A stretch of DNA of 63,974 nucleotides, filler included, from a bacterium (lineage in GTDB: Bacteria > JALSQH01): assembly GCA_027004335.1 (NCBI GenBank). It is 12 parts of 12 records of this genome, joined end to end, with 100 filler letters (N's around TTAATTAATTAA, not from the genome) between each part and the next. Parts side by side here need not be neighbours in the genome. Positions count along the whole stretch, not along the records: positions 1 to 9,604 come from JALTID010000142.1; 11 more parts are not named here. The stretch is one strand, 5' to 3'. Below are positions 1 to 63,974 of the stretch, one piece after another. The position numbers were made by a program, and so were the translations under genes. The notes below the pieces were generated by a model. It searched no databases. It was not told the DNA's origin and saw only the letters and a program-made list of their open reading frames with translations. Numbering within the stretch: position 1 is the stretch's first letter; the number at the start of each line of letters is the position of its first letter.

Positions 1-482
1 GTAGGAAGCCTGTCTATATCCAACTCCCCAGTTACCTGTACAACCCTCCTCCCATTCTCCGAAGTAAAAGCTTCCCACTTAACATTCTTAAAATACTTGT
101 AATTATCAAAGGCCTCTCCAACAGTGATTGACTTATCAAAATCCAGAATGCCACCTTTCACAAGAGCAACATCGCTTGTTGTTTCTTTTATTCCACTTGC
201 AAGAATCCCAACAAAAAACAGCCCGAAAAATCCCAGAACAATGACTCTTCGGGTTTGAGGAACATCAACAGGATGCTCCTTGGCTTTTTCGATTAGTTCT
301 TTTCTCTTTATTAGATAGAGAGGAAATCCAATGATCCACAGCAGCCAGGTTACTACTGCCCATCCCCCCGCAGACATATTTGTAAAGCTCTTCTCCCCTG
401 GAATTTTCCCTATCTTGTTCTTTGTTGCATCGTAATAAACCCAGAAGGCTGAAGCAATTATAATTAATGCTATGTAATTCAT
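1..482 (-). CDS. Hypothetical membrane protein, runs off the left window edge (not in ORF track)
   Basis: Manual translation from ATG at 482: MNYIALIIIASAFWVYYDATKNKIGKIPGEKSFTNMSAGGWAVVTWLLWIIGFPLYLIKRK...; G-rich RBS upstream; about 3 hydrophobic segments; open to position 1. Confidence 0.75.
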   Translation of the reverse strand, partial: MNYIALIIIASAFWVYYDATKNKIGKIPGEKSFTNMSAGGWAVVTWLLWIIGFPLYLIKRKELIEKAKEHPVDVPQTRRVIVLGFFGLFFVGILASGIKETTSDVALVKGGILDFDKSITVGEAFDNYKYFKNVKWEAFTSENGRRVVQVTGELDIDRLP

Positions 483-720
483 TTTCCCCCCTTGTTTTTT
501 TACTCTAAATTCCACTATTTGTTAAATACAACTTAAGTGCCACAAATGCAACCCACTGAAAATAAAACTTTTCTTTTAATAAAATAAATCTATCCTCAAA
601 TTTTATACATAAGTTTTAGAAAATTGACAAATTTTAACCAAATTTCTCCCTTTCAAAACTAAATATACTGCTCACCATGGTAGAAAATATTTATCCCTTC
701 TTACATTTACCGGCGTTAGC

Positions 721-749
721 TTGACAATTAGGTTACTATATGCTATCCT
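721..749 (+). promoter_or_regulatory. Sigma70 promoter of the FadR-GRE operon
   Basis: TTGACA (721-726), 17-nt spacer, TGc extended -10, then TATCCT (744-749). Confidence 0.75.
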
Positions 750-751
750 CA

Positions 752-768
752 AATTGGTACGACCATTG
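752..768. promoter_or_regulatory. Putative FadR-subfamily operator
   Basis: AATTGGTACGACCATTG contains TGGT-N3-ACCA, the FadR-subfamily palindrome; lies just downstream of the -10 box and upstream of the FadR gene. Confidence 0.7.
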
Positions 769-785
769 AACCAGTGGAGGTGATA

Positions 786-1523
786 ATGGATTTTCTGGGA
801 AAAATTGAGCCCTTGAAGCCCCAGAGGATTTCCGATGAAATTCTCAATATCCTGGTAGAAGAGATCCTAACAGGAAAATTTTCATCGGGTGACAAACTCC
901 CACCAGAAAGGATGCTGGCTGAAAAATTTGGTGTCCACCGCAACAGTGTAAGAGAAGCCATAAAAAAATTAGAAATGCTTGGCCTGGTAGAGGTTAAGCA
1001 GGGCAACGGCTCTCTTATAAAAGCCATAGATAAAGAGGGGAATATCCTTCTATTGGGATACATTTTTGAGCATCCAGAATTTGTAACTCTGAAAATTTTA
1101 AAAGATCTGCTGAGATTCAGATATCTTCTTGAGACAGATGCCGCAGAGCAGGCAGCAACAATGAGAAGCGAAAAAGAACTGGTTTTACTGAATGAAATCC
1201 TTTATCAGGAAGAGAGAAATTTCAGCAATTCACCAATTTTTTCTCAGCTGGATTATGAACTACATCAGCAGATTATTACTGCTTCAAAAAATGTAGTTCT
1301 TCAGCTTGTTATAAACTCTATAAAAAATACCTATCTCACTTTTTCAGGAATTTTCTTCAGTGAAGTAGAAGTGATCCCATTCGTATATGAAAGACATGTA
1401 AGGCTAATTGACGCAATAAAAGAAAAAAATGGGAAACTTGCAAGGAAAATAATGGAGGAACTTTTAATCCATGGAGAGGAACATCTCCTTAAAAAACTCC
1501 AGAAGGGAGGGAGCTATGAGTAA
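786..1523 (+). CDS. GntR/FadR-family transcriptional regulator
   Basis: wHTH GDKLPPERMLAEKFGVHRNSVREAIKKLE...QGNG plus FCD domain (R.LLE...A..AA; D.ELH..I..AS.N); GGAGGTG RBS before ATG 786. Confidence 0.93.
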   Translation: MDFLGKIEPLKPQRISDEILNILVEEILTGKFSSGDKLPPERMLAEKFGVHRNSVREAIKKLEMLGLVEVKQGNGSLIKAIDKEGNILLLGYIFEHPEFVTLKILKDLLRFRYLLETDAAEQAATMRSEKELVLLNEILYQEERNFSNSPIFSQLDYELHQQIITASKNVVLQLVINSIKNTYLTFSGIFFSEVEVIPFVYERHVRLIDAIKEKNGKLARKIMEELLIHGEEHLLKKLQKGGSYE

Positions 1524-3915
1524 AGAATCAGCAACAGTAAGAATCTGGAAACCCTCAGAAAAACTACCCCCCAGAATTAAGAAACTGAGAGATGAGTATT
1601 TTTCATTCTACGACAGAGATTATTTTAGAAATGAGGTGAGGGCATACACCACGGGAATGCCCGGTGATCCGGTATGGTCACCTCACAACTGGGGGGTAGT
1701 CCCCGAACTTTTTCCATTCATGAAAGGGATGTTTGATGCATTGAGAGCTTTGGCTGAAGAAGTTAAAGTGCCTGATGATTTCTGGAAACATACCATTGCA
1801 TATAGAAGAGGATTATTCTTTAAAATTGTTTTAGAAAAATATCTGCCGGTAAAAATCCTTGAGCAGGAGCTGATTGTAGGATCATATTTCAATACAGCCC
1901 TCTCCAAGGTTCTTAGACCTGATGAGCAAAAAGAGTGGTATAAAAGAGAATTCCGCTGGTATAAGAAACTTGAATTTTTAAATGATGTGGGAATTGGAAA
2001 TACCGGTGCAATCCCTGGACACATCATTCCCAATTATCCAAAAGTTTTAAAGATGGGTATGAAAGGGATCGTGGAGTATATTGAAAGTGAGATTGAGAAA
2101 GAAACAGATAAAGAAAAGATAGAGTTTCTCCAGTCCATGATTCTATCTTTAGAAAGTGCAAAGATGCTATCTGAGCGTTACAGCTGGGAGGCAAGAAAAC
2201 TGGCTCAGGAAGAAAAAGACCCTCAGAGAAAGGAAGAGTTAGAGGAGATCGCAAGGATCACGGCAAAAGTACCATGGGAACCAGCTGAAACCTTCTGGGA
2301 GGCGCTCCAGTCCATCTGGATTACCCATATGCTGGTGATGGCAGCTGAATCTTACCCGGGTGCAGGTTTATCCCATGGGAGATTTGATCAATACATGTAT
2401 CCCTACTACAAAAAGGATATTGAAGAGGGCAGGATAACAAAGGAATTTGCCAGAGAGCTTCTCATGGCATACTGGATCAAGCACAACTATGTGTATGATT
2501 ATCAAGGAAGAGTTGGGCAGAATCAGGGAATTAATTCCGGTTTTGGCCAGTTGATGACTCTAAGCGGGAAGGGTCCCAATGGTGAAGATATGACCAATGA
2601 GTTAACATGGTTGATTTTTGATGTGATTGAAGATATGAATTTACTGGAGCCAAAACCAAATATAAGAGTGCATAAAAATACCCCGGAACCCGTTCTCAAA
2701 AGGATCACTTCCATGGTAACCAAAACACAGGGCTCACCTTTCCTCATTAATTTTGATGAACAGGCAATTAAAGGACTTCTCTGGCAGGGGATGCCAGAAG
2801 AAGAAGTATGGGATTACGCTCCAGTAGGCTGTCTTGAAAATACTTTTCAGGGCAAGGATAGATCAGGAACAGTTGATGTGAATATTAATCTTTTAAAGGC
2901 CATAGAATTGACTCTTTTTAACGGCAGGGATATCAGAACAGGCAAAAGAATAGGATTGAAAACAGGTGACCCCAGAAAATTCAAAACATTTGAGGAGTTC
3001 AAACAAGCTTTCGTAAAACAGCTTAAATATATCATTGATAAACTTCTTGAACTTGCCATGGAGGCTGATGCCATAAGGGCAAAATTTGAACCCATTCCCT
3101 ATCTCTCTGCAATTGTTGATGGTTGTATTGAAAAAAGAAAGGATGTTACAGCAGGAGGCCCAGTGTACAACTTTATCACCGTGGAGGGGATCGGCCTTGC
3201 CAACACAGCTGACTCCCTCACAGCAGCTAAAAAACTTGTGTTTGAAGAGAAAAAGATTTCAATGGACGAGTTACTCTACCATATCCAGAATAATTTTGAG
3301 GGCAGAGAAGGTGAAAAGATCAGACAGATACTGATAAATAAAGCACCTAAATATGGCAATGATAATGATGAAGCTGATGCTATGGCACGATTTGTTTCGC
3401 AACTCTGGACAAAATATGTATTTACCAAAAAAAGTCCAACAACAGGAAGGAGATTTAGAGGAGGTTACCTCTCATGGAATTACTGGATAGCATACGCACC
3501 TGCTGTATCAGCCACCCCTGATGGTAGAAGGAGGGGAACATTTCTTGCCAATGCAATTGGACCTATTGACGGAATGGCAAAAAAAGGACCCACGGCGGAA
3601 GCACTTTCTGTGGGTAAATTAGGACTTGAAACAGCACCAAATGGGGATTCCCACACCATGAATTTCAGTCCTGCGATGCTAAGAGACGAAGAGCATGTAG
3701 AAAAAATGGCAAATTTCCTGAGAACTTATAACGAAAAAGGTGGCACTGCTCTGCAGATCAACATAATTGATGCTGATACACTGAGAGAGGCGCAGAAGCA
3801 TCCAGAAGATTACCAAAACCTTCTTGTAAGGATCACAGGCTACAATGCCTACTTTGTGATGTTAGGTAAGGAAATGCAGGATGAAATTATTGCAAGAGAA
3901 TCGCATAAGCTATAA
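1516..3915 (+). CDS. Glycyl radical enzyme (PFL2/eliminase-like superfamily), substrate unknown
   Basis: C-terminal glycyl motif LLVRITGYNAYF; Cys loop PVGCLEN; GRFDQYMYPYY; APKYGNDNDEAD; ATPDGR; ATG 1516 overlaps the FadR 3' end. Confidence 0.93.
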   Translation: MSKESATVRIWKPSEKLPPRIKKLRDEYFSFYDRDYFRNEVRAYTTGMPGDPVWSPHNWGVVPELFPFMKGMFDALRALAEEVKVPDDFWKHTIAYRRGLFFKIVLEKYLPVKILEQELIVGSYFNTALSKVLRPDEQKEWYKREFRWYKKLEFLNDVGIGNTGAIPGHIIPNYPKVLKMGMKGIVEYIESEIEKETDKEKIEFLQSMILSLESAKMLSERYSWEARKLAQEEKDPQRKEELEEIARITAKVPWEPAETFWEALQSIWITHMLVMAAESYPGAGLSHGRFDQYMYPYYKKDIEEGRITKEFARELLMAYWIKHNYVYDYQGRVGQNQGINSGFGQLMTLSGKGPNGEDMTNELTWLIFDVIEDMNLLEPKPNIRVHKNTPEPVLKRITSMVTKTQGSPFLINFDEQAIKGLLWQGMPEEEVWDYAPVGCLENTFQGKDRSGTVDVNINLLKAIELTLFNGRDIRTGKRIGLKTGDPRKFKTFEEFKQAFVKQLKYIIDKLLELAMEADAIRAKFEPIPYLSAIVDGCIEKRKDVTAGGPVYNFITVEGIGLANTADSLTAAKKLVFEEKKISMDELLYHIQNNFEGREGEKIRQILINKAPKYGNDNDEADAMARFVSQLWTKYVFTKKSPTTGRRFRGGYLSWNYWIAYAPAVSATPDGRRRGTFLANAIGPIDGMAKKGPTAEALSVGKLGLETAPNGDSHTMNFSPAMLRDEEHVEKMANFLRTYNEKGGTALQINIIDADTLREAQKHPEDYQNLLVRITGYNAYFVMLGKEMQDEIIARESHKL

Positions 3916-4849
3916 TACTGATGAAAACTACGCTATGATCTTTAATATCGAGCGTTTCAGTACCGAAGATGGACCGGGGATAAGGACCACCGTCTTTTTT
4001 AAAGGATGCCCGCTTAAATGCCCATGGTGTCACAATCCAGAGAGTATTGACAGGAATCCTCAGCTTGTATGGTACTCAGTAAGATGTATTGCCACCATGG
4101 ATTGCATTAAAGCATGTAAAGAAAATGCCCTTCAGCTCACCCCCGAGGGGATGTACATAGACAGAATAAAATGTACCGCATGTGGTGATTGTGTTGAAGC
4201 GTGCCCATCAGGTGCTCTGGAGCTTATAGGAGAATATAAGAGTGTGGAAGAAATATTTGATGAGGTTATGAGGGACAACTCTTTTTACAAAAACTCCGAA
4301 GGAGGAGTAACCTTCGGAGGAGGAGAACCATTACTCCAGTATTACCCTTTAACCAGGCTTGCCATGATGTTCAAAGAAGCAGGTGTCCATACGGCTCTTG
4401 ATACTACTGCTTTTACTGCTAAAAAAATCCTAAATATGGTTCTTCCCTACATTGATCTTGTTCTTCTTGATCTCAAACAGATGGACCCAGAGCTTCATAT
4501 AAAATATACAGGAGTACCCAACAAAACAATACTTGAAAATGCAAAATATATTTCTCAGGTTCATAAGAAGAAGATCTGGGTGAGAACCCCTGTGATTCCT
4601 GGGTATACTGACCAGGATGAAAATATTGAAGCTGTGGCGAAATTCATTAAAGAAAATCTTCCCACATGTGAGCGTTATGATCTTCTTGCCTTTAACAACA
4701 CCTGCAAGGATAAATATGATAGATTGGGGATAAAATTTGAATTGGCTGACACTCCACTAATGAGGAGAGGAAGAATGCAGCAACTCCTTGATCTGGCAGT
4801 AAGAAAAGGAATCCCCACTACTTACTGGACAGGAACAGTTAGAGATTAA
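3881..4849 (+). CDS. Glycyl-radical enzyme activating protein (radical SAM with ferredoxin insert)
   Basis: FSTEDGPGIRTTVFFKGCPLKCPWCHNPES (CX3CX2C), GGGEP, ferredoxin insert CTACGDCVEACP. Confidence 0.95.
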   Translation: MKLLQENRISYNTDENYAMIFNIERFSTEDGPGIRTTVFFKGCPLKCPWCHNPESIDRNPQLVWYSVRCIATMDCIKACKENALQLTPEGMYIDRIKCTACGDCVEACPSGALELIGEYKSVEEIFDEVMRDNSFYKNSEGGVTFGGGEPLLQYYPLTRLAMMFKEAGVHTALDTTAFTAKKILNMVLPYIDLVLLDLKQMDPELHIKYTGVPNKTILENAKYISQVHKKKIWVRTPVIPGYTDQDENIEAVAKFIKENLPTCERYDLLAFNNTCKDKYDRLGIKFELADTPLMRRGRMQQLLDLAVRKGIPTTYWTGTVRD

Positions 4850-4860
4850 GGAGGTAAACC

Positions 4861-5685
4861 ATGCTCTCAAAAGGAGCTCTTGAAATATTCAGAGGACCGT
4901 TAAATCCAAAATTTCTCGCCACTGTGGGTGAGGATGGAAGGCCCAATGTGGTTCTTATAATCTCCATCACTGCTCCCACAGATGATCATCTTGCTTTCGG
5001 GGAATTTATGATATGGAAAACAAAGAAAAATCTCCTGAACAATAATAAAATATACATATATGCCTTTACACAGAAGTTCAAAGCAACTGCAGGAAGAGCA
5101 CTCTTCAAGGGTTTTGTTAAAATGGGCCCAGAGGTTGACTATATAAACAACATGGATCTCTTCAGATACAACGCCTATACAGGAATAAGAAGCGCAGGGA
5201 TCATTCAGCCACTTTCAGAATTTCCCACTTTCAGAATACCAATAGTGTCCAGTCTTACCGGAATGGGATTACTTCAGGCAGGTAAGACACTTTTCAGGTT
5301 AACCAACAGAAAATCAGAGATTGAAATTCCAGAAGCAGTAAGAGAAAAATTTGATAAACTACTTGGCTTCAAAGTTATCTCTTTTGTAGAAGAAGACGGA
5401 TTCCCGGTAATTTTCCTCACCATGGCAATGAAACTTGTTGGAGATCATCTTATATTTCCCATCAACGGCCAGAACAAAAAAATTAAGAAGTTTCAAGAAG
5501 GTTCTCCTGTGGCAGTTGATATTCTTACTCTTGAACCAGCTTCCTATCAGCTCAAAGGAATATATGAAGGATACTCCCGCTGGGGGACTACCCCTGTAGG
5601 AAAAATCAAAGTCACAGAGGTGTATTCTGCTTCTCCTCCAGTACCGGGAAAGTTGATAAGCAGCGCAGAAGGAAGAGAACCTTAA
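4861..5685 (+). CDS. Tandem pyridoxamine 5'-phosphate oxidase-like (split-barrel, putative FMN-binding) protein
   Basis: Two related halves (KFLATVGEDGRPNVV / KVISFVEEDGFPVI); KTKKNLLNN and SYQLKG motifs typical of the family; AGGAGGT RBS. Confidence 0.7.
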   Translation: MLSKGALEIFRGPLNPKFLATVGEDGRPNVVLIISITAPTDDHLAFGEFMIWKTKKNLLNNNKIYIYAFTQKFKATAGRALFKGFVKMGPEVDYINNMDLFRYNAYTGIRSAGIIQPLSEFPTFRIPIVSSLTGMGLLQAGKTLFRLTNRKSEIEIPEAVREKFDKLLGFKVISFVEEDGFPVIFLTMAMKLVGDHLIFPINGQNKKIKKFQEGSPVAVDILTLEPASYQLKGIYEGYSRWGTTPVGKIKVTEVYSASPPVPGKLISSAEGREP

Positions 5686-5871
5686 GAAATTCTTAATCTT
5701 AAGAACAGATAATAATTCCCTTTAACAACCTGATCGTTTTGATATAACCATATTGGTGATTTGATAGTCTCAACGACAGATATGTGAGATGGCGAAGCAC
5801 AGGAGAGACAAAAAATCTTTTCCTCTGCAGGTCATACCTACCAAAAATTGTGGTGGAAATTGGGCAGATCG

Positions 5872-5919
5872 ATTGTATACATTATACAATTTTGACATCA
5901 ATCTCATCCTCAATATAAT
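5872..5919 (+). promoter_or_regulatory. icd promoter with adjacent inverted repeat
   Basis: ATTGTATA-cat-TATACAAT (5872-5890), then TTGACA (5892-5897), 16 nt, TATAAT (5914-5919). Confidence 0.7.
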
Positions 5920-5950
5920 AGAAGCAAATCAATTTGATGGAGGTGAAAAT

Positions 5951-8194
5951 ATGGAAAAGAGGAAGCCTCTAATTACATGGACCAAGGTTGACGAAGCTCC
6001 CTATCTTGCAACATTCTCACTCTTACCAGCAGCGGAAAAGTTTATCGCAGCTGCAGGAATAGATATTGAAATTAAAAATATCTCACTTGCTGGAAGGATA
6101 CTTGCAACATTCTCCGAATATCTCACAGAGGATCAAAAAGTTCCTGATGATCTTGCTGAGTTAGGGGATAGGGTAGTAAATGACCCCTACATAAATCTTG
6201 TAAAATTACCCAATATCAGTGCTACGGTGGTTCAGGCAAAAGATGCAGTGAAGGAACTTCAGAAGAAGGGATACAAACTTCCTGATTATCCTGAAGAAGT
6301 TAAAACAGAAGAGGATAAAAAAATCCTTGAACTTTATTCAAAGGTGATAGGCAGTATCGTAAACCCCATCATCAGGCAGGGGAATAATATCAGATCTATA
6401 CCTCTCCCCGTTAAAGAAAGCGCAAGGAAATACCCCGACCAGATGGCTGGACTCCCCCTCAAAGACTGGGATAAAGGTTCAAAAACACATGTATCCCATA
6501 TGGATGGCGGAGATTTCTACGAAAATGAAAAATCTATAACTTCTCCGAAAGCTCAAAAAGTCAAGATTTACTTCCTTGATGAAAATGGTAATAAGAAGGA
6601 AATGAAGGCTCTTGAACTCATAGAGGGGGAAGTAATGGACTCCACATATATGGATGTCAGAGAACTCCAGAAATTCTTTGAAAGAGAAGTGGAAGACGCA
6701 AAAGAAAAAGGTGTCCTCTGGTCTGTACATCTTAAAGGCACCATGATGAAAGTTTCTGATCCCGTCATTTTTGGCTATGCAGTCAGAGCTTACTTCAAAG
6801 ACCTCTTTGAAAAATATGGGAAAGAGTTAGAGGAGATAGGATTTAACCCCAATGAAGGGCTTACAGGACTTTATAAAAAATTAGAAAAGGTTCCAGAGGA
6901 GAAAAGAAAAGCCATACAAGATGAAATCCAGAAGATCTATGATAAAAATCCCCCCATGTACATGGTTGACTCCAATAAGGGGATCACAAATTTACACGCT
7001 CCCAATCTGGTAATAATTGACGCCTCTATTCCACCCATTATCAGAGATGGTGGCAAAGCATGGGGACCTGATGGTAAACCTCATGATGTAAAAATAATCG
7101 TTCCAGACCGAAGCTACGGAACTTCATACAAAGAAATTGTTGCGGATTGCAGAAGAAATGGAAAATTTGATAGAAAAACCATGGGCTCAGTAATGAATAT
7201 TGGACTTATGGCAATGAAGGCTGAAGAATATGGTTCCCATGACAAAACTTTTATCGCTCCATCTGATGGAACTTTTCAGGTTGTGGATGAAGAGGGAAAT
7301 GTTCTTATGGAACACAAAGTTCAACAGGGTGACATCTGGAGAGGATGTCAGGTAAAGGACATAGCGGTGAAAAATTGGGTTCAGATCGCAGTGGGAAAGG
7401 CAAGAGAAACCGGAAACACCACCATATTCTGGCTGGACAGAAACAGGGGACACGATACTCAGCTGATCAAAAAAGTTGAAACATATCTCAAAGATTACGA
7501 CACCAGTGACCTTGATATAAGAATTCTACCACCTCCGGAAGCAATGAAGATCACAGTGGAAAAAGTAAGAAAAGGGGAGAATGTGATAGCGGTCACAGGA
7601 AATGTTCTCAGGGATTATCTCACAGACCTTTTCCCTATTCTTGAGGTTGGTACCAGTGCCAAAGTTCTATCTGTTATACCTCTTCTTAATGGAGGTAATC
7701 TGGTAGAAGCAGGAGCAGGTGGCTCTGCTCCAAAACATGTGTGGCAGTTCCTAGATGAAGGACATTTAAGATGGGACTCCACAGCTGAATTCACAGCACT
7801 TATTGAAGCTCTGAGGTTCATAGCTCAAAAATATGACTATCCAAAGGCAAAAATCCTTGCAGATACCGCAGAACAGGGCTTAATAAAACTCCTCCTCAAT
7901 AAGCAGTGGCCATCAAGAAAAGTTGGGGAGCTTGACACCAGAGGAGAGCATTACTACTTCATAAGATACTGGGCGGAGAATTTAGCTGCCCAGAATGATG
8001 ATGAAGAGCTGAAGAAAAAATTTGAAGCTCCTGCAAAAGCTCTTGCTGAAAATGAGGAAAAGATTTTAAATGAACTACTTGCCGCTCAGGGAAAACCAGT
8101 TGACATCAATGGTTACTACTTCTCCGATGAAGAAAAACTGGCAAAAGAGATGAGGCCAAGCCCCACCTACAACTCCATAATTGATTCCATGTAA
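5951..8194 (+). CDS. icd: Monomeric NADP-dependent isocitrate dehydrogenase
   Basis: [85 protein letters not shown] favours ATG 5951 over the ORF-track start 5789. Confidence 0.95.
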
Positions 8195-8199
8195 TCCTC

Positions 8200-8227
8200 A
8201 GGCGGGTCTTACGACCCGCCTCTTTTA
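8200..8227 (+). terminator. Intrinsic terminator after icd
   Basis: AGGCGGGTC-ttac-GACCCGCCT followed by CTTTT. Confidence 0.8.
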
Positions 8228-8373
8228 CTTCACCTTTCAGTCTCCACTACCTTTTCTTTCTTCCTCTCCTTTTTAAACATCCCCAGTCATCTCTTATGCT
8301 CTTTTATCTCTAATTTTATTGCTTCTCAGCCGTTAACTGACACTCTCCAATATATGTCCTTTCCCTGATATTC

Positions 8374-9549
8374 TTGAAACTACACCCCTGTAAATGGATA
8401 ATTGAAAAAATGGAGAGTAACAGTAAAACTGTGAGAAATTCCTCAAGATTTTTTCTCGTTACTCTTTTCATCCTTATCATGGCAACTCTGTATGTTGCTG
8501 ATAACATTTATCTGTTCTATTCAATTAAAAGCACTTTTCCTCTTTTTAAAGATAAAACATATCTCAGGATGTTGCAAATCATCTTCTGGAGCTTCGCAGT
8601 TATTTACCCCACAGGAGAGATCACAAGACACCTATGGAGAAAATACAACATTCTTTTAAATATTGGTGTTTTCTGGCTTGGATTTATGGGAATATTCTCA
8701 TCTTTTTATGTCTTAGGAGATATTGCCATATGCATCTTCAACTCACCACAGGAAAAAAAAATAGGTGCTTTCTCCCTTTCCCTGATAATTTTCATAATTT
8801 CTCTGAAGGAATTATTTCTACCAGTAAAAATAAAAAAAGTAAAAATTGTATCTCCAAAAATTAAAAATGAGACCAAAATAATCCAGGTTTCGGATCTCCA
8901 TCTGGGGTATCTCAAGAGTGAAAGGTGGCTGAAAAAAATTGTAAATTCCATCCTCAGGATGGAGGGAGAATTAATTCTTTTAACAGGGGATCTCATAGAC
9001 TGCAATTATCGTTGTATAAAAAAATATATAACGATTCTCCGGGAATTGGGAGAAAGTAAAAATGTACTGATTATTCCGGGGAATCACGACTACTTCTCAG
9101 AATTTAAAATTTTTAAAAGAGTATGCGAAGAAACTAACTTTACACTTCTTGATAACAAATGTAAAAGTGAAAAAGATATAAATATATGTGGAGTTCATGA
9201 CCCCACAGGCAGATTCTTCGGGTTTAACAGGAACATGGGAAAAGTTCTTTCTTCAATATCTTCTGAAAAATTTAATATTCTATTATCCCACACCCCTGTT
9301 AAAGAGAAAAGCGGTAATTTTGATCTAATTCTCAGTGGCCACACCCATGCAGGGCAGATTCCACCGATGGAACTCCTTGTATTTTTAGTATACTGGGATC
9401 CATGGGGATTAAAAAAATATGGAAATACAATTCACTACACCACCTCGGGAACTGGAACATGGGGGCCTCCCATGAGGTTCTTATCAAGGTCTGAAATAAT
9501 AATTTTTGAGTTAATCCCCCAAAAAGGTAAAATAGAGGATAATGGCTGA
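8374..9549 (+). CDS. Membrane-anchored metallophosphoesterase (YkuE-like)
   Basis: SDLHLG, TGDLID, PGNHDY, LSHTP, SGHTHAGQ, GTWGPPMR motifs; N-terminal TM helices; start may be ATG 8410. Confidence 0.9.
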   Translation: MKLHPCKWIIEKMESNSKTVRNSSRFFLVTLFILIMATLYVADNIYLFYSIKSTFPLFKDKTYLRMLQIIFWSFAVIYPTGEITRHLWRKYNILLNIGVFWLGFMGIFSSFYVLGDIAICIFNSPQEKKIGAFSLSLIIFIISLKELFLPVKIKKVKIVSPKIKNETKIIQVSDLHLGYLKSERWLKKIVNSILRMEGELILLTGDLIDCNYRCIKKYITILRELGESKNVLIIPGNHDYFSEFKIFKRVCEETNFTLLDNKCKSEKDINICGVHDPTGRFFGFNRNMGKVLSSISSEKFNILLSHTPVKEKSGNFDLILSGHTHAGQIPPMELLVFLVYWDPWGLKKYGNTIHYTTSGTGTWGPPMRFLSRSEIIIFELIPQKGKIEDNG

Positions 9550-9604
9550 AAATATAATAAAAATAGAAAATCCATGAAAACGGCGTACTGAAAAAGGGGG
9601 TAAT

Positions 9605-9704
9605 NNNNNNNNNNNNNNNNNNNNNNNNNNNNNNNNNNNNNNNNNNNNTTAATTAATTAANNNNNNNNNNNNNNNNNNNNNNNNNNNNNNNNNNNNNNNN
9701 NNNN
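9605..9704. other. Artificial contig spacer (N44-TTAATTAATTAA-N44)
   Basis: Identical 100-nt spacers also at 19301-19400, 22630-22729, 32277-32376, 35591-35690, 38900-38999, 42175-42274, 45445-45544, 54945-55044, 58193-58292 and 61431-61530; the core has stops in all six frames. Confidence 0.98.
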
Positions 9705-10625
9705 GGTACAAGTTCTGTTGTTTCTCCTCGACAGGAAAGGGATAAAGTAGAAATAGTTTCAGGAATATTTGAAGATAAAACAACAGGTACTCCCATTTCT
9801 ATGATAATCAAAAATGTAGATGTGGATTCAAGCAAGTATGTTCCTCTAAAGGATCTTTTTAGACCGGGGCAGGCGGATTTTACATACTGGGCAAAGTATG
9901 GGATAAGAGACTGGAGGGGAGGTGGAAGAGCATCAGCAAGAGAAACAGCTGGAAGAGTGGCAGCAGGAGCAATAGCAAAAAAGGTGCTCCAGCTTAAGGG
10001 GATAAGAACTCTTGCATATACACTCCAGATTGGAAAATTAAGTGCTAAAAGAATTATAGAAGAAGAAATAGAAAAAAATCCTTTACGAATGCCTGATCCT
10101 GAAGTAGCGGAGGAAGCCATAAAATATATTGAATCTCTACGGAAGAGAGGTGATTCCACTGGATGTCTTGTAAAAGCAATTGTAAGAGGTACTCCTGCCG
10201 GACTTGGAGAGCCAGTATTTGACAAATTAGATGCAGATATCGCAAAAGCCATCATGGGCATAGGAGCTGTCAAGGGAGTGGAAATCGGTAGAGGTTTTGG
10301 AGTCGTACAGCTAAGAGGTTCCGAAAACAATGATGAGTTTACTACAACGGATGGTAAAATTACAACCGTCACTAACAATGCGGGAGGTATCCTCGGTGGC
10401 ATTTCCACCGGAGGAGAAATAATCATCAGAATCGCTGTTAAGCCCACCCCCTCAATAAGAAAAGAGCAGAGAACTGTCACAAAAGAGGGTAAAAAAGTAG
10501 AGATATCTATACAGGGAAGACACGATCCTGTCATCTGTCCGAGAATTGTACCTGTGGTTGAAGCAATGTTGAATATTACAATTCTTGACCATTATCTTCG
10601 TCAGAAAGCAATAGAAAATTTCTAA
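9705..10625 (+). CDS. aroC: Chorismate synthase, 5' truncated by contig edge
   Basis: KTTGTPIS, FRPGQAD, GGGRASARETAGRVAAGA, GLGEPVFDKLDA, NNAGGILGGIS, KPTPSI, GRHDP. Confidence 0.96.
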   Translation, partial: GTSSVVSPRQERDKVEIVSGIFEDKTTGTPISMIIKNVDVDSSKYVPLKDLFRPGQADFTYWAKYGIRDWRGGGRASARETAGRVAAGAIAKKVLQLKGIRTLAYTLQIGKLSAKRIIEEEIEKNPLRMPDPEVAEEAIKYIESLRKRGDSTGCLVKAIVRGTPAGLGEPVFDKLDADIAKAIMGIGAVKGVEIGRGFGVVQLRGSENNDEFTTTDGKITTVTNNAGGILGGISTGGEIIIRIAVKPTPSIRKEQRTVTKEGKKVEISIQGRHDPVICPRIVPVVEAMLNITILDHYLRQKAIENF

Positions 10626-11436
10626 GAGGGAATGCTACTTCCACAGAAGAACCTTTATCTGCTCCAAGAGATGTTTTAGCGATCCCCTTGTTAATCCCGA
10701 TTTCCAGATAGCCATGACTACCTATATAGGCAACAGGTTTTCCCGCAGGTACATCACCGAATGTTTTACTCAAACCTTTTATGAGAGCCTTACCCACTTT
10801 TACTATCACCATCTCCTCTGTTATCTCTTCTGAAGGAATATTGCTTATTAAATTCCCAAAAGAATCAACATACATGATTCTTCCCTTTATTTTTTTCATC
10901 CTGTTCTCTTCAACTTCTTCAGGAAGAGGAATATCTAAGATAACATAATCTTCTGTTTTTCTGGAAAACTCACTGATTTTCACCCCATTTATTATAAGAG
11001 AGGCAGTAACAGAAAAAATATCCCTACCATGAAAGGTGGTTGAGACTTTTTTAAACTTCTTCTCGTCTATCTTATAAACCGTAAATTTTCCTCTGCCTAA
11101 TTTACTGAAAACATGGGAGAAAATTCCGTTATCCGGACCAACAAAATAATTTCTTTTTGCCTTCACAATTATTCCGTTTCTTATTGTTCCCACCCCGGGA
11201 TCCACCACACCAATCCATATACTTCCACTGGGAAAATATAAATACGACATCCCAATGACAAAAGAAGCTTCAAGGATATCAAAAGGAGTTATTGAATGAG
11301 TAAAATCAACTACTTCAACGGGGCTATTGGAATTACTGTAAATTACTCCTTTCATCTCCGCGGCGTAGATACTATCCACTCCAAAATCAGTAACAAGTAC
11401 AACAACTCTATTCCTCGCGGAGAAATTTTTCACCAT
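10576..11436 (-). CDS. SAM hydroxide adenosyltransferase / chlorinase-fluorinase family (DUF62)
   Basis: LVTDFG, VVDPGVGT.R, FVGPDNG, STTFHGRDIF, YVDSFGNLISN, GYLEIGIN; 3' end overlaps aroC convergently. Confidence 0.9.
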   Translation of the reverse strand: MVKNFSARNRVVVLVTDFGVDSIYAAEMKGVIYSNSNSPVEVVDFTHSITPFDILEASFVIGMSYLYFPSGSIWIGVVDPGVGTIRNGIIVKAKRNYFVGPDNGIFSHVFSKLGRGKFTVYKIDEKKFKKVSTTFHGRDIFSVTASLIINGVKISEFSRKTEDYVILDIPLPEEVEENRMKKIKGRIMYVDSFGNLISNIPSEEITEEMVIVKVGKALIKGLSKTFGDVPAGKPVAYIGSHGYLEIGINKGIAKTSLGADKGSSVEVAFPLRNFLLLSDEDNGQEL

Positions 11437-13663
11437 TGAATTTAAACCAGAGATCGTCTTCCGAATCATACTCAATAATCCCATCTTCGTTGCCGTCAAG
11501 TTTCCTGTGTGGATTTGATGTGAGGGCTTCAATTCTAAAACTCAGGAACAGCTTATCACCTTTTTGAAAAATGGAAGGTACAGATACACTTCTGCTACCG
11601 CATGTAAGAAGCGAGGGAAGAAGTTTCACCCTAACCAGAGTTGTGGGAAAACCCCCATGTCCCGGTCTATTATCATCTTCTCTTCCCATTACAATCTCAG
11701 TATTCAGGGAGTAATCTCTCCTTTTATTATCCGAAGAAAAAACAATAATATTCTGCGTATTCACACTACTATCCACAAGAAAATCATTATATCCATAAAG
11801 ATTATCCTGATCCCCATCGGGGGTATAAAAACTGAAAAAAATCTCACTGTATCCTTTTATCTTTATCCTCTCGTTCCCACATGTGATAGTCTCATTATAA
11901 TAACTATCAGGGGCAAAACATATTCCCCCATTGCACTCACTTCCCGTCACTGCATAAGGATAAATGGTGCCATCATTTATACGCATAGTGGGAGGGTATG
12001 AAGTGATTGAACCTACTCTTGTGGCAAACCCTATAACAAGCCTATTTTCTGCCTTGCCTGAGCCATCTTTATAAATACCGTCATAGCTCCTGTCACTCAG
12101 GGGGATACCCCATATGTCTCTAATACTCTGCTGAAATGAGTAGCCTCCCATTTCAATAAAATACTTTTTTCCATCCTCCAGAGAGGGGAGTTTTAAGTAA
12201 AACACATTGTTAGTGATATACGCTTTCTTCCCCGAAAGATTCATTTTATCTCCATCAAAAAACACATATATTGAGCACCATTCAGTGGGGAAAGTTGTAC
12301 AATCCATAATGTTATTCCCCGAACCAAAGACTCTATTTACAAAAATATAACCACCAGCATTACTCTGAATTCTGTAAACTTCATTATCTTTATTCCCAAA
12401 AGATATTGAGTAGGCAAGCATTCCTGACAATTCACCGGAATGCATAACATAATTATCAATATCCAGAAAAGATCCAGCATTGCTTCTTCTGCGTCCCCGG
12501 AGTACTTTGTAAAGAGGACTTATCTTTATCTCATTTCCAATATTATCTGTAACAGGCAACACATACTTCATACCTCTATCATTATCCTCTATCACAAGAT
12601 ATGTGCCGCTTAGAGTATGAGACGGAATTGATTTCCCCAGATCCATTACCACATAGTAATCCATCTGAGGATTTATATCACCAGGTGAAATTGAGGGAAA
12701 AGAAGCTATCGTCCCTGCCAATGGTACCGGTACAAGATGATGGGGCGTATCGTTATAAATAAATTCTGCTCCACTTATAACCCTGTATTCATCATCCCTC
12801 ACCACAACATTTTGAAGTGTTTCAGGTTTCAGAAGTAGAGGAGGTGGTTGAATTGAAGCATTTCTCCCGGAAGAGTAGGCTCGATCAGAATCAAAAGTGA
12901 ATCTGAGTAGAGAATCCTTTTTTACCGGCCAAGAAAATTTATAATCGTGATCGTGTGATGAGATAGTATTTCCCATAAACTTATACTGCTCATGCCCGGG
13001 GGTCCTGCCATACTCATATTCCTCTATCTTGCTCACATAAAAATCAGCCTTGCTGGGTAAAAGGTAATAGTAAGATTTAAGATTTTTTCTCTTAGAAGGA
13101 ATCACAGGCTGGGACCAGAAATCAGAGGGACCCATGTAAAAATCATTGTTTGCAGTAACATACTCACCGGGAAGAAGAGAGAAAATATCCTTCACTCCAT
13201 CCAGATTGTAATCTTCACCCACTCTCCCATCTAAATAAGCACCATCCTCTGATTTGGCCATGGAGGAAATATAGAGAAAATAGATGGAATCCTCGGTCAG
13301 TTGCGCATTAACCAGAACCTCCTTTTTATCATTACTCCATGCATACCTCTGATCCACCGGGGGTGTAAGAATCTCCTCAGAAGGCTTCAGAGGATTAACA
13401 CCTTCATTGATATCCTCCGTGGCTCTAAAAATGTGAAGTGATTCTTCAACTGACTCCTTATCCATGGGCAGGGAAAACTTAACCCCAAACTGGTATAATC
13501 CTTCGGTTGATGTGATCGTTTTCAACTTAAGCAATTTTACTGAAACTACCACAGGATTCATCTCAGCAGGAGGAGAAGGAATTGCTGAAGGTTTTTCTAT
13601 TGTGCAGCTACCAAAAAATAAAAGTAAAAATAAAAGCAAAGCAGTAGAAACTGTTCTCTTCAC
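11408..13663 (-). CDS. Large hypothetical lipoprotein with probable Ig-like domains
   Basis: Lipobox FFGS-C; VKFSLPMDKESVEES and AKSEDGAYLDG resemble Big_5/SbsA-type Ig domains. Confidence 0.65.
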   Translation of the reverse strand: MKRTVSTALLLFLLLFFGSCTIEKPSAIPSPPAEMNPVVVSVKLLKLKTITSTEGLYQFGVKFSLPMDKESVEESLHIFRATEDINEGVNPLKPSEEILTPPVDQRYAWSNDKKEVLVNAQLTEDSIYFLYISSMAKSEDGAYLDGRVGEDYNLDGVKDIFSLLPGEYVTANNDFYMGPSDFWSQPVIPSKRKNLKSYYYLLPSKADFYVSKIEEYEYGRTPGHEQYKFMGNTISSHDHDYKFSWPVKKDSLLRFTFDSDRAYSSGRNASIQPPPLLLKPETLQNVVVRDDEYRVISGAEFIYNDTPHHLVPVPLAGTIASFPSISPGDINPQMDYYVVMDLGKSIPSHTLSGTYLVIEDNDRGMKYVLPVTDNIGNEIKISPLYKVLRGRRRSNAGSFLDIDNYVMHSGELSGMLAYSISFGNKDNEVYRIQSNAGGYIFVNRVFGSGNNIMDCTTFPTEWCSIYVFFDGDKMNLSGKKAYITNNVFYLKLPSLEDGKKYFIEMGGYSFQQSIRDIWGIPLSDRSYDGIYKDGSGKAENRLVIGFATRVGSITSYPPTMRINDGTIYPYAVTGSECNGGICFAPDSYYNETITCGNERIKIKGYSEIFFSFYTPDGDQDNLYGYNDFLVDSSVNTQNIIVFSSDNKRRDYSLNTEIVMGREDDNRPGHGGFPTTLVRVKLLPSLLTCGSRSVSVPSIFQKGDKLFLSFRIEALTSNPHRKLDGNEDGIIEYDSEDDLWFKFNGEKFLREE

Positions 13664-15171
13664 AGTCTGAACCCCGCTTCAAGAGAAATTTTTAAATCTT
13701 CCCCCGAAAACCATCCCCCAACAAAATACTTATCAGCATCATATTCTAACCCCAGAAAAGGAACGCCTGAAAAGGAAAAACTTCCATTTTTGCTATTTTC
13801 ATAAGGTTGTGGATTGTACTGTGAAATTTTGCTTTTTATAATTCCACCAGCACCATTCTCCTTTGTAATTGTGAGAGGAGAAATACTTAAGAACTGGGAA
13901 TCATGATAACTATTCCAGTAACGAAATTTTCCCGAGAAACCCGGTCTGATTCTGAATGACCTGATGTAGATATCAAAATAAAAAGGCACTACAATCTCTA
14001 TATTCTCATCCTTCTTCTTCATTTTCCTGAGAGTAGTTCCGTAGAAAGTTTCCCCGTAATTTTCAGGATCATTAATTTCTTTCTTCCCGTTACTGTAAAC
14101 CACCTCAGAATCAGGTGTAAACATTCCCTTCATCTCAAGATCACTCCACTGATAACATCCTGTTAGAGAGGCACCTATCATGAACCTGCTTTGTCCGCTA
14201 AGAGCTAAACTTTTCCACCAGTACAAACCTCCATAATAGCCTTTTTTGCTAATCCCTTCAGCACTCTCTTTAAAAAGAATGTTGTACCTTAGATACTCTC
14301 CACTGGAAGAAATCCACTGATCATAATAATAATGAAATCCGTTATAGACTTCACCCCAGAAGCCGGGAGAGTAAAAGAGATTCATTCTGAACCCACCATT
14401 ATTTTTTAAAATTACAAACTCAATTCCAGGAATAATTCTGTTGGTAGAAGCATATCTGACACTATTCTGATAATAATTTAGTCCTTCCTGAGAAAGAGTT
14501 TTGCCACTTTTTTCAGAATCAAACAAGCTCTCCCAGGTCCAGGCAATCCCAATCCAGGTAGTTTTATTCAGCAGGATGCCTAACTTGCCAGAAACCCTCA
14601 ATAAAGTGTTCTCCCCCTTATTGTTATTTGAAAAAGAAGTCTTCCAGGTGCCTCCAGTTCCTGTATACTCACTTGACAACCCGGAAAAAGTAAAAGGGAA
14701 ACTGTAGGGCCAGGGAAAAGCAAAATCTATATTAGGGGAAAAGATACCCTTCTCCCATCCGGCAGAGATGGAACCACCAGGGGAAACTTTACCATTGCCA
14801 ACTAAAAAGCTCCCACCTCCCATCACATCTATATATCCCTTTTTCTGGTAATTAGAATCAAAGAAAATTCCCTTACCACCTTCAAAAGGAAGAACTTCTC
14901 CTGTTTTACTATTTACCCTGCTGTAATTAGAAGAAAAACTGCCCCACAGGGAAAATGAAAAAATTCCTTTTCTGGAAAAAGAGACATAAGGTGCTTTGGA
15001 AGAAGAAAAATTAACCGAATTTTCAAAAGAGAAATATGGATACTCTGCGTAATCTAACTTTTCAAAAAATACCCCCTTACTCTCTTTAAAGAGGAAGGAA
15101 TTATACTCTACCCCCCATCCCCAGAGAGAAAAAGGAACAGCCATCAGGAAAATAACTACCTTATTTACCAC
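13660..15171 (-). CDS. Hypothetical exported protein, probable outer-membrane beta-barrel
   Basis: Signal peptide; G/Y/F/W/S-rich alternating strands; C-terminal ISLEAGFRL resembles a beta-signal. Confidence 0.55.
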
Positions 15172-16386
15172 CTTCCCTCCGGCTAAGAAGAGTTCTGATC
15201 CTTAACCTCAGGGAATTAATCTTGATAAATCCCTCCGCGTCTGCCTGATTGTATACTTCTTCCCTTTCAAAAGTAGCAAATTCAGGGCTGTAAAGAGAAT
15301 AAGGGGATTTCCTGCCAGCCACAATTACATTACCCTTATAGAGCTTAAGCCTTACGGTACCTGTCACATTCTCCTGGGTGGCGTCAATGTACTTTTGAAG
15401 AGCTTCTCTTTCTGGAGAAAACCAGTATCCATAATATACAAGCTCTGCATACCTGGGTATAATGCTATCCCTGAAATGCATTATTTCTCTATCAAGGGTA
15501 ATGGATTCAAGTGCCCTATGGGCATGATAGATGAGGGTCCCCCCAGGGGTCTCGTAAACCCCCCTGGATTTCATACCTACATACCTATTCTCCACCAGAT
15601 CTACCCTTCCTATCCCGTTTCTCCCACCAATCTCGTTGAGTTTCGCAAGTAATTGCCCTGGAGAAAGAGCTTCACCGTTGATAGCAACAGGATTACCCTT
15701 TTCAAATTCTATTTCAACATATTCGGGTTTATCAGGAGCTTTCATTGGAGAAACAGTCAGCTGAAAGATCTCCTCCGGAGGCTCTGACCATGGATCCTCC
15801 AGTATCCCACCCTCATAGCTGATATGAAGCATATTTCTGTCCATGGAATAAGGTTTATCCTTGGTTACAGGAATAGGAATTCCCCTTTTTTGAGCCCAAT
15901 CTATTAAATCGGACCTGCTCTTCAAATCCCATATTCTCCAAGGTGTTATAACTTTTATTTCAGGTTTCATAGCGTAGTATGTNNNNNNNNNNTTAATTCA
16001 AATCTTACCTGATCATTCCCCTTCCCGGTAGCCCCGTGACTTACTGCGTCTGCCCCTTCTCTCTCAACAATTTCAATCTGCTTCTTCGCTATAAGAGGAC
16101 GAGCAATTGAAGTCCCTAAAAGATAATAATTTTCATATACTGCGTCTGCCCTCATCATTGGAAAAACATAATCCTCCACAAATTCTTCTTTTAAATCAAC
16201 AAGATAAACTTTATCTGCCCCCGTTTTAACAGCTTTTTGCCGTATCTCCTCCATATTCTCATTTTGTCCAAGATCCGCAGCAAATGCAATTACCTCACAC
16301 CCGTATGTTTCCTTCAGCCATCCAAGAATAACTGAAGTGTCAAGTCCCCCGGAATAGGCCAACACAACCTTCTTCACATTTTTCAC
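15161..16386 (-). CDS. argG: Argininosuccinate synthase (split in the ORF track by a 10-N gap)
   Basis: [45 protein letters not shown]; the flanks of the gap at 15983-15992 join as RFEL-TYY with a 1-nt overlap. Confidence 0.96.
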
Positions 16387-16400
16387 TTTAAGCCTCCTGA

Positions 16401-17981
16401 TTATTTTTGTTCTTTGAGAGTAACCCGGTACTCCTTATTAAGCTCCCGCATCTCCTTGATTTCCTCTTCGGAGAGTCTGTTTCTGGTAGTCACCTGGATC
16501 TCCTGTTCCTTACCAGTAGAAAGATCTTTGGCAGCAACACTGACAATTCCATCAGAATTGATGGAAAAGGTAACTTCTATTTCTGGAACACCTCTGGGAG
16601 CAGGAGGAATATCAGTCAGAACAAACTCTCCAAGCAATTCATTTTCTTCAGCAATGTCACTTTCACCCTGATAAACACTGATCCTCACAGATCTCTGTTT
16701 ATCCTTAACTGTGGTAAAAATTGAACTTTTTTTAGTTGGAACAGGGGTATTTTTGGGAATTAATTTCGTAAAATACCCACCATAAGTCATTATCCCAAGA
16801 CTCAGCGGAGTAACATCTATCAGAAGTAAATCCTTGTCCTCTTTTAGAAGCATATCTGCTTGAATTGCAGCTCCTATTGCTACAACTTCGTCCGGATGAA
16901 CACCCTTCCTGGGAGGTCTACCAAAAAATTCAGCAACCTTTTGCTGGATAAGAGGCATCCTCGTCTGTCCACCGACAAGAATAATATCTTTTATTTCGCT
17001 CTTTTTTATCCCACTTTCCTTCAGAGTATCCTCGCAAATTTCAAGAGTCTGCTCTACAAGATCTACAACCATCTGCTCTAATTGATCTCTAGTTAACACT
17101 ACCTCAAGATGAAGCGGACCTGATTTCCCCGTGGCAATAAAAGGCAAAGTTACCTTAGTTTCTTGCAATGTTGAAAGTTCCATCTTTGCCTTTTCAGATG
17201 CATCTTTCAATCGCTGCATTGCCAACTTATCCTTTGATATATCCACCTCTATCTGTTTTTTTGCCTCTTCAATAAGAAACTCTACGATTCTTTTATCAAA
17301 ATCCTCACCACCAAGAAAGGTATCACCCGCGGTGGCAATCACCTCATATACCCCTTCACTGAGATCAAGAATAGATATGTCAAAAGTTCCACCTCCAAGA
17401 TCATAAACAGCTATAACTCCACTTTCTCCTCTCCTTCCATATCCATAAGCAAGAGCAGCAGCAGTTGGCTCATTGATTATTCTTATTACATCAAGTCCTG
17501 CAATCTTACCAGCGTCCTTTGTAGCCTGCCTCTGACTATCATTAAAATGGGCAGGCACAGTGATAACAGCTTTGTCCACTTCCTCTCCTGAAAATTCAGA
17601 AACAATAAATTTCATTTCAGTAAGAATCATGGCAGAGAGCTCCGGTACAGAATATTCCCTGTCTACCAGCTTTACTCTTACATCATCATTGGGACCTTTT
17701 ATAATCTTATAAGGATACCTCTTTATTGACTCCTGAACTTCAGCAGAATCAAATCTCCTCCCAATTAATCTTTTAAATGCATAAACGGTATTTTCAGAAT
17801 TCATCAATGCCTGCCTCTTGGCCAGGTGTCCTACTAATTTTTTCCCATCCTGCGTTACTGCGTACACAGAGGGAGTAGTATGATAACCACTACTGTTGGG
17901 TATAACAACTGGCTTCCCCTTTTCAACTATGGCGACACAACTATTGGTAGTTCCAAGGTCAATACCTATTGCTCTCTCCAT
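16401..17981 (-). CDS. DnaK-like Hsp70 lacking most of the C-terminal lid
   Basis: [55 protein letters not shown]; only 526 aa. Confidence 0.93.
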
Positions 17982-19183
17982 TTAATTTCCTTTTTTTTTA
18001 ATCTATTTCTCAATTCCTTCACTCTTTCTCTGACTTTTGCATTTTTCTTATCTTTCTTAAGAACCTCTTCCATTATCTCAATCGCACCTCTCAAATCCCC
18101 TGATTTCTCAAGTTCCTCAGAAAGAAGAAAAAAATTTTCCAACTCACTGGGAGAAATAGAAACTAATTTCCTTAACAAACTTACAGCAAGTTTATGCGCA
18201 TTAGTCATCTTAACAATTATATCAACACATCTCTTAAGCAAATAAGCATCTAACGGAAGATAGTTCATGTTAGCCCTTAAGAAATTCATCAATTCTTTTA
18301 TGGTATCAAGCTCAAGAAGCATTTCATCTTTCTCAATCCTACTCACCATTTTTAAAACGACCATTGCTATCTCGGCTCTTTTTATTTTTTCCTGGAGGGA
18401 GAGAAGTTCACCTACCAGTTGTTTTGCAAGCTTATAATTGGTAAGAGCTGCCTTGTAATCTCCCTCTGACATGGCCTCATCACCATAAGAAATAAGTCTG
18501 TATGCCTTCTCCTTAGGTGAGGAAATCTCAGTGGGTGCAGAAACTTCAACATTAATTTTTTTCTTTACCCCCCCTGTTCTTAGCTGTCTATCATAATCTT
18601 TTCTCAATTCAGGATCCATTAAAGTACTATACGCTTCTGATATTGTTGCAAAAATCATATCAAGCTTACTTTTAGTCTCTTCCGAAACCTTCAAATAAAA
18701 TTGATCAGGATGGTATTTCCTGGAGAGAGACCTATAAGCTTTTTGGATCACTTCTCTCGTTGCATTCCTTGAAAGGCCCAGCACATCATAATAATTCATA
18801 GCCTGGCAAATCTTGTGCATTCTCTCTATCTCTTCAACAACTTCCTGTGGTAGGCGAGATTTTATTCTTTCGGAAGAAGGAGAAGATGAATTCCCACCTG
18901 AATTACCTGGCAGGTGAACACCCTGCCCCCGGGATAAATTAAATTTTGAAACAGGGGCTTCTGCCTCATCAAAAGCAATAACTCCTTTCTCCGCAAGTTT
19001 TTTTAAGAAATCCATCGTCAGATTTTCCGACAGAGAAGAAATCATAAGAATTTCTTCCACAGTTGTTTTACCATCAATAAGGGATATAATAAATCCCTCC
19101 TGAGGATTCAAATCCATTTTTTCAAGAACAACATTATCAATTATATAAGGCTTTGCCTTACCATGAATTTTGCTTAAACTCAT
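17966..19183 (-). CDS. J-domain protein with N-terminal wHTH-like segment and C-terminal TPRs
   Basis: NYYDVLGL...[11 protein letters not shown]...[16 protein letters not shown]-like helices; N-terminal [21 protein letters not shown]. Confidence 0.85.
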
Positions 19184-19300
19184 CTCAATAACAAATACTC
19201 CATTAAAGCTTTCTGTGCATGAAGCCTGTTCTCCGTCTGAGTAAAAATTTCATCTGCGTGGCTTTCAAACACATCTTCTGTTATCTCTTCACCCTTATGC
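19180..19300 (-). CDS. argF: Ornithine carbamoyltransferase C-terminus (partial)
   Basis: Manual translation [39 protein letters not shown]; stop overlaps the J-protein ATG (ATGA). Confidence 0.88.
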
Positions 19301-19400
19301 NNNNNNNNNNNNNNNNNNNNNNNNNNNNNNNNNNNNNNNNNNNNTTAATTAATTAANNNNNNNNNNNNNNNNNNNNNNNNNNNNNNNNNNNNNNNNNNNN

Positions 19401-19906
19401 TTTCCATCCACAAAAAATATAACAGGACTCCTTACTATTAACTTTGCCTTTCCCCCTATTATAAGATGATGAAAATAATAAACACCTTCCTTTGTGGTCT
19501 CCACACTATACTCATCAACCCAGCGGACATGAGGCCTCCCATGTCTCTTCTCAAACTTAATATAACCAAACAAAATCTCACCAAAATCCAACTCATCATT
19601 GTTGTTATACTCTGACGCATCATTTACCCAGAATTCAACTTCAGATAAATCTCTACATGATGGAACCGATGATATGTTCTTAATCCCATCATCAACTCTG
19701 TTTTTTCCAAACTCTATATAGTTACCTATATCTGTTAAATCCACTTCTCCTTTTAAGTGATTTTTCCCAAGAATTACCACATCCCCCTCTGAAGAAACCT
19801 TTGCTCTCGGATTGGTTACAGCATCAGCAAAACTAAAACCATCAATGAGATTTTTACCTCTTACATACACCTTTTCACACCCCACAAGGCCATAATCAGT
19901 ATTTAT
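19401..19906 (-). CDS. Hypothetical protein, 3' truncated
   Basis: Open frame to the contig edge; GVYYFHHLIIGGKAKLIVRSPVIFFVDG resembles beta-rich domains of PilX-like proteins; start uncertain (GTG 19885 or ATA 19906). Confidence 0.45.
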
Positions 19907-20129
19907 CCCTCTTACCCTCCCTTTTTCATTTCTTCTGTTTTAATGATAGCACTATTTTCAGCATAAGTCAATGAATTTGCCTTTTAAAACAAGCTGTTAT
20001 GCCTTTTTATTGGCATAAATAGAGGGGTTTATGTTATCATTTGTGTATTGCCATAGAAGAATATTTCCCCCAAAAAATTTGCTCTTTAATAAGATTATGT
20101 GATAATATTTTTCAAAAAAGGGGGATCTT

Positions 20130-20591
20130 ATGGATATTAAAATCTTGAAAAATATTTACCTCTTTAAAGAGCTAACAAATAAGGAACTTGAGAAGATACT
20201 AAAAATTGCTAATGTTGAAAAATATCCTGCCAATCATGTAATTTTTAGAGAGGGAGATGCTGGTGACAAGTTCTATGTTATTTTGAAAGGAAAAATCAGA
20301 ATCAGCAAACAGGTTGAGGGAATCGGAGAAGAGGCTCTTGCAGTCTTAGGAGCTGGCAGTTTCTTTGGAGAAATGTCTCTTATTGACGATTTTCCAAGAT
20401 CAGCAGATTCTATAACAAATGAGCCTGTAGAACTTTTAACTATTAAAAAAGAAGATTTTGAGAATCTCCTGTTTTTTGATAAAGATCTTGCATACACCGT
20501 CCTCTGGGCATTTTTAAGAACTCTATCCTCAAGATTAAGAGAAACAAACGAAAAGATAAAAGCCTTTTTCGCTATGTCAGCCCATTTTTAG
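20130..20591 (+). CDS. Stand-alone cyclic nucleotide-binding domain protein
   Basis: IFREGDAGDKFYVILKG, FFGEMSLID..PRSA; no HTH. Confidence 0.92.
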   Translation: MDIKILKNIYLFKELTNKELEKILKIANVEKYPANHVIFREGDAGDKFYVILKGKIRISKQVEGIGEEALAVLGAGSFFGEMSLIDDFPRSADSITNEPVELLTIKKEDFENLLFFDKDLAYTVLWAFLRTLSSRLRETNEKIKAFFAMSAHF

Positions 20592-20603
20592 GGAGAGGAA
20601 AAA

Positions 20604-21767
20604 ATGAAGAGAATATTCTTTTTCCTGCTGAGCTTAATTTTTGTAGCTCTCATCGTATCCTGTGGTCCCGGACAAACAAAACCATGTCCTGGATGTAAAT
20701 GTCCCCCACCCTGCCCAAATAAATCCATCCTCCCCCCCATAGAGACAGCTGTGGCAGTTGATGATGTGAAAGCATACTGGATAGATCTCGCTATGGATTC
20801 AAAAGGATTCCCATATATAAGTTACTACAATGCAGATACGCACTCCCTATGGATGGCAAGTGTAGATAGCAAAGGCGAATGGAAGAGTGAGGAGGTGGAT
20901 AATGACGGAAATGTAGGACAATATTCATCAATCGTTGTTGACAATGAGGTGCCAGTTATTGCCTACTACGATGCTACCAATGGAAGACTAAAATTAGCAT
21001 ATAAAAAAGAGGGACTGTGGAATATCATAGTAGTAGATAACGATGGAGATGTAGGAAAATGGACTGATATGGCCGCAGATAAAAATGGGGTGATTCATAT
21101 CAGTTACATTGATAATACCAACCAGGATCTGAAATACGCCAGATGGGATGGAAAAAATGTAACAAATCAGGAAATTGACGATGGTATAACCGCGGCGGGA
21201 GGAGGTGTTATAAACAGACAAACTTCCATCGCTCTTGATTCTCTGGGATATCCGCACATCTCGTACTACGACGGCTTTCTGGGGGATCTGAGATATGCTT
21301 ACTATGACCCTCAACAGGGAAGCTGGGTAAAAGAAGTAATTGATGATCCTCCCGAAGGCAATGTAAATACGGAGGATGTTGGAAAATGGAACTCTCTTGT
21401 CCTGGACCCAGAAGGACATCCATATATTGCGTACTCCGATTCCACCGATATGAAAGTAAAAATTGCTTATAAAACTGGAGACCACTGGATAAGAGAGATG
21501 CTCCCTATCAATGATATGGCTGATGCGTACATAGATATTGTGCTGCTGGATGGTAAACCAATGGTAAGTTATTTTGACTCAAGTTTTGACGATCTCAGAT
21601 TGGGGATCAAAAACGGCAGTAATTGGGATCTGGAAATTGTGGATTCAATGGGCATAAGCGGTGAATACGCAAAAATGGTTTCTGCCCCCAACGGGAATCT
21701 GGCCTTTGCCTATCGAAACTACACATATGACCAGGTAATTTACAGAGTTTTAGCACCCTCACACTGA
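20604..21767 (+). CDS. Beta-propeller repeat lipoprotein
   Basis: Lipobox LIVS-C; about 7 repeats of VD..G.VG.Y.SI.LD..G.PHISYYD....L.YA. Confidence 0.75.
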   Translation: MKRIFFFLLSLIFVALIVSCGPGQTKPCPGCKCPPPCPNKSILPPIETAVAVDDVKAYWIDLAMDSKGFPYISYYNADTHSLWMASVDSKGEWKSEEVDNDGNVGQYSSIVVDNEVPVIAYYDATNGRLKLAYKKEGLWNIIVVDNDGDVGKWTDMAADKNGVIHISYIDNTNQDLKYARWDGKNVTNQEIDDGITAAGGGVINRQTSIALDSLGYPHISYYDGFLGDLRYAYYDPQQGSWVKEVIDDPPEGNVNTEDVGKWNSLVLDPEGHPYIAYSDSTDMKVKIAYKTGDHWIREMLPINDMADAYIDIVLLDGKPMVSYFDSSFDDLRLGIKNGSNWDLEIVDSMGISGEYAKMVSAPNGNLAFAYRNYTYDQVIYRVLAPSH

Positions 21768-21772
21768 AGAAC

Positions 21773-22629
21773 ATGGGTAAACCACAAAAATATTACATCT
21801 GCGAAGTCTGTGGTTATAAGAGCACCAAATGGCTGGGACGCTGCCCCTCCTGCGGGGCGTGGAACAGTTTCAGGGAAGTTACCACAACTGATAAAAAGAA
21901 AGAGAATCATAGAGAAGAAGCAGCAGTTCTGCCTCTGGTGGAAGTATCCAATAAGACTGAAATAAGAATTCATACCGGAATTGATGAATTAGATGGAGTT
22001 CTTGGAGGAGGGATTGTAACAGGTAGTGTTGTGCTTATTGGAGGAGCACCGGGGATAGGTAAATCCACTCTACTTCTTCAGATGAGCAGCAGGCTGGCTG
22101 AAAGAGGGCAGAAGATCTTATATGTCTCAGGAGAAGAATCAATAACACAGATCAAATTGAGAGCTTCAAGACTTGGCATATCTTCAGATAATATCTTCGT
22201 TATGTCCGAAACAGATTTTGATCAAATTGAAAATGAGATAAAAAAAAGTGAAGTAGATCTGGTTATTCTTGACTCGGTTCAAACTTTTTTCATAGATGAA
22301 ATAGGATCAGTTCCAGGCTCAGTTGTACAGGTAAGAGAAATCGCCCACAGGGCTACACAGATTGCAAAATCTCTGAATATCCCGATCTTCTTAGTGGGTC
22401 ATGTAACAAAAGAGGGGAATATCGCAGGACCAAATCTTCTGGAACATATAGTGGACACCGTCCTCTATTTTGAGGGAGACAAAAATAGTGACCTCAGAAT
22501 ACTGAGGAGTACAAAAAATCGTTTTGGTCCCACCAATGAGGTGGGAGTTTTTCAGATGACAGAAAATGGGCTTGAAGAAGTCAGGAACCCATCCATACTT
22601 TTCATTGAAGAGAGAAAGGAAAATGTTCC
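21773..22629 (+). CDS. radA: DNA repair protein RadA/Sms, 3' truncated
   Basis: C4 zinc finger CEVCG...KWLGRCPSCGAWNS, GAPGIGKSTLL, KNRFG. Confidence 0.96.
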
Positions 22630-22729
22630 NNNNNNNNNNNNNNNNNNNNNNNNNNNNNNNNNNNNNNNNNNNNTTAATTAATTAANNNNNNNNNNNNNNN
22701 NNNNNNNNNNNNNNNNNNNNNNNNNNNNN

Positions 22730-24162
22730 GGGATATATATGAGTCTGAAATTGATTCAAAAAATCTAAACTCTGTAAGTCTCTATTTCAAAGAAATGGGA
22801 GAGATACCCCTCATATCTCATGAAAAAGAAATTGAGCTTTCTAAAAAAATTAAATCAGGCGAAAAGGAAATTATTGAAATCCTGACCACCAACAAATTTT
22901 TTATGAACAGACTAAGAGAAGAAAAAGAAAAACTTGAAAGGAATAGAATAAAATTGAGGAATCTGATTGAGATTGAAGAAAGTGAAGAACCAAAAATAAC
23001 AGAAGATTACATTGAGGAGATAATAAATAAAATTGACCGTCTGATAAGGAGAAGAGGGGAGATTAACAAGCTAAAAAATAAGTTAAAAAACGAGATAGCT
23101 GAAGGAAAGAAAGAAGTTATTCTGAAAAAAATTGAAAATAAAGTGAAAAATCTTAGAAGGATCCTTGATAACATTAAATTTAACAGAGACTTCCTTGACA
23201 AAGTGATTTCAGAAATAAGATATTACGATGCAGAGGTTAAAAAGGCACATCAAGAAATTGAATTCTACAAAACAAAACTGGCAAGTAATCAGATCCCAGA
23301 TGATGAGAAAACCATCTGGAAACAAAAAATTAAAAACAGTGGAAATGCGATAAGGGAAACACTTGAAAAATTAGATACCACTGAAGAGGAATTCAATGAA
23401 TTTCTCCATAAGCTTAAAGAAGCTGATGCTAAAATAAAAGAGGCACGAAATGAGTTAATGCAGGCAAATCTCAGACTTGTTATCTCTATCGCAAAAAAAT
23501 ATGTAGGCAGAGGTTTAACTCTTAATGATCTAATTCAAGAAGGAAATTTAGGACTTATTAAGGCTGTGGAAAGATTTGATTTCAGCAAGGGGTTTAAATT
23601 CTCAACTTACGCTACATGGTGGATCAGACAATCCATAACTAGGGCTATTGCAAACAAGGCAAGAACAATCAGAATCCCGGTGCACATGCTGGATATTATA
23701 AACAACATTCTCAATGTTTCCAGGGAATTAAGCAGTGAACTGGGAAGAGAACCCACAGAAGAAGAAATTGCAGAAAGAACAGGGCTCTCTGTGGAAAGAA
23801 TAAAAGAGATAAAGAAACTTGTTAAAGAGCCTATCTCCCTGGATGAGCCAATAAGTGAAGGAGAAGAAAATACTGTTGCATATTTTGTGCCTGATACAAA
23901 AACTCCTACTCCCCTTGAAGTAACTGTGAGCAAGCAGATCTCGGAGAAAACCCTTCATTTACTCTCCCTCCTCAGTGAAAGGGAGGCAAAAATCCTTGAA
24001 ATGAGGTTTGGATTGAGAGGAGAAAAGGAACACACACTGGAAGAGATCGGTCAGTATTTTAATCTGAGTAGAGAAAGAATAAGGCAAATTGAAGCAGAAG
24101 CCATAAGAAAACTCAGATCCCCTGAACTGGGTAAAGATCTTAAGGATCTTATAGAAGACTGA
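22730..24162 (+). CDS. RpoD-like sigma-70 factor, 5' truncated
   Basis: Region 1.2 [11 protein letters not shown] upstream of the ORF-track start; [40 protein letters not shown]...SRERIRQIE. Confidence 0.92.
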
Positions 24163-24176
24163 AAAGAAGAGGGATT

Positions 24177-24890
24177 ATGCTACAAATTGAGAAACTAACC
24201 GCTGCAATAGCGGAGACGGGGGAGATTAAGCTCAAAAACATCAATCTAACAATCGGACCAGGTGAACTACATGTTCTCATGGGTCCCAATGGGAGTGGAA
24301 AGAGCACCCTCGCCAATACAATAATGGGCTCATCACAATACAAAATTGTAGAGGGTAGTATAAATTTAAATGGTGAAGAAATAAATAATCTTCCCACTGA
24401 AGAAAGAGCAAAAAAAAGCCTTTTTCTCTCTTTCCAATCGCCCCCAGAAATCCCGATGGTGAATTACACTAAATTCTTACAGGCCATCCTGGAAGCCAAT
24501 GGAATGGAAGTGGATCTCAACAGGATCAAGGGCGTCCTCAGAAAAGTAGGGCTTTCTGGAGAATTTATTTCAAGAGAGGTAAACAAAGGCTTCTCAGGGG
24601 GAGAAAGGAAAAGAGCAGAAATGGCACAAATGCTCCTCTTAAAACCCTCCTTTGCAATACTTGACGAGCCTGATTCTGGAGTAGATGTGGACTCATTAAA
24701 ATATATTGCAGGCACAATAAATGAGATATTAAACAGAAATGCCGGCGTACTTCTGATCACTCATGCAGCAAAAATATTGGGACATCTACCTTCAAACTTT
24801 AAGGTACATATCCTTGTAGATGGTGAAATAAGAGCAAGTGGAGGCCCTGAACTTGTAGAAAAAATTGAATCTGAAGGGTTCGGGAGCTAA
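24177..24890 (+). CDS. sufC: Fe-S cluster assembly ATPase SufC
   Basis: MGPNGSGKSTL, FQSPPEIP, REVNKGFSGGERKRAE, LDEPDSGVD. Confidence 0.93.
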   Translation: MLQIEKLTAAIAETGEIKLKNINLTIGPGELHVLMGPNGSGKSTLANTIMGSSQYKIVEGSINLNGEEINNLPTEERAKKSLFLSFQSPPEIPMVNYTKFLQAILEANGMEVDLNRIKGVLRKVGLSGEFISREVNKGFSGGERKRAEMAQMLLLKPSFAILDEPDSGVDVDSLKYIAGTINEILNRNAGVLLITHAAKILGHLPSNFKVHILVDGEIRASGGPELVEKIESEGFGS

Positions 24891-24892
24891 AA

Positions 24893-26197
24893 GTGTGGAA
24901 CTTCGCAAGGAAAATCGGTGAAAAAAACGGGGAGCCAGAATGGCTCATCCAGTTAAGAGAAGAAGCAGAAAGCTATATTGATAGGGCACCATTTCCAGAA
25001 GAAATCAAATCGGTGGACCTGGAGTACTATAATCCTATGGGAAGAGGGGATATTGATCTCCCTGATATCAAGGATCCGAGAAATATTCCTCCAGAAATAA
25101 GAGATATGCTAACCAAGATGGGCATCCCGGAGAGGGAATGGCCCACTGTACTGGGTATGATCCAGGTGGACACATCTTCAAGTATATCCTCTTTGAAAAG
25201 TTATTTTGAAAAATTGGGGGTAATACTCCTTCCCTTCAGGGATGCACTAAAGGAGGTGGAAGAAGCAAGGGAATACGCTTTTAAGCTGATGCCATACAAG
25301 GAGAATAAAATTGTAGCATACCACACTGCATACTGGAATGGCGGCGTTTATCTTAAAATAGGTAAAAATGTTAAGGTTCCACAACCCCTTCATACATACT
25401 TTTTGATAACAGAATCAAAGCTTGCTCAGGCTGATCATGCACTTTTTATTCTTGAAGAGGGGAGCGAAGCAACTCTGATCGAAGGATGTACGGCCCCTAT
25501 ACTTACAAGATTTTCTGCTCATCTTGGAGCAACCGAAGTTTATGTTAAAAAAAATGCAAAGGCAAAAGTTGTGGTTCTGCAGAACTGGCCAGGATATGTT
25601 AACACGAGACCTTATACCCGTGTTGTTGTAGAGGATGGCGGGGAAATAGAAGTGGTGGTGGCAATTCTGGGCACAGGCAAAACCTCAGGTAGATACGAAG
25701 AGATATTTTTAAAAGGAAAAGGATCAAAGGCAAAGATAAACAGTATCTCTTTTGTAAGAGATCAAGGATATCTTGACGATGTAATTAAAGTGTATTTGGA
25801 AGCTCCAGAGACCACAGGCTATATAAATACAAAAGGTGTGGTAAAAGACAATGGTATAAGCAACTCTTACACCCTTATTGAGGCCAGGAAAGAAGCGGAA
25901 AATTCACTTGGTCATATTGAATGCACAGGGTTACTTCTGAACAGAGGTGCGATCCATTCCACTTTTCCTTTCATTTATTCTAACACAAGATCAGCTCAGT
26001 TAGAACATGAAGCATTTGTTGGCAAAATAGGAGATGATGTCATTGAGTATATGAGAAGTAGAGGACTTACAGAAGAAAAGGCTGTCTCACTTGTTCTCAG
26101 AGGCTACATTGACCCCGTTGCTGAAATGATCCCATTTGAATTTTCAGCAGAAATCAGGAGAATGGCCAATATTCTAGCAGAGAGAGGCGGTGCATGA
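24893..26197 (+). CDS. sufB: Fe-S cluster assembly scaffold SufB
   Basis: EPEWL...R, IEGCTAP, LQNW, HIECTGLL, LEHEA.VGKI, YMRSRGLTE..A. Confidence 0.88.
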   Translation: MWNFARKIGEKNGEPEWLIQLREEAESYIDRAPFPEEIKSVDLEYYNPMGRGDIDLPDIKDPRNIPPEIRDMLTKMGIPEREWPTVLGMIQVDTSSSISSLKSYFEKLGVILLPFRDALKEVEEAREYAFKLMPYKENKIVAYHTAYWNGGVYLKIGKNVKVPQPLHTYFLITESKLAQADHALFILEEGSEATLIEGCTAPILTRFSAHLGATEVYVKKNAKAKVVVLQNWPGYVNTRPYTRVVVEDGGEIEVVVAILGTGKTSGRYEEIFLKGKGSKAKINSISFVRDQGYLDDVIKVYLEAPETTGYINTKGVVKDNGISNSYTLIEARKEAENSLGHIECTGLLLNRGAIHSTFPFIYSNTRSAQLEHEAFVGKIGDDVIEYMRSRGLTEEKAVSLVLRGYIDPVAEMIPFEFSAEIRRMANILAERGGA

Positions 26198-27288
26198 AAA
26201 TAGAAGAAGTCATAAAGCCGCTTAATATTGAAGAAAAAGAACGGAAAATTAGAAAGATTCCTCAAAATATAAAAGAAATACTTGAGGTCATGGGAATCCC
26301 CGAGGATGAATGGTTTTTTCTTACCGGGTTAGGGGAAAAAATTCCTGGGAGATATCAGCGTTTGAAAAATTATTTTATACACAAAGGAATAGAGTTCAAA
26401 GAACTACCCCGTGAAAAATCTTCCTCACTTCATGTGATTTTCCCTGAAGGGAAAAGAATAATGGAAGAAGCACTTTTTCTTTCCTGCCTCTCAAGATGCG
26501 CTATCCAGCCACACAAAAATTTAGAGATTTCATTTGCAAGGGGAAGCCAGGGAACAGTTGTTATAGGAAGCCCTATTCCCAAGCTCTTCTCTACAAATCT
26601 TGTTAAAAATAGCATTAGAATCAATGTAGAAGAGGGAAGCAGCGCAGATATCGCTCTTCTCTTTAGTTATGATACAGAAACTTCCTCACGAACAGAAGTG
26701 GAAATAAATATGGATGCCGGAGCTTCCCTTATCATTTCAGGAGTGATATTCAATCCAGGGAAAGACACAGGAATCCACTGGTCAATAAATATGAAAGAAA
26801 AAAGTACAGTTCAATTTGATGAAATAGGGTTTCTCCTTTCCCCGGAGAATTACAGGGGAAGCTGGACAGATCTTTTTGTAAGAGGGAAAAAAGTCTCAGC
26901 AAGTTTAAACAGCGCGGATTTTGCACTGGGAGAGGGGGAAAGCAGGGTAGTTTATCTGGCAAAGATATTCAAGGGTAATTCAGGAGCTGAGGTTATAATC
27001 AATTCATACAGTATGGATTTCTCCCGTGGCGCAAAGAAGGGCTTTCTACCAGGATTTTACACAGAGGAAGATGATGTGATACTTCAACACTCAGCAGGAA
27101 GCACCCAATTTACACCGCAGAAAATAGAATATATGAAAAGCCGCGGTTTAACAAACAAAGATATTTCAAAAATATTTATTGACTCGGTCCTTGAAAAAAC
27201 CGTTTACAGAAAACTTCCTGCCGAGTTTACTGAAGAAATGAGCAACTATACTCGTTATCTTCTGAATCGTATGGAAATTATTGTTTAG
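26194..27288 (+). CDS. sufD: SufD-like paralog
   Basis: SufBD beta-helix; LPGFYTEEDDVILQHSAG; YMKSRGL; follows sufB with overlap. Confidence 0.7.
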   Translation: MKIEEVIKPLNIEEKERKIRKIPQNIKEILEVMGIPEDEWFFLTGLGEKIPGRYQRLKNYFIHKGIEFKELPREKSSSLHVIFPEGKRIMEEALFLSCLSRCAIQPHKNLEISFARGSQGTVVIGSPIPKLFSTNLVKNSIRINVEEGSSADIALLFSYDTETSSRTEVEINMDAGASLIISGVIFNPGKDTGIHWSINMKEKSTVQFDEIGFLLSPENYRGSWTDLFVRGKKVSASLNSADFALGEGESRVVYLAKIFKGNSGAEVIINSYSMDFSRGAKKGFLPGFYTEEDDVILQHSAGSTQFTPQKIEYMKSRGLTNKDISKIFIDSVLEKTVYRKLPAEFTEEMSNYTRYLLNRMEIIV

Positions 27289-27290
27289 GT

Positions 27291-27935
27291 TCAGACTGTC
27301 TGAGACTCTTCCTGAATTCCACCAAGGTGGTGAGTGTAATTAAGAAAAATAAGAGTATATCCTCTTTCTGGAGAATGTTTTGCAAGAGAATAGGAGGCTG
27401 TATCAAATTGAACTCTCCAGAAGTAGGGAGGGGTTAAATTTAATATTCCAGCAAAAATAACCTTTAATAGAGCTGTATGAGATACCACTGCAATAGTCTT
27501 GCCCTGATTTTCTCTTACTATTCTATTTAAAGCTCGCATTGCTCTTCTTCTCAGTTGAGAAATTGGTTCAAAACCAGGCATCCTGAGTTTTTCAGGAGTT
27601 TCAAGCCACATCTTGAATTCTTCAGGATAGAGTTTTTCGATTTCCGCTATTGTTCTTCCCTCCCAATCCCCCAGAGCTATGCTTTTGAAGGCAGGTTCAA
27701 CCACGATTTTAGCCCCCGTTGTTTCAGCAACAGCAGAGGCAGTATCATACGCTCTTACAAGGGGGCTGCTGTAAATTACCTCTATTCCACTATTTCTCAG
27801 AGCCTTTCCCAGATTCTTTACCTGCTTCCTTCCATTTTCACTGAGGGGGAAATCCTCCCAGCCGCGAAATCTTCTTTCTTTATTTCCTTCAGACTCACCA
27901 TGCCTTATCAGGTAAATTAGAGTCTTTTCCATCAT
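27291..27935 (-). CDS. Histidine phosphatase (phosphoglycerate mutase family)
   Basis: LIRHGES, YSSPL.RA..TA, GDWEG, VVSH. Confidence 0.92.
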   Translation of the reverse strand: MMEKTLIYLIRHGESEGNKERRFRGWEDFPLSENGRKQVKNLGKALRNSGIEVIYSSPLVRAYDTASAVAETTGAKIVVEPAFKSIALGDWEGRTIAEIEKLYPEEFKMWLETPEKLRMPGFEPISQLRRRAMRALNRIVRENQGKTIAVVSHTALLKVIFAGILNLTPPYFWRVQFDTASYSLAKHSPERGYTLIFLNYTHHLGGIQEESQTV

Positions 27936-27947
27936 TATACTCCATTT

Positions 27948-27980
27948 AAAAAAAGAGGGGGGAAGTTAACTTCCCCCCTC
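27948..27980 (-). terminator. Intrinsic terminator after the small W/G-rich gene
   Basis: GAGGGGGGAAG-ttaa-CTTCCCCCCTC perfect stem with a T7 tract on the minus strand. Confidence 0.85.
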
Positions 27981-28010
27981 ATACTATGGTAGGGAGAGGG
28001 ACGGACTTAG

Positions 28011-28274
28011 CTATTCCAGATCTTTTAATCTTTCCTCAATACGCTCAAGTTCCTTCTTCAACCTTTCAGCCTGAGCTCTGAGATATGCCTTCTCCTCCTC
28101 CTTAGTAGGATAGTAATCATAGTAATCATTCCATGCATCAGGATAATCATAATAATCCGCCCACCATGGGCCATGGCCCCATCCCCAGCCATGGTGCCAG
28201 CCACCATGCCATCCTCCCCATCCCCACCATCTACCTCTTCCCCACCACGGACCATATCCATCACCCCATGGCAT
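28011..28274 (-). CDS. Small DUF5320-like protein, Trp/Gly/His-rich
   Basis: MPWGDGYGP start like the MPxGDGTGP of DUF5320; C-terminal coiled coil EEEKAYLRAQAERLKKELERIEERLKDLE; AGGAGGT RBS; own terminator. Confidence 0.8.
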   Translation of the reverse strand: MPWGDGYGPWWGRGRWWGWGGWHGGWHHGWGWGHGPWWADYYDYPDAWNDYYDYYPTKEEEKAYLRAQAERLKKELERIEERLKDLE

Positions 28275-28343
28275 ATTCAAACCTCCTTCTCTTTTTAAAT
28301 TTTAATCCCCTTTAAAGTTTTGTCAACCTAACTTCTTCACGGA

Positions 28344-29138
28344 TCATTTTTCCTCTGATTTACAAAGTTCCTCCCTTATATTTACTGCAATATATGGATA
28401 ATCAGTAATTATCCCGTCAACTCCTTGAAGGAGCAACCTCTTGATCATTTCTCCTGAATTTACAGTCCAGACAATAACTTTTAAGTTAGCAATTTTCGCT
28501 TTTTCAATTTTTTCCTCTTTAGTCGCAGAATAATGGGGATGTAGAGAAAAAATCCCTGTGGCAATTCCTCTCTTTAATGCTTCCTCCCACCTGTTGTTTT
28601 CAAAAAGATAACCTCCTTTTACCACATCATTCAGCGATATGAGATAATCTACAGCATCCCAGTTGAAACTTGACACAATGACTCTCTCAAGAGACTCGTT
28701 CAGAGTAAGAAGAGAAAGAATATATTTTATCCATATCTTCTCCCTATCTGAAAGTCCGCTATTGTGTGAGAATTTTAATTCAAGATTAAAATAGATCTCG
28801 CTGAAATGCTGGAGGATCTCCTCAAGGGGAGGGGGGCTTCTCCATTTTCCCATAATCGTTTTTTGCCTCCCTGGTAGAGGGGTAAAATTCCTCTCTGAAA
28901 GGATTTCCCTTGCAAGTGCTTGATCCGTTTTAACTTTTTTCCCCGTCAGAGATACCTCATTATCGTGTAGGAGGAGTGTTTTATTATCCTTAGAAAGCCA
29001 GACATCTATCTCAACCCCTCTGATCCCGAGGTTTCTTATCTTTTCAATGGCCCCAATCGTGTTATCCCTGGCTTCCCCAAGAAGTCTACATCTTCCCCTA
29101 TGAGAGAAAATTAGAATCCTGTAATATCGGCAGCTCAT
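28344..29138 (-). CDS. Glycerophosphodiester phosphodiesterase family protein
   Basis: FSHRG, VEIDVWLSKD...LHD, NLELK, VSSFN, VWTVN, GVDGIITDYP. Confidence 0.92.
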   Translation of the reverse strand: MSCRYYRILIFSHRGRCRLLGEARDNTIGAIEKIRNLGIRGVEIDVWLSKDNKTLLLHDNEVSLTGKKVKTDQALAREILSERNFTPLPGRQKTIMGKWRSPPPLEEILQHFSEIYFNLELKFSHNSGLSDREKIWIKYILSLLTLNESLERVIVSSFNWDAVDYLISLNDVVKGGYLFENNRWEEALKRGIATGIFSLHPHYSATKEEKIEKAKIANLKVIVWTVNSGEMIKRLLLQGVDGIITDYPYIAVNIREELCKSEEK

Positions 29139-30817
29139 CTTTGATCTTTAATCTGCCCAGCTATATCCTGATAATGTACTACTCTATTTTTACCTTCTCT
29201 CTTTGCCTCATAAAGAGCCTTATCTGCCTCTTCAATTATTTCTTCTCTACTGTGAGGTCCTACAACAAAAGGTTTCTTAGTAGATGCTCCGACACTGATA
29301 GTAACATGAACCTCTATCTCTTTTTCGCCTCTTTTTATTTTAAAGGGATAATGACTTACCATCATCCTTATCTTTCCTCCAATATAAATTGATCCTTCTT
29401 TATCTGTGTTAGGTAAAATCAGGCCAAACTCCTCTCCTCCATATCTTGTGGCGATATCAGTACTTCTCAACTGCTTAGAAATTAAACCACCCAACTGTGA
29501 GAGCAGCGCATCACCAGACTGATGTCCATAGGTATCATTAAAGATTTTGAAATCATCAATATCAAGCATCAGATAAGAAAGAGGATACCCCACTCTTCTG
29601 GCCATTCTCAACTCTTTCTCCAGTGTTTCCTGAAGATATCTATGGTTGTAAAGACCAGTTAAGCTGTCAGTGATAGAAAGTATCTGTAATTTGCTGTTTA
29701 CTGCCTCTAATTCTTTGTTTCTCTCTGAAAGAGTTTTATTCATAATTTCAAGTCTTCTGTAAGCATCCCTGAGTTCATTATGTGCTGTCTCTAATTCAAG
29801 TTTGTCATCTCTCAATCTCTCAAGCATATGGTTAAAAACTTTTATAAGCTCACCAATTTCATCTTTTGTCCTGACGGGGATGGTTATATTCAATTCCCCT
29901 TCACTTACCTTTTTTGCTGCCCATAAGAGATTATCAATGGGTCTTAAAATGCCTCTCAACATAAATGAAATAATTACCACAGACACAAGAAAGAGAAGAG
30001 AAACAACTACTGCAAGACGGACAATTCCATAATAATAGTTCTTTCCAATATCTTCTTTTAGCATCACCAGTTGAATATAATTATCAAGAATATCATCAAA
30101 GTAGAAACCATTGAAGTACTTTTCATTCTCAAAGTAACTTTTACCTGAAGAGAAATTTCTTGAATCACATCCCTCACCTATGCCGGCATGAAATAGAACT
30201 TCCCCATCTTTATTACAAACTATTAAGCCCCACGAGATCCCCTGAAAAAGGTCCTGAAGCTTTTCATAAATTCTCCTATAAAGTGGAGAAAAATTCAAAA
30301 TTCCGACAAAATAACCTGTAATTAACCCTTTTGAATTTTTTAAGCATTCCACAACCACTTTGAGACTCGTCCCCGGAACATTCTTAACAGCATCTTTCAC
30401 AGACTCATATTCGCAACTGAAGGGATAAAAAGTAGTGAAAGGGAGGTATCTTGCAGTAACCAAAATCTTCCCTCTGAGATCACTCACAAAGAAATTGGAG
30501 AATTCAGGATTAACAGAAAGCAATATTTTAAAATCAGAAACAAGCTCATATTTTTTCTGATCTGTTGGATTTTCAATAAATTCTGTCATTGGTCTTCTTG
30601 AAGAGAATCTGTCCATCTCCCTTATAACATAAATAACCCAGTTCTCCACCTCTGTCTTGATGTTAATGAAAGACATTTTTACAGTATTCTGGGCATCTCG
30701 CATAGCCACAGTTTTACCCATTGTCACATTCACATAAGAAATAATGAGGACAGAGATAAGAATAATGACTCCCAGCAGAATCACTATCTTGGCTCTAACA
30801 GAAGATAATCCACCCAC
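29135..30817 (-). CDS. Membrane diguanylate cyclase (periplasmic sensor, HAMP, GGDEF)
   Basis: Two TM segments, HAMP DEIGEL...FN.M, TDSLTGLYN, DIDDFK..ND.YGH..GD, RYGGEEF. Confidence 0.93.
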   Translation of the reverse strand: MGGLSSVRAKIVILLGVIILISVLIISYVNVTMGKTVAMRDAQNTVKMSFINIKTEVENWVIYVIREMDRFSSRRPMTEFIENPTDQKKYELVSDFKILLSVNPEFSNFFVSDLRGKILVTARYLPFTTFYPFSCEYESVKDAVKNVPGTSLKVVVECLKNSKGLITGYFVGILNFSPLYRRIYEKLQDLFQGISWGLIVCNKDGEVLFHAGIGEGCDSRNFSSGKSYFENEKYFNGFYFDDILDNYIQLVMLKEDIGKNYYYGIVRLAVVVSLLFLVSVVIISFMLRGILRPIDNLLWAAKKVSEGELNITIPVRTKDEIGELIKVFNHMLERLRDDKLELETAHNELRDAYRRLEIMNKTLSERNKELEAVNSKLQILSITDSLTGLYNHRYLQETLEKELRMARRVGYPLSYLMLDIDDFKIFNDTYGHQSGDALLSQLGGLISKQLRSTDIATRYGGEEFGLILPNTDKEGSIYIGGKIRMMVSHYPFKIKRGEKEIEVHVTISVGASTKKPFVVGPHSREEIIEEADKALYEAKREGKNRVVHYQDIAGQIKDQR

Positions 30818-30834
30818 GCCTAACTCATCTAATT

Positions 30835-30866
30835 AAAAAATTAGAGGGAGAAAACACCCCCTCTAA
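30835..30866 (-). terminator. Probable terminator after the thiolase gene
   Basis: TTAGAGGG...CCCTCTAA stem followed by a T-tract on the minus strand. Confidence 0.6.
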
Positions 30867-30893
30867 GGATATTAAACCAGTTTTGCTTGAAAA

Positions 30894-32084
30894 TCAAGGT
30901 GTGCCATAAACTGCAACAGCAGCCACAGAACCAGGACCACCTAAGTTATGGATCAATCCAAGTTTTGGATTTTTAACCTGCATCTTCTCCGCTCTACCAA
31001 GAAGCTGCTGGTATATCTGATAAGTCATTCTTACCCCGGTGGCACCAATTGGATGTCCGCAGGATTTCAGCCCTCCACTGGTATTAATAGGTAACCTACC
31101 ATCAAGGGCAGTAACTCCCTCTCTTATAAAGGTTGCGCCCTTTCCTTTCTCAACAAAAAATAGATCTTCATAGTTGATTATCTCTGTAATTGTGAAACAA
31201 TCATGAACCTCCGCTACCCCAATTTCCTCAGCAGGATTTTTTATTCCCGCTTCCTCATAGGCCATCTTTGCTGCCATCTGAGTGGAACGGAAACCGATGT
31301 ACTGCTCGTAGGGATCAAAGTATCTGGCATCAGTAGTTATTGATAATCCGATTGATTTAATAAGTACATAATCTCCATTGGGTTTAAGAGATTTTGCAAT
31401 CTCAGGGGTCGTCACAATTGCTGCTGCTGCACCATCAGCCACTGTGCTGCAATCATACAGACCCAGAGGATCAGCTATCATATATGCATTCATAACAGTA
31501 TCAATATCAACCACCTTTCTTATATGAGCCTTTGGGTTAAGACTCCCATTGTAATGATTTTTTACCGCCACCTTGGCAAGATCCTCCTTTGTTGTACCAA
31601 ATTCGTGAAAATGCCTGTTAGCCATAAGTGCAAACATACCAGGGGCAGTCTGGCCTTTACCAACCACAGGATGCCCATTGAGCAGAGTCTGCCTTATAAG
31701 GCTATCTCTGGAGCCAACATCTCTCATCTTCTCCTCACCCAGGACAAGAACCATCTTATATAGACCAGCAGCAATGGCATTTGCAGCGTTTCTCAAAGCA
31801 TCCATACCTGTAGCACAGTAATTGGAAACTCTTGTAGATGGCCTATCCCACAGGCCCAGTGCCTCGGCGAGGTATGACCCTGCCATTCCCTGAAATCCAC
31901 CAGCCATGTTGGGCTCAAAAACACCTACCCACATTGCTTCTATCTCTTTTGGGTCTATGCCAGCATCCTGAATCGCTTCTACATACGCCTCCACAGCTAA
32001 GTCAACAAAACCAGCATCAAACCTGTCACCAAGTTTTGTCTGGCCCATTCCTATTATTGCAGCTCTGTCTTTTAAACCCTGCAT
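30894..32084 (-). CDS. Thiolase, SCP2/archaeal-type
   Basis: NYCATG, AVKNH.NG..NP.AH, EVHDCFT, GGLKSCGHPIGATG, HNLGG. Confidence 0.92.
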   Translation of the reverse strand: MQGLKDRAAIIGMGQTKLGDRFDAGFVDLAVEAYVEAIQDAGIDPKEIEAMWVGVFEPNMAGGFQGMAGSYLAEALGLWDRPSTRVSNYCATGMDALRNAANAIAAGLYKMVLVLGEEKMRDVGSRDSLIRQTLLNGHPVVGKGQTAPGMFALMANRHFHEFGTTKEDLAKVAVKNHYNGSLNPKAHIRKVVDIDTVMNAYMIADPLGLYDCSTVADGAAAAIVTTPEIAKSLKPNGDYVLIKSIGLSITTDARYFDPYEQYIGFRSTQMAAKMAYEEAGIKNPAEEIGVAEVHDCFTITEIINYEDLFFVEKGKGATFIREGVTALDGRLPINTSGGLKSCGHPIGATGVRMTYQIYQQLLGRAEKMQVKNPKLGLIHNLGGPGSVAAVAVYGTP

Positions 32085-32095
32085 AATTTGCCTCC

Positions 32096-32276
32096 TTATT
32101 TATTTCCTCTAATAGGTCTTGCTTTCCAGTAATAATTGTAAAATCCTTTAGCTGTATGAAAAATTCTAAAGGTTAGTTCCACCTCTTTATCTATCAGGCT
32201 CGCTCCTCTTTCTGCCCAGTCCGGTGGAAGATCAGTTAGCTGGGTGAAGGTTCTACCCCCACCTTCAAAATCCACC
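32096..32276 (-). CDS. C-terminus of an OB-fold (DUF35) protein, possibly an HMG-CoA-synthase-like fusion (partial)
   Basis: Manual translation VDFEGGGRTFTQLTD...EVELTFR.FHTAKGFYNYYWKARP; immediately upstream of the thiolase. Confidence 0.75.
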
Positions 32277-32376
32277 NNNNNNNNNNNNNNNNNNNNNNNN
32301 NNNNNNNNNNNNNNNNNNNNTTAATTAATTAANNNNNNNNNNNNNNNNNNNNNNNNNNNNNNNNNNNNNNNNNNNN

Positions 32377-33573
32377 GGTAGGGAAGGGTGGGTTAGAAGG
32401 GACTGGCAGGTTAATATTTTTAGTATGCTGACGATAAAAAGTAAGTGCATCAAAATAAAACTTCTGAGGAACATCTTTGGAAAGAGGGAGTTTCAATATA
32501 GAAAAGCCTATGAATTTAATCGGGGGGAGTAAATGAATTTTGAGTTTTCCGTGCGCTAATCCCCAGTTTGTCCATTGTACAATGGTGAGGTCCACTTGAG
32601 TCTTTTTTCCTTGTGCGTCTTCCAGCATAACTTGCACTAAGGGGGCAGTTTCTAATGCGTAACCAGCAGAAAGAAACTTCTTTGCATACCTGAATACCCA
32701 CATTTCTATGGAATCAAATTCTTTCTCTATCACAATAGGATGAGAAGGAATGACCTGAACCCACTGATTTTTCTCAGAAGTGGTGTAAACTAACTTTCCT
32801 ACATATTTATTTTGAAGTTTCTCCTCTTCACTCCTATAAAAATTTACTTCTTTGAACCCTTTAGAATACCTTATTTTCCAACCAGATAGGTCCTCAAAAT
32901 CTACTAATGGAATATCCGGAAAAGCAAAAGTGGATAGAGAAGGGGGTCTTTTACCTATAATTTTTGAAGGGTCAGAGTTGATAGCAGGTTTACTTCCTCC
33001 TTCCTTTCTTTCCATATATTGCTCTATGCCTCCAGGCCATTTTTTAATCTTTACTTCGTCAAACCAGCAGGCACCTTTATCGCTACCTGCACCATATCCA
33101 GTAGGCACAACTCTGATACTAATAGAAGTTATCTGGGAGGGAATTTCTAAAGCCTTTTCTATCTTTATCCATTTTCCTACTTCTTGCACCAATCCAATTT
33201 TTGCTGTGCCTGCAAATTTTCCCTCTTTATTCCAGAGGACAATATCTACTAAAACCGGTTTGGAAAACTCAGGAGCTATTTTTACCCATATTCCTACTGA
33301 ATAAACTCCTCCCGGTTTCACTTTAATGCGTAAGGTGTTTGCCTGACCAACTCTTTCTCCAAGGTCTGTTACCTTAGCAGATTTTTCTCCTTTATATTTT
33401 TCCTTACTGTCTATCACAAGAGTTGCTGCATTTGCTCTCCACTTACCCAAATTTTCCTCAAAACTTTCTTTGTAAATTAGCTCAGGCTTTTTCTCGTCTT
33501 TTCCCAAAGTTTTTCCTGGAATTATAATAGACAAGAGACTAATTATTAAGAGACTTTTCAGAATAGAAGACAT
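32377..33573 (-). CDS. Exported protein with CBM4/9-like carbohydrate-binding domains, 3' truncated
   Basis: Signal peptide; SFEE...W, YKGEKSAKV, VKPGGVYSVGIWVK, CWFDEVKI; second DFEDLSGW...FYFDAL module. Confidence 0.7.
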
Positions 33574-33588
33574 TACTCAGCTCCTTGT

Positions 33589-33620
33589 AAAAGAGCCCCC
33601 TACATTTTGCAGGGGGCTCT
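33589..33620 (-). terminator. Hairpin between the pseudopilin and CBM genes
   Basis: AGAGCCCCCT...AGGGGGCTCT stem with a short T-tract on the minus strand. Confidence 0.65.
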
Positions 33621-33637
33621 CACTACTTTCTCCTTTT

Positions 33638-34378
33638 CTATGGTCCAACCTTTGTTCTGTCAAGCAATTTTTCGCTGTTTTCTACTACATATTCCCAGCG
33701 GTGCCATTCTACATGACCATCATAGTAGAGATAATTTAACCCACCATTGTGCCTATCTCTATCTGCTTTCCGGGCATCAGTGTTTATCCACCCATCTGCA
33801 GCAACAAAATCCAAGCCTGTGACTGGAGCTATATACCACCAATCACTTCCTGTACTTAAACCTCCATTATCATCAATTACATCACCAAGTACAATAGTCC
33901 CTGCACTATCTATTACCTCGGAATCTGTTACAGGGAAGTAGTCTGAGCTACTACTCCCTAAGTAAGGGCTACCAAAAACATTTCTGTTACAAAAGTAACC
34001 ACCATTGGTTTTAGTATTAGTTAAGACAAGCTTCCATTCAGGTCTTGAAGGGCACACAAAAACGTTTACATCGTTCATAAAAGGGTACAGGATATGTGGC
34101 CATTTCATGTCACCAGCAGCTGTAACCCACTTAAAAGGTGGATTAATCTCATCGTACTCGTTTCTGTACATGTGGATGGCAATGTTTATCTGCTTGAGAT
34201 TGTTCTGACATACCGCTGTCCTTGCCTGCTCTCTTGCTCTGTGAAGTGCTGGTAATAACATTGCTGCAAGTATTGCAATAATTGCTATTACAACAAGTAG
34301 CTCAATTAGTGTGAATGCCCAACTCCAACTACCTCTGAAGGTTGAGTATGCTCCGTACATACTACGAATCTTTTTCAT
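33638..34378 (-). CDS. Prepilin-type N-terminal cleavage protein, DUF1559/H-X9-DG family
   Basis: [31 protein letters not shown]...[38 protein letters not shown]. Confidence 0.92.
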
Positions 34379-34721
34379 CTTTATCTCACCTCCTTTCCTT
34401 AACCTTTTCAATCTGATTATACATGGAATATTTTCCTTGTCAAGCTTAGAACATGAAATATATTGCTTATCTATCGATATATCTTGTTTGTCATTCAGTT
34501 CTGCTTTCCCTTATTTTCAACAGAAAACACTCACATCTTTCTGCAATGCAGAGATTAAAAATTTCTTAAGGATAAGAAAGAACAAATCTTGAAATGTAGA
34601 TTTCATTTTTTATTCCTTTTTCCATAATTTACACAATTTATTTTATGCTATCTTCAAAAAAATCAAGACTTGACCTTCAAATTTTGGGATGCTGAAGTAA
34701 ACGTAGAAGGAGGGTAAGATT

Positions 34722-35396
34722 ATGTGTTTAACGCGATTTTCAGATTTATTTAAGCTTTTGCTTATCTTTTATCTTTTTTCTCTGATGGGCAAGGTTAATA
34801 CTGCAGCCGAGTACCAATATAAACGTGGTGGGGTATTGTTCTATGCAGGGTTCAACGGCACGCGCGATGCACAGGCTGTTGGAGATGGTAAAGCCCGCCT
34901 GCTTAAAGGAGGTGGCGCTATCACGGCTGATGCATATGACTCGGTGCGTGGCAGTGCTTTGCGGAGTGGAGACGGTATCGGTTATCTGGAGTTCTCCGCT
35001 AAAGGTAATATTCTCCCTGATGAAGGTACTATTGAGATATGGATCAAGCCGGGGAATTGGTCAGATGATGATAATCAGCACCATTATTTTGTAAAAGGTA
35101 TCGGAGCAGGTGGCCTTTATTTTCAGAAAGGAGCTAACACAGTCAGTTACTTCGGAATATGGAATGCTGATGCGAAGGACCCTGGCCATTATAACGGGAG
35201 GGACCCTAATATGGCTGTTCGCGCCTATTCTAGCGAACAGAGAAAGGATAAGTGGCAGCAGTTTTTTCTTATCTGGAAAAAAGGTAAACCTCTACGGTAT
35301 TATCAGGGCTTTTGGCTCAACAATAAGTGGATACTGGTGGATGCCAGTAATCCTCAGGGTCCGCCTGCTCCTGGTTTTGGCAAGCTTGAGAAATAA
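34722..35396 (+). CDS. Exported LamG/concanavalin-like protein, probably truncated
   Basis: Signal peptide; LFYAGFNG, EGTIEIWIKP, W.QFFLIWK; ends abruptly. Confidence 0.55.
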   Translation: MCLTRFSDLFKLLLIFYLFSLMGKVNTAAEYQYKRGGVLFYAGFNGTRDAQAVGDGKARLLKGGGAITADAYDSVRGSALRSGDGIGYLEFSAKGNILPDEGTIEIWIKPGNWSDDDNQHHYFVKGIGAGGLYFQKGANTVSYFGIWNADAKDPGHYNGRDPNMAVRAYSSEQRKDKWQQFFLIWKKGKPLRYYQGFWLNNKWILVDASNPQGPPAPGFGKLEK

Positions 35397-35690
35397 GACA
35401 GCTCTCCTTATATATCGGGCTTGATGATAGAAGGTAAGATGTAATCATCGGTAGGTTACAAAAGATATTTTAAATGAGATGGTGATGAGGATAGATTATC
35501 CCTGATTAAAAGCACCTTTATTGAGCAAGACCGCAATATGTTCTTAATTTTGAGTTGGGAAGTGAGATGAGGAAGTTAAAAAACTAAAATNNNNNNNNNN
35601 NNNNNNNNNNNNNNNNNNNNNNNNNNNNNNNNNNTTAATTAATTAANNNNNNNNNNNNNNNNNNNNNNNNNNNNNNNNNNNNNNNNNNNN

Positions 35691-36401
35691 ACTGTGAATG
35701 GACTTTTGAGAATGGATCTGGAACTTACCCAGATAAATCTTTCCGGAGCACCTCGGATGGTATTTACACTTACCCCTTTTGCCAATATGAAAGTAATATA
35801 CAATGAAATCGCCCCCGAATACAACAATGTAATAACACAGAGTCTTATTCCCTTTTCCATGGCCGTTGTTTCTCAATCGATCTCGGATTATTTCCAAAAA
35901 TTCCCTCTTCCTTTAACAGAATGTATTCAAGGAGCAACTGTAGAAGACTTTAAGACACTAAATGAAGGGGAAAATGAAGACAAAAATATGAACTACTTTA
36001 TAGGACTCATAAATCTCTCCGGGATTATCGATCTTGATAAATTTCTCAATCAGTGCCTGAATGTAGAAAATTTCTCTCTCCCTGTATCAGAAATCCACAT
36101 AGGAACATCACCACCTACTGCGAAAATTTACAGAGTAAATGGAAGCGTCTGGATGAAAAGAGAAAATGGAAAGTGGTGGGAAACACTTCCCCCTGGAACC
36201 TATAGAATTGAGATAATCAGAAACGGAAAAATTGAGGGTTTTTCCTACTCAAAAAAGCTTTCATTTATAACAAAAAAAGAAATTTCAAGAAATAAAAGTG
36301 ATGGAGAAAAGGAAGGATGTACTCAATCAGGATCAATTCCACTTATTCTGATCATCCTTTACCTTATCTTTCTAAAAATATTTGTAAAAGTAAGGGGTTG
36401 A
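35691..36401 (+). CDS. C-terminal part of a surface protein with a Cys-TM-basic sorting tail (MYXO-CTERM-like)
   Basis: Ends KEGCTQSGSIPLILIILYLIFLKIFVKVRG; 5' truncated by spacer. Confidence 0.6.
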   Translation, partial: TVNGLLRMDLELTQINLSGAPRMVFTLTPFANMKVIYNEIAPEYNNVITQSLIPFSMAVVSQSISDYFQKFPLPLTECIQGATVEDFKTLNEGENEDKNMNYFIGLINLSGIIDLDKFLNQCLNVENFSLPVSEIHIGTSPPTAKIYRVNGSVWMKRENGKWWETLPPGTYRIEIIRNGKIEGFSYSKKLSFITKKEISRNKSDGEKEGCTQSGSIPLILIILYLIFLKIFVKVRG

Positions 36402-36426
36402 CAAAAAACTAATTTAACAATAACAT
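36398..36426 (+). promoter_or_regulatory. Putative sigma70 promoter
   Basis: TTGACA-17 nt-TAACAT upstream of the acyltransferase. Confidence 0.5.
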
Positions 36427-36450
36427 TTTAAACAAAAAGCAGGAGATTAT

Positions 36451-37323
36451 ATGGGCAACAAAACACTGGAAAATTTTTGGGATGTCACTCTCACTCCTGA
36501 GGAAAAAGAAAGGTTGGAAAAGATAAAAATAAATGATCTTGGATTCGGATATGATATTTTCGGACTTAATAAAGATTGGCTAAAAACTGCCTACGCTGTG
36601 GTAAAATTGCTCTACCAGCATTATTTCAGAGTGGAAAGTACAGGGATAGAAAACATTCCCAAAGAGGGAAGAGTAATTCTTGCATCCAATCACAGTGGTG
36701 GAATCCCTATTGACGGTGCCATGATAATAATGGATGTTGCTACAAAAATGGAACCGCCCCGTCTGGTAAGAGCCATTGTGGATAACTTTGCAGCAGCAAT
36801 GCCATTCGTTGGTCTTTTTTTCTACCGGGTTGGACAGGTTATTGGCCACCGAAAAAATTTTGAAGTACTTTTAGACAACGATGAAGCAATCTTAGTTTTT
36901 CCGGGAGGAACAAAAGATATTGGAAGACTATTCAAGGACCGATACAACCCTGAAAAATTCAATGTTGGATTCATTGAACTTTCACTTCTCTACAAGGCAC
37001 CCATTGTACCTGTTGCTGTGGTTGGGGCAGAAGAACAACTTCCGGTTATCCATAAGTGGGTAAAACTTGGACAGATATTTGGATCTCCCTATTTCCCCGT
37101 CACACCTCAATTTTTCTTAGGTGGTGGGCCACTCACCAACTTTATACCTTTCCCAAGCAAATACCACATTTATTATGGGGAACCCCTTGAATACTACAAG
37201 TACTTCTCAGAAGACACTGTGGAGAATCCTGAAATGGTCCAAACCCTTGCAGCAGATGTAAGAAGCAAAGTCGTGGAGATGCTCCAGAAAGGCCTTAAAA
37301 AAAGAAAGGGGGTTTTTTACTGA
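36451..37323 (+). CDS. Lysophospholipid acyltransferase (PlsC family)
   Basis: NHSGGIPIDG (HX4D-type), VFPGG, PIVPVAVVGAEE. Confidence 0.9.
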   Translation: MGNKTLENFWDVTLTPEEKERLEKIKINDLGFGYDIFGLNKDWLKTAYAVVKLLYQHYFRVESTGIENIPKEGRVILASNHSGGIPIDGAMIIMDVATKMEPPRLVRAIVDNFAAAMPFVGLFFYRVGQVIGHRKNFEVLLDNDEAILVFPGGTKDIGRLFKDRYNPEKFNVGFIELSLLYKAPIVPVAVVGAEEQLPVIHKWVKLGQIFGSPYFPVTPQFFLGGGPLTNFIPFPSKYHIYYGEPLEYYKYFSEDTVENPEMVQTLAADVRSKVVEMLQKGLKKRKGVFY

Positions 37324-38285
37324 TGGCTATCTCCAAAACCCACAATGTTCTAATAACTGGGATCACAAGTACTCTTGGAAGACAGCTTGCGAGGCTACTC
37401 TACTATGACAAAAGAATAGGCTTTATACTTGGAGTCGCAATAGATGATAGGCCCTTCTATTTTGACGACTTTTCCCCCAATAGATTTCATTATATGAGGG
37501 TTGATCTCACAAAACCAAGACAGGTTAATAATCTCTTTTACAGCGATATATTTAAGGATATGGAAATAGATACAGCAATACACATGGCATTTTTAAATAA
37601 GCCATCCGATGTAGGAGAAAAGAGCCACGAACTTAATGTTGTAGGCACCAAGATGCTCATTGATAAATGCATTGAAACAGGCCAGGTATCAAAATTTATA
37701 TTTAAGAGTAGCCACTTAGTATACAAGATTAGACCCCACAATCCTGTTATTCTTGATGAGGAAGCTGATCTCAATTTTGACAAAGATGCACCTCAATGGA
37801 TAAAAAATAGGGTGGATGCAGATATGATATGCAGAGCTAAAATGGACAATCCCAAAATAAATGTGGTGGTTCTTAGATTCTCAAATATCGTTGGAAGAAA
37901 TATCCACTCTCTAATGAATGCATACCTCTCTTCAAAAGTTGCCTTTTCTATTACAGGATTTGATCCCATGGTTAATTTGATCCATCCCAGAGATGCTATT
38001 TATGCAATACAGCTTGCTATTCACAAAAATGTTAAGGGAGTTTTCAATATAGTAGGAAGGGACACCGCCCCGCTGCATGTTTTTTTAGAGTTAAACAAAA
38101 CAAAAAACAGAGCACTTCCTGAACCCTTACAAAAGATCATCAATGACTGGCAAAAAAAAATGGGAGCCACTGATTTTGATTTTAAAGCAGGAAGAGAGCT
38201 CTTAAAATATGCAGTCCTACTTGACCCAGCTAAAGCTGAAAAGGTTTTAGGATATAAACCAAAACATCATGTAGAATTTGGATAA
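37323..38285 (+). CDS. NAD-dependent epimerase/dehydratase (extended SDR)
   Basis: VLITG...LG, HMAF, NVVGT, VLRFSNIVG, GFDPMVNLIH, GVFNIVG. Confidence 0.82.
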   Translation: MAISKTHNVLITGITSTLGRQLARLLYYDKRIGFILGVAIDDRPFYFDDFSPNRFHYMRVDLTKPRQVNNLFYSDIFKDMEIDTAIHMAFLNKPSDVGEKSHELNVVGTKMLIDKCIETGQVSKFIFKSSHLVYKIRPHNPVILDEEADLNFDKDAPQWIKNRVDADMICRAKMDNPKINVVVLRFSNIVGRNIHSLMNAYLSSKVAFSITGFDPMVNLIHPRDAIYAIQLAIHKNVKGVFNIVGRDTAPLHVFLELNKTKNRALPEPLQKIINDWQKKMGATDFDFKAGRELLKYAVLLDPAKAEKVLGYKPKHHVEFG

Positions 38286-38292
38286 AATAAAT

Positions 38293-38562
38293 TCATTTAT
38301 TCACCTTAGTTGATTTCTTATCCCCATTCACTGATGATTTATTATTCTCCTGAGAACTGCTCTTCTTATGCTCTTCCTTTCTATAAGAGGTGTAATCAGT
38401 TTTATACCAGCCTGACCCTTTTAATATAAAAGAAGTATTAGAGATTAGTCTCTGAACAGGTCCACCACACTTGGGACATGTTTTTATTGGTTCATCTGAT
38501 ATTCTTTGCATCTCTTCAAACTGATACCCACAACTCAGGCATCTGTATTCATAAATGGGCAT
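38293..38562 (-). CDS. FmdB-family zinc ribbon protein
   Basis: [12 protein letters not shown]...CPKCGG...[13 protein letters not shown]. Confidence 0.92.
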
Positions 38563-38653
38563 CGTGATCCTCCTTTTTATTTAATTTAATCAAAGGAAAC
38601 TTTCTTGCAACTTTGTGTTACAGGGATATTATAAATTAGAAATGGAGGCAGCC

Positions 38654-38857
38654 ATGGGAGAACTTGGTGAGAGCTGTGAAAAACTTGCTGGAATTATGAA
38701 AAGGCTAAGAGAACCTGGAGGATGCCCATGGGATAGAAAACAAACACTTTACACACTAAAAAAATATTTAATTGAAGAATGCTACGAAGTTTTAGAGAAA
38801 ATAGAATATAGAGATTACGATGGATTAAAAGAAGAATTCCTCCTGAGCTATTCTTGA
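38654..38857 (+). pseudogene. mazG: MazG N-terminal fragment (truncated or chimeric)
   Basis: [24 protein letters not shown]...LKEE, then an unrelated tail instead of LGDLL; stop lies about 40 nt before the contig end. Confidence 0.75.
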
Positions 38858-39025
38858 TTGAAAAACAATCTGAAGCAATAGATCTCCTAATTCTTCTTTN
38901 NNNNNNNNNNNNNNNNNNNNNNNNNNNNNNNNNNNNNNNNNNNTTAATTAATTAANNNNNNNNNNNNNNNNNNNNNNNNNNNNNNNNNNNNNNNNNNNNT
39001 TATTACTCCAGAATAGTGACTGGCC

Positions 39026-40489
39026 TTACTTATTCTGTTCATTTTCTTCACCTTTTTCTTTCTTTTCAAGTTCTTTTTCTGTCTTAAAAAGCTTATCAGG
39101 AATAAGGTTGCTCATGGTTGTATGCTTGCTCAGGAAAACCTTTCTACTAACTAACTCGAGCCACAGTACTTTACCCCTGTCACCTATCTTTAACGGCTGA
39201 TGGATCCTAATATCTAAAACTTTTTTACCCTTTTTATTATAAAAAATTATTTTCCCTATAACACCTCTGTCAATCTTATCGTCATAACTATCTAACAACT
39301 CACTTCCATACTGACCATTAAGCCCCGATACAAATTGATACAAGTTATTAGGGTCATATGTATGACCTTTCCTGTCTGCCCATTTCCAATCCTTCGTACG
39401 ATGAAGATGTAATTCCCTCCCAAATTTTCCAATCACAATTCCAGTAATCTGATCAGCAAAAAATTGCGGTAATTTTCTGGATCTCACTTTTTGAATATCA
39501 GGAAATAGATCCTTTACATTGTAATCTTTTATGGTAAAAATCGTAGGATAGCCGCTGATCATTGCATAATATTCATTTCTGGGCTTTGGGAGATGATTTC
39601 CCACAGAGAGAGTCACTTGTTTCATCGTATCAAGATATATTGTTAATTTTTTCTCTGGATCATACAAACCATACCTCGCCAGATCCCTTGGAGAAGGATG
39701 ATTCTTCACAAAATTTATAATGGAGAGATTTTTAATCTTTCTCACAAGGCTCCCCACCTCACCATCATCCGCGTCATCATTTACACTATCATGAACAACC
39801 CATGTAAGAAGCTTCTGTTCAGGTAAACCTGCTTTTTTCACTTCCTCAGGTTCTTTTGGAGATTTTAAATGAGATGCCAGAATATAGTTCTCACCTCCTT
39901 TTTGAACGACCTTTATCTTAACAATCATATTTAGTCCACTAACAGGTGCCGAGTAAAAGATTTTGAAAACCTTTTTATCCCTATAACCACTAATTTTTTC
40001 CCTGAGAGAATACAGGAACCCGGTTCTCACAAGATACACATTATTACTTTCTGGATACTTGACAAATACCTTTGCAGAAGTGGGAAGTCTCCTCCCAATT
40101 TGCAGAGTAACCTCTTTGCCATCAGAAGTTTCAAATGTCACAGAATATTCTGGCTTACTCAGCCCATATATTGAAAGATCAGAAACTTTTGTTAGCTTCC
40201 TTTCATATTTTCTGTCTCTAAAAGCATCAAGAATATTACTCACAGAGTATCTATCCGCATAATCCTCCAGAGGAAAAGTAATCCACCACAGATTCTCCTT
40301 CTTTTTAAAAATAACAGTGGAATTGGGTCTTTTCAAAATTATTTTTTTCAATTTCTTAAAATCAAGTTTTACTATTTTTCTCGTTTCTTCTTCTATATGC
40401 TTTTTTTTCTCTTCTCTTCTGGAAGACCATACAAAATAACCACCAAGGAGGAAAAGGACTATTAGAGCGAGAATTATTCTCTTAAACAT
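39026..40489 (-). CDS. DUF4340-domain protein
   Basis: N-terminal TM; repeated W....P....AD / YGL..P modules; FRDKK-like motif; follows the GldG-like gene. Confidence 0.8.
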   Translation of the reverse strand: MFKRIILALIVLFLLGGYFVWSSRREEKKKHIEEETRKIVKLDFKKLKKIILKRPNSTVIFKKKENLWWITFPLEDYADRYSVSNILDAFRDRKYERKLTKVSDLSIYGLSKPEYSVTFETSDGKEVTLQIGRRLPTSAKVFVKYPESNNVYLVRTGFLYSLREKISGYRDKKVFKIFYSAPVSGLNMIVKIKVVQKGGENYILASHLKSPKEPEEVKKAGLPEQKLLTWVVHDSVNDDADDGEVGSLVRKIKNLSIINFVKNHPSPRDLARYGLYDPEKKLTIYLDTMKQVTLSVGNHLPKPRNEYYAMISGYPTIFTIKDYNVKDLFPDIQKVRSRKLPQFFADQITGIVIGKFGRELHLHRTKDWKWADRKGHTYDPNNLYQFVSGLNGQYGSELLDSYDDKIDRGVIGKIIFYNKKGKKVLDIRIHQPLKIGDRGKVLWLELVSRKVFLSKHTTMSNLIPDKLFKTEKELEKKEKGEENEQNK

Positions 40490-40494
40490 GAAAA

Positions 40495-42072
40495 TCACCT
40501 CCTCTTATTCCATACATATAGACCAAGAAGTATTATAAGTTCAGGAATTATAAGCACAGAGAGGTAAAACATGGTTGCCATCTGATCTTCTGTGAAATTC
40601 ACTCTTGAATATTTAATTGCTTTAGGTCTTATAGTAACAAATTGTTCCTCACCAGCAAGCCAGTTCACCATATTCAAGAAAAAATCCATGTTATAGAGAC
40701 TCTGGGCAAATTTGTTAGCAATAAAGTCCGAATCTCCAACGACAATAATTCTAACCTGTTTTTTTTCTCCCTTTCTTTTATTAATTCCCTTGTTTTTACC
40801 ATTCAAATCCTTTTCCACAGCAAAAGCAACAGCCAAAGGACCTTTTATATCATTATCATTTATCTCCGCCTGATGCTTTTCAAATAACCTCTTAACATTT
40901 GTCTCTCCCCAGCTTGCATTGGATGTTTTCGCAAGAGGAGTAATTTTCAAGTCTGAAAGAAATGACGCAACGGTAGTTCCTTTTGAGAAATCCACCTTCT
41001 CTAGTGATCTCGCCATGGGGAAAATAGTTCTTTTTCCATCCATCCCCTTGGTAGCAGGATGCATTCCATAATCCGTGACAACGGGAAAAACTCCTAAGGA
41101 AGGCCCTCCAAAGAGCCTGACACTTTTATCAATAATGACATCATCATCCAATTTTACTCCCCATTTTTCAAGATAATTTTTAAATCCTGCATCCTCCAAT
41201 GGATCAATAAGGAAAATAGCATGACCCCCCCTTTTTATATATTCTGTAATTGCATTTAGTTCCTCAGGAAGATAATTTTTTGAAGGGCTTGCCACTACAA
41301 TTGCCGAGGCATCTGTAGGGATAGAACCCCTATCAAGGATAAATAAACTATCTACCACAAAATTATCATCCTGAAGAGCTTTTTTAATTATAGAATATCC
41401 TTCCGCACTGTTATCTTTAATGGAATGCTCACCGTGCCCAGTAACAAAGTAAATTTTTTTATGTTGACCTTTCACAAGCTTGAGAAGAGCATTGGTAATA
41501 CCCTGCTCGCTATTTTCAACAGCTTTAAAAAATCTGTCTTTATATGCCACAACAACGGTTTTATCCCTGTTAACCTGATATTTCTCTGCAAGCTCTGGAT
41601 GTTTTTCAGGATCTACAACTTCATAAGAGAGATTACTACTTGCATAATCATAAGTTCTTAGTATATCTTCCACCGATCCCGCATTTCCTCCTTCAAAAAA
41701 TGCAAGCATCACTGTACCCTTCGGAACCATCTTCGCCACTTTTTTACTTTCTGGAGAGAGGCTGTAAATTTTATTGGCAGTCGTATCCCATCTCTCAGGC
41801 ACCTTGTAAACAATGAGATTCACTATAACAATAATTGCAAGGATAATTAAACCATAAATAAAAGTTTCCGCACCATACTTTACAGATCTTGATCTGAATC
41901 CCTCCAGTAAAGAAGAAAAATCTACCACAATATAAATTACAAGGAGAAGAATTCCTGCCCCCATGTGAAATTCATTATAAATATTCAAACCGCCTGAAAT
42001 AATCAGAGAAAAAAGACCAAACAAGAAAAGCACAAGACCTGTTATTCCCAGAAACTTAATAAATCTATTCAT
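40495..42072 (-). CDS. GldG-family ABC transporter auxiliary component
   Basis: WDTT.NK.YSLS, VDP.K.P..A..Y, IYFVTGHGE, VVGDSDF..N, N.VNWL. Confidence 0.88.
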   Translation of the reverse strand: MNRFIKFLGITGLVLFLFGLFSLIISGGLNIYNEFHMGAGILLLVIYIVVDFSSLLEGFRSRSVKYGAETFIYGLIILAIIVIVNLIVYKVPERWDTTANKIYSLSPESKKVAKMVPKGTVMLAFFEGGNAGSVEDILRTYDYASSNLSYEVVDPEKHPELAEKYQVNRDKTVVVAYKDRFFKAVENSEQGITNALLKLVKGQHKKIYFVTGHGEHSIKDNSAEGYSIIKKALQDDNFVVDSLFILDRGSIPTDASAIVVASPSKNYLPEELNAITEYIKRGGHAIFLIDPLEDAGFKNYLEKWGVKLDDDVIIDKSVRLFGGPSLGVFPVVTDYGMHPATKGMDGKRTIFPMARSLEKVDFSKGTTVASFLSDLKITPLAKTSNASWGETNVKRLFEKHQAEINDNDIKGPLAVAFAVEKDLNGKNKGINKRKGEKKQVRIIVVGDSDFIANKFAQSLYNMDFFLNMVNWLAGEEQFVTIRPKAIKYSRVNFTEDQMATMFYLSVLIIPELIILLGLYVWNKRR

Positions 42073-42077
42073 CGTTT

Positions 42078-42174
42078 CTACCTCCACCTTAGAGAATCAA
42101 GGGAAAGCTTGCTCAAAAATAGACCAACAGTTATGAAACTTAGATAGTAAATAACATTTCTCAAATCTATCATC
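42078..42174 (-). CDS. GldF-like ABC permease C-terminus (partial)
   Basis: Manual translation IDLRNVIYYLSFITVGLFLSKLSLDSLRWR*. Confidence 0.7.
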
Positions 42175-42394
42175 NNNNNNNNNNNNNNNNNNNNNNNNNN
42201 NNNNNNNNNNNNNNNNNNTTAATTAATTAANNNNNNNNNNNNNNNNNNNNNNNNNNNNNNNNNNNNNNNNNNNNAAACCACAACTTTTTTCAAATCATTT
42301 TTAACGTACTGACAATTAATCTGCAATCGCAAATCAAAGCAAAGTATTTTTCCTGTTTTTCGCAATGGGACACCCTAGAAATCTTTTTTTATCT

Positions 42395-43219
42395 TCATTT
42401 AAGCTTTGCATAGGTATTTTTGGAAGTTGAAATCACTCTCCCTTCTTTCTTTAACTTCTCAATATGGGCCAAAACAGTCAATCGGGCAAAAGGGATAACC
42501 CTCTCGGGTAAATTTTCATTCTCATAAACATAATCAGTAATCTCTTCAATGGTTGTATTCCCTTTTCCCATGGCATCAAGTATCTGTTTCTCTCTTTGAA
42601 GTCTATGAGAAATATAATATTCAATCCTCTCAGCGGGATTTTCAATATCAGGACCATGGCCAGGTAGTATCTTTTTCAATGGAAGTTGCTTCAGCATATT
42701 AAGAGTTTTCATATATTCATACATACTACCCTCTGGAGGCCCTACCCATGGAGTACCCTCTCCGAGAATAGTGTCACCACTAAAAAGGATATCTTCCTCC
42801 TCAAGAAGGGGAGAAATATGACCAAATGTATGACCCGGGGTATGAACCAGCCGAATTGTGAATCCTCTGAAAAACAATTTTAAATCTCCCTTAACTCTAA
42901 AAACCATCTTATCAAGATCTATCTTCATGAACTTTGGAAGGATCTCTCTTTTATGGACAAAAATTTTAACCCCCATTTCATATAGAAAAGGAATGCCCCC
43001 CGCATGATCCTCATGTAGATGGGAGATTATCGCAGCTTTAACATTTCTTTTCTTAACCAGAGCCTTCAGAAGTTTCTCAGTTTCTTTATTATAATACCCA
43101 CTATCAATAAGGACCGAATCACCCTCTCCGTAAAGAAGATATAAGTTTGCCTCCCTCTCTATTGATGTTTCAAATCCAGGAACAGAAAACTTCTCTATTT
43201 TCACATTTGTTTCACTCAT
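42395..43219 (-). CDS. MBL-fold metallo-hydrolase (LACTB2-like)
   Basis: SHLHEDHAGG, HTPGHT.GH, FSGD, LPGHG, HRLQRE, C-terminal winged helix. Confidence 0.92.
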   Translation of the reverse strand: MSETNVKIEKFSVPGFETSIEREANLYLLYGEGDSVLIDSGYYNKETEKLLKALVKKRNVKAAIISHLHEDHAGGIPFLYEMGVKIFVHKREILPKFMKIDLDKMVFRVKGDLKLFFRGFTIRLVHTPGHTFGHISPLLEEEDILFSGDTILGEGTPWVGPPEGSMYEYMKTLNMLKQLPLKKILPGHGPDIENPAERIEYYISHRLQREKQILDAMGKGNTTIEEITDYVYENENLPERVIPFARLTVLAHIEKLKKEGRVISTSKNTYAKLK

Positions 43220-43859
43220 ACCTTCTGGAAAAAAGCTCTTTTCTCTTCACAAAGGGTATGATGTAAGACCATATTTCTTCAGCTTCTTCACGATTTCTAA
43301 CAGTGAGAAAAACTTTTTCAAAAACATACTTATCCAGAGCTCGCAAAATAGCTCTGACAGATTCTTCTATGGGAACAAATGAATAGTATATCCCAATAGG
43401 TCTTAATCTAATCTTCTTGGCTCCTTTTCCTGCGAGGATAGTAAAAGCTTCCATATAAGCTTTTACCATTGATTTATAATCATAAATTTCATCATCATCG
43501 CTCATCAGATCAAAAATTACTGCTCTTACCACCAGAGGAGAGGTGTAAGAAGGGGAAGTCACCTGAGTATCATCCTCCAGATATGCCTTACCAGGCTCCA
43601 CATAAGTGTTTTCAAAAAAAGAAGCTTCAAGAAAATCATCCCAATCATCAATGTCTCTGTCGAGAATCTGATTGGCTTTCCCTCTCTTCTGAGGAGAATC
43701 TATTAAGCCCATGGTATCCTGTTCTAAAATTATTCCATCAACCTTCAATTCATCTTCATCACTAAAGGAAATAGCGAGCAAATTACTCCCAAAAACCAGC
43801 TGGATGTTTTTATCAAAGTAATTTTTATAATATGAATTGAAATCAACTAACTTACCCAT
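43212..43859 (-). CDS. Acidic hypothetical protein, possibly macrodomain-like
   Basis: Overlaps both neighbours in an operon; alpha/beta pattern VDGIILEQD...PG....VVRAVIFD...KKIRLRPIG. Confidence 0.6.
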   Translation of the reverse strand: MGKLVDFNSYYKNYFDKNIQLVFGSNLLAISFSDEDELKVDGIILEQDTMGLIDSPQKRGKANQILDRDIDDWDDFLEASFFENTYVEPGKAYLEDDTQVTSPSYTSPLVVRAVIFDLMSDDDEIYDYKSMVKAYMEAFTILAGKGAKKIRLRPIGIYYSFVPIEESVRAILRALDKYVFEKVFLTVRNREEAEEIWSYIIPFVKRKELFSRRYE

Positions 43860-44697
43860 TTTGATCCCTCATCTTTGTAATTACAACCTCACCTAAAGAA
43901 GCATTTTTTATGCCAAAAGACAATTTTACAAAATTTTCCCCAATTTCACTTATATGAATTGAAATCTTACTACCAACCTTTATATCATCACCCTGAGCTC
44001 CATCATAGACAATTAATCCTCTTTTTATCATACATTTTCTTGATGAAGGTGCCCTATTCCACTCTATTTCAAACAGGGAAAACTCTTTATCTCCAATCTT
44101 AACCTCATCACCTTTTTTCAAAACCACCTTTACCTCAATAGAAGCTTTTCTTTCCATAAAATTATTCCCGGTTAAAACAGAAGTAAGCCTCACCTGAAAA
44201 TCTTTTGCCTTATAAGGTTTTGAGATGCCCAAAATTGTCAGTTCCCCGTTTATCTTCATAATAAACTGAGTGGGAGAGAGAGATGCTGCCATAAGTGAGA
44301 GTCTGTTAAACTTTACAGGAAGCAGAGAGGGGTTACACACCCCGATTGTTACACTTTTTGCCGTGGGGTCTTCCCCATAGATATCCAGGACAACTAAAGC
44401 ATCATTACCATCAATAATATAGTAACCATATTTAGAGAGAGTAACATCTCTTGATACCCCTTTTTTCGCTATCTTAAAAGCAACTCTATATGGAATATTC
44501 TTCCCATCTCCGGAGATCTTCAATACAGAAACTGTAGAATCACCTGTTTTAAACTGATCTCCGACAAAATACATATCCTTATTATCAAACTTAATGGAGA
44601 GCATCTTCTGCTGATAATCTTTCATGCTGAGTTGCGAAGAGGCACAACTGGAAAGCACGAAAGAGAGAAAAATCAAAAAAAATTTTTTAGCTTGCAT
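43852..44697 (-). CDS. Hypothetical lipoprotein
   Basis: Lipobox VLSS-C after a hydrophobic signal. Confidence 0.7.
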   Translation of the reverse strand: MQAKKFFLIFLSFVLSSCASSQLSMKDYQQKMLSIKFDNKDMYFVGDQFKTGDSTVSVLKISGDGKNIPYRVAFKIAKKGVSRDVTLSKYGYYIIDGNDALVVLDIYGEDPTAKSVTIGVCNPSLLPVKFNRLSLMAASLSPTQFIMKINGELTILGISKPYKAKDFQVRLTSVLTGNNFMERKASIEVKVVLKKGDEVKIGDKEFSLFEIEWNRAPSSRKCMIKRGLIVYDGAQGDDIKVGSKISIHISEIGENFVKLSFGIKNASLGEVVITKMRDQNG

Positions 44698-44750
44698 TCC
44701 CTTTACTATTATATCATAATGGTAAAATAATCAAATGCTAATATTTAACA

Positions 44751-45444
44751 ATGAAAGAGAAAAATATTCCTGAAAAAATTGTCTATTCTCTGCTTACTAT
44801 TAATTTAATACTCTTCGGAGGCCCGCACTTACCAACAAGGGCTCTAACACTCTTTATAATTATCATACTCTTAACAACTCTGAGAAGAATAAACACGCCT
44901 GGCAACTGGTTTTGGTACTTCCTCATTGGTTTTGGTATATTTCAATTGATACCTTTACCTGAGGGAATTTTAAAAATAATTTCTCCAGGTACCTATACAG
45001 CTACTGTCACNNNNNNNNNNTCGTTATTGACAAAATGTGGCACCCAATTTCTATATATCCTATTGGGACCATCAATATACTGGCTTTAATTGTTATTGAT
45101 TGGGTGCTTTATTCCGTCTCTTTTGAACATTTGACCAAAAAATTAACAAATGTGCGAAATTTTTTCCACTTCCTTGCAATTTCTTCACTCTTTACACTTA
45201 CTGTGGAAGTGGTTAACAAGATTGTGGGAAATGGAAAGATATATGGTTTTACCCTGCAAAGACCTCACGCTTTTGCCCAGTTTATCAACACAAACTTTGC
45301 TGCTACCCTTCTTGGGGCTACTTTTCTGATATATTTGAGCTTTTCTCTTGAAAGAAATAGACGAGAGAATCAGATAAAGGGATTGTCAATATCAGGAATA
45401 ATTTTCGCCGCATTGATCCTTACTCTCTCCAGAGCAGGGATTGT
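44751..45444 (+). CDS. O-antigen ligase-like polytopic membrane protein (10-N gap at 45011-45020, 3' truncated)
   Basis: FQLIPLP....IISP, PISIYP, FINTNFAATLL, LTLSRAG motifs. Confidence 0.72.
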
Positions 45445-45544
45445 NNNNNNNNNNNNNNNNNNNNNNNNNNNNNNNNNNNNNNNNNNNNTTAATTAATTAA
45501 NNNNNNNNNNNNNNNNNNNNNNNNNNNNNNNNNNNNNNNNNNNN

Positions 45545-45675
45545 TCTCTTTTGAAAAGGAAAGAATCGCAGATGAAATTAAAATGAGAGAAAACAACTCA
45601 AGAAGGTTATTTATCCTCGGAATGATTGTAGGAATACTTGTAATTGTGGGAGGGATAATATTAATAATAAAATAA
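45545..45675 (+). CDS. C-terminus of a hypothetical tail-anchored protein (partial)
   Basis: Manual translation FEKERIADEIKMRENNSRRLFILGMIVGILVIVGGIILIIK*. Confidence 0.45.
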
Positions 45676-45749
45676 GGTTTTTTTCAAAAATAATTCTGAG
45701 GGAATTTTCTATAAAAGCTGTAAGTAAGTGGTTTCTCTTCTCTTTTTTA

Positions 45750-47453
45750 GTGGGAATCTTTACCGGGATCTCTGCAATAATTTTTAACCTTATGTTGATC
45801 TATGCGGAGAAGTTCCTTCTTATAAATACTGCAGGGCTCATTCAGCCCCTTCCACATGGTGAAAGAGAAAATTTTCTTAATTTTGAGGTGGGGAACCCTC
45901 TTATTAGATTCCTCCTACCTGCTTTTGGTGGACTAATTGTAGGATGGCTTATATACAGATTTGCCCCTGAAACAGCAGGTCATGGAACAGATGCAGTTAT
46001 AGATTCATATCATAAAAAAAGAGGCCTTATTCGCCCAATTGTTCCAATTATAAAAACCATAGCATCGGCAATAACTCTCGGATCAGGAGGCTCAGGTGGA
46101 CGAGAGGGACCAGTTGCTCAAACGGGCGGCGGTATCGGGTCAGTAATTGCCAAGATGTTTAAAATGGCCGAGAGGGATAGGAGAATTCTGGTACTCTCTG
46201 GGGTTGGGGGAGGAATTGGCTCTATTTTCAGAGCACCTCTTGGTGGTGCTCTTTTTTCTACCGAAGTTTTGTACAGGCAGGCTGATTTTGAGGGTGAAGC
46301 CGTCATGCCCTCTATCATCTCAGCAATAACTGCCTATTCAATTTTTGGATTCTTTGCCACATGGAGACCCATCTTCCTTACTCCTGCATATAAATTTAAT
46401 GTACAGGAATTAGGTTTTTTTGCTGTACTGGGTCTTCTTGTTGTTCCATTTTCATACCTGTATGTCAAGACATTCTACTGGGTAAAGGAAAAATTTGACA
46501 CAATGAAATTAAACCCCATCTTCAAACCAATGATAGGAGGCTTACTAACAGGCTTAATACTTCTTTTTATGCCCCATGTGGCAGGTACCAGCTATGGATG
46601 GATCCAGATGGCAATGCTGGGGAAAATATCCATCCTGTTAATGTTTTCCATAGCTATTTTTAAAATTATTGCTACATCGTTTACCATCGCATCAGGAGGC
46701 TCAGGAGGAGTTTTTGCACCCTCCCTCGTGATTGGAGGGATGGTAGGAGGAGTAACTGGGGTACTTTTAAATCACTTCTTACCCGGGGTAGTTCATGATC
46801 CCTCACCCTATGTTATGGTAGGTATGGGAAGTTTTTTTGCAGCGGCAGCAAAGGTTCCTCTGGCAACCATCGTAATGGTAGCTGAAATGACAGGAAATTA
46901 CGATCTCCTCGTTCCCATAACTCTGGCTTCTTCCATAGCTTTTCTTGTATCAGGAAGATGGAGCATCTACGAAAGCCAGGTCAATACAAAAATGGAATCT
47001 CCTGCACACAGAGGAGATTTTGTGATTGATGTACTTAAGAAATTAAAAGTGAAAGATATAAAGGAACTGCCTCAGGAGATACCTTATGTAATGGAAGATA
47101 CCAATCTTATCTCAATTCTTCAGGTAGCTGCTGCTTCTACCTTTAGTATCATTCCTGTAATTGATAAGTCTAACAGATTAAAAGGCATAATTGATATGAG
47201 CGATCTCAGGAGCACAATTTATCAGGGTGATGTCTCAGAACTTGGAGAAATAATAATAGCAAAAGACATAGAAAAAACCACCCTCCCTTCAATAAAACCC
47301 GAAGAAACCCTTCAGAAAGCTCTTGATCTTTTCACAAATTGGGGAGCTGATGAAATTATAGTAGTAAATAAGGAAGAGGAATGTTTAGGGATTCTCACCA
47401 GGGGAGAACTTCTGAAAGGGTACAACAGGGCTATCCTACAAAAGATAAAATAG
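45750..47453 (+). CDS. ClC-family chloride channel/antiporter with CBS pair
   Basis: GHGTD, GSGGREGP (gating Glu), FRAPLGG, SGGVFAP, EMTG.Y; C-terminal CBS; the true start is probably further upstream. Confidence 0.93.
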   Translation: MGIFTGISAIIFNLMLIYAEKFLLINTAGLIQPLPHGERENFLNFEVGNPLIRFLLPAFGGLIVGWLIYRFAPETAGHGTDAVIDSYHKKRGLIRPIVPIIKTIASAITLGSGGSGGREGPVAQTGGGIGSVIAKMFKMAERDRRILVLSGVGGGIGSIFRAPLGGALFSTEVLYRQADFEGEAVMPSIISAITAYSIFGFFATWRPIFLTPAYKFNVQELGFFAVLGLLVVPFSYLYVKTFYWVKEKFDTMKLNPIFKPMIGGLLTGLILLFMPHVAGTSYGWIQMAMLGKISILLMFSIAIFKIIATSFTIASGGSGGVFAPSLVIGGMVGGVTGVLLNHFLPGVVHDPSPYVMVGMGSFFAAAAKVPLATIVMVAEMTGNYDLLVPITLASSIAFLVSGRWSIYESQVNTKMESPAHRGDFVIDVLKKLKVKDIKELPQEIPYVMEDTNLISILQVAAASTFSIIPVIDKSNRLKGIIDMSDLRSTIYQGDVSELGEIIIAKDIEKTTLPSIKPEETLQKALDLFTNWGADEIIVVNKEEECLGILTRGELLKGYNRAILQKIK

Positions 47454-48422
47454 TCATGTATAAACAAGGGTCACATTTAATCCTCTGGTAACCCTTACTT
47501 CTCTCCACTTCTCATTTACAAACAATTCACCATCTATTATATATCCCATTCCACTTTTTATCCTTATCTCACTGGCTGAGCCTCTCCAGTGGGGAGCAGA
47601 AAAACTGTATCTTACAAGTTCCAATCCCCAGAGAATATTATGAGCATTTCTTAAAGCAGTTACCACATCCAAGTCACTAACAACATAGTAAAATTCATCC
47701 CTTGCTTTGTTAATTCCCCTGAAAGGTGTCAACCCAGGAAATGGATCAGGAATAGGAGTAGCAACAGAAGCTTTTAATCTTTCGGAAGGAAAAATTTTCC
47801 CTTCAATGACAACCTCAGCTTTGTCAGGTTTAATAAGTTCTCTATACTCTTCAATATCCATGGCAATTCCACCGATGGTCTGCATTATTTCTCGGAAGAC
47901 CCATCTTATTCCAGGTTTTCCATTTTCAAGATATCTTTTTATAAACTTATAAACCGTTCCATTGGCAAATGTAAATCCGTATTGGGGGAACTCCTCCTGT
48001 GGATCCTCTATTTTAAGAAGTGGAACTTCAAGTAATTTTACCTGATCTTTCATAAACTTATCCATGAATCTTCTCATGGCAACAACTGGATTTGACACCC
48101 TCATGTGCATATGCCTGACTATTGCATTGGTAGAACCCCCTGCAAGTGGTATTATCCTTGGTACATTTTCATTACCGTATTTATCTATCAAATATGTCAA
48201 GACCTTTTGGAGAGTCCCGTCACCCCCACTTATCCCAAGATAGGTGATTCTCTGAGACATAAAATTATCTACAACTTTTTCCATTTCATCTAAAGATGCT
48301 GTATCTGCAGCCTCTCCCCATTCTCTTAAGATCGGCCGAATAACACTGGCTGTATATTTTCTGTTCTTATTTCTTTTGGAGTTCAAATTTACGACTACAC
48401 CAATACATTTTCTCACAGCCAT
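47454..48422 (-). CDS. Diacylglycerol kinase-family protein
   Basis: VVVN..S, SGGDGTL, PLAGGSTN, YIIDGE. Confidence 0.85.
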   Translation of the reverse strand: MAVRKCIGVVVNLNSKRNKNRKYTASVIRPILREWGEAADTASLDEMEKVVDNFMSQRITYLGISGGDGTLQKVLTYLIDKYGNENVPRIIPLAGGSTNAIVRHMHMRVSNPVVAMRRFMDKFMKDQVKLLEVPLLKIEDPQEEFPQYGFTFANGTVYKFIKRYLENGKPGIRWVFREIMQTIGGIAMDIEEYRELIKPDKAEVVIEGKIFPSERLKASVATPIPDPFPGLTPFRGINKARDEFYYVVSDLDVVTALRNAHNILWGLELVRYSFSAPHWRGSASEIRIKSGMGYIIDGELFVNEKWREVRVTRGLNVTLVYT

Positions 48423-48597
48423 AAGTTCTTACCCCCTCTCTGGTTCTAAATAAGTATACATCAAAAAATAAAAATTTCAATCTGTAGAGATTATTATTAA
48501 AACAAATGAACTCAAAATTTAGGAAAATTAAGATAATTTCTCCATGATAAAGATAGATAATACAAAGATTAAATTCCTCTACCGAGAGTAGAAATTG

Positions 48598-49458
48598 CTA
48601 GGGCTGCTTAAATACTTTCCCGACCCGAAAATAGGTAGTTAAGCCTCGCCTGGCACCCCCTCCTATGCCAAGACCTATCAGAGCCTCTATCTGAACAGGG
48701 GCATCAATTGTGGTATAGCCAACCATGAGGGAAGAATTAGGTCCGTTCTCATAATCTGGATATGATGTAAACTTAAGCTGAAAAGCAAATCTGTTATGAG
48801 ATAGAACTCTTACCCGTGAACAACCATAGAATTCCCAGAGATCTCCTATCACATAACCATCTAAAAGAAACTGAGAAGAATCCACCTTTCCAAAGTGCAG
48901 CAACACATCCCAGCCAATTTGATTTTCCTCATTCTGGACTCCAAGAATTGGTCCAAACTCTATTGCTCCACTTTCTGTATCAAAACCACCTAAAAGTGAA
49001 AGATAAAAAGTGTCTGTGTTTCTTACCGCACTGTATTCAGTGTAATTTTCTGAAGAGACCTGGATTTTCTTAAGCTCCTTATAATTAAAATGGTTGAATC
49101 CCGCTTTTAGAATCACCCCAATTCCGGGGGATATTCCACTGAAGATGGTTGAGTACTCAATAGCTTCATCTTCATAATTGGGGCTGTAAAAAATATCTCC
49201 AACCTGCAAAGAAGAAACCAGTTTTGTTTCCATTTTCTTTTTATGCTTCATAAGCTCCATTTTATCCCTTATCAGATAGATTTTTTTACCAGTGAAAGTG
49301 GTCGAAGAGACAGGAGAATGAAATTTTATGACAGCTTCCTTCTCACTTGCTTTAACGGTAGTGTATACTAATTTTGTGTAAGGGTTGTAAGAAAAAGCCA
49401 CCTCCTGTAAGCTGGGTAGAAAAACCCAAACTAAACAGAGAAATTTCAAACTTTCCAC
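48598..49458 (-). CDS. Hypothetical exported protein, possible beta-barrel
   Basis: Hydrophobic N-terminus; beta-strand-rich C-terminal half. Confidence 0.5.
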   Translation of the reverse strand: MESLKFLCLVWVFLPSLQEVAFSYNPYTKLVYTTVKASEKEAVIKFHSPVSSTTFTGKKIYLIRDKMELMKHKKKMETKLVSSLQVGDIFYSPNYEDEAIEYSTIFSGISPGIGVILKAGFNHFNYKELKKIQVSSENYTEYSAVRNTDTFYLSLLGGFDTESGAIEFGPILGVQNEENQIGWDVLLHFGKVDSSQFLLDGYVIGDLWEFYGCSRVRVLSHNRFAFQLKFTSYPDYENGPNSSLMVGYTTIDAPVQIEALIGLGIGGGARRGLTTYFRVGKVFKQP

Positions 49459-49468
49459 TTAAAAGGGT

Positions 49469-49496
49469 TTGACTTTTTGCGACAATAAATTATAAT
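49469..49496 (+). promoter_or_regulatory. Putative sigma70 promoter of fbp
   Basis: TTGACT-16 nt-TATAAT. Confidence 0.55.
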
Positions 49497-49525
49497 TTAA
49501 TAAAAATAAAAAACGGAGGTAGTTC

Positions 49526-50530
49526 ATGACCCATTCAATTGGTGAGCCGCTTTCAAGGCATATTCTGGAAGAGATGAGGAAAGTTGGGGCCACTGGAGAG
49601 TTCACCATGCTTTTTAATCAAATTGCCTTCGCAGCCAAAATAGTAAGTAGAGAGGTAAATAAAGCCGGACTGGCCAATATCTTAGGATTAACAGGTGAAA
49701 CTAATGTAAGTGGAGACGAGGTTAAAAAATTAGATATCTACGCCAATGATACACTCATAAAAGCACTTAATCATGTGGGGCATCTATGTGTTATGGCATC
49801 AGAGGAGAATAAGACTCTCATAGAGATTCCCGACAGGTATCCAGCGGGAAAGTATGTATTTGTTTTTGACCCTCTTGATGGCTCTTCCAATATAGATGTC
49901 AATGCAACAATTGGTACCATCTTTGGGGTTTACAGAAGGGTCAGTTCAGATGGGAAAGGAACCATGGAAGATGTTCTGCAAAAGGGGGATAACCTCGTAT
50001 GTGGAGGGTATGTACTATATGGTTCTTCCACGATGCTAGTTTATACTACAGGTAATGGTGTTCACGGATTCACCCTTGACCCTTCTGTGGGAGAATTTCT
50101 GCTTTCACATCCAGACATGCAGATTCCCAAAAGGGGTACCATTTACAGTGTAAACGAAGGATACTACAACCTCTGGGATGAGAATGTGAGAAGATATGTG
50201 GATTATCTCAAATCAGATAAAAACAAAAATGGTAAGCCCTACAAGATGAGGTACATCGGATCCCTTGTGGCGGATTTTCACAGGACTCTTATATACGGGG
50301 GAATCTTCATGTATCCTGCAGATAAGAATAGTCCTTCCGGAAAACTGAGGCTTTTATATGAAGCAAATCCTCTCTCCTTTGTGGTGGAACAAGCTGGTGG
50401 GAGAGCAATTGATGGGAGACAGCGAATAAGAGATATCCAACCAACAGACCTTCATCAGAGGACACCCCTTTTCATTGGATCGGAAGAGGATGTTAAAGAA
50501 GCAGAAGCTTTTTTAAGAGGAGAAAAATAA
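49526..50530 (+). CDS. fbp: Fructose-1,6-bisphosphatase class 1
   Basis: [48 protein letters not shown]. Confidence 0.97.
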
Positions 50531-50542
50531 GGGGGTAATTAA

Positions 50543-51895
50543 ATGGGAATAACGGTTGTAAGAAAAACAAAACCTGGTGTAGAAAAAAGAGGTGCAAAAG
50601 TAGCGCTCGTTTTAGCTGGTGGTGCTGTCACCGGTGGTGCATTTAAAATCGGAGGTCTTATTGCCCTGAATAATTACCTGCTGAACAGAAAAATAACAGA
50701 ATTTGATGTTTATGTAGGCCTAAGTGCAGGGGCATTACTGTCAGCACCTCTTGCTGGAGATATTACACCAGAAGAAATGTTAAAAAGTATAAATGGAACA
50801 TCACCAAATTTCTCACAGTTAAAGTACTGGGATTTTTATTACCCCAATCTAAAGGAAATTCTATTCAAGCCTGTAAGATTCGTCTTTGATTTAATAAAAG
50901 TTTTTCCTGAATTCCTCTACGACATATTTGTTATTGCTCCAAATCTTTTTCTTGAGGTACAGGAGCAGGTAGGAAAGTTTATAAAAAATCCCACTTATTC
51001 CAATCTTGAGAAAATAATTGAGCCTATTGCTAATTCCATGATATCTCCAGAATTTCCAAATCCTTTGGAATATTTACCTTCAGGTATTTTTGATAATAAA
51101 AGGTTGGAAAAATACTTAAGGTACAACATTGAGCGGAATAACCTCTCCAATGACTTTGTAGAACTGTATCGTAGAAACGGTAAAGAGCTTTTCATAACAG
51201 CGACAAATCTTGATACAGCAGAGAGAGTGGTCTTTGGGCATAATGAAATAAATAATCTGACTATTTCAGAAGCAGTCCAGGCATCTACGGCTCTTCCTGT
51301 TTTCTATAAGCCTGCAAGGCTAAATGGATTTGATTATGTAGATGGTGGCATAAGGAGAACTGCAAACATAGATGTCGCCTATGAACATGGAGCAGAATTA
51401 ATCATCTGTTACAATCCCTTTCGTCCGATATACAACGAAGTCAATGTAGAATACATTGAAGCTCTTGATAAGTACTCAGTGGAAGGAAGATATCTCTCAG
51501 ATAGGGGGCTCATTTCTATAATAAATCAGGTCTTTAGAACTCTTCTTCACACAAGGCTGGAAGTAGGAATTGAAAGATTTAAGCATGATCCCTCTTTTAC
51601 AGGAGATATAATATTGATAGAACCAATGGAGGATGATGTTGCTTTCTTTGATATGAACCCTGTTGCCTTCTGGCACAGAGCAAAAGCAGCGAAGAAGGGA
51701 TTTGAATCAGTTATATTTTCCGCCGAAGAAGAGTATGACGAAATTAAAGAGATTCTCAAACCATATGGAATAGAAATAACAAGGCACTTCATCAGGGAAT
51801 ATCTGGAGAAATTGAGAAAGGCAAGTTACAGCGATGAAGCGGTATTAGATATCCTGGAACAGGAAACCCCTGCACGAAAATTAAAAATTATTTGA
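50543..51895 (+). CDS. Patatin-like phospholipase
   Basis: LAGGAVTGG, GLSAG (GxSxG), ASTALP, YVDGG. Confidence 0.9.
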   Translation: MGITVVRKTKPGVEKRGAKVALVLAGGAVTGGAFKIGGLIALNNYLLNRKITEFDVYVGLSAGALLSAPLAGDITPEEMLKSINGTSPNFSQLKYWDFYYPNLKEILFKPVRFVFDLIKVFPEFLYDIFVIAPNLFLEVQEQVGKFIKNPTYSNLEKIIEPIANSMISPEFPNPLEYLPSGIFDNKRLEKYLRYNIERNNLSNDFVELYRRNGKELFITATNLDTAERVVFGHNEINNLTISEAVQASTALPVFYKPARLNGFDYVDGGIRRTANIDVAYEHGAELIICYNPFRPIYNEVNVEYIEALDKYSVEGRYLSDRGLISIINQVFRTLLHTRLEVGIERFKHDPSFTGDIILIEPMEDDVAFFDMNPVAFWHRAKAAKKGFESVIFSAEEEYDEIKEILKPYGIEITRHFIREYLEKLRKASYSDEAVLDILEQETPARKLKII

Positions 51896-51926
51896 CCTTC
51901 AATTCTATTGAAGCTACCATTATCAT

Positions 51927-54596
51927 ATGAGGAAATTATCTCTTATTCTTTTTGTGATTCTTTTTACTTTTGGTTGTACAAGTAATGAAAATAAATGGTT
52001 CCAGCCGGGGGGATTTCCCACAGAAAAAGGTACCGAATTCATCATTTCTGCCAATTTTCCATACTATTCTTTAACTCCGGATCCTGATGTAGGATCAAGT
52101 AGCTATCGCTACTGGGAGGATGTGCTTTTCCAGATAAAGGCCGCCGGCTTTAACGGGATATACCTAAGATTACCATGGGAAATCCATGAAGAAACACCGG
52201 GGGAAATTGATTTTACTTCTGAAAATAAAAACCTGCGAATGCTCCTTCTGCTATCCACCTCTTTGAACTTGAAGATTCTTGTAAATATTGCACCTCAAAG
52301 CATAAAAGAATTTAATGGTGGAGGAATACCTCTCTGGGCAAGGAGATTCCTGACTTACCTCCCATCAACATCGCCAGACCATCTTATTGCACTCAGAACC
52401 ACGGATTATGAATTCTTGGATATTTTTTCCCTATACTTGCTGTCATTTACCACCATTTCTTTCCCTTACTTATGGGCCCCGGAGCTGAAAAACAACCCTG
52501 TAATACTTCTCAACATAGAAACTTCCCCGGAAGAACTGGATTCTATATGGTATGAGACAAGCAATTTCCTTAGCATCACTCCCCCCTCATCCACAAGCTA
52601 TCTGGATCAGGAAAAAGAAATAGTAAAGAAGGGGAAAACAAGTGTACCTATTTTTGTTACCGATTCACCTGAATATCTTTCTGGATCATGGGGCAATATT
52701 CTCTTCAAAGGGGAAAAGGTTTATATCAACCAAAAAAACTTCAATGAAAAAACTCTGGAGGGGAAGCAGTTCAAATTTCTTCATCTCCTCACAGAAAACG
52801 ACCCATACGAAATTCTTAACGGCTATGTAAGTGGGGGTTCAGGAGTTATCCTACAAAATTTTTCCACCGTTACCTTCCCCAACGACTGGCAAGGATGGGA
52901 ATATTCTTCAGCTTCATCAACACTTACCATGACTTCTCCACTTAAAAGAGGAGAACTTTCTCCTTTTTCTCCACTTACTGTAACTGGTGCAGAAATCAGG
53001 TTAATAAATAAGTGGCTTTTGAATGGATATTTTCCCAGAAGATGTAGGTACATAAATTGGAGCACAAAATTCAGTGGTAAGAACTGCCCGACCTGGAGCT
53101 GGTTAAACTTTTCCTCTAAGATTACAGGAAGTTTAATAAGAAAATGGCAATGCAAAGACAGCAATATGGAAGTGGATTATTCTGATGAGAATCGGACACC
53201 TTCTATAAAAATAACAGGAGAAAGCTTCCCTTCTGTCTCCCTGCGGAATTGCCAGATACTTTATGCGGGAAGAGATAAGAAACTTTTCTTCCTTCTCCTT
53301 GAAAAAAATGAAAAATGTGAAATAATATCTCAGGCAAAACAGGAATCAGTCCCCCATGAATCCACATACAACTCTGATGAAATTTATTCCAACTTCAATG
53401 ACATCACCTATATAAAAATAGCCTCACCAAGTTTCAGGGGAAAAGTCCTTTTAATTTTTGTTCCCCAAAACCTCCTCCCCTACACTGATATTGATAAGGA
53501 TTTTTTATTTTCTGGAAGTTCCTATCAGATCATAGATGGAGATGAAGCAGAAGTAGAAACTAACAAGAGTTTTCGGGTAATCAAGGTAGAATCTCCCTAT
53601 CCAGAGGTAATAACCTATTCTCAAGTTTTCACTATGTCAGAGTATACAACCAGTGTGTCCCAAGCCCTCTATATGAAAGAAGAACCTTTTGAACATGACC
53701 TCATTCAAAGCAAAGAAGGTTGTATTGAAGGAGAAGCTTTCCATAACTATTTTACATCTCCACCATATAACTATACCTCAGGAATTTACCTTGTTTCCAT
53801 TCCTTTTACAACTTCTATGGGAGGGAATGGATATCTTTTACTTCCAAGAGCAGAAGGAATTTTCGCCATATTCCTGAATGGCAACTATCTTGGTACCCGT
53901 ATGACTTACGGGAATGATATTATACTCCCCTTTGCCAAAAATCAAATTAAAACCTACTCAACTAATCGTCTTAATATCCTTGCCCTTCCATCTCCCGCTT
54001 TTCCGATGCTTCAACCATCTTTTCTCAGTGATAAAACTGCTGATATACTAAAAGAAGAAGGAAAAAATCCTTCTCTTTTCACATTGTTTAATTTCTATCA
54101 CAGAGCCGGATTTATGGGACAGGGTTTTATAGTAATTGATAATCAGAAAGCCACTATCAAAAGTGAATGGTGTTTCTTTCCAGGATTATGGGGAGAGAGA
54201 AACAAAGTTTATGAAGAAATATCCAGCGGCTGGGAGGAAAAAACTCTACCTATAAAAGTTCAACCTGGCAAAGTTGTATGGGTCAAGAAAATCATTCCTC
54301 TTCCATCATATGATCTTGATAATTCACTCTACACTATCAAAGTAAAAGTGGAGGGGAAAAATATTTTTGCCAGAGTCTACTATAATGATAATGTTGCAGG
54401 AAACCTGTTTCTTCCTTCTCCTCATTTTATGCCATTGAATTTAACCTCCACGAAAAATTCCTTTCTTTTATATCCACAAAAAAATGATCACTTTTCCCTC
54501 ACCATTGCAATCTTTGCATATTCACCTGGAGAAATTGATAAAATAAAAATAACCTTTTCCAAACCGGAGATAAAAAAGTGGATTTCTCTTCCCTGA
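51927..54596 (+). CDS. Lipoprotein with divergent GH35 (beta-galactosidase-like) architecture
   Basis: Lipobox FTFG-C; YWEDVL.QIKAAGFN...PWEIHE..PG..DF, GGGIPLW; C-terminal jelly-rolls (IFLNGNYLG, PGLWGE). Confidence 0.7.
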   Translation: MRKLSLILFVILFTFGCTSNENKWFQPGGFPTEKGTEFIISANFPYYSLTPDPDVGSSSYRYWEDVLFQIKAAGFNGIYLRLPWEIHEETPGEIDFTSENKNLRMLLLLSTSLNLKILVNIAPQSIKEFNGGGIPLWARRFLTYLPSTSPDHLIALRTTDYEFLDIFSLYLLSFTTISFPYLWAPELKNNPVILLNIETSPEELDSIWYETSNFLSITPPSSTSYLDQEKEIVKKGKTSVPIFVTDSPEYLSGSWGNILFKGEKVYINQKNFNEKTLEGKQFKFLHLLTENDPYEILNGYVSGGSGVILQNFSTVTFPNDWQGWEYSSASSTLTMTSPLKRGELSPFSPLTVTGAEIRLINKWLLNGYFPRRCRYINWSTKFSGKNCPTWSWLNFSSKITGSLIRKWQCKDSNMEVDYSDENRTPSIKITGESFPSVSLRNCQILYAGRDKKLFFLLLEKNEKCEIISQAKQESVPHESTYNSDEIYSNFNDITYIKIASPSFRGKVLLIFVPQNLLPYTDIDKDFLFSGSSYQIIDGDEAEVETNKSFRVIKVESPYPEVITYSQVFTMSEYTTSVSQALYMKEEPFEHDLIQSKEGCIEGEAFHNYFTSPPYNYTSGIYLVSIPFTTSMGGNGYLLLPRAEGIFAIFLNGNYLGTRMTYGNDIILPFAKNQIKTYSTNRLNILALPSPAFPMLQPSFLSDKTADILKEEGKNPSLFTLFNFYHRAGFMGQGFIVIDNQKATIKSEWCFFPGLWGERNKVYEEISSGWEEKTLPIKVQPGKVVWVKKIIPLPSYDLDNSLYTIKVKVEGKNIFARVYYNDNVAGNLFLPSPHFMPLNLTSTKNSFLLYPQKNDHFSLTIAIFAYSPGEIDKIKITFSKPEIKKWISLP

Positions 54597-54944
54597 GAAA
54601 GATTTTTAAAAAAGAAGAAAAAAAAGAAAGAAAAGAACCCATAAGACTTTCCTTTGCCTTTGCAATTGCACAGGCAATTGACTTAGCAGAGGAACAGCCT
54701 CTCAGTCATGGAATAAAATTAACATTCCTTACCCTTTCAGCGGCAGAAAGACTTTTATTGCCTGAAGAGGAAATCCTCTCAACATTTTACACATCAATCT
54801 TCCACGATGCTGGAATGATCCCTCTGAAAAAAGAAATTTATTTTATGGACCAGACCCATAAGATATATTCCTACCTTAATATCCATAAGGAAGAAGGATT
54901 TGCAAACTTCAGGCATTTTCTTGAAGCAATTTTAGATTCTGAGA
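54578..54944 (+). CDS. HD-domain protein, 3' truncated
   Basis: A.AIDLAE.QPLSHG...FHDAG pattern of HD-GYP-like proteins. Confidence 0.6.
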
Positions 54945-55084
54945 NNNNNNNNNNNNNNNNNNNNNNNNNNNNNNNNNNNNNNNNNNNNTTAATTAATTAA
55001 NNNNNNNNNNNNNNNNNNNNNNNNNNNNNNNNNNNNNNNNNNNNGAAGCATCTGGTTTAATATTTAACAACCTGTAATAGTCCT

Positions 55085-55972
55085 TCATCTTATTACTCTG
55101 GCAATCTTTTCAGCAATCAGGGAAATATCTTTTGAAAAATCAGAATCTGTATCAATTGCTGTGGTTAAGAGCCTTCTCCTCACATCTTCACTCACCCTTG
55201 TATCAAAATCAACGGTGCCTAAAAATCCAACTTTCAGCCCAAGAAGCCTCTCTGCGATTAAAGGAATATCTTCTCCCATGCTACTATTCTTGTTTGCCAT
55301 GTTTATTATTAACCATGTCTTAAAGTTTTCAATAACCTCTTCAACCAGAATCTGGTAACTTGGAAAATTTTTCTTTACATCCTCAAGAAATTTTAAAATA
55401 TCTTCTCTGTAAAAACTTCCAGGTTTCTCAAGCGCATCTTTCACAAGCTTCTTCCAGCGGGGGGCAGTATTGAGTTTCATCAGCTTCCTGTGGAAAGCAG
55501 CTCTAATGAACCTATAAACATTTTCCACAGATGTCGGTTCAGGAGTTAATATCACAACACCCTGATCAATATTAAAAAAATCAAGGACATGAGGAGTAAT
55601 TCCCGCACCAAGATCAAGAAGGATATAACTATACCTCAGTTTCTTAAGATGTCTTATCAACTTGTTCCTCGTAGCAGCAGGAAAAGAAGTATTTGGGACT
55701 GAGGTTAATAATCCTGCAATAAAATCAAAGGAATAACCTGACGGTTTAAAAACAACATCGTTCAAACTACGAACTTTTCTAAAAATAAAATCAGAAATAT
55801 TTCTCTCTATTCTGGAAATGCCGAAAATAGTATGAAGATTTGAACCTCCAAGGTCCAGATCCACCACTAAGATTTTTTTACCTCTAAAAGAAAGAACATT
55901 GGCAATATTTGCTGTAAGAATACTCTTTCCAATTCCTCCTTTTCCACCACCAAATGCAATTATCCTTCCTAT
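55085..55972 (-). CDS. MinD/FlhG-like P-loop ATPase
   Basis: Deviant Walker A GGGKGGIGKS lies upstream of the ORF-track start; VDLDLGGSNLHT, LDLGAG, PEPTSVEN.YRFI; the frame needs an ATA start at 55972. Confidence 0.88.
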   Translation of the reverse strand: MGRIIAFGGGKGGIGKSILTANIANVLSFRGKKILVVDLDLGGSNLHTIFGISRIERNISDFIFRKVRSLNDVVFKPSGYSFDFIAGLLTSVPNTSFPAATRNKLIRHLKKLRYSYILLDLGAGITPHVLDFFNIDQGVVILTPEPTSVENVYRFIRAAFHRKLMKLNTAPRWKKLVKDALEKPGSFYREDILKFLEDVKKNFPSYQILVEEVIENFKTWLIINMANKNSSMGEDIPLIAERLLGLKVGFLGTVDFDTRVSEDVRRRLLTTAIDTDSDFSKDISLIAEKIARVIR

Positions 55973-55984
55973 CTCTTTCTCCTT

Positions 55985-56605
55985 TTACTCCTCATTTTCA
56001 TTTTCTAATTCCACATTCCAGTATGCCGCATCAATAAAACTGAGAAACTGCTTCCATTCATCCTTCACATTATTTTTATTAAAATTTTTAAGAAAATTCA
56101 AGTAATCTGGCTTGTAAGGTTTTCTGATCAGGCTCATTCCCGCTTCTTGAGGAGTTCTATTACCTTTTTTTGTGTTACAGGCAACACACGCCGTAACTAC
56201 ATTTTCCCATACAGTTTTACCCCCTCTGGAACGAGGGATCACATGATCTATCGTCAACTCTTTTTTAGGAAATCTTTTTCCACAATATTGGCAGATATTG
56301 TTATCCCTCAAGAATATATTATACCTGCTGAATCTAACTTCCCTACGAGGTATCCTATCGTAAGCAACAAGCAATATTACCTTCGGGACTTTTATGACTC
56401 TGCTAACCGTGCGAATCCTATCTTCATCTGCTGCAACTCTTAACTCCATCCAGGAATCAATGGAAAATAGAGAATAATCGGGTCCCACAACTTTTGCTAC
56501 TCCTCTAAAGAGCATGGCGAAAGCTCTCCCCACAGTGGTAACATGGATGGGATAAAAAGATTTGTTTAAAACAAGTACAGGCGCTTCTAAAATTGCGTCA
56601 CTCAT
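55985..56605 (-). CDS. HNH endonuclease (McrA-like)
   Basis: VLVLN.S..P, FSR.NIFLRD...CQYCG, LTIDHVIPRSRGG...WEN.V.AC..CN..KG. Confidence 0.92.
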   Translation of the reverse strand: MSDAILEAPVLVLNKSFYPIHVTTVGRAFAMLFRGVAKVVGPDYSLFSIDSWMELRVAADEDRIRTVSRVIKVPKVILLVAYDRIPRREVRFSRYNIFLRDNNICQYCGKRFPKKELTIDHVIPRSRGGKTVWENVVTACVACNTKKGNRTPQEAGMSLIRKPYKPDYLNFLKNFNKNNVKDEWKQFLSFIDAAYWNVELENENEE

Positions 56606-56635
56606 TTGAATTTAGTTTACACAAAAATTATGAAA

Positions 56636-57949
56636 TTACAACTTCCTATTATCAATTACCCTTACAGCCTTCCCCTCAAACCTCTGGATAGTTCTTGGTT
56701 CAACGAGTTTTACTTCTACTCTTAATCCCAGAATTGAAAATAATTTTTCCTCTATTTCTTCAATTATCTGTCTCTGTTTTTTCATTTCATCAGAAAAAAT
56801 CTCAGGAGAAACTTCAACTAATACAGTAAGAGTATCCAGTCTATTTTTTCTATCCACAATAATCTGATAATGTGGTTCGGTCCCTTCAATAGAGAAAAGC
56901 ACCTCTTCTATTTGAGATGGAAATACATTCACACCTCTGATAATAAGCATATCGTCACTTCTTCCCTTCACTTTCTCCATTCTTACGCTTGTTCTCCCAC
57001 ATCCGCACAGTTCATAATGTAGTCTCGTGATATCCCTTGTGCGGTATCTGATAAGGGGAAGAGCTTCTTTAGTAAGAGTGGTTATTACAAGCTCCCCCTC
57101 TGATCCCGGTGGAAGTGGCTCTCCTGTTTCAGGATCTATTATCTCCACAAAAAAATGATCCTCAGCTATGTGCATGCCATTCTTCTCTTCACATTCTCCT
57201 GCTACACCGGGGCCAATTATTTCACTCAGACCATAATTGTCATAAGCCTTAATTTTTAACTTATTCTCTATCTCTTCTCTCATCCCTTCAGACCATGGCT
57301 CAGCCCCAAAAAGACCTGTACGAAGGGAAAGGGATCGGGGATCAATGTCAAGCTCCTCAATTCTATCAGCTACTACCAGAGCGTAACTGGGGGTGCAAAC
57401 AAGAACAGTGGTGTGATAATCTTTCATGATCATGATCTGTCTATCAGTATTCCCACTGGAGATTGGGATCACAGTGGCACCAATTTTTTCAGCACCGTAG
57501 TGGAGACCAAAGCCGCCCGTGAATAATCCGTAACCGAATGAAATTTGAATAATATCATCCTTTGTTACACCACCAGCTACCATTATCCTCGCCACAAGAT
57601 TACTCCAGATATCAAGGTCGTTTCTTGTATATCCAACCACCGTAGGCTTCCCGGTGGTACCAGAGGAAGAGTGGATTCTCACAATATCTCTCAGAGGCAC
57701 AGCAAACATTCCATAGGGATAATTATCTCTCAAATCATCTTTTGTTGTGAATGGAAGTTTCCTCACATCATCCAGAGATTTTATATCTTCAGGAGTAATT
57801 CCTACTTCTTTAAATTTTTCATTATAAAACTTAACATTTCTATAAGCTCTGTTGACCACGCCCTGCAGCCTTTCCAGTTGAAGCTGTTCAAGTTCTTCCC
57901 TTGGCATTGTCTCATATTTTTCTTCCCAGTACATCTCTACCTCCTTCAA
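56636..57949 (-). CDS. paaK: Phenylacetate-CoA ligase family
   Basis: [63 protein letters not shown]. Confidence 0.92.
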
Positions 57950-58192
57950 TCAAGGAATTCTTCCTTACCTAAATATGCTCTCTGAATCTCCCTGCTTTTC
58001 CTTAGCTCATCTGCATCACCTGCAAAAACAAGAGAACCAGTCTCAAGTACATATCCCCTATCTGCGACTTCCAGTGCCTTTTTAGCATTCTGTTCCACTA
58101 AAAGGATTGTTAGATCAAGTTCTTTTCGTAAATCTGTTATTATTTTAAAAATATCCCGCACAATCACAGGAGCAAGACCCATAGATGGTTCA
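57946..58192 (-). CDS. livF: Branched-chain amino acid ABC ATPase, C-terminal part
   Basis: [32 protein letters not shown]. Confidence 0.88.
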
Positions 58193-58292
58193 NNNNNNNN
58201 NNNNNNNNNNNNNNNNNNNNNNNNNNNNNNNNNNNNTTAATTAATTAANNNNNNNNNNNNNNNNNNNNNNNNNNNNNNNNNNNNNNNNNNNN

Positions 58293-58344
58293 GATAGGGC
58301 CCGAAGGCGTTGTATCTCTTATCAGCAACCCATGGGAAATCCAT
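58293..58344 (-). CDS. N-terminus of a possible YhcC-like radical SAM protein (partial)
   Basis: MDFPWVADKRYNAFGPY resembles the start of that family; only 17 codons visible. Confidence 0.35.
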
Positions 58345-58369
58345 AATTTTATTATATCAGAGGAAAAAA

Positions 58370-59827
58370 TCATATAAAGGGGGATGTAAGAAGAAGAAAA
58401 AGGGAGACCCATACAATCCAGTTTCCACTTATTGTGTAAAGAGTTTTCTTGTTTATAAGTTTCACCTTTTTCACAAAACCCGTTGTCTTAAATATTCTGG
58501 TACTTTTTAAAACCTCTCCCCATGGCGAAACGATACCAGAAATTCCCGTATTTGCAGATCTAACAAGATATTTCTTACTCTCAACCGCCCGAAACGCCGC
58601 AAGAGAGAAGTGCTGATAGGGAGCCGAGGTTTTACCAAACCATGCATCGTTGGTTATGTTTGCCATAAGGGTAGCTCCTTTTTTGATCATTCCTCTTGTT
58701 ATCTCAGGAAATATTGATTCATAACATATAAGTACTCCCACCTTAAAATTGTTGGAGAGTGGTTTTATCTCTTTTCCCGGTGACATAACACCAACCATTG
58801 GGAAAAATTTCTCAGCTATTGGCTCAAGGTACTTTTCCATGGGAAGGTACTCACCAAATGGTACAAGGTGGACTTTATCGTAGAAGTCTTCCACTTTTCC
58901 CAAAGGAGAAATTAAATAAACTCTGTTTAGCTCCTTCTCCTTTCCTTGTTCGTATCTGTAAGCAGGACTACCCGCAACAAGGTATGTTTGATTATTTATA
59001 GCAATTTGCCTTATCTTGGAAGAGAGGGGATTACTCTGAAAATAAAAAGGGATCGCAGTCTCTGGCCAAAAAATAACTCTTGCTCCTTCCTTTGAAAGTT
59101 TCTCAGTTAAGTTAGAATAGATTTCAAGCGTTGTCTTCCGGTAACTCTTATCCCATTTCACAGATTGGTCTATACTTCCCTGGGCAACTCCTATGGTTAG
59201 TTCTCTATCATTTTTTATGATTACTCTTTTCCAGACAAGAGAATCAACCTCGCCATAGAGTAAGACAAGGGCAACACTAAGAAGCGCAGCTGTCTTCCAT
59301 AAAGTTCCTCTTTTCTCTGTAAAAAAAATAGAGACTGTAAATATCATGAGAAACTCCACAAGGAATATTCCTCCTATGTCCGTTACATTCATAAAAGGCT
59401 GAAAAGGGAAAACAGAGTAACCAATTATCTCCCAGGGAAAGCCAGATAAAAAGTTTGATTTTATAAAATCAAGAAAAACCCAGAGGGATGCTGTATAAGC
59501 AGGAAAAAAGGACTTCTTTTCTATTTTCCTGGTAATGATTATAAAAACCAGAGGGTAAATAGCAAGGTAAGCTGTGAGAAGAAGGGTGGGGATCAGGGCA
59601 AGGAGGGGAGAAACATTACCATAGTGTCCTATCGCATATGATATCCAGTAAAGTATTGAAAACTGCGCAATCCAGCTAACTGTGAATATTTTCAAATTTC
59701 CAGCCTTTGTCCTTAAGCCGAGATATATAAAGAGAAAGAGAGCAAGTGGTTGCAAAAAGAAGAGGGAAAAAGGAGGGAAGGATAAAAAGTTAAATAGAAG
59801 GAACAGTAAAATTATTGTGACTTCCAT
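58370..59827 (-). CDS. lnt: Apolipoprotein N-acyltransferase
   Basis: GFPW..GYS, WPETA, YDKVHLVPFGEY, LICYESIF, TNDAWFG, RSANTGIS. Confidence 0.96.
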   Translation of the reverse strand: MEVTIILLFLLFNFLSFPPFSLFFLQPLALFLFIYLGLRTKAGNLKIFTVSWIAQFSILYWISYAIGHYGNVSPLLALIPTLLLTAYLAIYPLVFIIITRKIEKKSFFPAYTASLWVFLDFIKSNFLSGFPWEIIGYSVFPFQPFMNVTDIGGIFLVEFLMIFTVSIFFTEKRGTLWKTAALLSVALVLLYGEVDSLVWKRVIIKNDRELTIGVAQGSIDQSVKWDKSYRKTTLEIYSNLTEKLSKEGARVIFWPETAIPFYFQSNPLSSKIRQIAINNQTYLVAGSPAYRYEQGKEKELNRVYLISPLGKVEDFYDKVHLVPFGEYLPMEKYLEPIAEKFFPMVGVMSPGKEIKPLSNNFKVGVLICYESIFPEITRGMIKKGATLMANITNDAWFGKTSAPYQHFSLAAFRAVESKKYLVRSANTGISGIVSPWGEVLKSTRIFKTTGFVKKVKLINKKTLYTISGNWIVWVSLFLLLTSPFI

Positions 59828-60840
59828 ATCTTTCCTTTTTTCACCTGAAAAACTGTTGCGTTTTCTATATATAGAGGAATTGCACTGGTTACAAAGCTCT
59901 GTATCTTCTCCTCTAATAAAAATTCAATAAGGAAACTTCTCCTTTTGATGTCAACTTCTCCGCCTATATCATCAATAAGAAAAATTGAAGAAGTCCCCCT
60001 TCTTTTCAAAAGTCTTATGAGAGAAAGCTTGAAGGCAAATAGAGCGACTTTGATCTGCCCTTGGGAGGCAAAGCTCCTCATTTTCTTTCCATTCAATTCA
60101 AAAAGAATTCTTCCCCTGTGAGCACCAAATAGTGAAAAACCCTTCTCTTCCTCTTCTATTGCCTTTTCTTTTGTATATTTAGAGGGGAAGTAGGAGAAAG
60201 TTATGTTCCATTTATTTTCGCTTATTCTTCTCACTATATCGGAAAAGACAGGTTTTATCTCTTCTAGGAACTCTTCTCTTTTCTTATCTATTTTAGTAGA
60301 GGTTTCAATGAATTTTTCTGTTACTATTTTGAAAAGCTTTTCATCTTTTTTTTTGGCTTTCAACAGGATATTTCTATTCTCAAGATGGTGTAGGAATGCT
60401 TTATAGAGTAGGAGATACTCCTTATCTATGTTGAATATCCCTCTATCTATGAGGCTTCTAATCTCGGAAAAAGATTGGAAAATTTTAAATTCTTCCTGTG
60501 GGAAGAAACCAATAACGCTAATATTTTTTAAGTATTCTAAAGGTGGGACTCTCTTTCCGTTAAGACTGACTTTTTTGTCGCCTGCTCTGTTCAGGTAAAT
60601 TGCTTGAATATGTAGGTCTGTTTTTCCTCTGATAAAAAAAAATTGCTCATCCCAGTTTATGCATTCTCTAATTCTGGAGGTTTTGAAACTCTTGAGGTTT
60701 CCCATGATGTAGATGGATTCAAGAAAACTGGATTTTCCTTCTCCATTCTCACCGACTATAAAGTTCAGGCCAGAAGAGGGGAAGAGTGAGATTTTTTTTA
60801 AGTTTCTTAGATTCTGTATCTCTATATTTCTTATTTCCAT
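59812..60840 (-). CDS. recF: DNA replication/repair protein RecF
   Basis: RNL, GENGEGKSS.LE.IY, SQGQ.K, LIDDI..EVD..R; directly downstream of dnaN. Confidence 0.88.
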   Translation of the reverse strand: MEIRNIEIQNLRNLKKISLFPSSGLNFIVGENGEGKSSFLESIYIMGNLKSFKTSRIRECINWDEQFFFIRGKTDLHIQAIYLNRAGDKKVSLNGKRVPPLEYLKNISVIGFFPQEEFKIFQSFSEIRSLIDRGIFNIDKEYLLLYKAFLHHLENRNILLKAKKKDEKLFKIVTEKFIETSTKIDKKREEFLEEIKPVFSDIVRRISENKWNITFSYFPSKYTKEKAIEEEEKGFSLFGAHRGRILFELNGKKMRSFASQGQIKVALFAFKLSLIRLLKRRGTSSIFLIDDIGGEVDIKRRSFLIEFLLEEKIQSFVTSAIPLYIENATVFQVKKGKIWKSQ

Positions 60841-61430
60841 CTACCACTGGATATTCAGGGGCATTATGATGACGAATTTTTTCATCTCCTCTTTCTCATA
60901 GATGAGAGTCGCTGTCATTTCATCTCTCAGCTTGAAGTATATAGTTTCTTCACTGAAGGGAATTGTGCATTCTATAAGGTACCTTGCATTGAACCCGATT
61001 TCCGTAGGGTTTCCCTCAAGTGAAATTGGTATTGAGGCTTCAGCATCTCCTGTATTTTCATCTTTGCTGGTGAGGATAAGTGCATCTGGTGTGAAGACGA
61101 GTTTAACACCTCTAAATTTCTCTGAGGAAATTACTGAAACTCTCTTTACTGCCGAGATAAAATCTTCTCTTTTAATTTCTACAATTACCGGATTATCATA
61201 TGGAATTACCCCTCTATAGTTTGGGTATTCTCCCATAATGAGCCTGAGAATTATCTCTGTATCATCATCAGAAGCTTTGATCACATTTTCTGAAACGCCG
61301 ATTTTTATCCTTTCGCTCTTATTGCATAGCTTGTTGAGTTCTGAGGCTCCTCTTCTGGGTACTATTATTCCTTTCTCAGGAAAGAGAATCTTATCAAGTT
61401 CTTCTATCTCAGCTTCTGCGTAACTTAGCC
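60841..61430 (-). CDS. dnaN: DNA polymerase III beta clamp, C-terminal part
   Basis: IIVPRRG..EL, RLI.GEYPNY..VIP, IGFNARYL, IIMP. Confidence 0.92.
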
Positions 61431-61907
61431 NNNNNNNNNNNNNNNNNNNNNNNNNNNNNNNNNNNNNNNNNNNNTTAATTAATTAANNNNNNNNNNNNNN
61501 NNNNNNNNNNNNNNNNNNNNNNNNNNNNNNAAAGCTGGAATTCATCCTTCAATCCCATACTTCATCCTTGAGTATAACTTTCTCCCATTGCCACCATGAT
61601 TTCAAATAGAAGATAAGATACTGGCTTAAAATAGAATTTATTCCTAATGATGAACTCGCCCTTATCTGTTGTGATGAAAATATCTACAGGTCCCGATTCG
61701 AGGAAACCCCGAGAATAGCCAGTAATTGTTCCGTTTTTCACTTGAAACTTATAGATGATGTTTGGACCAAGTTTTACGGTCTTATCTCTGCAAAAATTTT
61801 CTCCATATAGTTTTTTCTTTAAGAAATTATCAGTAACTTATAACATAAAATCTTCTATTTGAAAAGGTGTTCATTGATGGTATAATTTTTTTAAAAGGGG
61901 GTAGAAA

Positions 61908-62738
61908 ATGAAAAATTTTTTTAAATGGGAAGGTAAAAGGAGTCATGAGAAACATGGGAGAGCGGAGTTTGATCTTCCTATTTTTTATTATAGAGATGAT
62001 CTTTTTCTGGGGTTTTTTTCTGCAGATATAAAAAAAGTAAAAGAAGCTCTGCCGTCAAAACATCTTCATCCTGTAATACTCTCGCCCGGGAGGACAGTGG
62101 TAGTCATTGGAGCATTTTACTACATTGATACATCCATTGGTCCCTATGGTGAGATCCCTGTGGGAATCCCCGTAGTATGGAAAAAACCTGCAGCCCCATT
62201 TATCCCTGCACTTCTTGAAAACTATTACCCCGGTTTTGGGATCTTTGTTACGCATCTTCCTGTGACTGAAATTATTGCAAGGGACGCTGGAAGAGCCGTA
62301 TGGAATTATCCTAAATTTGTTGCTGATATGAGGTTTAAGAATACACCTGAATATATTTCTGTTGATATGGAAGAGGAGGGGAAATATGTACTTGGATTGA
62401 AAGTGGATAAAAGAGGGATTCTTGTAAAAGATAACAGGCCCCTTGTAACTTACACAGAGAAGAATGGAAAGATAATAAAAACTGTAATTCCTGTAAAGGG
62501 AATTTATATGACATGCATAAGACCTGGTAGTGGAAGGCTTGATCTGGGAAATCATTCTGTTTCTCAAACGATAAAAGAATTAGGAGTAGGAAAACATCCA
62601 TTTGTAACTCGATATTATATAGAAAGGTCAGCAATACTACCTGAAGGAGAAGTTGTTGGAGAGAGTGATAGAAGACATAATGGCTATTTCGGCAAAGATA
62701 TTGAGCATGGGAAGCTGGTGATGGAGTATGGGGAGTGA
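61908..62738 (+). CDS. Acetoacetate decarboxylase (ADC)-like family protein
   Basis: Y.DTSIGPYGE, LPVT...A..AGR.VWNYPK (Schiff-base Lys motif). Confidence 0.8.
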   Translation: MKNFFKWEGKRSHEKHGRAEFDLPIFYYRDDLFLGFFSADIKKVKEALPSKHLHPVILSPGRTVVVIGAFYYIDTSIGPYGEIPVGIPVVWKKPAAPFIPALLENYYPGFGIFVTHLPVTEIIARDAGRAVWNYPKFVADMRFKNTPEYISVDMEEEGKYVLGLKVDKRGILVKDNRPLVTYTEKNGKIIKTVIPVKGIYMTCIRPGSGRLDLGNHSVSQTIKELGVGKHPFVTRYYIERSAILPEGEVVGESDRRHNGYFGKDIEHGKLVMEYGE

Positions 62739-63435
62739 ATTAAAGAGAGATATTAAAGGTAATCTTGATAAAGATTCTCTTCCAGTTATTTTACATTCCC
62801 TTGCGAGAAGAAGTTTAACGGGGAATCTGCTTCTGAAGAGAGAAAAAGATGAGGTAAAACTTTGTGTAGAAGGGGGTCATGTAGTTTATGCTTATACCAC
62901 AATTACCTATTTGCAACCCCTTGAATTTCTGTTTGAATGGGGATTTATAAACTTAAAAGAATATGAAGACCTTAAAGAGAAAAAGATCTTAGATTTCCTC
63001 GCCTTTGAAAAAGAAAAAGTTTTTTCCGAAAAAAATTTAAGGAAGGCGGTTAGAAGAAATGTCAGAGAGATAATTTTTGATTCTCTTCAATGGCACAGGG
63101 GAGAGTATATTTTTTCTTATAAGAAATGTGAGGAATTCAAAAAAATTGCCAGGTTGAATCTCTATGATCTTTTGGTGAGGGGATTGGTAAGGGAGAAGGA
63201 TTGGAATGTGGTGAGGAAGATATTAAAACCTTATAGAAGAGTCCCAAAGTTTGATACAGGTGTGGATCCAGAGGAGATGGAGGAGATAAAATTAACAAGG
63301 GAGGAAAGTTATGTGTTACGGCTTGTGAATGGGGAGAAGAGTCTAGAAGAAATTATAGGTGAAAGTAAGCTTACAGACTTTGAAACAGGAAGAATACTTT
63401 ACGCCTTTATCCTTGCAGGTGTACTGATCTTTTAG
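62728..63435 (+). CDS. DUF4388/PATAN-like protein
   Basis: KGNL....LP.IL......LTG.L, W..GEY.F, LT.EE..VL.LVNG..SLEEI. Confidence 0.8.
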   Translation: MGSELKRDIKGNLDKDSLPVILHSLARRSLTGNLLLKREKDEVKLCVEGGHVVYAYTTITYLQPLEFLFEWGFINLKEYEDLKEKKILDFLAFEKEKVFSEKNLRKAVRRNVREIIFDSLQWHRGEYIFSYKKCEEFKKIARLNLYDLLVRGLVREKDWNVVRKILKPYRRVPKFDTGVDPEEMEEIKLTREESYVLRLVNGEKSLEEIIGESKLTDFETGRILYAFILAGVLIF

Positions 63436-63974
63436 GTTTCAAGTTTACCACGACAGCATGTTAATACATCTACTTTTGCTGCTCCAACCTTCTTTAATTC
63501 TATGGCAAGTGAATGGGCAGTTGCTCCTGTTGTTAAAATGTCATCAAAAATAAGCAGCTTTTTACCATAAACGAGTTCTGGATGTTTGGCAGCAAAGGCA
63601 TTTTTAACATTCTCCATTCTTTCTTCCCTTGAAAGGCCTACCTGGGATTTTATCTGTTTTTTCCTCTCAGCTCTTAGAATCATAGGCAGGGGTAGAACTT
63701 TATTTACACCTTTTATCATCTCTTCAGTCTGATTAAACAATCTTTTTCTCAATCTCTTCATACCTGTCGGGACAGGTACAATATAACCATAATCATCGAA
63801 ATTGAATCCCACCTTTTTTAATGCTTCTCCTGTAAATTTTCCCATCTGAAATGCTAAAACTATGTCCCTGTGGAATTTAATTTTTGTTACAAGTGATTTC
63901 ATAATGTCATTGTAAAGGAAAACTGAGAAGTTGTTATCGATCTCATAATAATCAAGAGGTCCTCCGGGATATAT
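63432..63974 (-). CDS. comF: ComF-family phosphoribosyltransferase, 5' truncated by window edge
   Basis: IVPVP, R.FNQ, Q.GLS..ER..NV..AF, DDILTTGAT. Confidence 0.9.
   Translation of the reverse strand: MYPGGPLDYYEIDNNFSVFLYNDIMKSLVTKIKFHRDIVLAFQMGKFTGEALKKVGFNFDDYGYIVPVPTGMKRLRKRLFNQTEEMIKGVNKVLPLPMILRAERKKQIKSQVGLSREERMENVKNAFAAKHPELVYGKKLLIFDDILTTGATAHSLAIELKKVGAAKVDVLTCCRGKLET

Follow-up and report, generated by a model that had tools for sequence, protein, structure and literature searches.

Our results indicate, with a probability that we place at about 0.55, that four adjacent genes form a single operon that is controlled by a repressor and dedicated to a two-component glycyl radical enzyme (GRE) of a so far uncharacterized clade, in which a tandem split-beta-barrel protein (SB) would be the accessory component and the reaction would be eliminase-like, acting on an anionic hydroxylated substrate. 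A GRE with a flavin-type split-barrel partner predicted at its substrate entrance is a combination not described for the GRE superfamily.

Organization and control of the operon

The window, i.e., the whole stretch of 63,974 nucleotides that was analyzed, is a composite, and the contig studied here comprises bases 1-9604 only. As proposed in the initial annotation, four tightly coupled genes lie on this one contig, all on the plus strand within positions 721-5685, overlapping or 11 nt apart. The first (786..1523, 245 aa) encodes a GntR-family regulator with an FCD (FadR-type) ligand domain according to Pfam and NCBIfam; its ORF spans 774-1523, and the likely start is the ATG at 786, preceded by GGAGG at 776-780. 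The GRE gene (1516..3915, 799 aa; Pfam/NCBIfam and motifs) occupies an ORF spanning 1471-3915, its likely ATG at 1516 being preceded by AGGGAGGGAG at 1504-1513 and overlapping the regulator stop codon (1521-1523) by 8 nt. The gene for the GRE-activating radical SAM enzyme (AE; 3881..4849, 322 aa; Pfam/NCBIfam) overlaps the GRE stop codon (3913-3915) by 35 nt, and the SB gene (4861..5685, 274 aa), assigned by alignment, structure model and fold and profile matches, starts 11 nt past the end of AE.

A sigma-70-type promoter and a candidate operator lie ahead of the operon, as had been noted. The promoter (721..749, plus strand) consists of TTGACA, a 17-nt spacer and TATCCT, with TG before the -10 element and 10/12 matches; promoter-like matches across the region were not above chance (20 found vs 22.1 expected from shuffles), and this one carries weight because it sits just upstream of the operator and the regulator gene. 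The candidate operator (755..765, plus strand), identified by sequence match, is the inverted repeat TGGTACGACCA, of the form TGGT-N3-ACCA, which is the usual operator shape of the FadR subfamily; the window holds a single match, placed 20 nt ahead of the ATG of the regulator gene. As a motif it is not significant alone, since 20/100 shuffles also match, and it gains weight from where it lies and from being conserved: L081, the one genome of the same family, carries the identical 11-mer at 900-910, likewise 20 nt before the ATG of a regulator that is 58% identical to that of the window and lies upstream of the orthologous operon.

The possible control by a carboxylate- or acyl-sensing FadR, also proposed at the outset, received partial support. 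The GntR and FCD domains are clear (68.2 and 66.5 bits in Pfam) and the regulator recurs, an FCD protein being encoded directly upstream in 10 of 66 clustered clade loci, plus the window and L081; it is not universal, however, and the protein falls under all NCBIfam equivalog cutoffs, including those of NanR-like regulators (103 vs 260) and FadR itself (71.8 vs 189). Further, the operon lacks the usual GRE partners, as had been noted: a search of the genome (80% complete) gave no BMC shell domain, and neither downstream aldehyde or imine enzymes, BMC genes, a transporter nor HiPIP-like small subunits were seen in the operon. The AE, with domains of the Radical_SAM and Fer4 families in Pfam and a ferredoxin-like insert accommodating additional 4Fe-4S clusters, passes the NCBIfam model TIGR02494 (335.6 bits vs a cutoff of 174.35) and lies under all class-specific activase cutoffs of NCBIfam.

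The GRE and its clade

The GRE matches the Pfam families PFL-like (487 bits) and Gly_radical (92.8 bits) and keeps the two motifs initially pointed out in it, namely RITGY at residues 772-776 of the 799-aa form (Arg772-Ile-Thr-Gly775-Tyr) and the PVGCLEN loop at residues 436-442, with the catalytic Cys439-Leu-Glu441. Judged by sequence comparison, it is part of a conserved, widespread and so far uncharacterized clade, with more than 100 homologs (59-76% identity, scores above 1100 bits) in Chloroflexota, Actinomycetota, Bacillota, Asgard archaea and others, and 72% mean column identity in the clade alignment (A1). In the tree, a branch with an SH-like support of 100% separates groups A and B (54 rows) from 10 other GREs. 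A signature comprising His169, the Tyr280-Pro281 insertion, Cys-Leu-Glu-Asn-Thr, Arg449, Thr452-Val-Asp454, Asn456, Arg648 and Leu-Ser-Trp-Asn-Tyr656 is present in 54/54 members, and an N-terminal segment (about residues 41-95) is, like the insertion, specific to the clade.

Membership of this GRE in an already characterized class is exceedingly improbable, even though Asgard GREs, which may or may not belong to this clade, have been termed Ass/Bss by BLAST similarity in the available text of PMC8163825. Every class model fails by a factor of at least 2 in bits: the best NCBIfam equivalog is HypD (465 vs a cutoff of 1100), and the IAD and HPAD models reach 311 of the required 1100 and 247 of the required 1150 bits. 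At 534.6 vs 678.2, the GRE also misses the cutoff of the generic PFL2/GD subfamily (TIGR01774), and all 47 clade members tested lie likewise under this and the class cutoffs. Solved GREs score at most 405 bits, as opposed to more than 1100 for clade members; the best is GD (405 bits over residues 167-797), with PFL at 82, BSS at 193 and MASS at 227 bits. Furthermore, the protein lacks the Cys-Cys pair; PflB and BssA have Ser where the clade has Glu, according to parts of PMC7079210; the residues at GD Gly-His-Ser and Trp-His-Asp and at their HypD/CutC counterparts differ; and HiPIP-like small subunits are missing, as described above. Taken together, these findings support the initial placement of the GRE outside the characterized classes.

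The split-barrel protein and its linkage to the GRE

That the accessory gene encodes a split-barrel protein was borne out by the structure model (pLDDT 89.3) and by fold matches with Z 12-14, which reveal a tandem split barrel; in Pfam, PNPOx_N reaches 24.9 bits, under its cutoff of 28.1. Each half superposes on FMN-binding protein/HupZ-type structures of about 120 aa (TM 0.78, target-normalised; Z 12-13.9), and the top fold matches (2htd, 3in6, 3f7e, 1axj and 7eg5; Z 11.7-13.9) bind FMN, FAD or F420. The N-domain carries an invariant Lys53-Thr54-x-x-Asn57 motif, and the profile alignment with 3in6, an FMN-binding protein, includes this Lys-Thr-x-x-Asn-Leu stretch; the fold and this one motif suggest that SB may hold FMN. 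No invariant Cys or His is found in the SB alignment (A2).

The neighbourhood survey supports the proposed co-occurrence of SB with homologs of the GRE. Among loci with enough downstream DNA (at least 2200 nt in group A), SB is present at 44/47 clade loci, i.e., 29/32 in group A and 15/15 in group B, vs 0/8 loci of other GREs, several of them from the same phyla. An adjacent SB is missing at 3/32 group A loci, and SB is encoded elsewhere in 4/4 genomes whose GRE has no adjacent copy. Viewed from the SB side, AE or GRE lies upstream in 44/47 loci and a GRE within 5 kb upstream in 25/30; three of the other five also lack an AE. SB directly follows AE in most loci, and follows the GRE with no AE between them in eight (L020, L035, L036, L138, L142, L147, L150 and L151). 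Clade neighbourhoods are otherwise unconserved, with only the FCD regulator recurring in some loci. From this pattern of gene linkage we infer that SB is an obligate partner of the clade GRE.

A predicted GRE-SB complex

The modelled GRE-SB complex scored 0.66, vs 0.35 for the best of three controls; in a benchmark that applies approximately, as our own alignments were used, 116/157 solved complexes and 2/215 mismatched pairs reached that score. Between model runs, at least 79% of contacts are shared, and the pLDDT of the partner is at least 84. The model covers GRE residues 1-725 and omits the glycyl radical domain (74 residues), where a clash is possible; by homology reasoning, the contacts lie at the opposite end of the barrel. 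As evidence that does not depend on the model, 18/29 residues at the GRE interface belong to segments missing from at least 80% of SB-less GREs, vs 35/696 residues elsewhere (Fisher p 3e-15), and the interface is no more conserved than the rest of the protein (7/29 vs 183/696 residues). On SB, 12/26 interface residues are at least 90% conserved vs 35/248 elsewhere (p 2.6e-4), and the motifs Phe-Arg-Tyr-Asn-Ala-Tyr, Tyr-Gln-x-Lys-Gly and Tyr-Ser-Ala-Ser-Pro-Pro map here. SB is predicted to dock at the face where substrate enters, on GRE insertions that are specific to the clade, and in this model it resembles a bound subunit and not just an enzyme of the pathway.

Gene linkage alone would fit equally well with SB as a freestanding flavoenzyme that shares one short pathway with the GRE, converting the GRE product or making its substrate by a redox or isomerisation step with no stable complex, the genes then being connected by function alone. 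An eliminase with a reductase next to it is known from HypD and P5C reductase, the GRE interface residues are not unusually conserved, and Lys17, Asn29, Lys53, Thr54 and Asn57 of SB, all invariant and away from the predicted interface, fit a working cofactor site. We nevertheless consider a free enzyme unlikely, given that the complex model passes its controls, that the most conserved SB motifs and the clade-specific GRE insertions meet at the predicted interface and, as a weaker point, that neither a fused NAD(P)H-binding or electron-input domain nor longer SB forms were found. An SB devoid of flavin, serving as a structural or gating subunit or presenting another, heme-like ligand to the GRE, is quite unlikely in view of the flavin-binding top fold matches and of the alignment with 3in6. 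Conversely, among solved structures HupZ, a heme-binding protein, gives the best profile match (E 3e-6), with the FMN-binding 3in6 and HutZ also listed; the Lys-Thr-x-x-Asn motif is kept in the N-domain only; a split-barrel non-catalytic binder exists (glutamyl-tRNA reductase binding protein, 4n7r; Z 9.0); and known GRE beta subunits gate rather than catalyse, according to section 4.2 of PMC13450708.

SB might also be a dedicated low-potential electron donor to the AE 4Fe-4S cluster in place of flavodoxin, whose Pfam domain was not found in this 80%-complete genome. The usual position of SB directly after AE would agree with such a role, as would its fold relative, the Desulfovibrio FMN-binding protein, a small redox protein. 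We find this very unlikely, as SB is tied to the GRE clade and not to activases generally (0/8 other GRE loci have it), stays beside the GRE in the eight loci where AE is elsewhere, and is placed on the GRE by the model; moreover, flavodoxin-like domains occur in 5/5 other SB-bearing genomes checked, four of them over the cutoff.

Proposed mechanism

For the two-component GRE that we favor, family knowledge indicates that AE installs the glycyl radical on Gly775, from where it moves to Cys439. Glu441 of the invariant Cys-Leu-Glu loop would serve as the base toward a hydroxyl group of the substrate, its role in GRE 1,2-eliminases/isomerases (the role of Cys-x-Glu, CXE, is treated in sections 5.6 and 5.7 of the review PMC13450708), in which case a C-X bond adjacent to a carbinol carbon would be cleaved. 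An anionic substrate is probable, with a hydroxy-carboxylate as the most likely candidate, because invariant clade arginines (Arg449 and Arg648) lie near the active-site strands and the one neighbour that recurs, the regulator, is of the carboxylate-sensing FCD type. This substrate class draws on two arginines and on a regulator found in a minority of loci. Arylacetate-type decarboxylase chemistry is a conceivable alternative, CXE being also used in HPAD and IAD. SB is most likely an accessory subunit that attaches to the GRE through clade-specific insertions at the barrel end where substrate enters. Like the beta subunits of benzylsuccinate and methylalkylsuccinate synthase, it would gate the channel there and, if it holds FMN, could contribute a redox step acting on substrate or product. 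The operon would stay repressed by the regulator at TGGTACGACCA as long as neither the substrate nor a related acid is bound.

Comparison with known systems

The clade GRE shares the PFL-like ten-stranded barrel, the glycyl radical domain and the Cys-x-Glu loop with the CXE-type 1,2-eliminases/isomerases (GD, PD, HypD, CutC, IslA, HpsG, YbiW and PflD), and resembles GD in a His aligned with GD His164 and in an AE of the GD type with a ferredoxin-like insert. It differs from them in its first ~165 residues, which do not match the family model, in the clade-specific Trp654/Tyr656, Arg449 and Arg648, in an operon with no downstream aldehyde/imine enzymes, BMC genes or transporter, and in having SB; GD His281-Ser282 and Trp-His-Asp are replaced by Ala/Pro-Gly and Thr-Val-Asp. 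With PhdB and other GRE arylacetate decarboxylases it shares a compact cassette of GRE, activase and regulator with no downstream enzymes and, as proposed here, a carboxylate substrate; the clade B proteins (828-840 aa) come close in length to PhdB (glycyl residue Gly815). Identity with PhdB, for which there is no solved structure, was considered and rejected: parts of PMC7079210 describe a required Cys-x-Gln, an inactive Gln484Glu variant and an essential Trp495, whereas the clade has Cys-Leu-Glu in 54/54 members and Thr at the Trp495-equivalent position counted from Cys.

A second polypeptide encoded beside the GRE is also a feature of BSS (beta, gamma), MASS (beta, gamma, delta) and HPAD (gamma), and SB is predicted to bind on the substrate-channel side, as do BSS-beta and MASS-beta, in which a loop covers the channel (PMC13450708, section 4.2). 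Those subunits, however, are small HiPIP-like or rubredoxin-like cysteine-ligated iron proteins, in contrast to the 274-aa flavin-type tandem split barrel, and the available text of PMC13450708 names small subunits for three GREs only, none of them SB-like. Another PNPOx-like (pyridoxamine-phosphate-oxidase-like) protein that accompanies a GRE is LssP, encoded and expressed in the limonenylsuccinate synthase operon, as reported in parts of PMC12583861; limonenylsuccinate synthase, unlike the clade GRE, belongs to the true X-succinate synthases and has beta and gamma subunits. Finally, each half of SB has the split-barrel (PNPOx-like) fold of the Desulfovibrio vulgaris FMN-binding protein, Swol_0183 (3in6) and HupZ. 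These proteins act as homodimers, whereas in SB two such units are fused into a pseudo-dimer whose second half has diverged, with invariant motifs of its own and a distinctive linkage to the GRE system (AE or GRE upstream in 44/47 loci).

Operon organization and candidate regulatory elements

The operon lies on contig C142 (window bases 1-9604) of a 1.5 Mb genome that is 80% complete in 262 contigs; the rest of the composite stretch (1-63974) consists of N or DNA off this contig. Four genes were identified on the plus strand: a GntR/FCD regulator (ORF 774-1523, probably starting at ATG 786), a glycyl radical enzyme (GRE; ORF 1471-3915, probably starting at ATG 1516), its activating radical SAM enzyme (AE; 3881-4849), and a 274-residue tandem split-barrel protein (SB; 4861-5685). 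The GRE start overlaps the regulator stop by 8 nt, the AE start overlaps the GRE stop by 35 nt, and 11 nt separate AE from SB, bearing out the tight coupling described in the initial annotation, whose domain calls also agree with our Pfam and NCBIfam scans and whose two GRE motifs, RITGY and PVGCLEN, are both present. The promoter and operator it proposed were likewise located as motif matches, namely TTGACA-17-TATCCT with a TG extension (721-749) and the inverted repeat TGGTACGACCA (755-765), a candidate operator whose identical 11-mer occurs at the same distance from the regulator ATG in L081, the operon of the only same-family genome (regulator identity 58%); the repeat itself matches once in the sequence and also in 20 of 100 shuffles, and is thus not significant by count alone. 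As to the FadR-type regulator, the protein does carry a GntR winged helix at the N-terminus (PF00392, 68.2 bits) and a C-terminal FCD domain (PF07729, 66.5 bits), but it stays under the equivalog cutoffs of FadR proper (NF003444, 71.8 vs 189 bits; TIGR02812, 68.5 vs 249 bits), with NanR, LldR, PdhR and GlcC as its closest partial matches. AE passes TIGR02494 (335.6 bits, cutoff 174.35). No BMC shell domain and no flavodoxin domain were found across this 80%-complete genome, and small Cys-rich subunit genes were not seen within the operon.

Downstream of SB, a monomeric isocitrate dehydrogenase (ORF 5789-8194) and a metallophosphoesterase follow on the same strand. The former was considered as an operon member and rejected, given that it has its own perfect consensus promoter (TTGACA-16-TATAAT, 5892-5919) and no synteny in the sister genome. 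This promoter falls inside the annotated start of the ORF. Because the family models do not begin to match before residue 58-62, the annotated 5' end probably extends too far. A strong terminator with a 9-bp stem (7 GC) follows the isocitrate dehydrogenase gene at 8200-8221. The genome is phylogenetically isolated: one of 40 relatives belongs to the same family, the remaining 39 being related only at the level of domain, and the single DNA run containing part of the stretch (0.21 of words) is labelled as a hydrothermal vent metagenome; a search for RNA runs containing it found none.

A conserved GRE clade shared by bacteria and archaea

By a word-index search, more than 100 cluster representatives were recovered with 59-76% identity and scores above 1100 bits to the window GRE, their source names including Geothermincolales, Dehalococcoidia, Armatimonadetes, Helarchaeota, Lokiarchaeota, Hodarchaeota and Jordarchaeales; an alignment of 22 representatives displayed 72% mean column identity. 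A scan of one genome per species yielded 79 loci, which were grouped by identity to the window GRE into group A (at least 54%, 45 loci), group B (43-51%, 21 loci) and group C (at most 41%, 13 loci), the latter serving for comparison. A FastTree analysis covered 64 full-length sequences; a branch with 100% SH-like support separates the 54 rows of groups A and B from the others, group B being nested within group A, and archaeal and bacterial rows being intermixed. Judged from these sequences, the clade is large and tightly conserved.

A common signature was present in all 54 A/B sequences and largely missing from group C; it comprises His169, the two-residue insertion Tyr280-Pro281, Cys-Leu-Glu-Asn-Thr, Arg449, Thr452-Val-Asp454, Asn456, Arg648 and Leu-Ser-Trp-Asn-Tyr656 (numbering of the 799-residue form). 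Tyr651 of group A is replaced by Met in 14/14 group B sequences, and this exchange is a candidate specificity switch between the groups. An NCBIfam scan of 57 of the 63 full-length sequences, which left out five group A rows and L061 (internal stops), revealed that all 47 A/B members fall short of the TIGR01774 cutoff, scoring 387-568 bits with matches that begin at about residue 155-170, and that 7 of 10 group C GREs pass it, matching from their N-termini. In three loci of 'uncultured Chloroflexia' assemblies (L061, L062 and L065) the GRE and AE frames are fragmented or contain stops, which could reflect assembly error or pseudogenes.

Position of the GRE relative to characterized classes

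The RITGY motif corresponds to residues 772-776 (PF01228, 92.8 vs a cutoff of 22.2 bits), with Arg772, Gly775 and Tyr776 kept in 54/54 clade members; the catalytic Cys439 is invariant, and Cys439-Leu-Glu441 is equally found in 54/54. With the glycyl motif, the Cys loop and a cognate activase, the window GRE displays the sequence hallmarks of the PFL-like GRE superfamily. Cys-x-Glu on the Cys loop is a defining feature of GRE 1,2-eliminases/isomerases according to a June 2026 review (PMC13450708, available sections), from which the characterized classes were also taken; those with a structure were included in the PDB comparison, HpfG and PhdB being without one.

All class-level models were missed by the window GRE: the PFL2/glycerol dehydratase subfamily TIGR01774 (534.6 vs 678.2 bits, match only from residue 180) and the NCBIfam equivalogs for HypD (NF043068, 465 vs 1100 bits; 352-546 bits among clade members), HpsG (448 vs 1000), HpfG (420 vs 1000), CutC (398 vs 1050), IAD (311 vs 1100), HPAD (247 vs 1150) and PFL (106 vs 994). 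Against all solved structures, the top match was B12-independent glycerol dehydratase (GD, 405 bits over residues 167-797), followed by 9rco, a 'glycyl radical protein' (395 bits), propanediol dehydratase (385 bits), HypD and CutC. The equivalent of GD His164 is kept as His169. A glycerol or propanediol dehydratase was rejected, as 405 and 385 bits compare with more than 1100 bits within the clade and the diol-site residues differ. We take GD His281-Ser282 and Asp447 to be the diol-binding residues; in residue-level alignment, Gly-His-Ser of GD, Trp-Asp-Ala of HypD and Gln-Thr-Gly of CutC all face Gly-Ala-Gly, Trp-His-Asp of GD faces Gly-Thr-Val, and the strand bearing substrate contacts in other GREs reads Gly-Tyr-Leu-Ser-Trp-Asn-Tyr in the window GRE.

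An X-succinate synthase (Ass/Bss) was rejected on the basis of the low scores to BSS and MASS (193 and 227 bits; HPAD and PFL reach 158 and 82), the absence of Cys-rich small subunit genes from the operon, and Glu441 at Cys+2, a position occupied by Ser in BssA (PMC7079210, available sections). PhdB, which requires Cys-x-Gln and Trp495 and is inactive as Gln484Glu (PMC7079210, available sections), was set apart by these described motif residues, as the clade displays Glu at Cys+2 in 54/54 members and Thr at Cys+13. By sequence comparison, then, the window GRE lies outside every characterized class.

The split-barrel gene as the constant neighbor

The initial annotation had proposed a GRE class of its own with the split-barrel gene as partner, and both parts of that proposal stand: the enzyme clusters with no characterized class, its active-site residues differing and all equivalog cutoffs being missed, and the gene co-occurs with it. 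In tBLASTn searches with the four window proteins, among loci with at least 2200 nt downstream of GRE, SB was found downstream in 29/32 loci of group A, 15/15 of group B and 0/8 of group C. The three group A exceptions (L028, L031 and L034), as well as L033, whose locus was too short to judge, have SB elsewhere in the genome (4/4), beside AE in one of these genomes and beside a second, divergent GRE in another. In the genome of L033, SB at L164 (G044:C20; 2-349, 1504-2304) adjoins not the clade A GRE but a second, divergent copy, 40% identical across the final 116 residues.

The reverse count, which started from SB in 80 metagenome loci, gave AE or GRE upstream in 44/47 loci with at least 1100 nt upstream, and GRE upstream in 25/30 loci with at least 4400 nt; two of the five loci lacking GRE have AE only, and three have neither. 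SB directly follows GRE in eight loci, with no AE between, and in some others adenosine deaminase, creatininase, protein kinase or other unrelated genes stand between GRE and AE-SB. The adenosine deaminase occurs in two Anaerolineales genomes (L015 and L032; e.g., L032 9369-10400), a C69 peptidase gene coming next in L032.

For the wider neighborhood, 720 flanking ORFs of 66 loci were clustered and about 140 representatives were scanned in Pfam. An FCD-type GntR regulator lies directly upstream in 10/66 loci, in addition to the window and L081, and no cluster beyond GRE, SB, AE and the FCD regulator was present in more than 6 of the 66; SB is the obligate companion of the clade GRE, and no other neighbor is. 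Acyl-CoA dehydrogenases (5 loci), MFS transporters and enoyl-CoA hydratases (3 each) were considered as substrate clues and discarded as too sparse. Two local contexts were also recorded. In rumen/gut Clostridia of clade B (L043 11270-15417; L045 1895-6069 and 11251-15393; L044 1362-3275) the cassette is flanked by genes for two or three CrtI/amine-oxidase-like FAD proteins and an FAD/NAD/2Fe-2S reductase, one genome also having a linalool dehydratase/isomerase-domain protein; these flanks may hint at isoprenoid-type metabolism in that sub-clade. In Thorarchaeota loci (Asgard; L039, L041, L042, L056 and L064) a syntenic block surrounds the cassette, with a 723-aa protein upstream, GNAT acetyltransferases, an MFS transporter and a Memo-like protein.

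Fold and distribution of the SB family

The SB model (pLDDT 89.3, pTM 0.88) consists of two split beta-barrels linked by a long helix, each half superposing on 120-aa FMN-binding proteins (Foldseek E 1e-5, TM 0.78 normalized to target). With an independent aligner, the N-domain gave Z 12-13.9 over 113-125 residues to 2htd, the FMN-binding protein 3in6, HupZ, an F420 reductase and the Desulfovibrio FMN-binding protein. A single-sequence PDB search retrieved only 4ybn (E 0.29), so that profile and fold searches were needed to place the protein; the family profile matches HupZ (E 3e-6) and 3in6 (E 7e-4) with Lys-Thr-x-x-Asn-Leu aligned, and PF01243, which scores 24.9 bits on the window SB vs a gathering threshold of 28.1, is a precomputed hit in most homologs. 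The modeled fold is that of the PNPOx-like split beta-barrels.

Among thirty full-length homologs, Lys17, Asn29, Lys53-Thr54-x-x-Asn57-Leu58, Arg102-x-Asn-Ala-Tyr106, Gln230-x-Lys-Gly, Tyr255 and Pro259-Pro260 are invariant (window SB numbering), and no invariant Cys or His was found in these 30 sequences. The Lys-Thr-x-x-Asn-Leu stretch is presumably the flavin-phosphate site of the fold family. As the N-domain alone keeps Lys-Thr-x-x-Asn, SB would be a pseudo-dimer by fusion, in which no more than one cofactor site is canonical; on the model and the motif it may bind a flavin-type cofactor.

A search of 1.84 billion representatives with the SB profile yielded 278 clusters (50% identity level) at E at most 1e-10, and an ESM Atlas search retrieved only the family's own clusters. 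A search for longer or fused forms found none, which is weak evidence. In the phylum of a Thorarchaeota carrier (Asgard), 57 of 151 sampled genomes have an SB-profile match at E at most 1e-10, 45 of the 57 (counted by row) with full-length tandem matches. About eight Asgard genomes also encode single-domain proteins of ~140 aa that match the SB N-domain only (profile 4-126; E 1e-32 to 1e-44), for example at G083:C66:9721-10086 and G061:C1:2526475-2526840.

Predicted GRE-SB complex

A complex was modeled from GRE residues 1-725 and SB, each with its alignment, leaving out the last 74 GRE residues (the glycyl radical domain). The binding score was 0.66 (0.66, 0.58 and 0.67 in three runs), the best of 3 controls reaching 0.35; this mark is attained by 116/157 solved complexes and 2/215 mismatched pairs, counts that are only rough because our own alignments were used for GRE-SB. 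The runs share at least 79% of contacts, with a partner pLDDT of at least 84, which expresses model confidence and not a measurement.

Two checks, on interface segments and on conservation, are independent of what the complex model saw. Segments missing from at least 80% of the SB-less group C GREs hold 18/29 GRE interface residues, compared with 35/696 non-interface residues (Fisher p 3e-15), and consist of an N-terminal insertion at about 49-80 plus Tyr280-Pro281. On the SB side, 12/26 interface residues vs 35/248 others are at least 90% conserved (p 2.6e-4), including the three strongest motifs of the family. Against a binding reading counts the lack of excess conservation at the GRE interface (7/29 vs 183/696). 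Taken together, the model and these checks indicate that SB probably binds GRE. Further GRE contacts, at 280-281, 329-333 and 655-662, come after strands whose counterparts in GD, HypD and CutC bear substrate contacts; by homology, SB would therefore sit where the substrate enters the barrel, at the end facing away from the glycyl loop.

Proposed mechanism

By sequence and family membership, the operon is assigned a GRE with its activase, a Cys-x-Glu loop, and an FCD repressor with a conserved operator-like repeat. In the mechanism we propose, the radical would move from Gly775 to Cys439, which would abstract hydrogen from the carbinol carbon of the substrate; Glu441 would take the proton from the substrate hydroxyl, and the adjacent C-X bond would break, leading to elimination or isomerization by analogy with the CXE classes (PMC13450708, available sections). 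The substrate is probably anionic, as suggested by two arginines specific to the clade, Arg449 and Arg648, and by a regulator of carboxylate type. SB would cap the entrance and either gate it or contribute a cofactor-dependent step. The conserved three-gene cassette has spread with neither a transporter nor downstream enzymes, which points to common metabolites as substrate and product, or else to a product leaving the cell.

An arylacetate-type decarboxylation is a conceivable alternative to elimination or isomerization. As for SB, the lack of a flavodoxin hit in this incomplete genome was considered as support for a role as activase electron donor in place of flavodoxin; this argument was rejected, as flavodoxin-like domains occur in 5/5 other SB genomes. 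A more far-reaching and rather unlikely reading is that SB forms a working flavin or other cofactor site over the active-site funnel, with electron transfer to or from the substrate radical as part of catalysis; if true, this would be the first PFL-like GRE to catalyze a net redox reaction, in effect a 'GRE reductase/oxidase' whose redox subunit is built in. In a variant of this reading, SB would present a bound cofactor-like molecule as the GRE substrate.

Comparison with known systems

GREs catalyze key anaerobic reactions. Members of the present clade are currently annotated as PFL or HypD, and a flavin-type subunit would broaden the range of GRE chemistry. The regulator and its candidate operator offer a direct handle on the substrate. 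Whole clades and all archaeal PFL-like GREs are listed as lacking a function in the June 2026 review (PMC13450708, available sections). On no more than BLAST similarity, Asgard GREs have been interpreted as enzymes of hydrocarbon activation (PMC8163825, available sections), a reading that affects metabolic reconstructions of sediment communities; our literature search found nothing linking hydroxyproline dehydratase with Asgard.

No description of a GRE with a split-barrel partner was found in the literature searched, which did not extend to subscription-only papers and preprint supplements; queries on FMN-binding partners of GREs returned nothing relevant, and those on pyridoxamine-type partners only the limonenylsuccinate synthase operon, where a PNPOx-like gene without an explained role constitutes the nearest case to GRE plus SB (PMC12583861, available sections). 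Accessory subunits are described for only three GREs, all being HiPIP- or rubredoxin-like iron proteins (PMC13450708, available sections). SB is not of this kind, since its 30 sequences hold no invariant Cys or His for Cys-ligated iron and its predicted fold is a split barrel. Its predicted position coincides with the place at which the substrate channel is covered by a loop in BSS-beta and in MASS-beta (PMC13450708, available sections). The GRE, the activase and the regulator belong to known kinds. What is new is the clade with its N-terminal architecture, together with the flavin-type protein as obligate partner.
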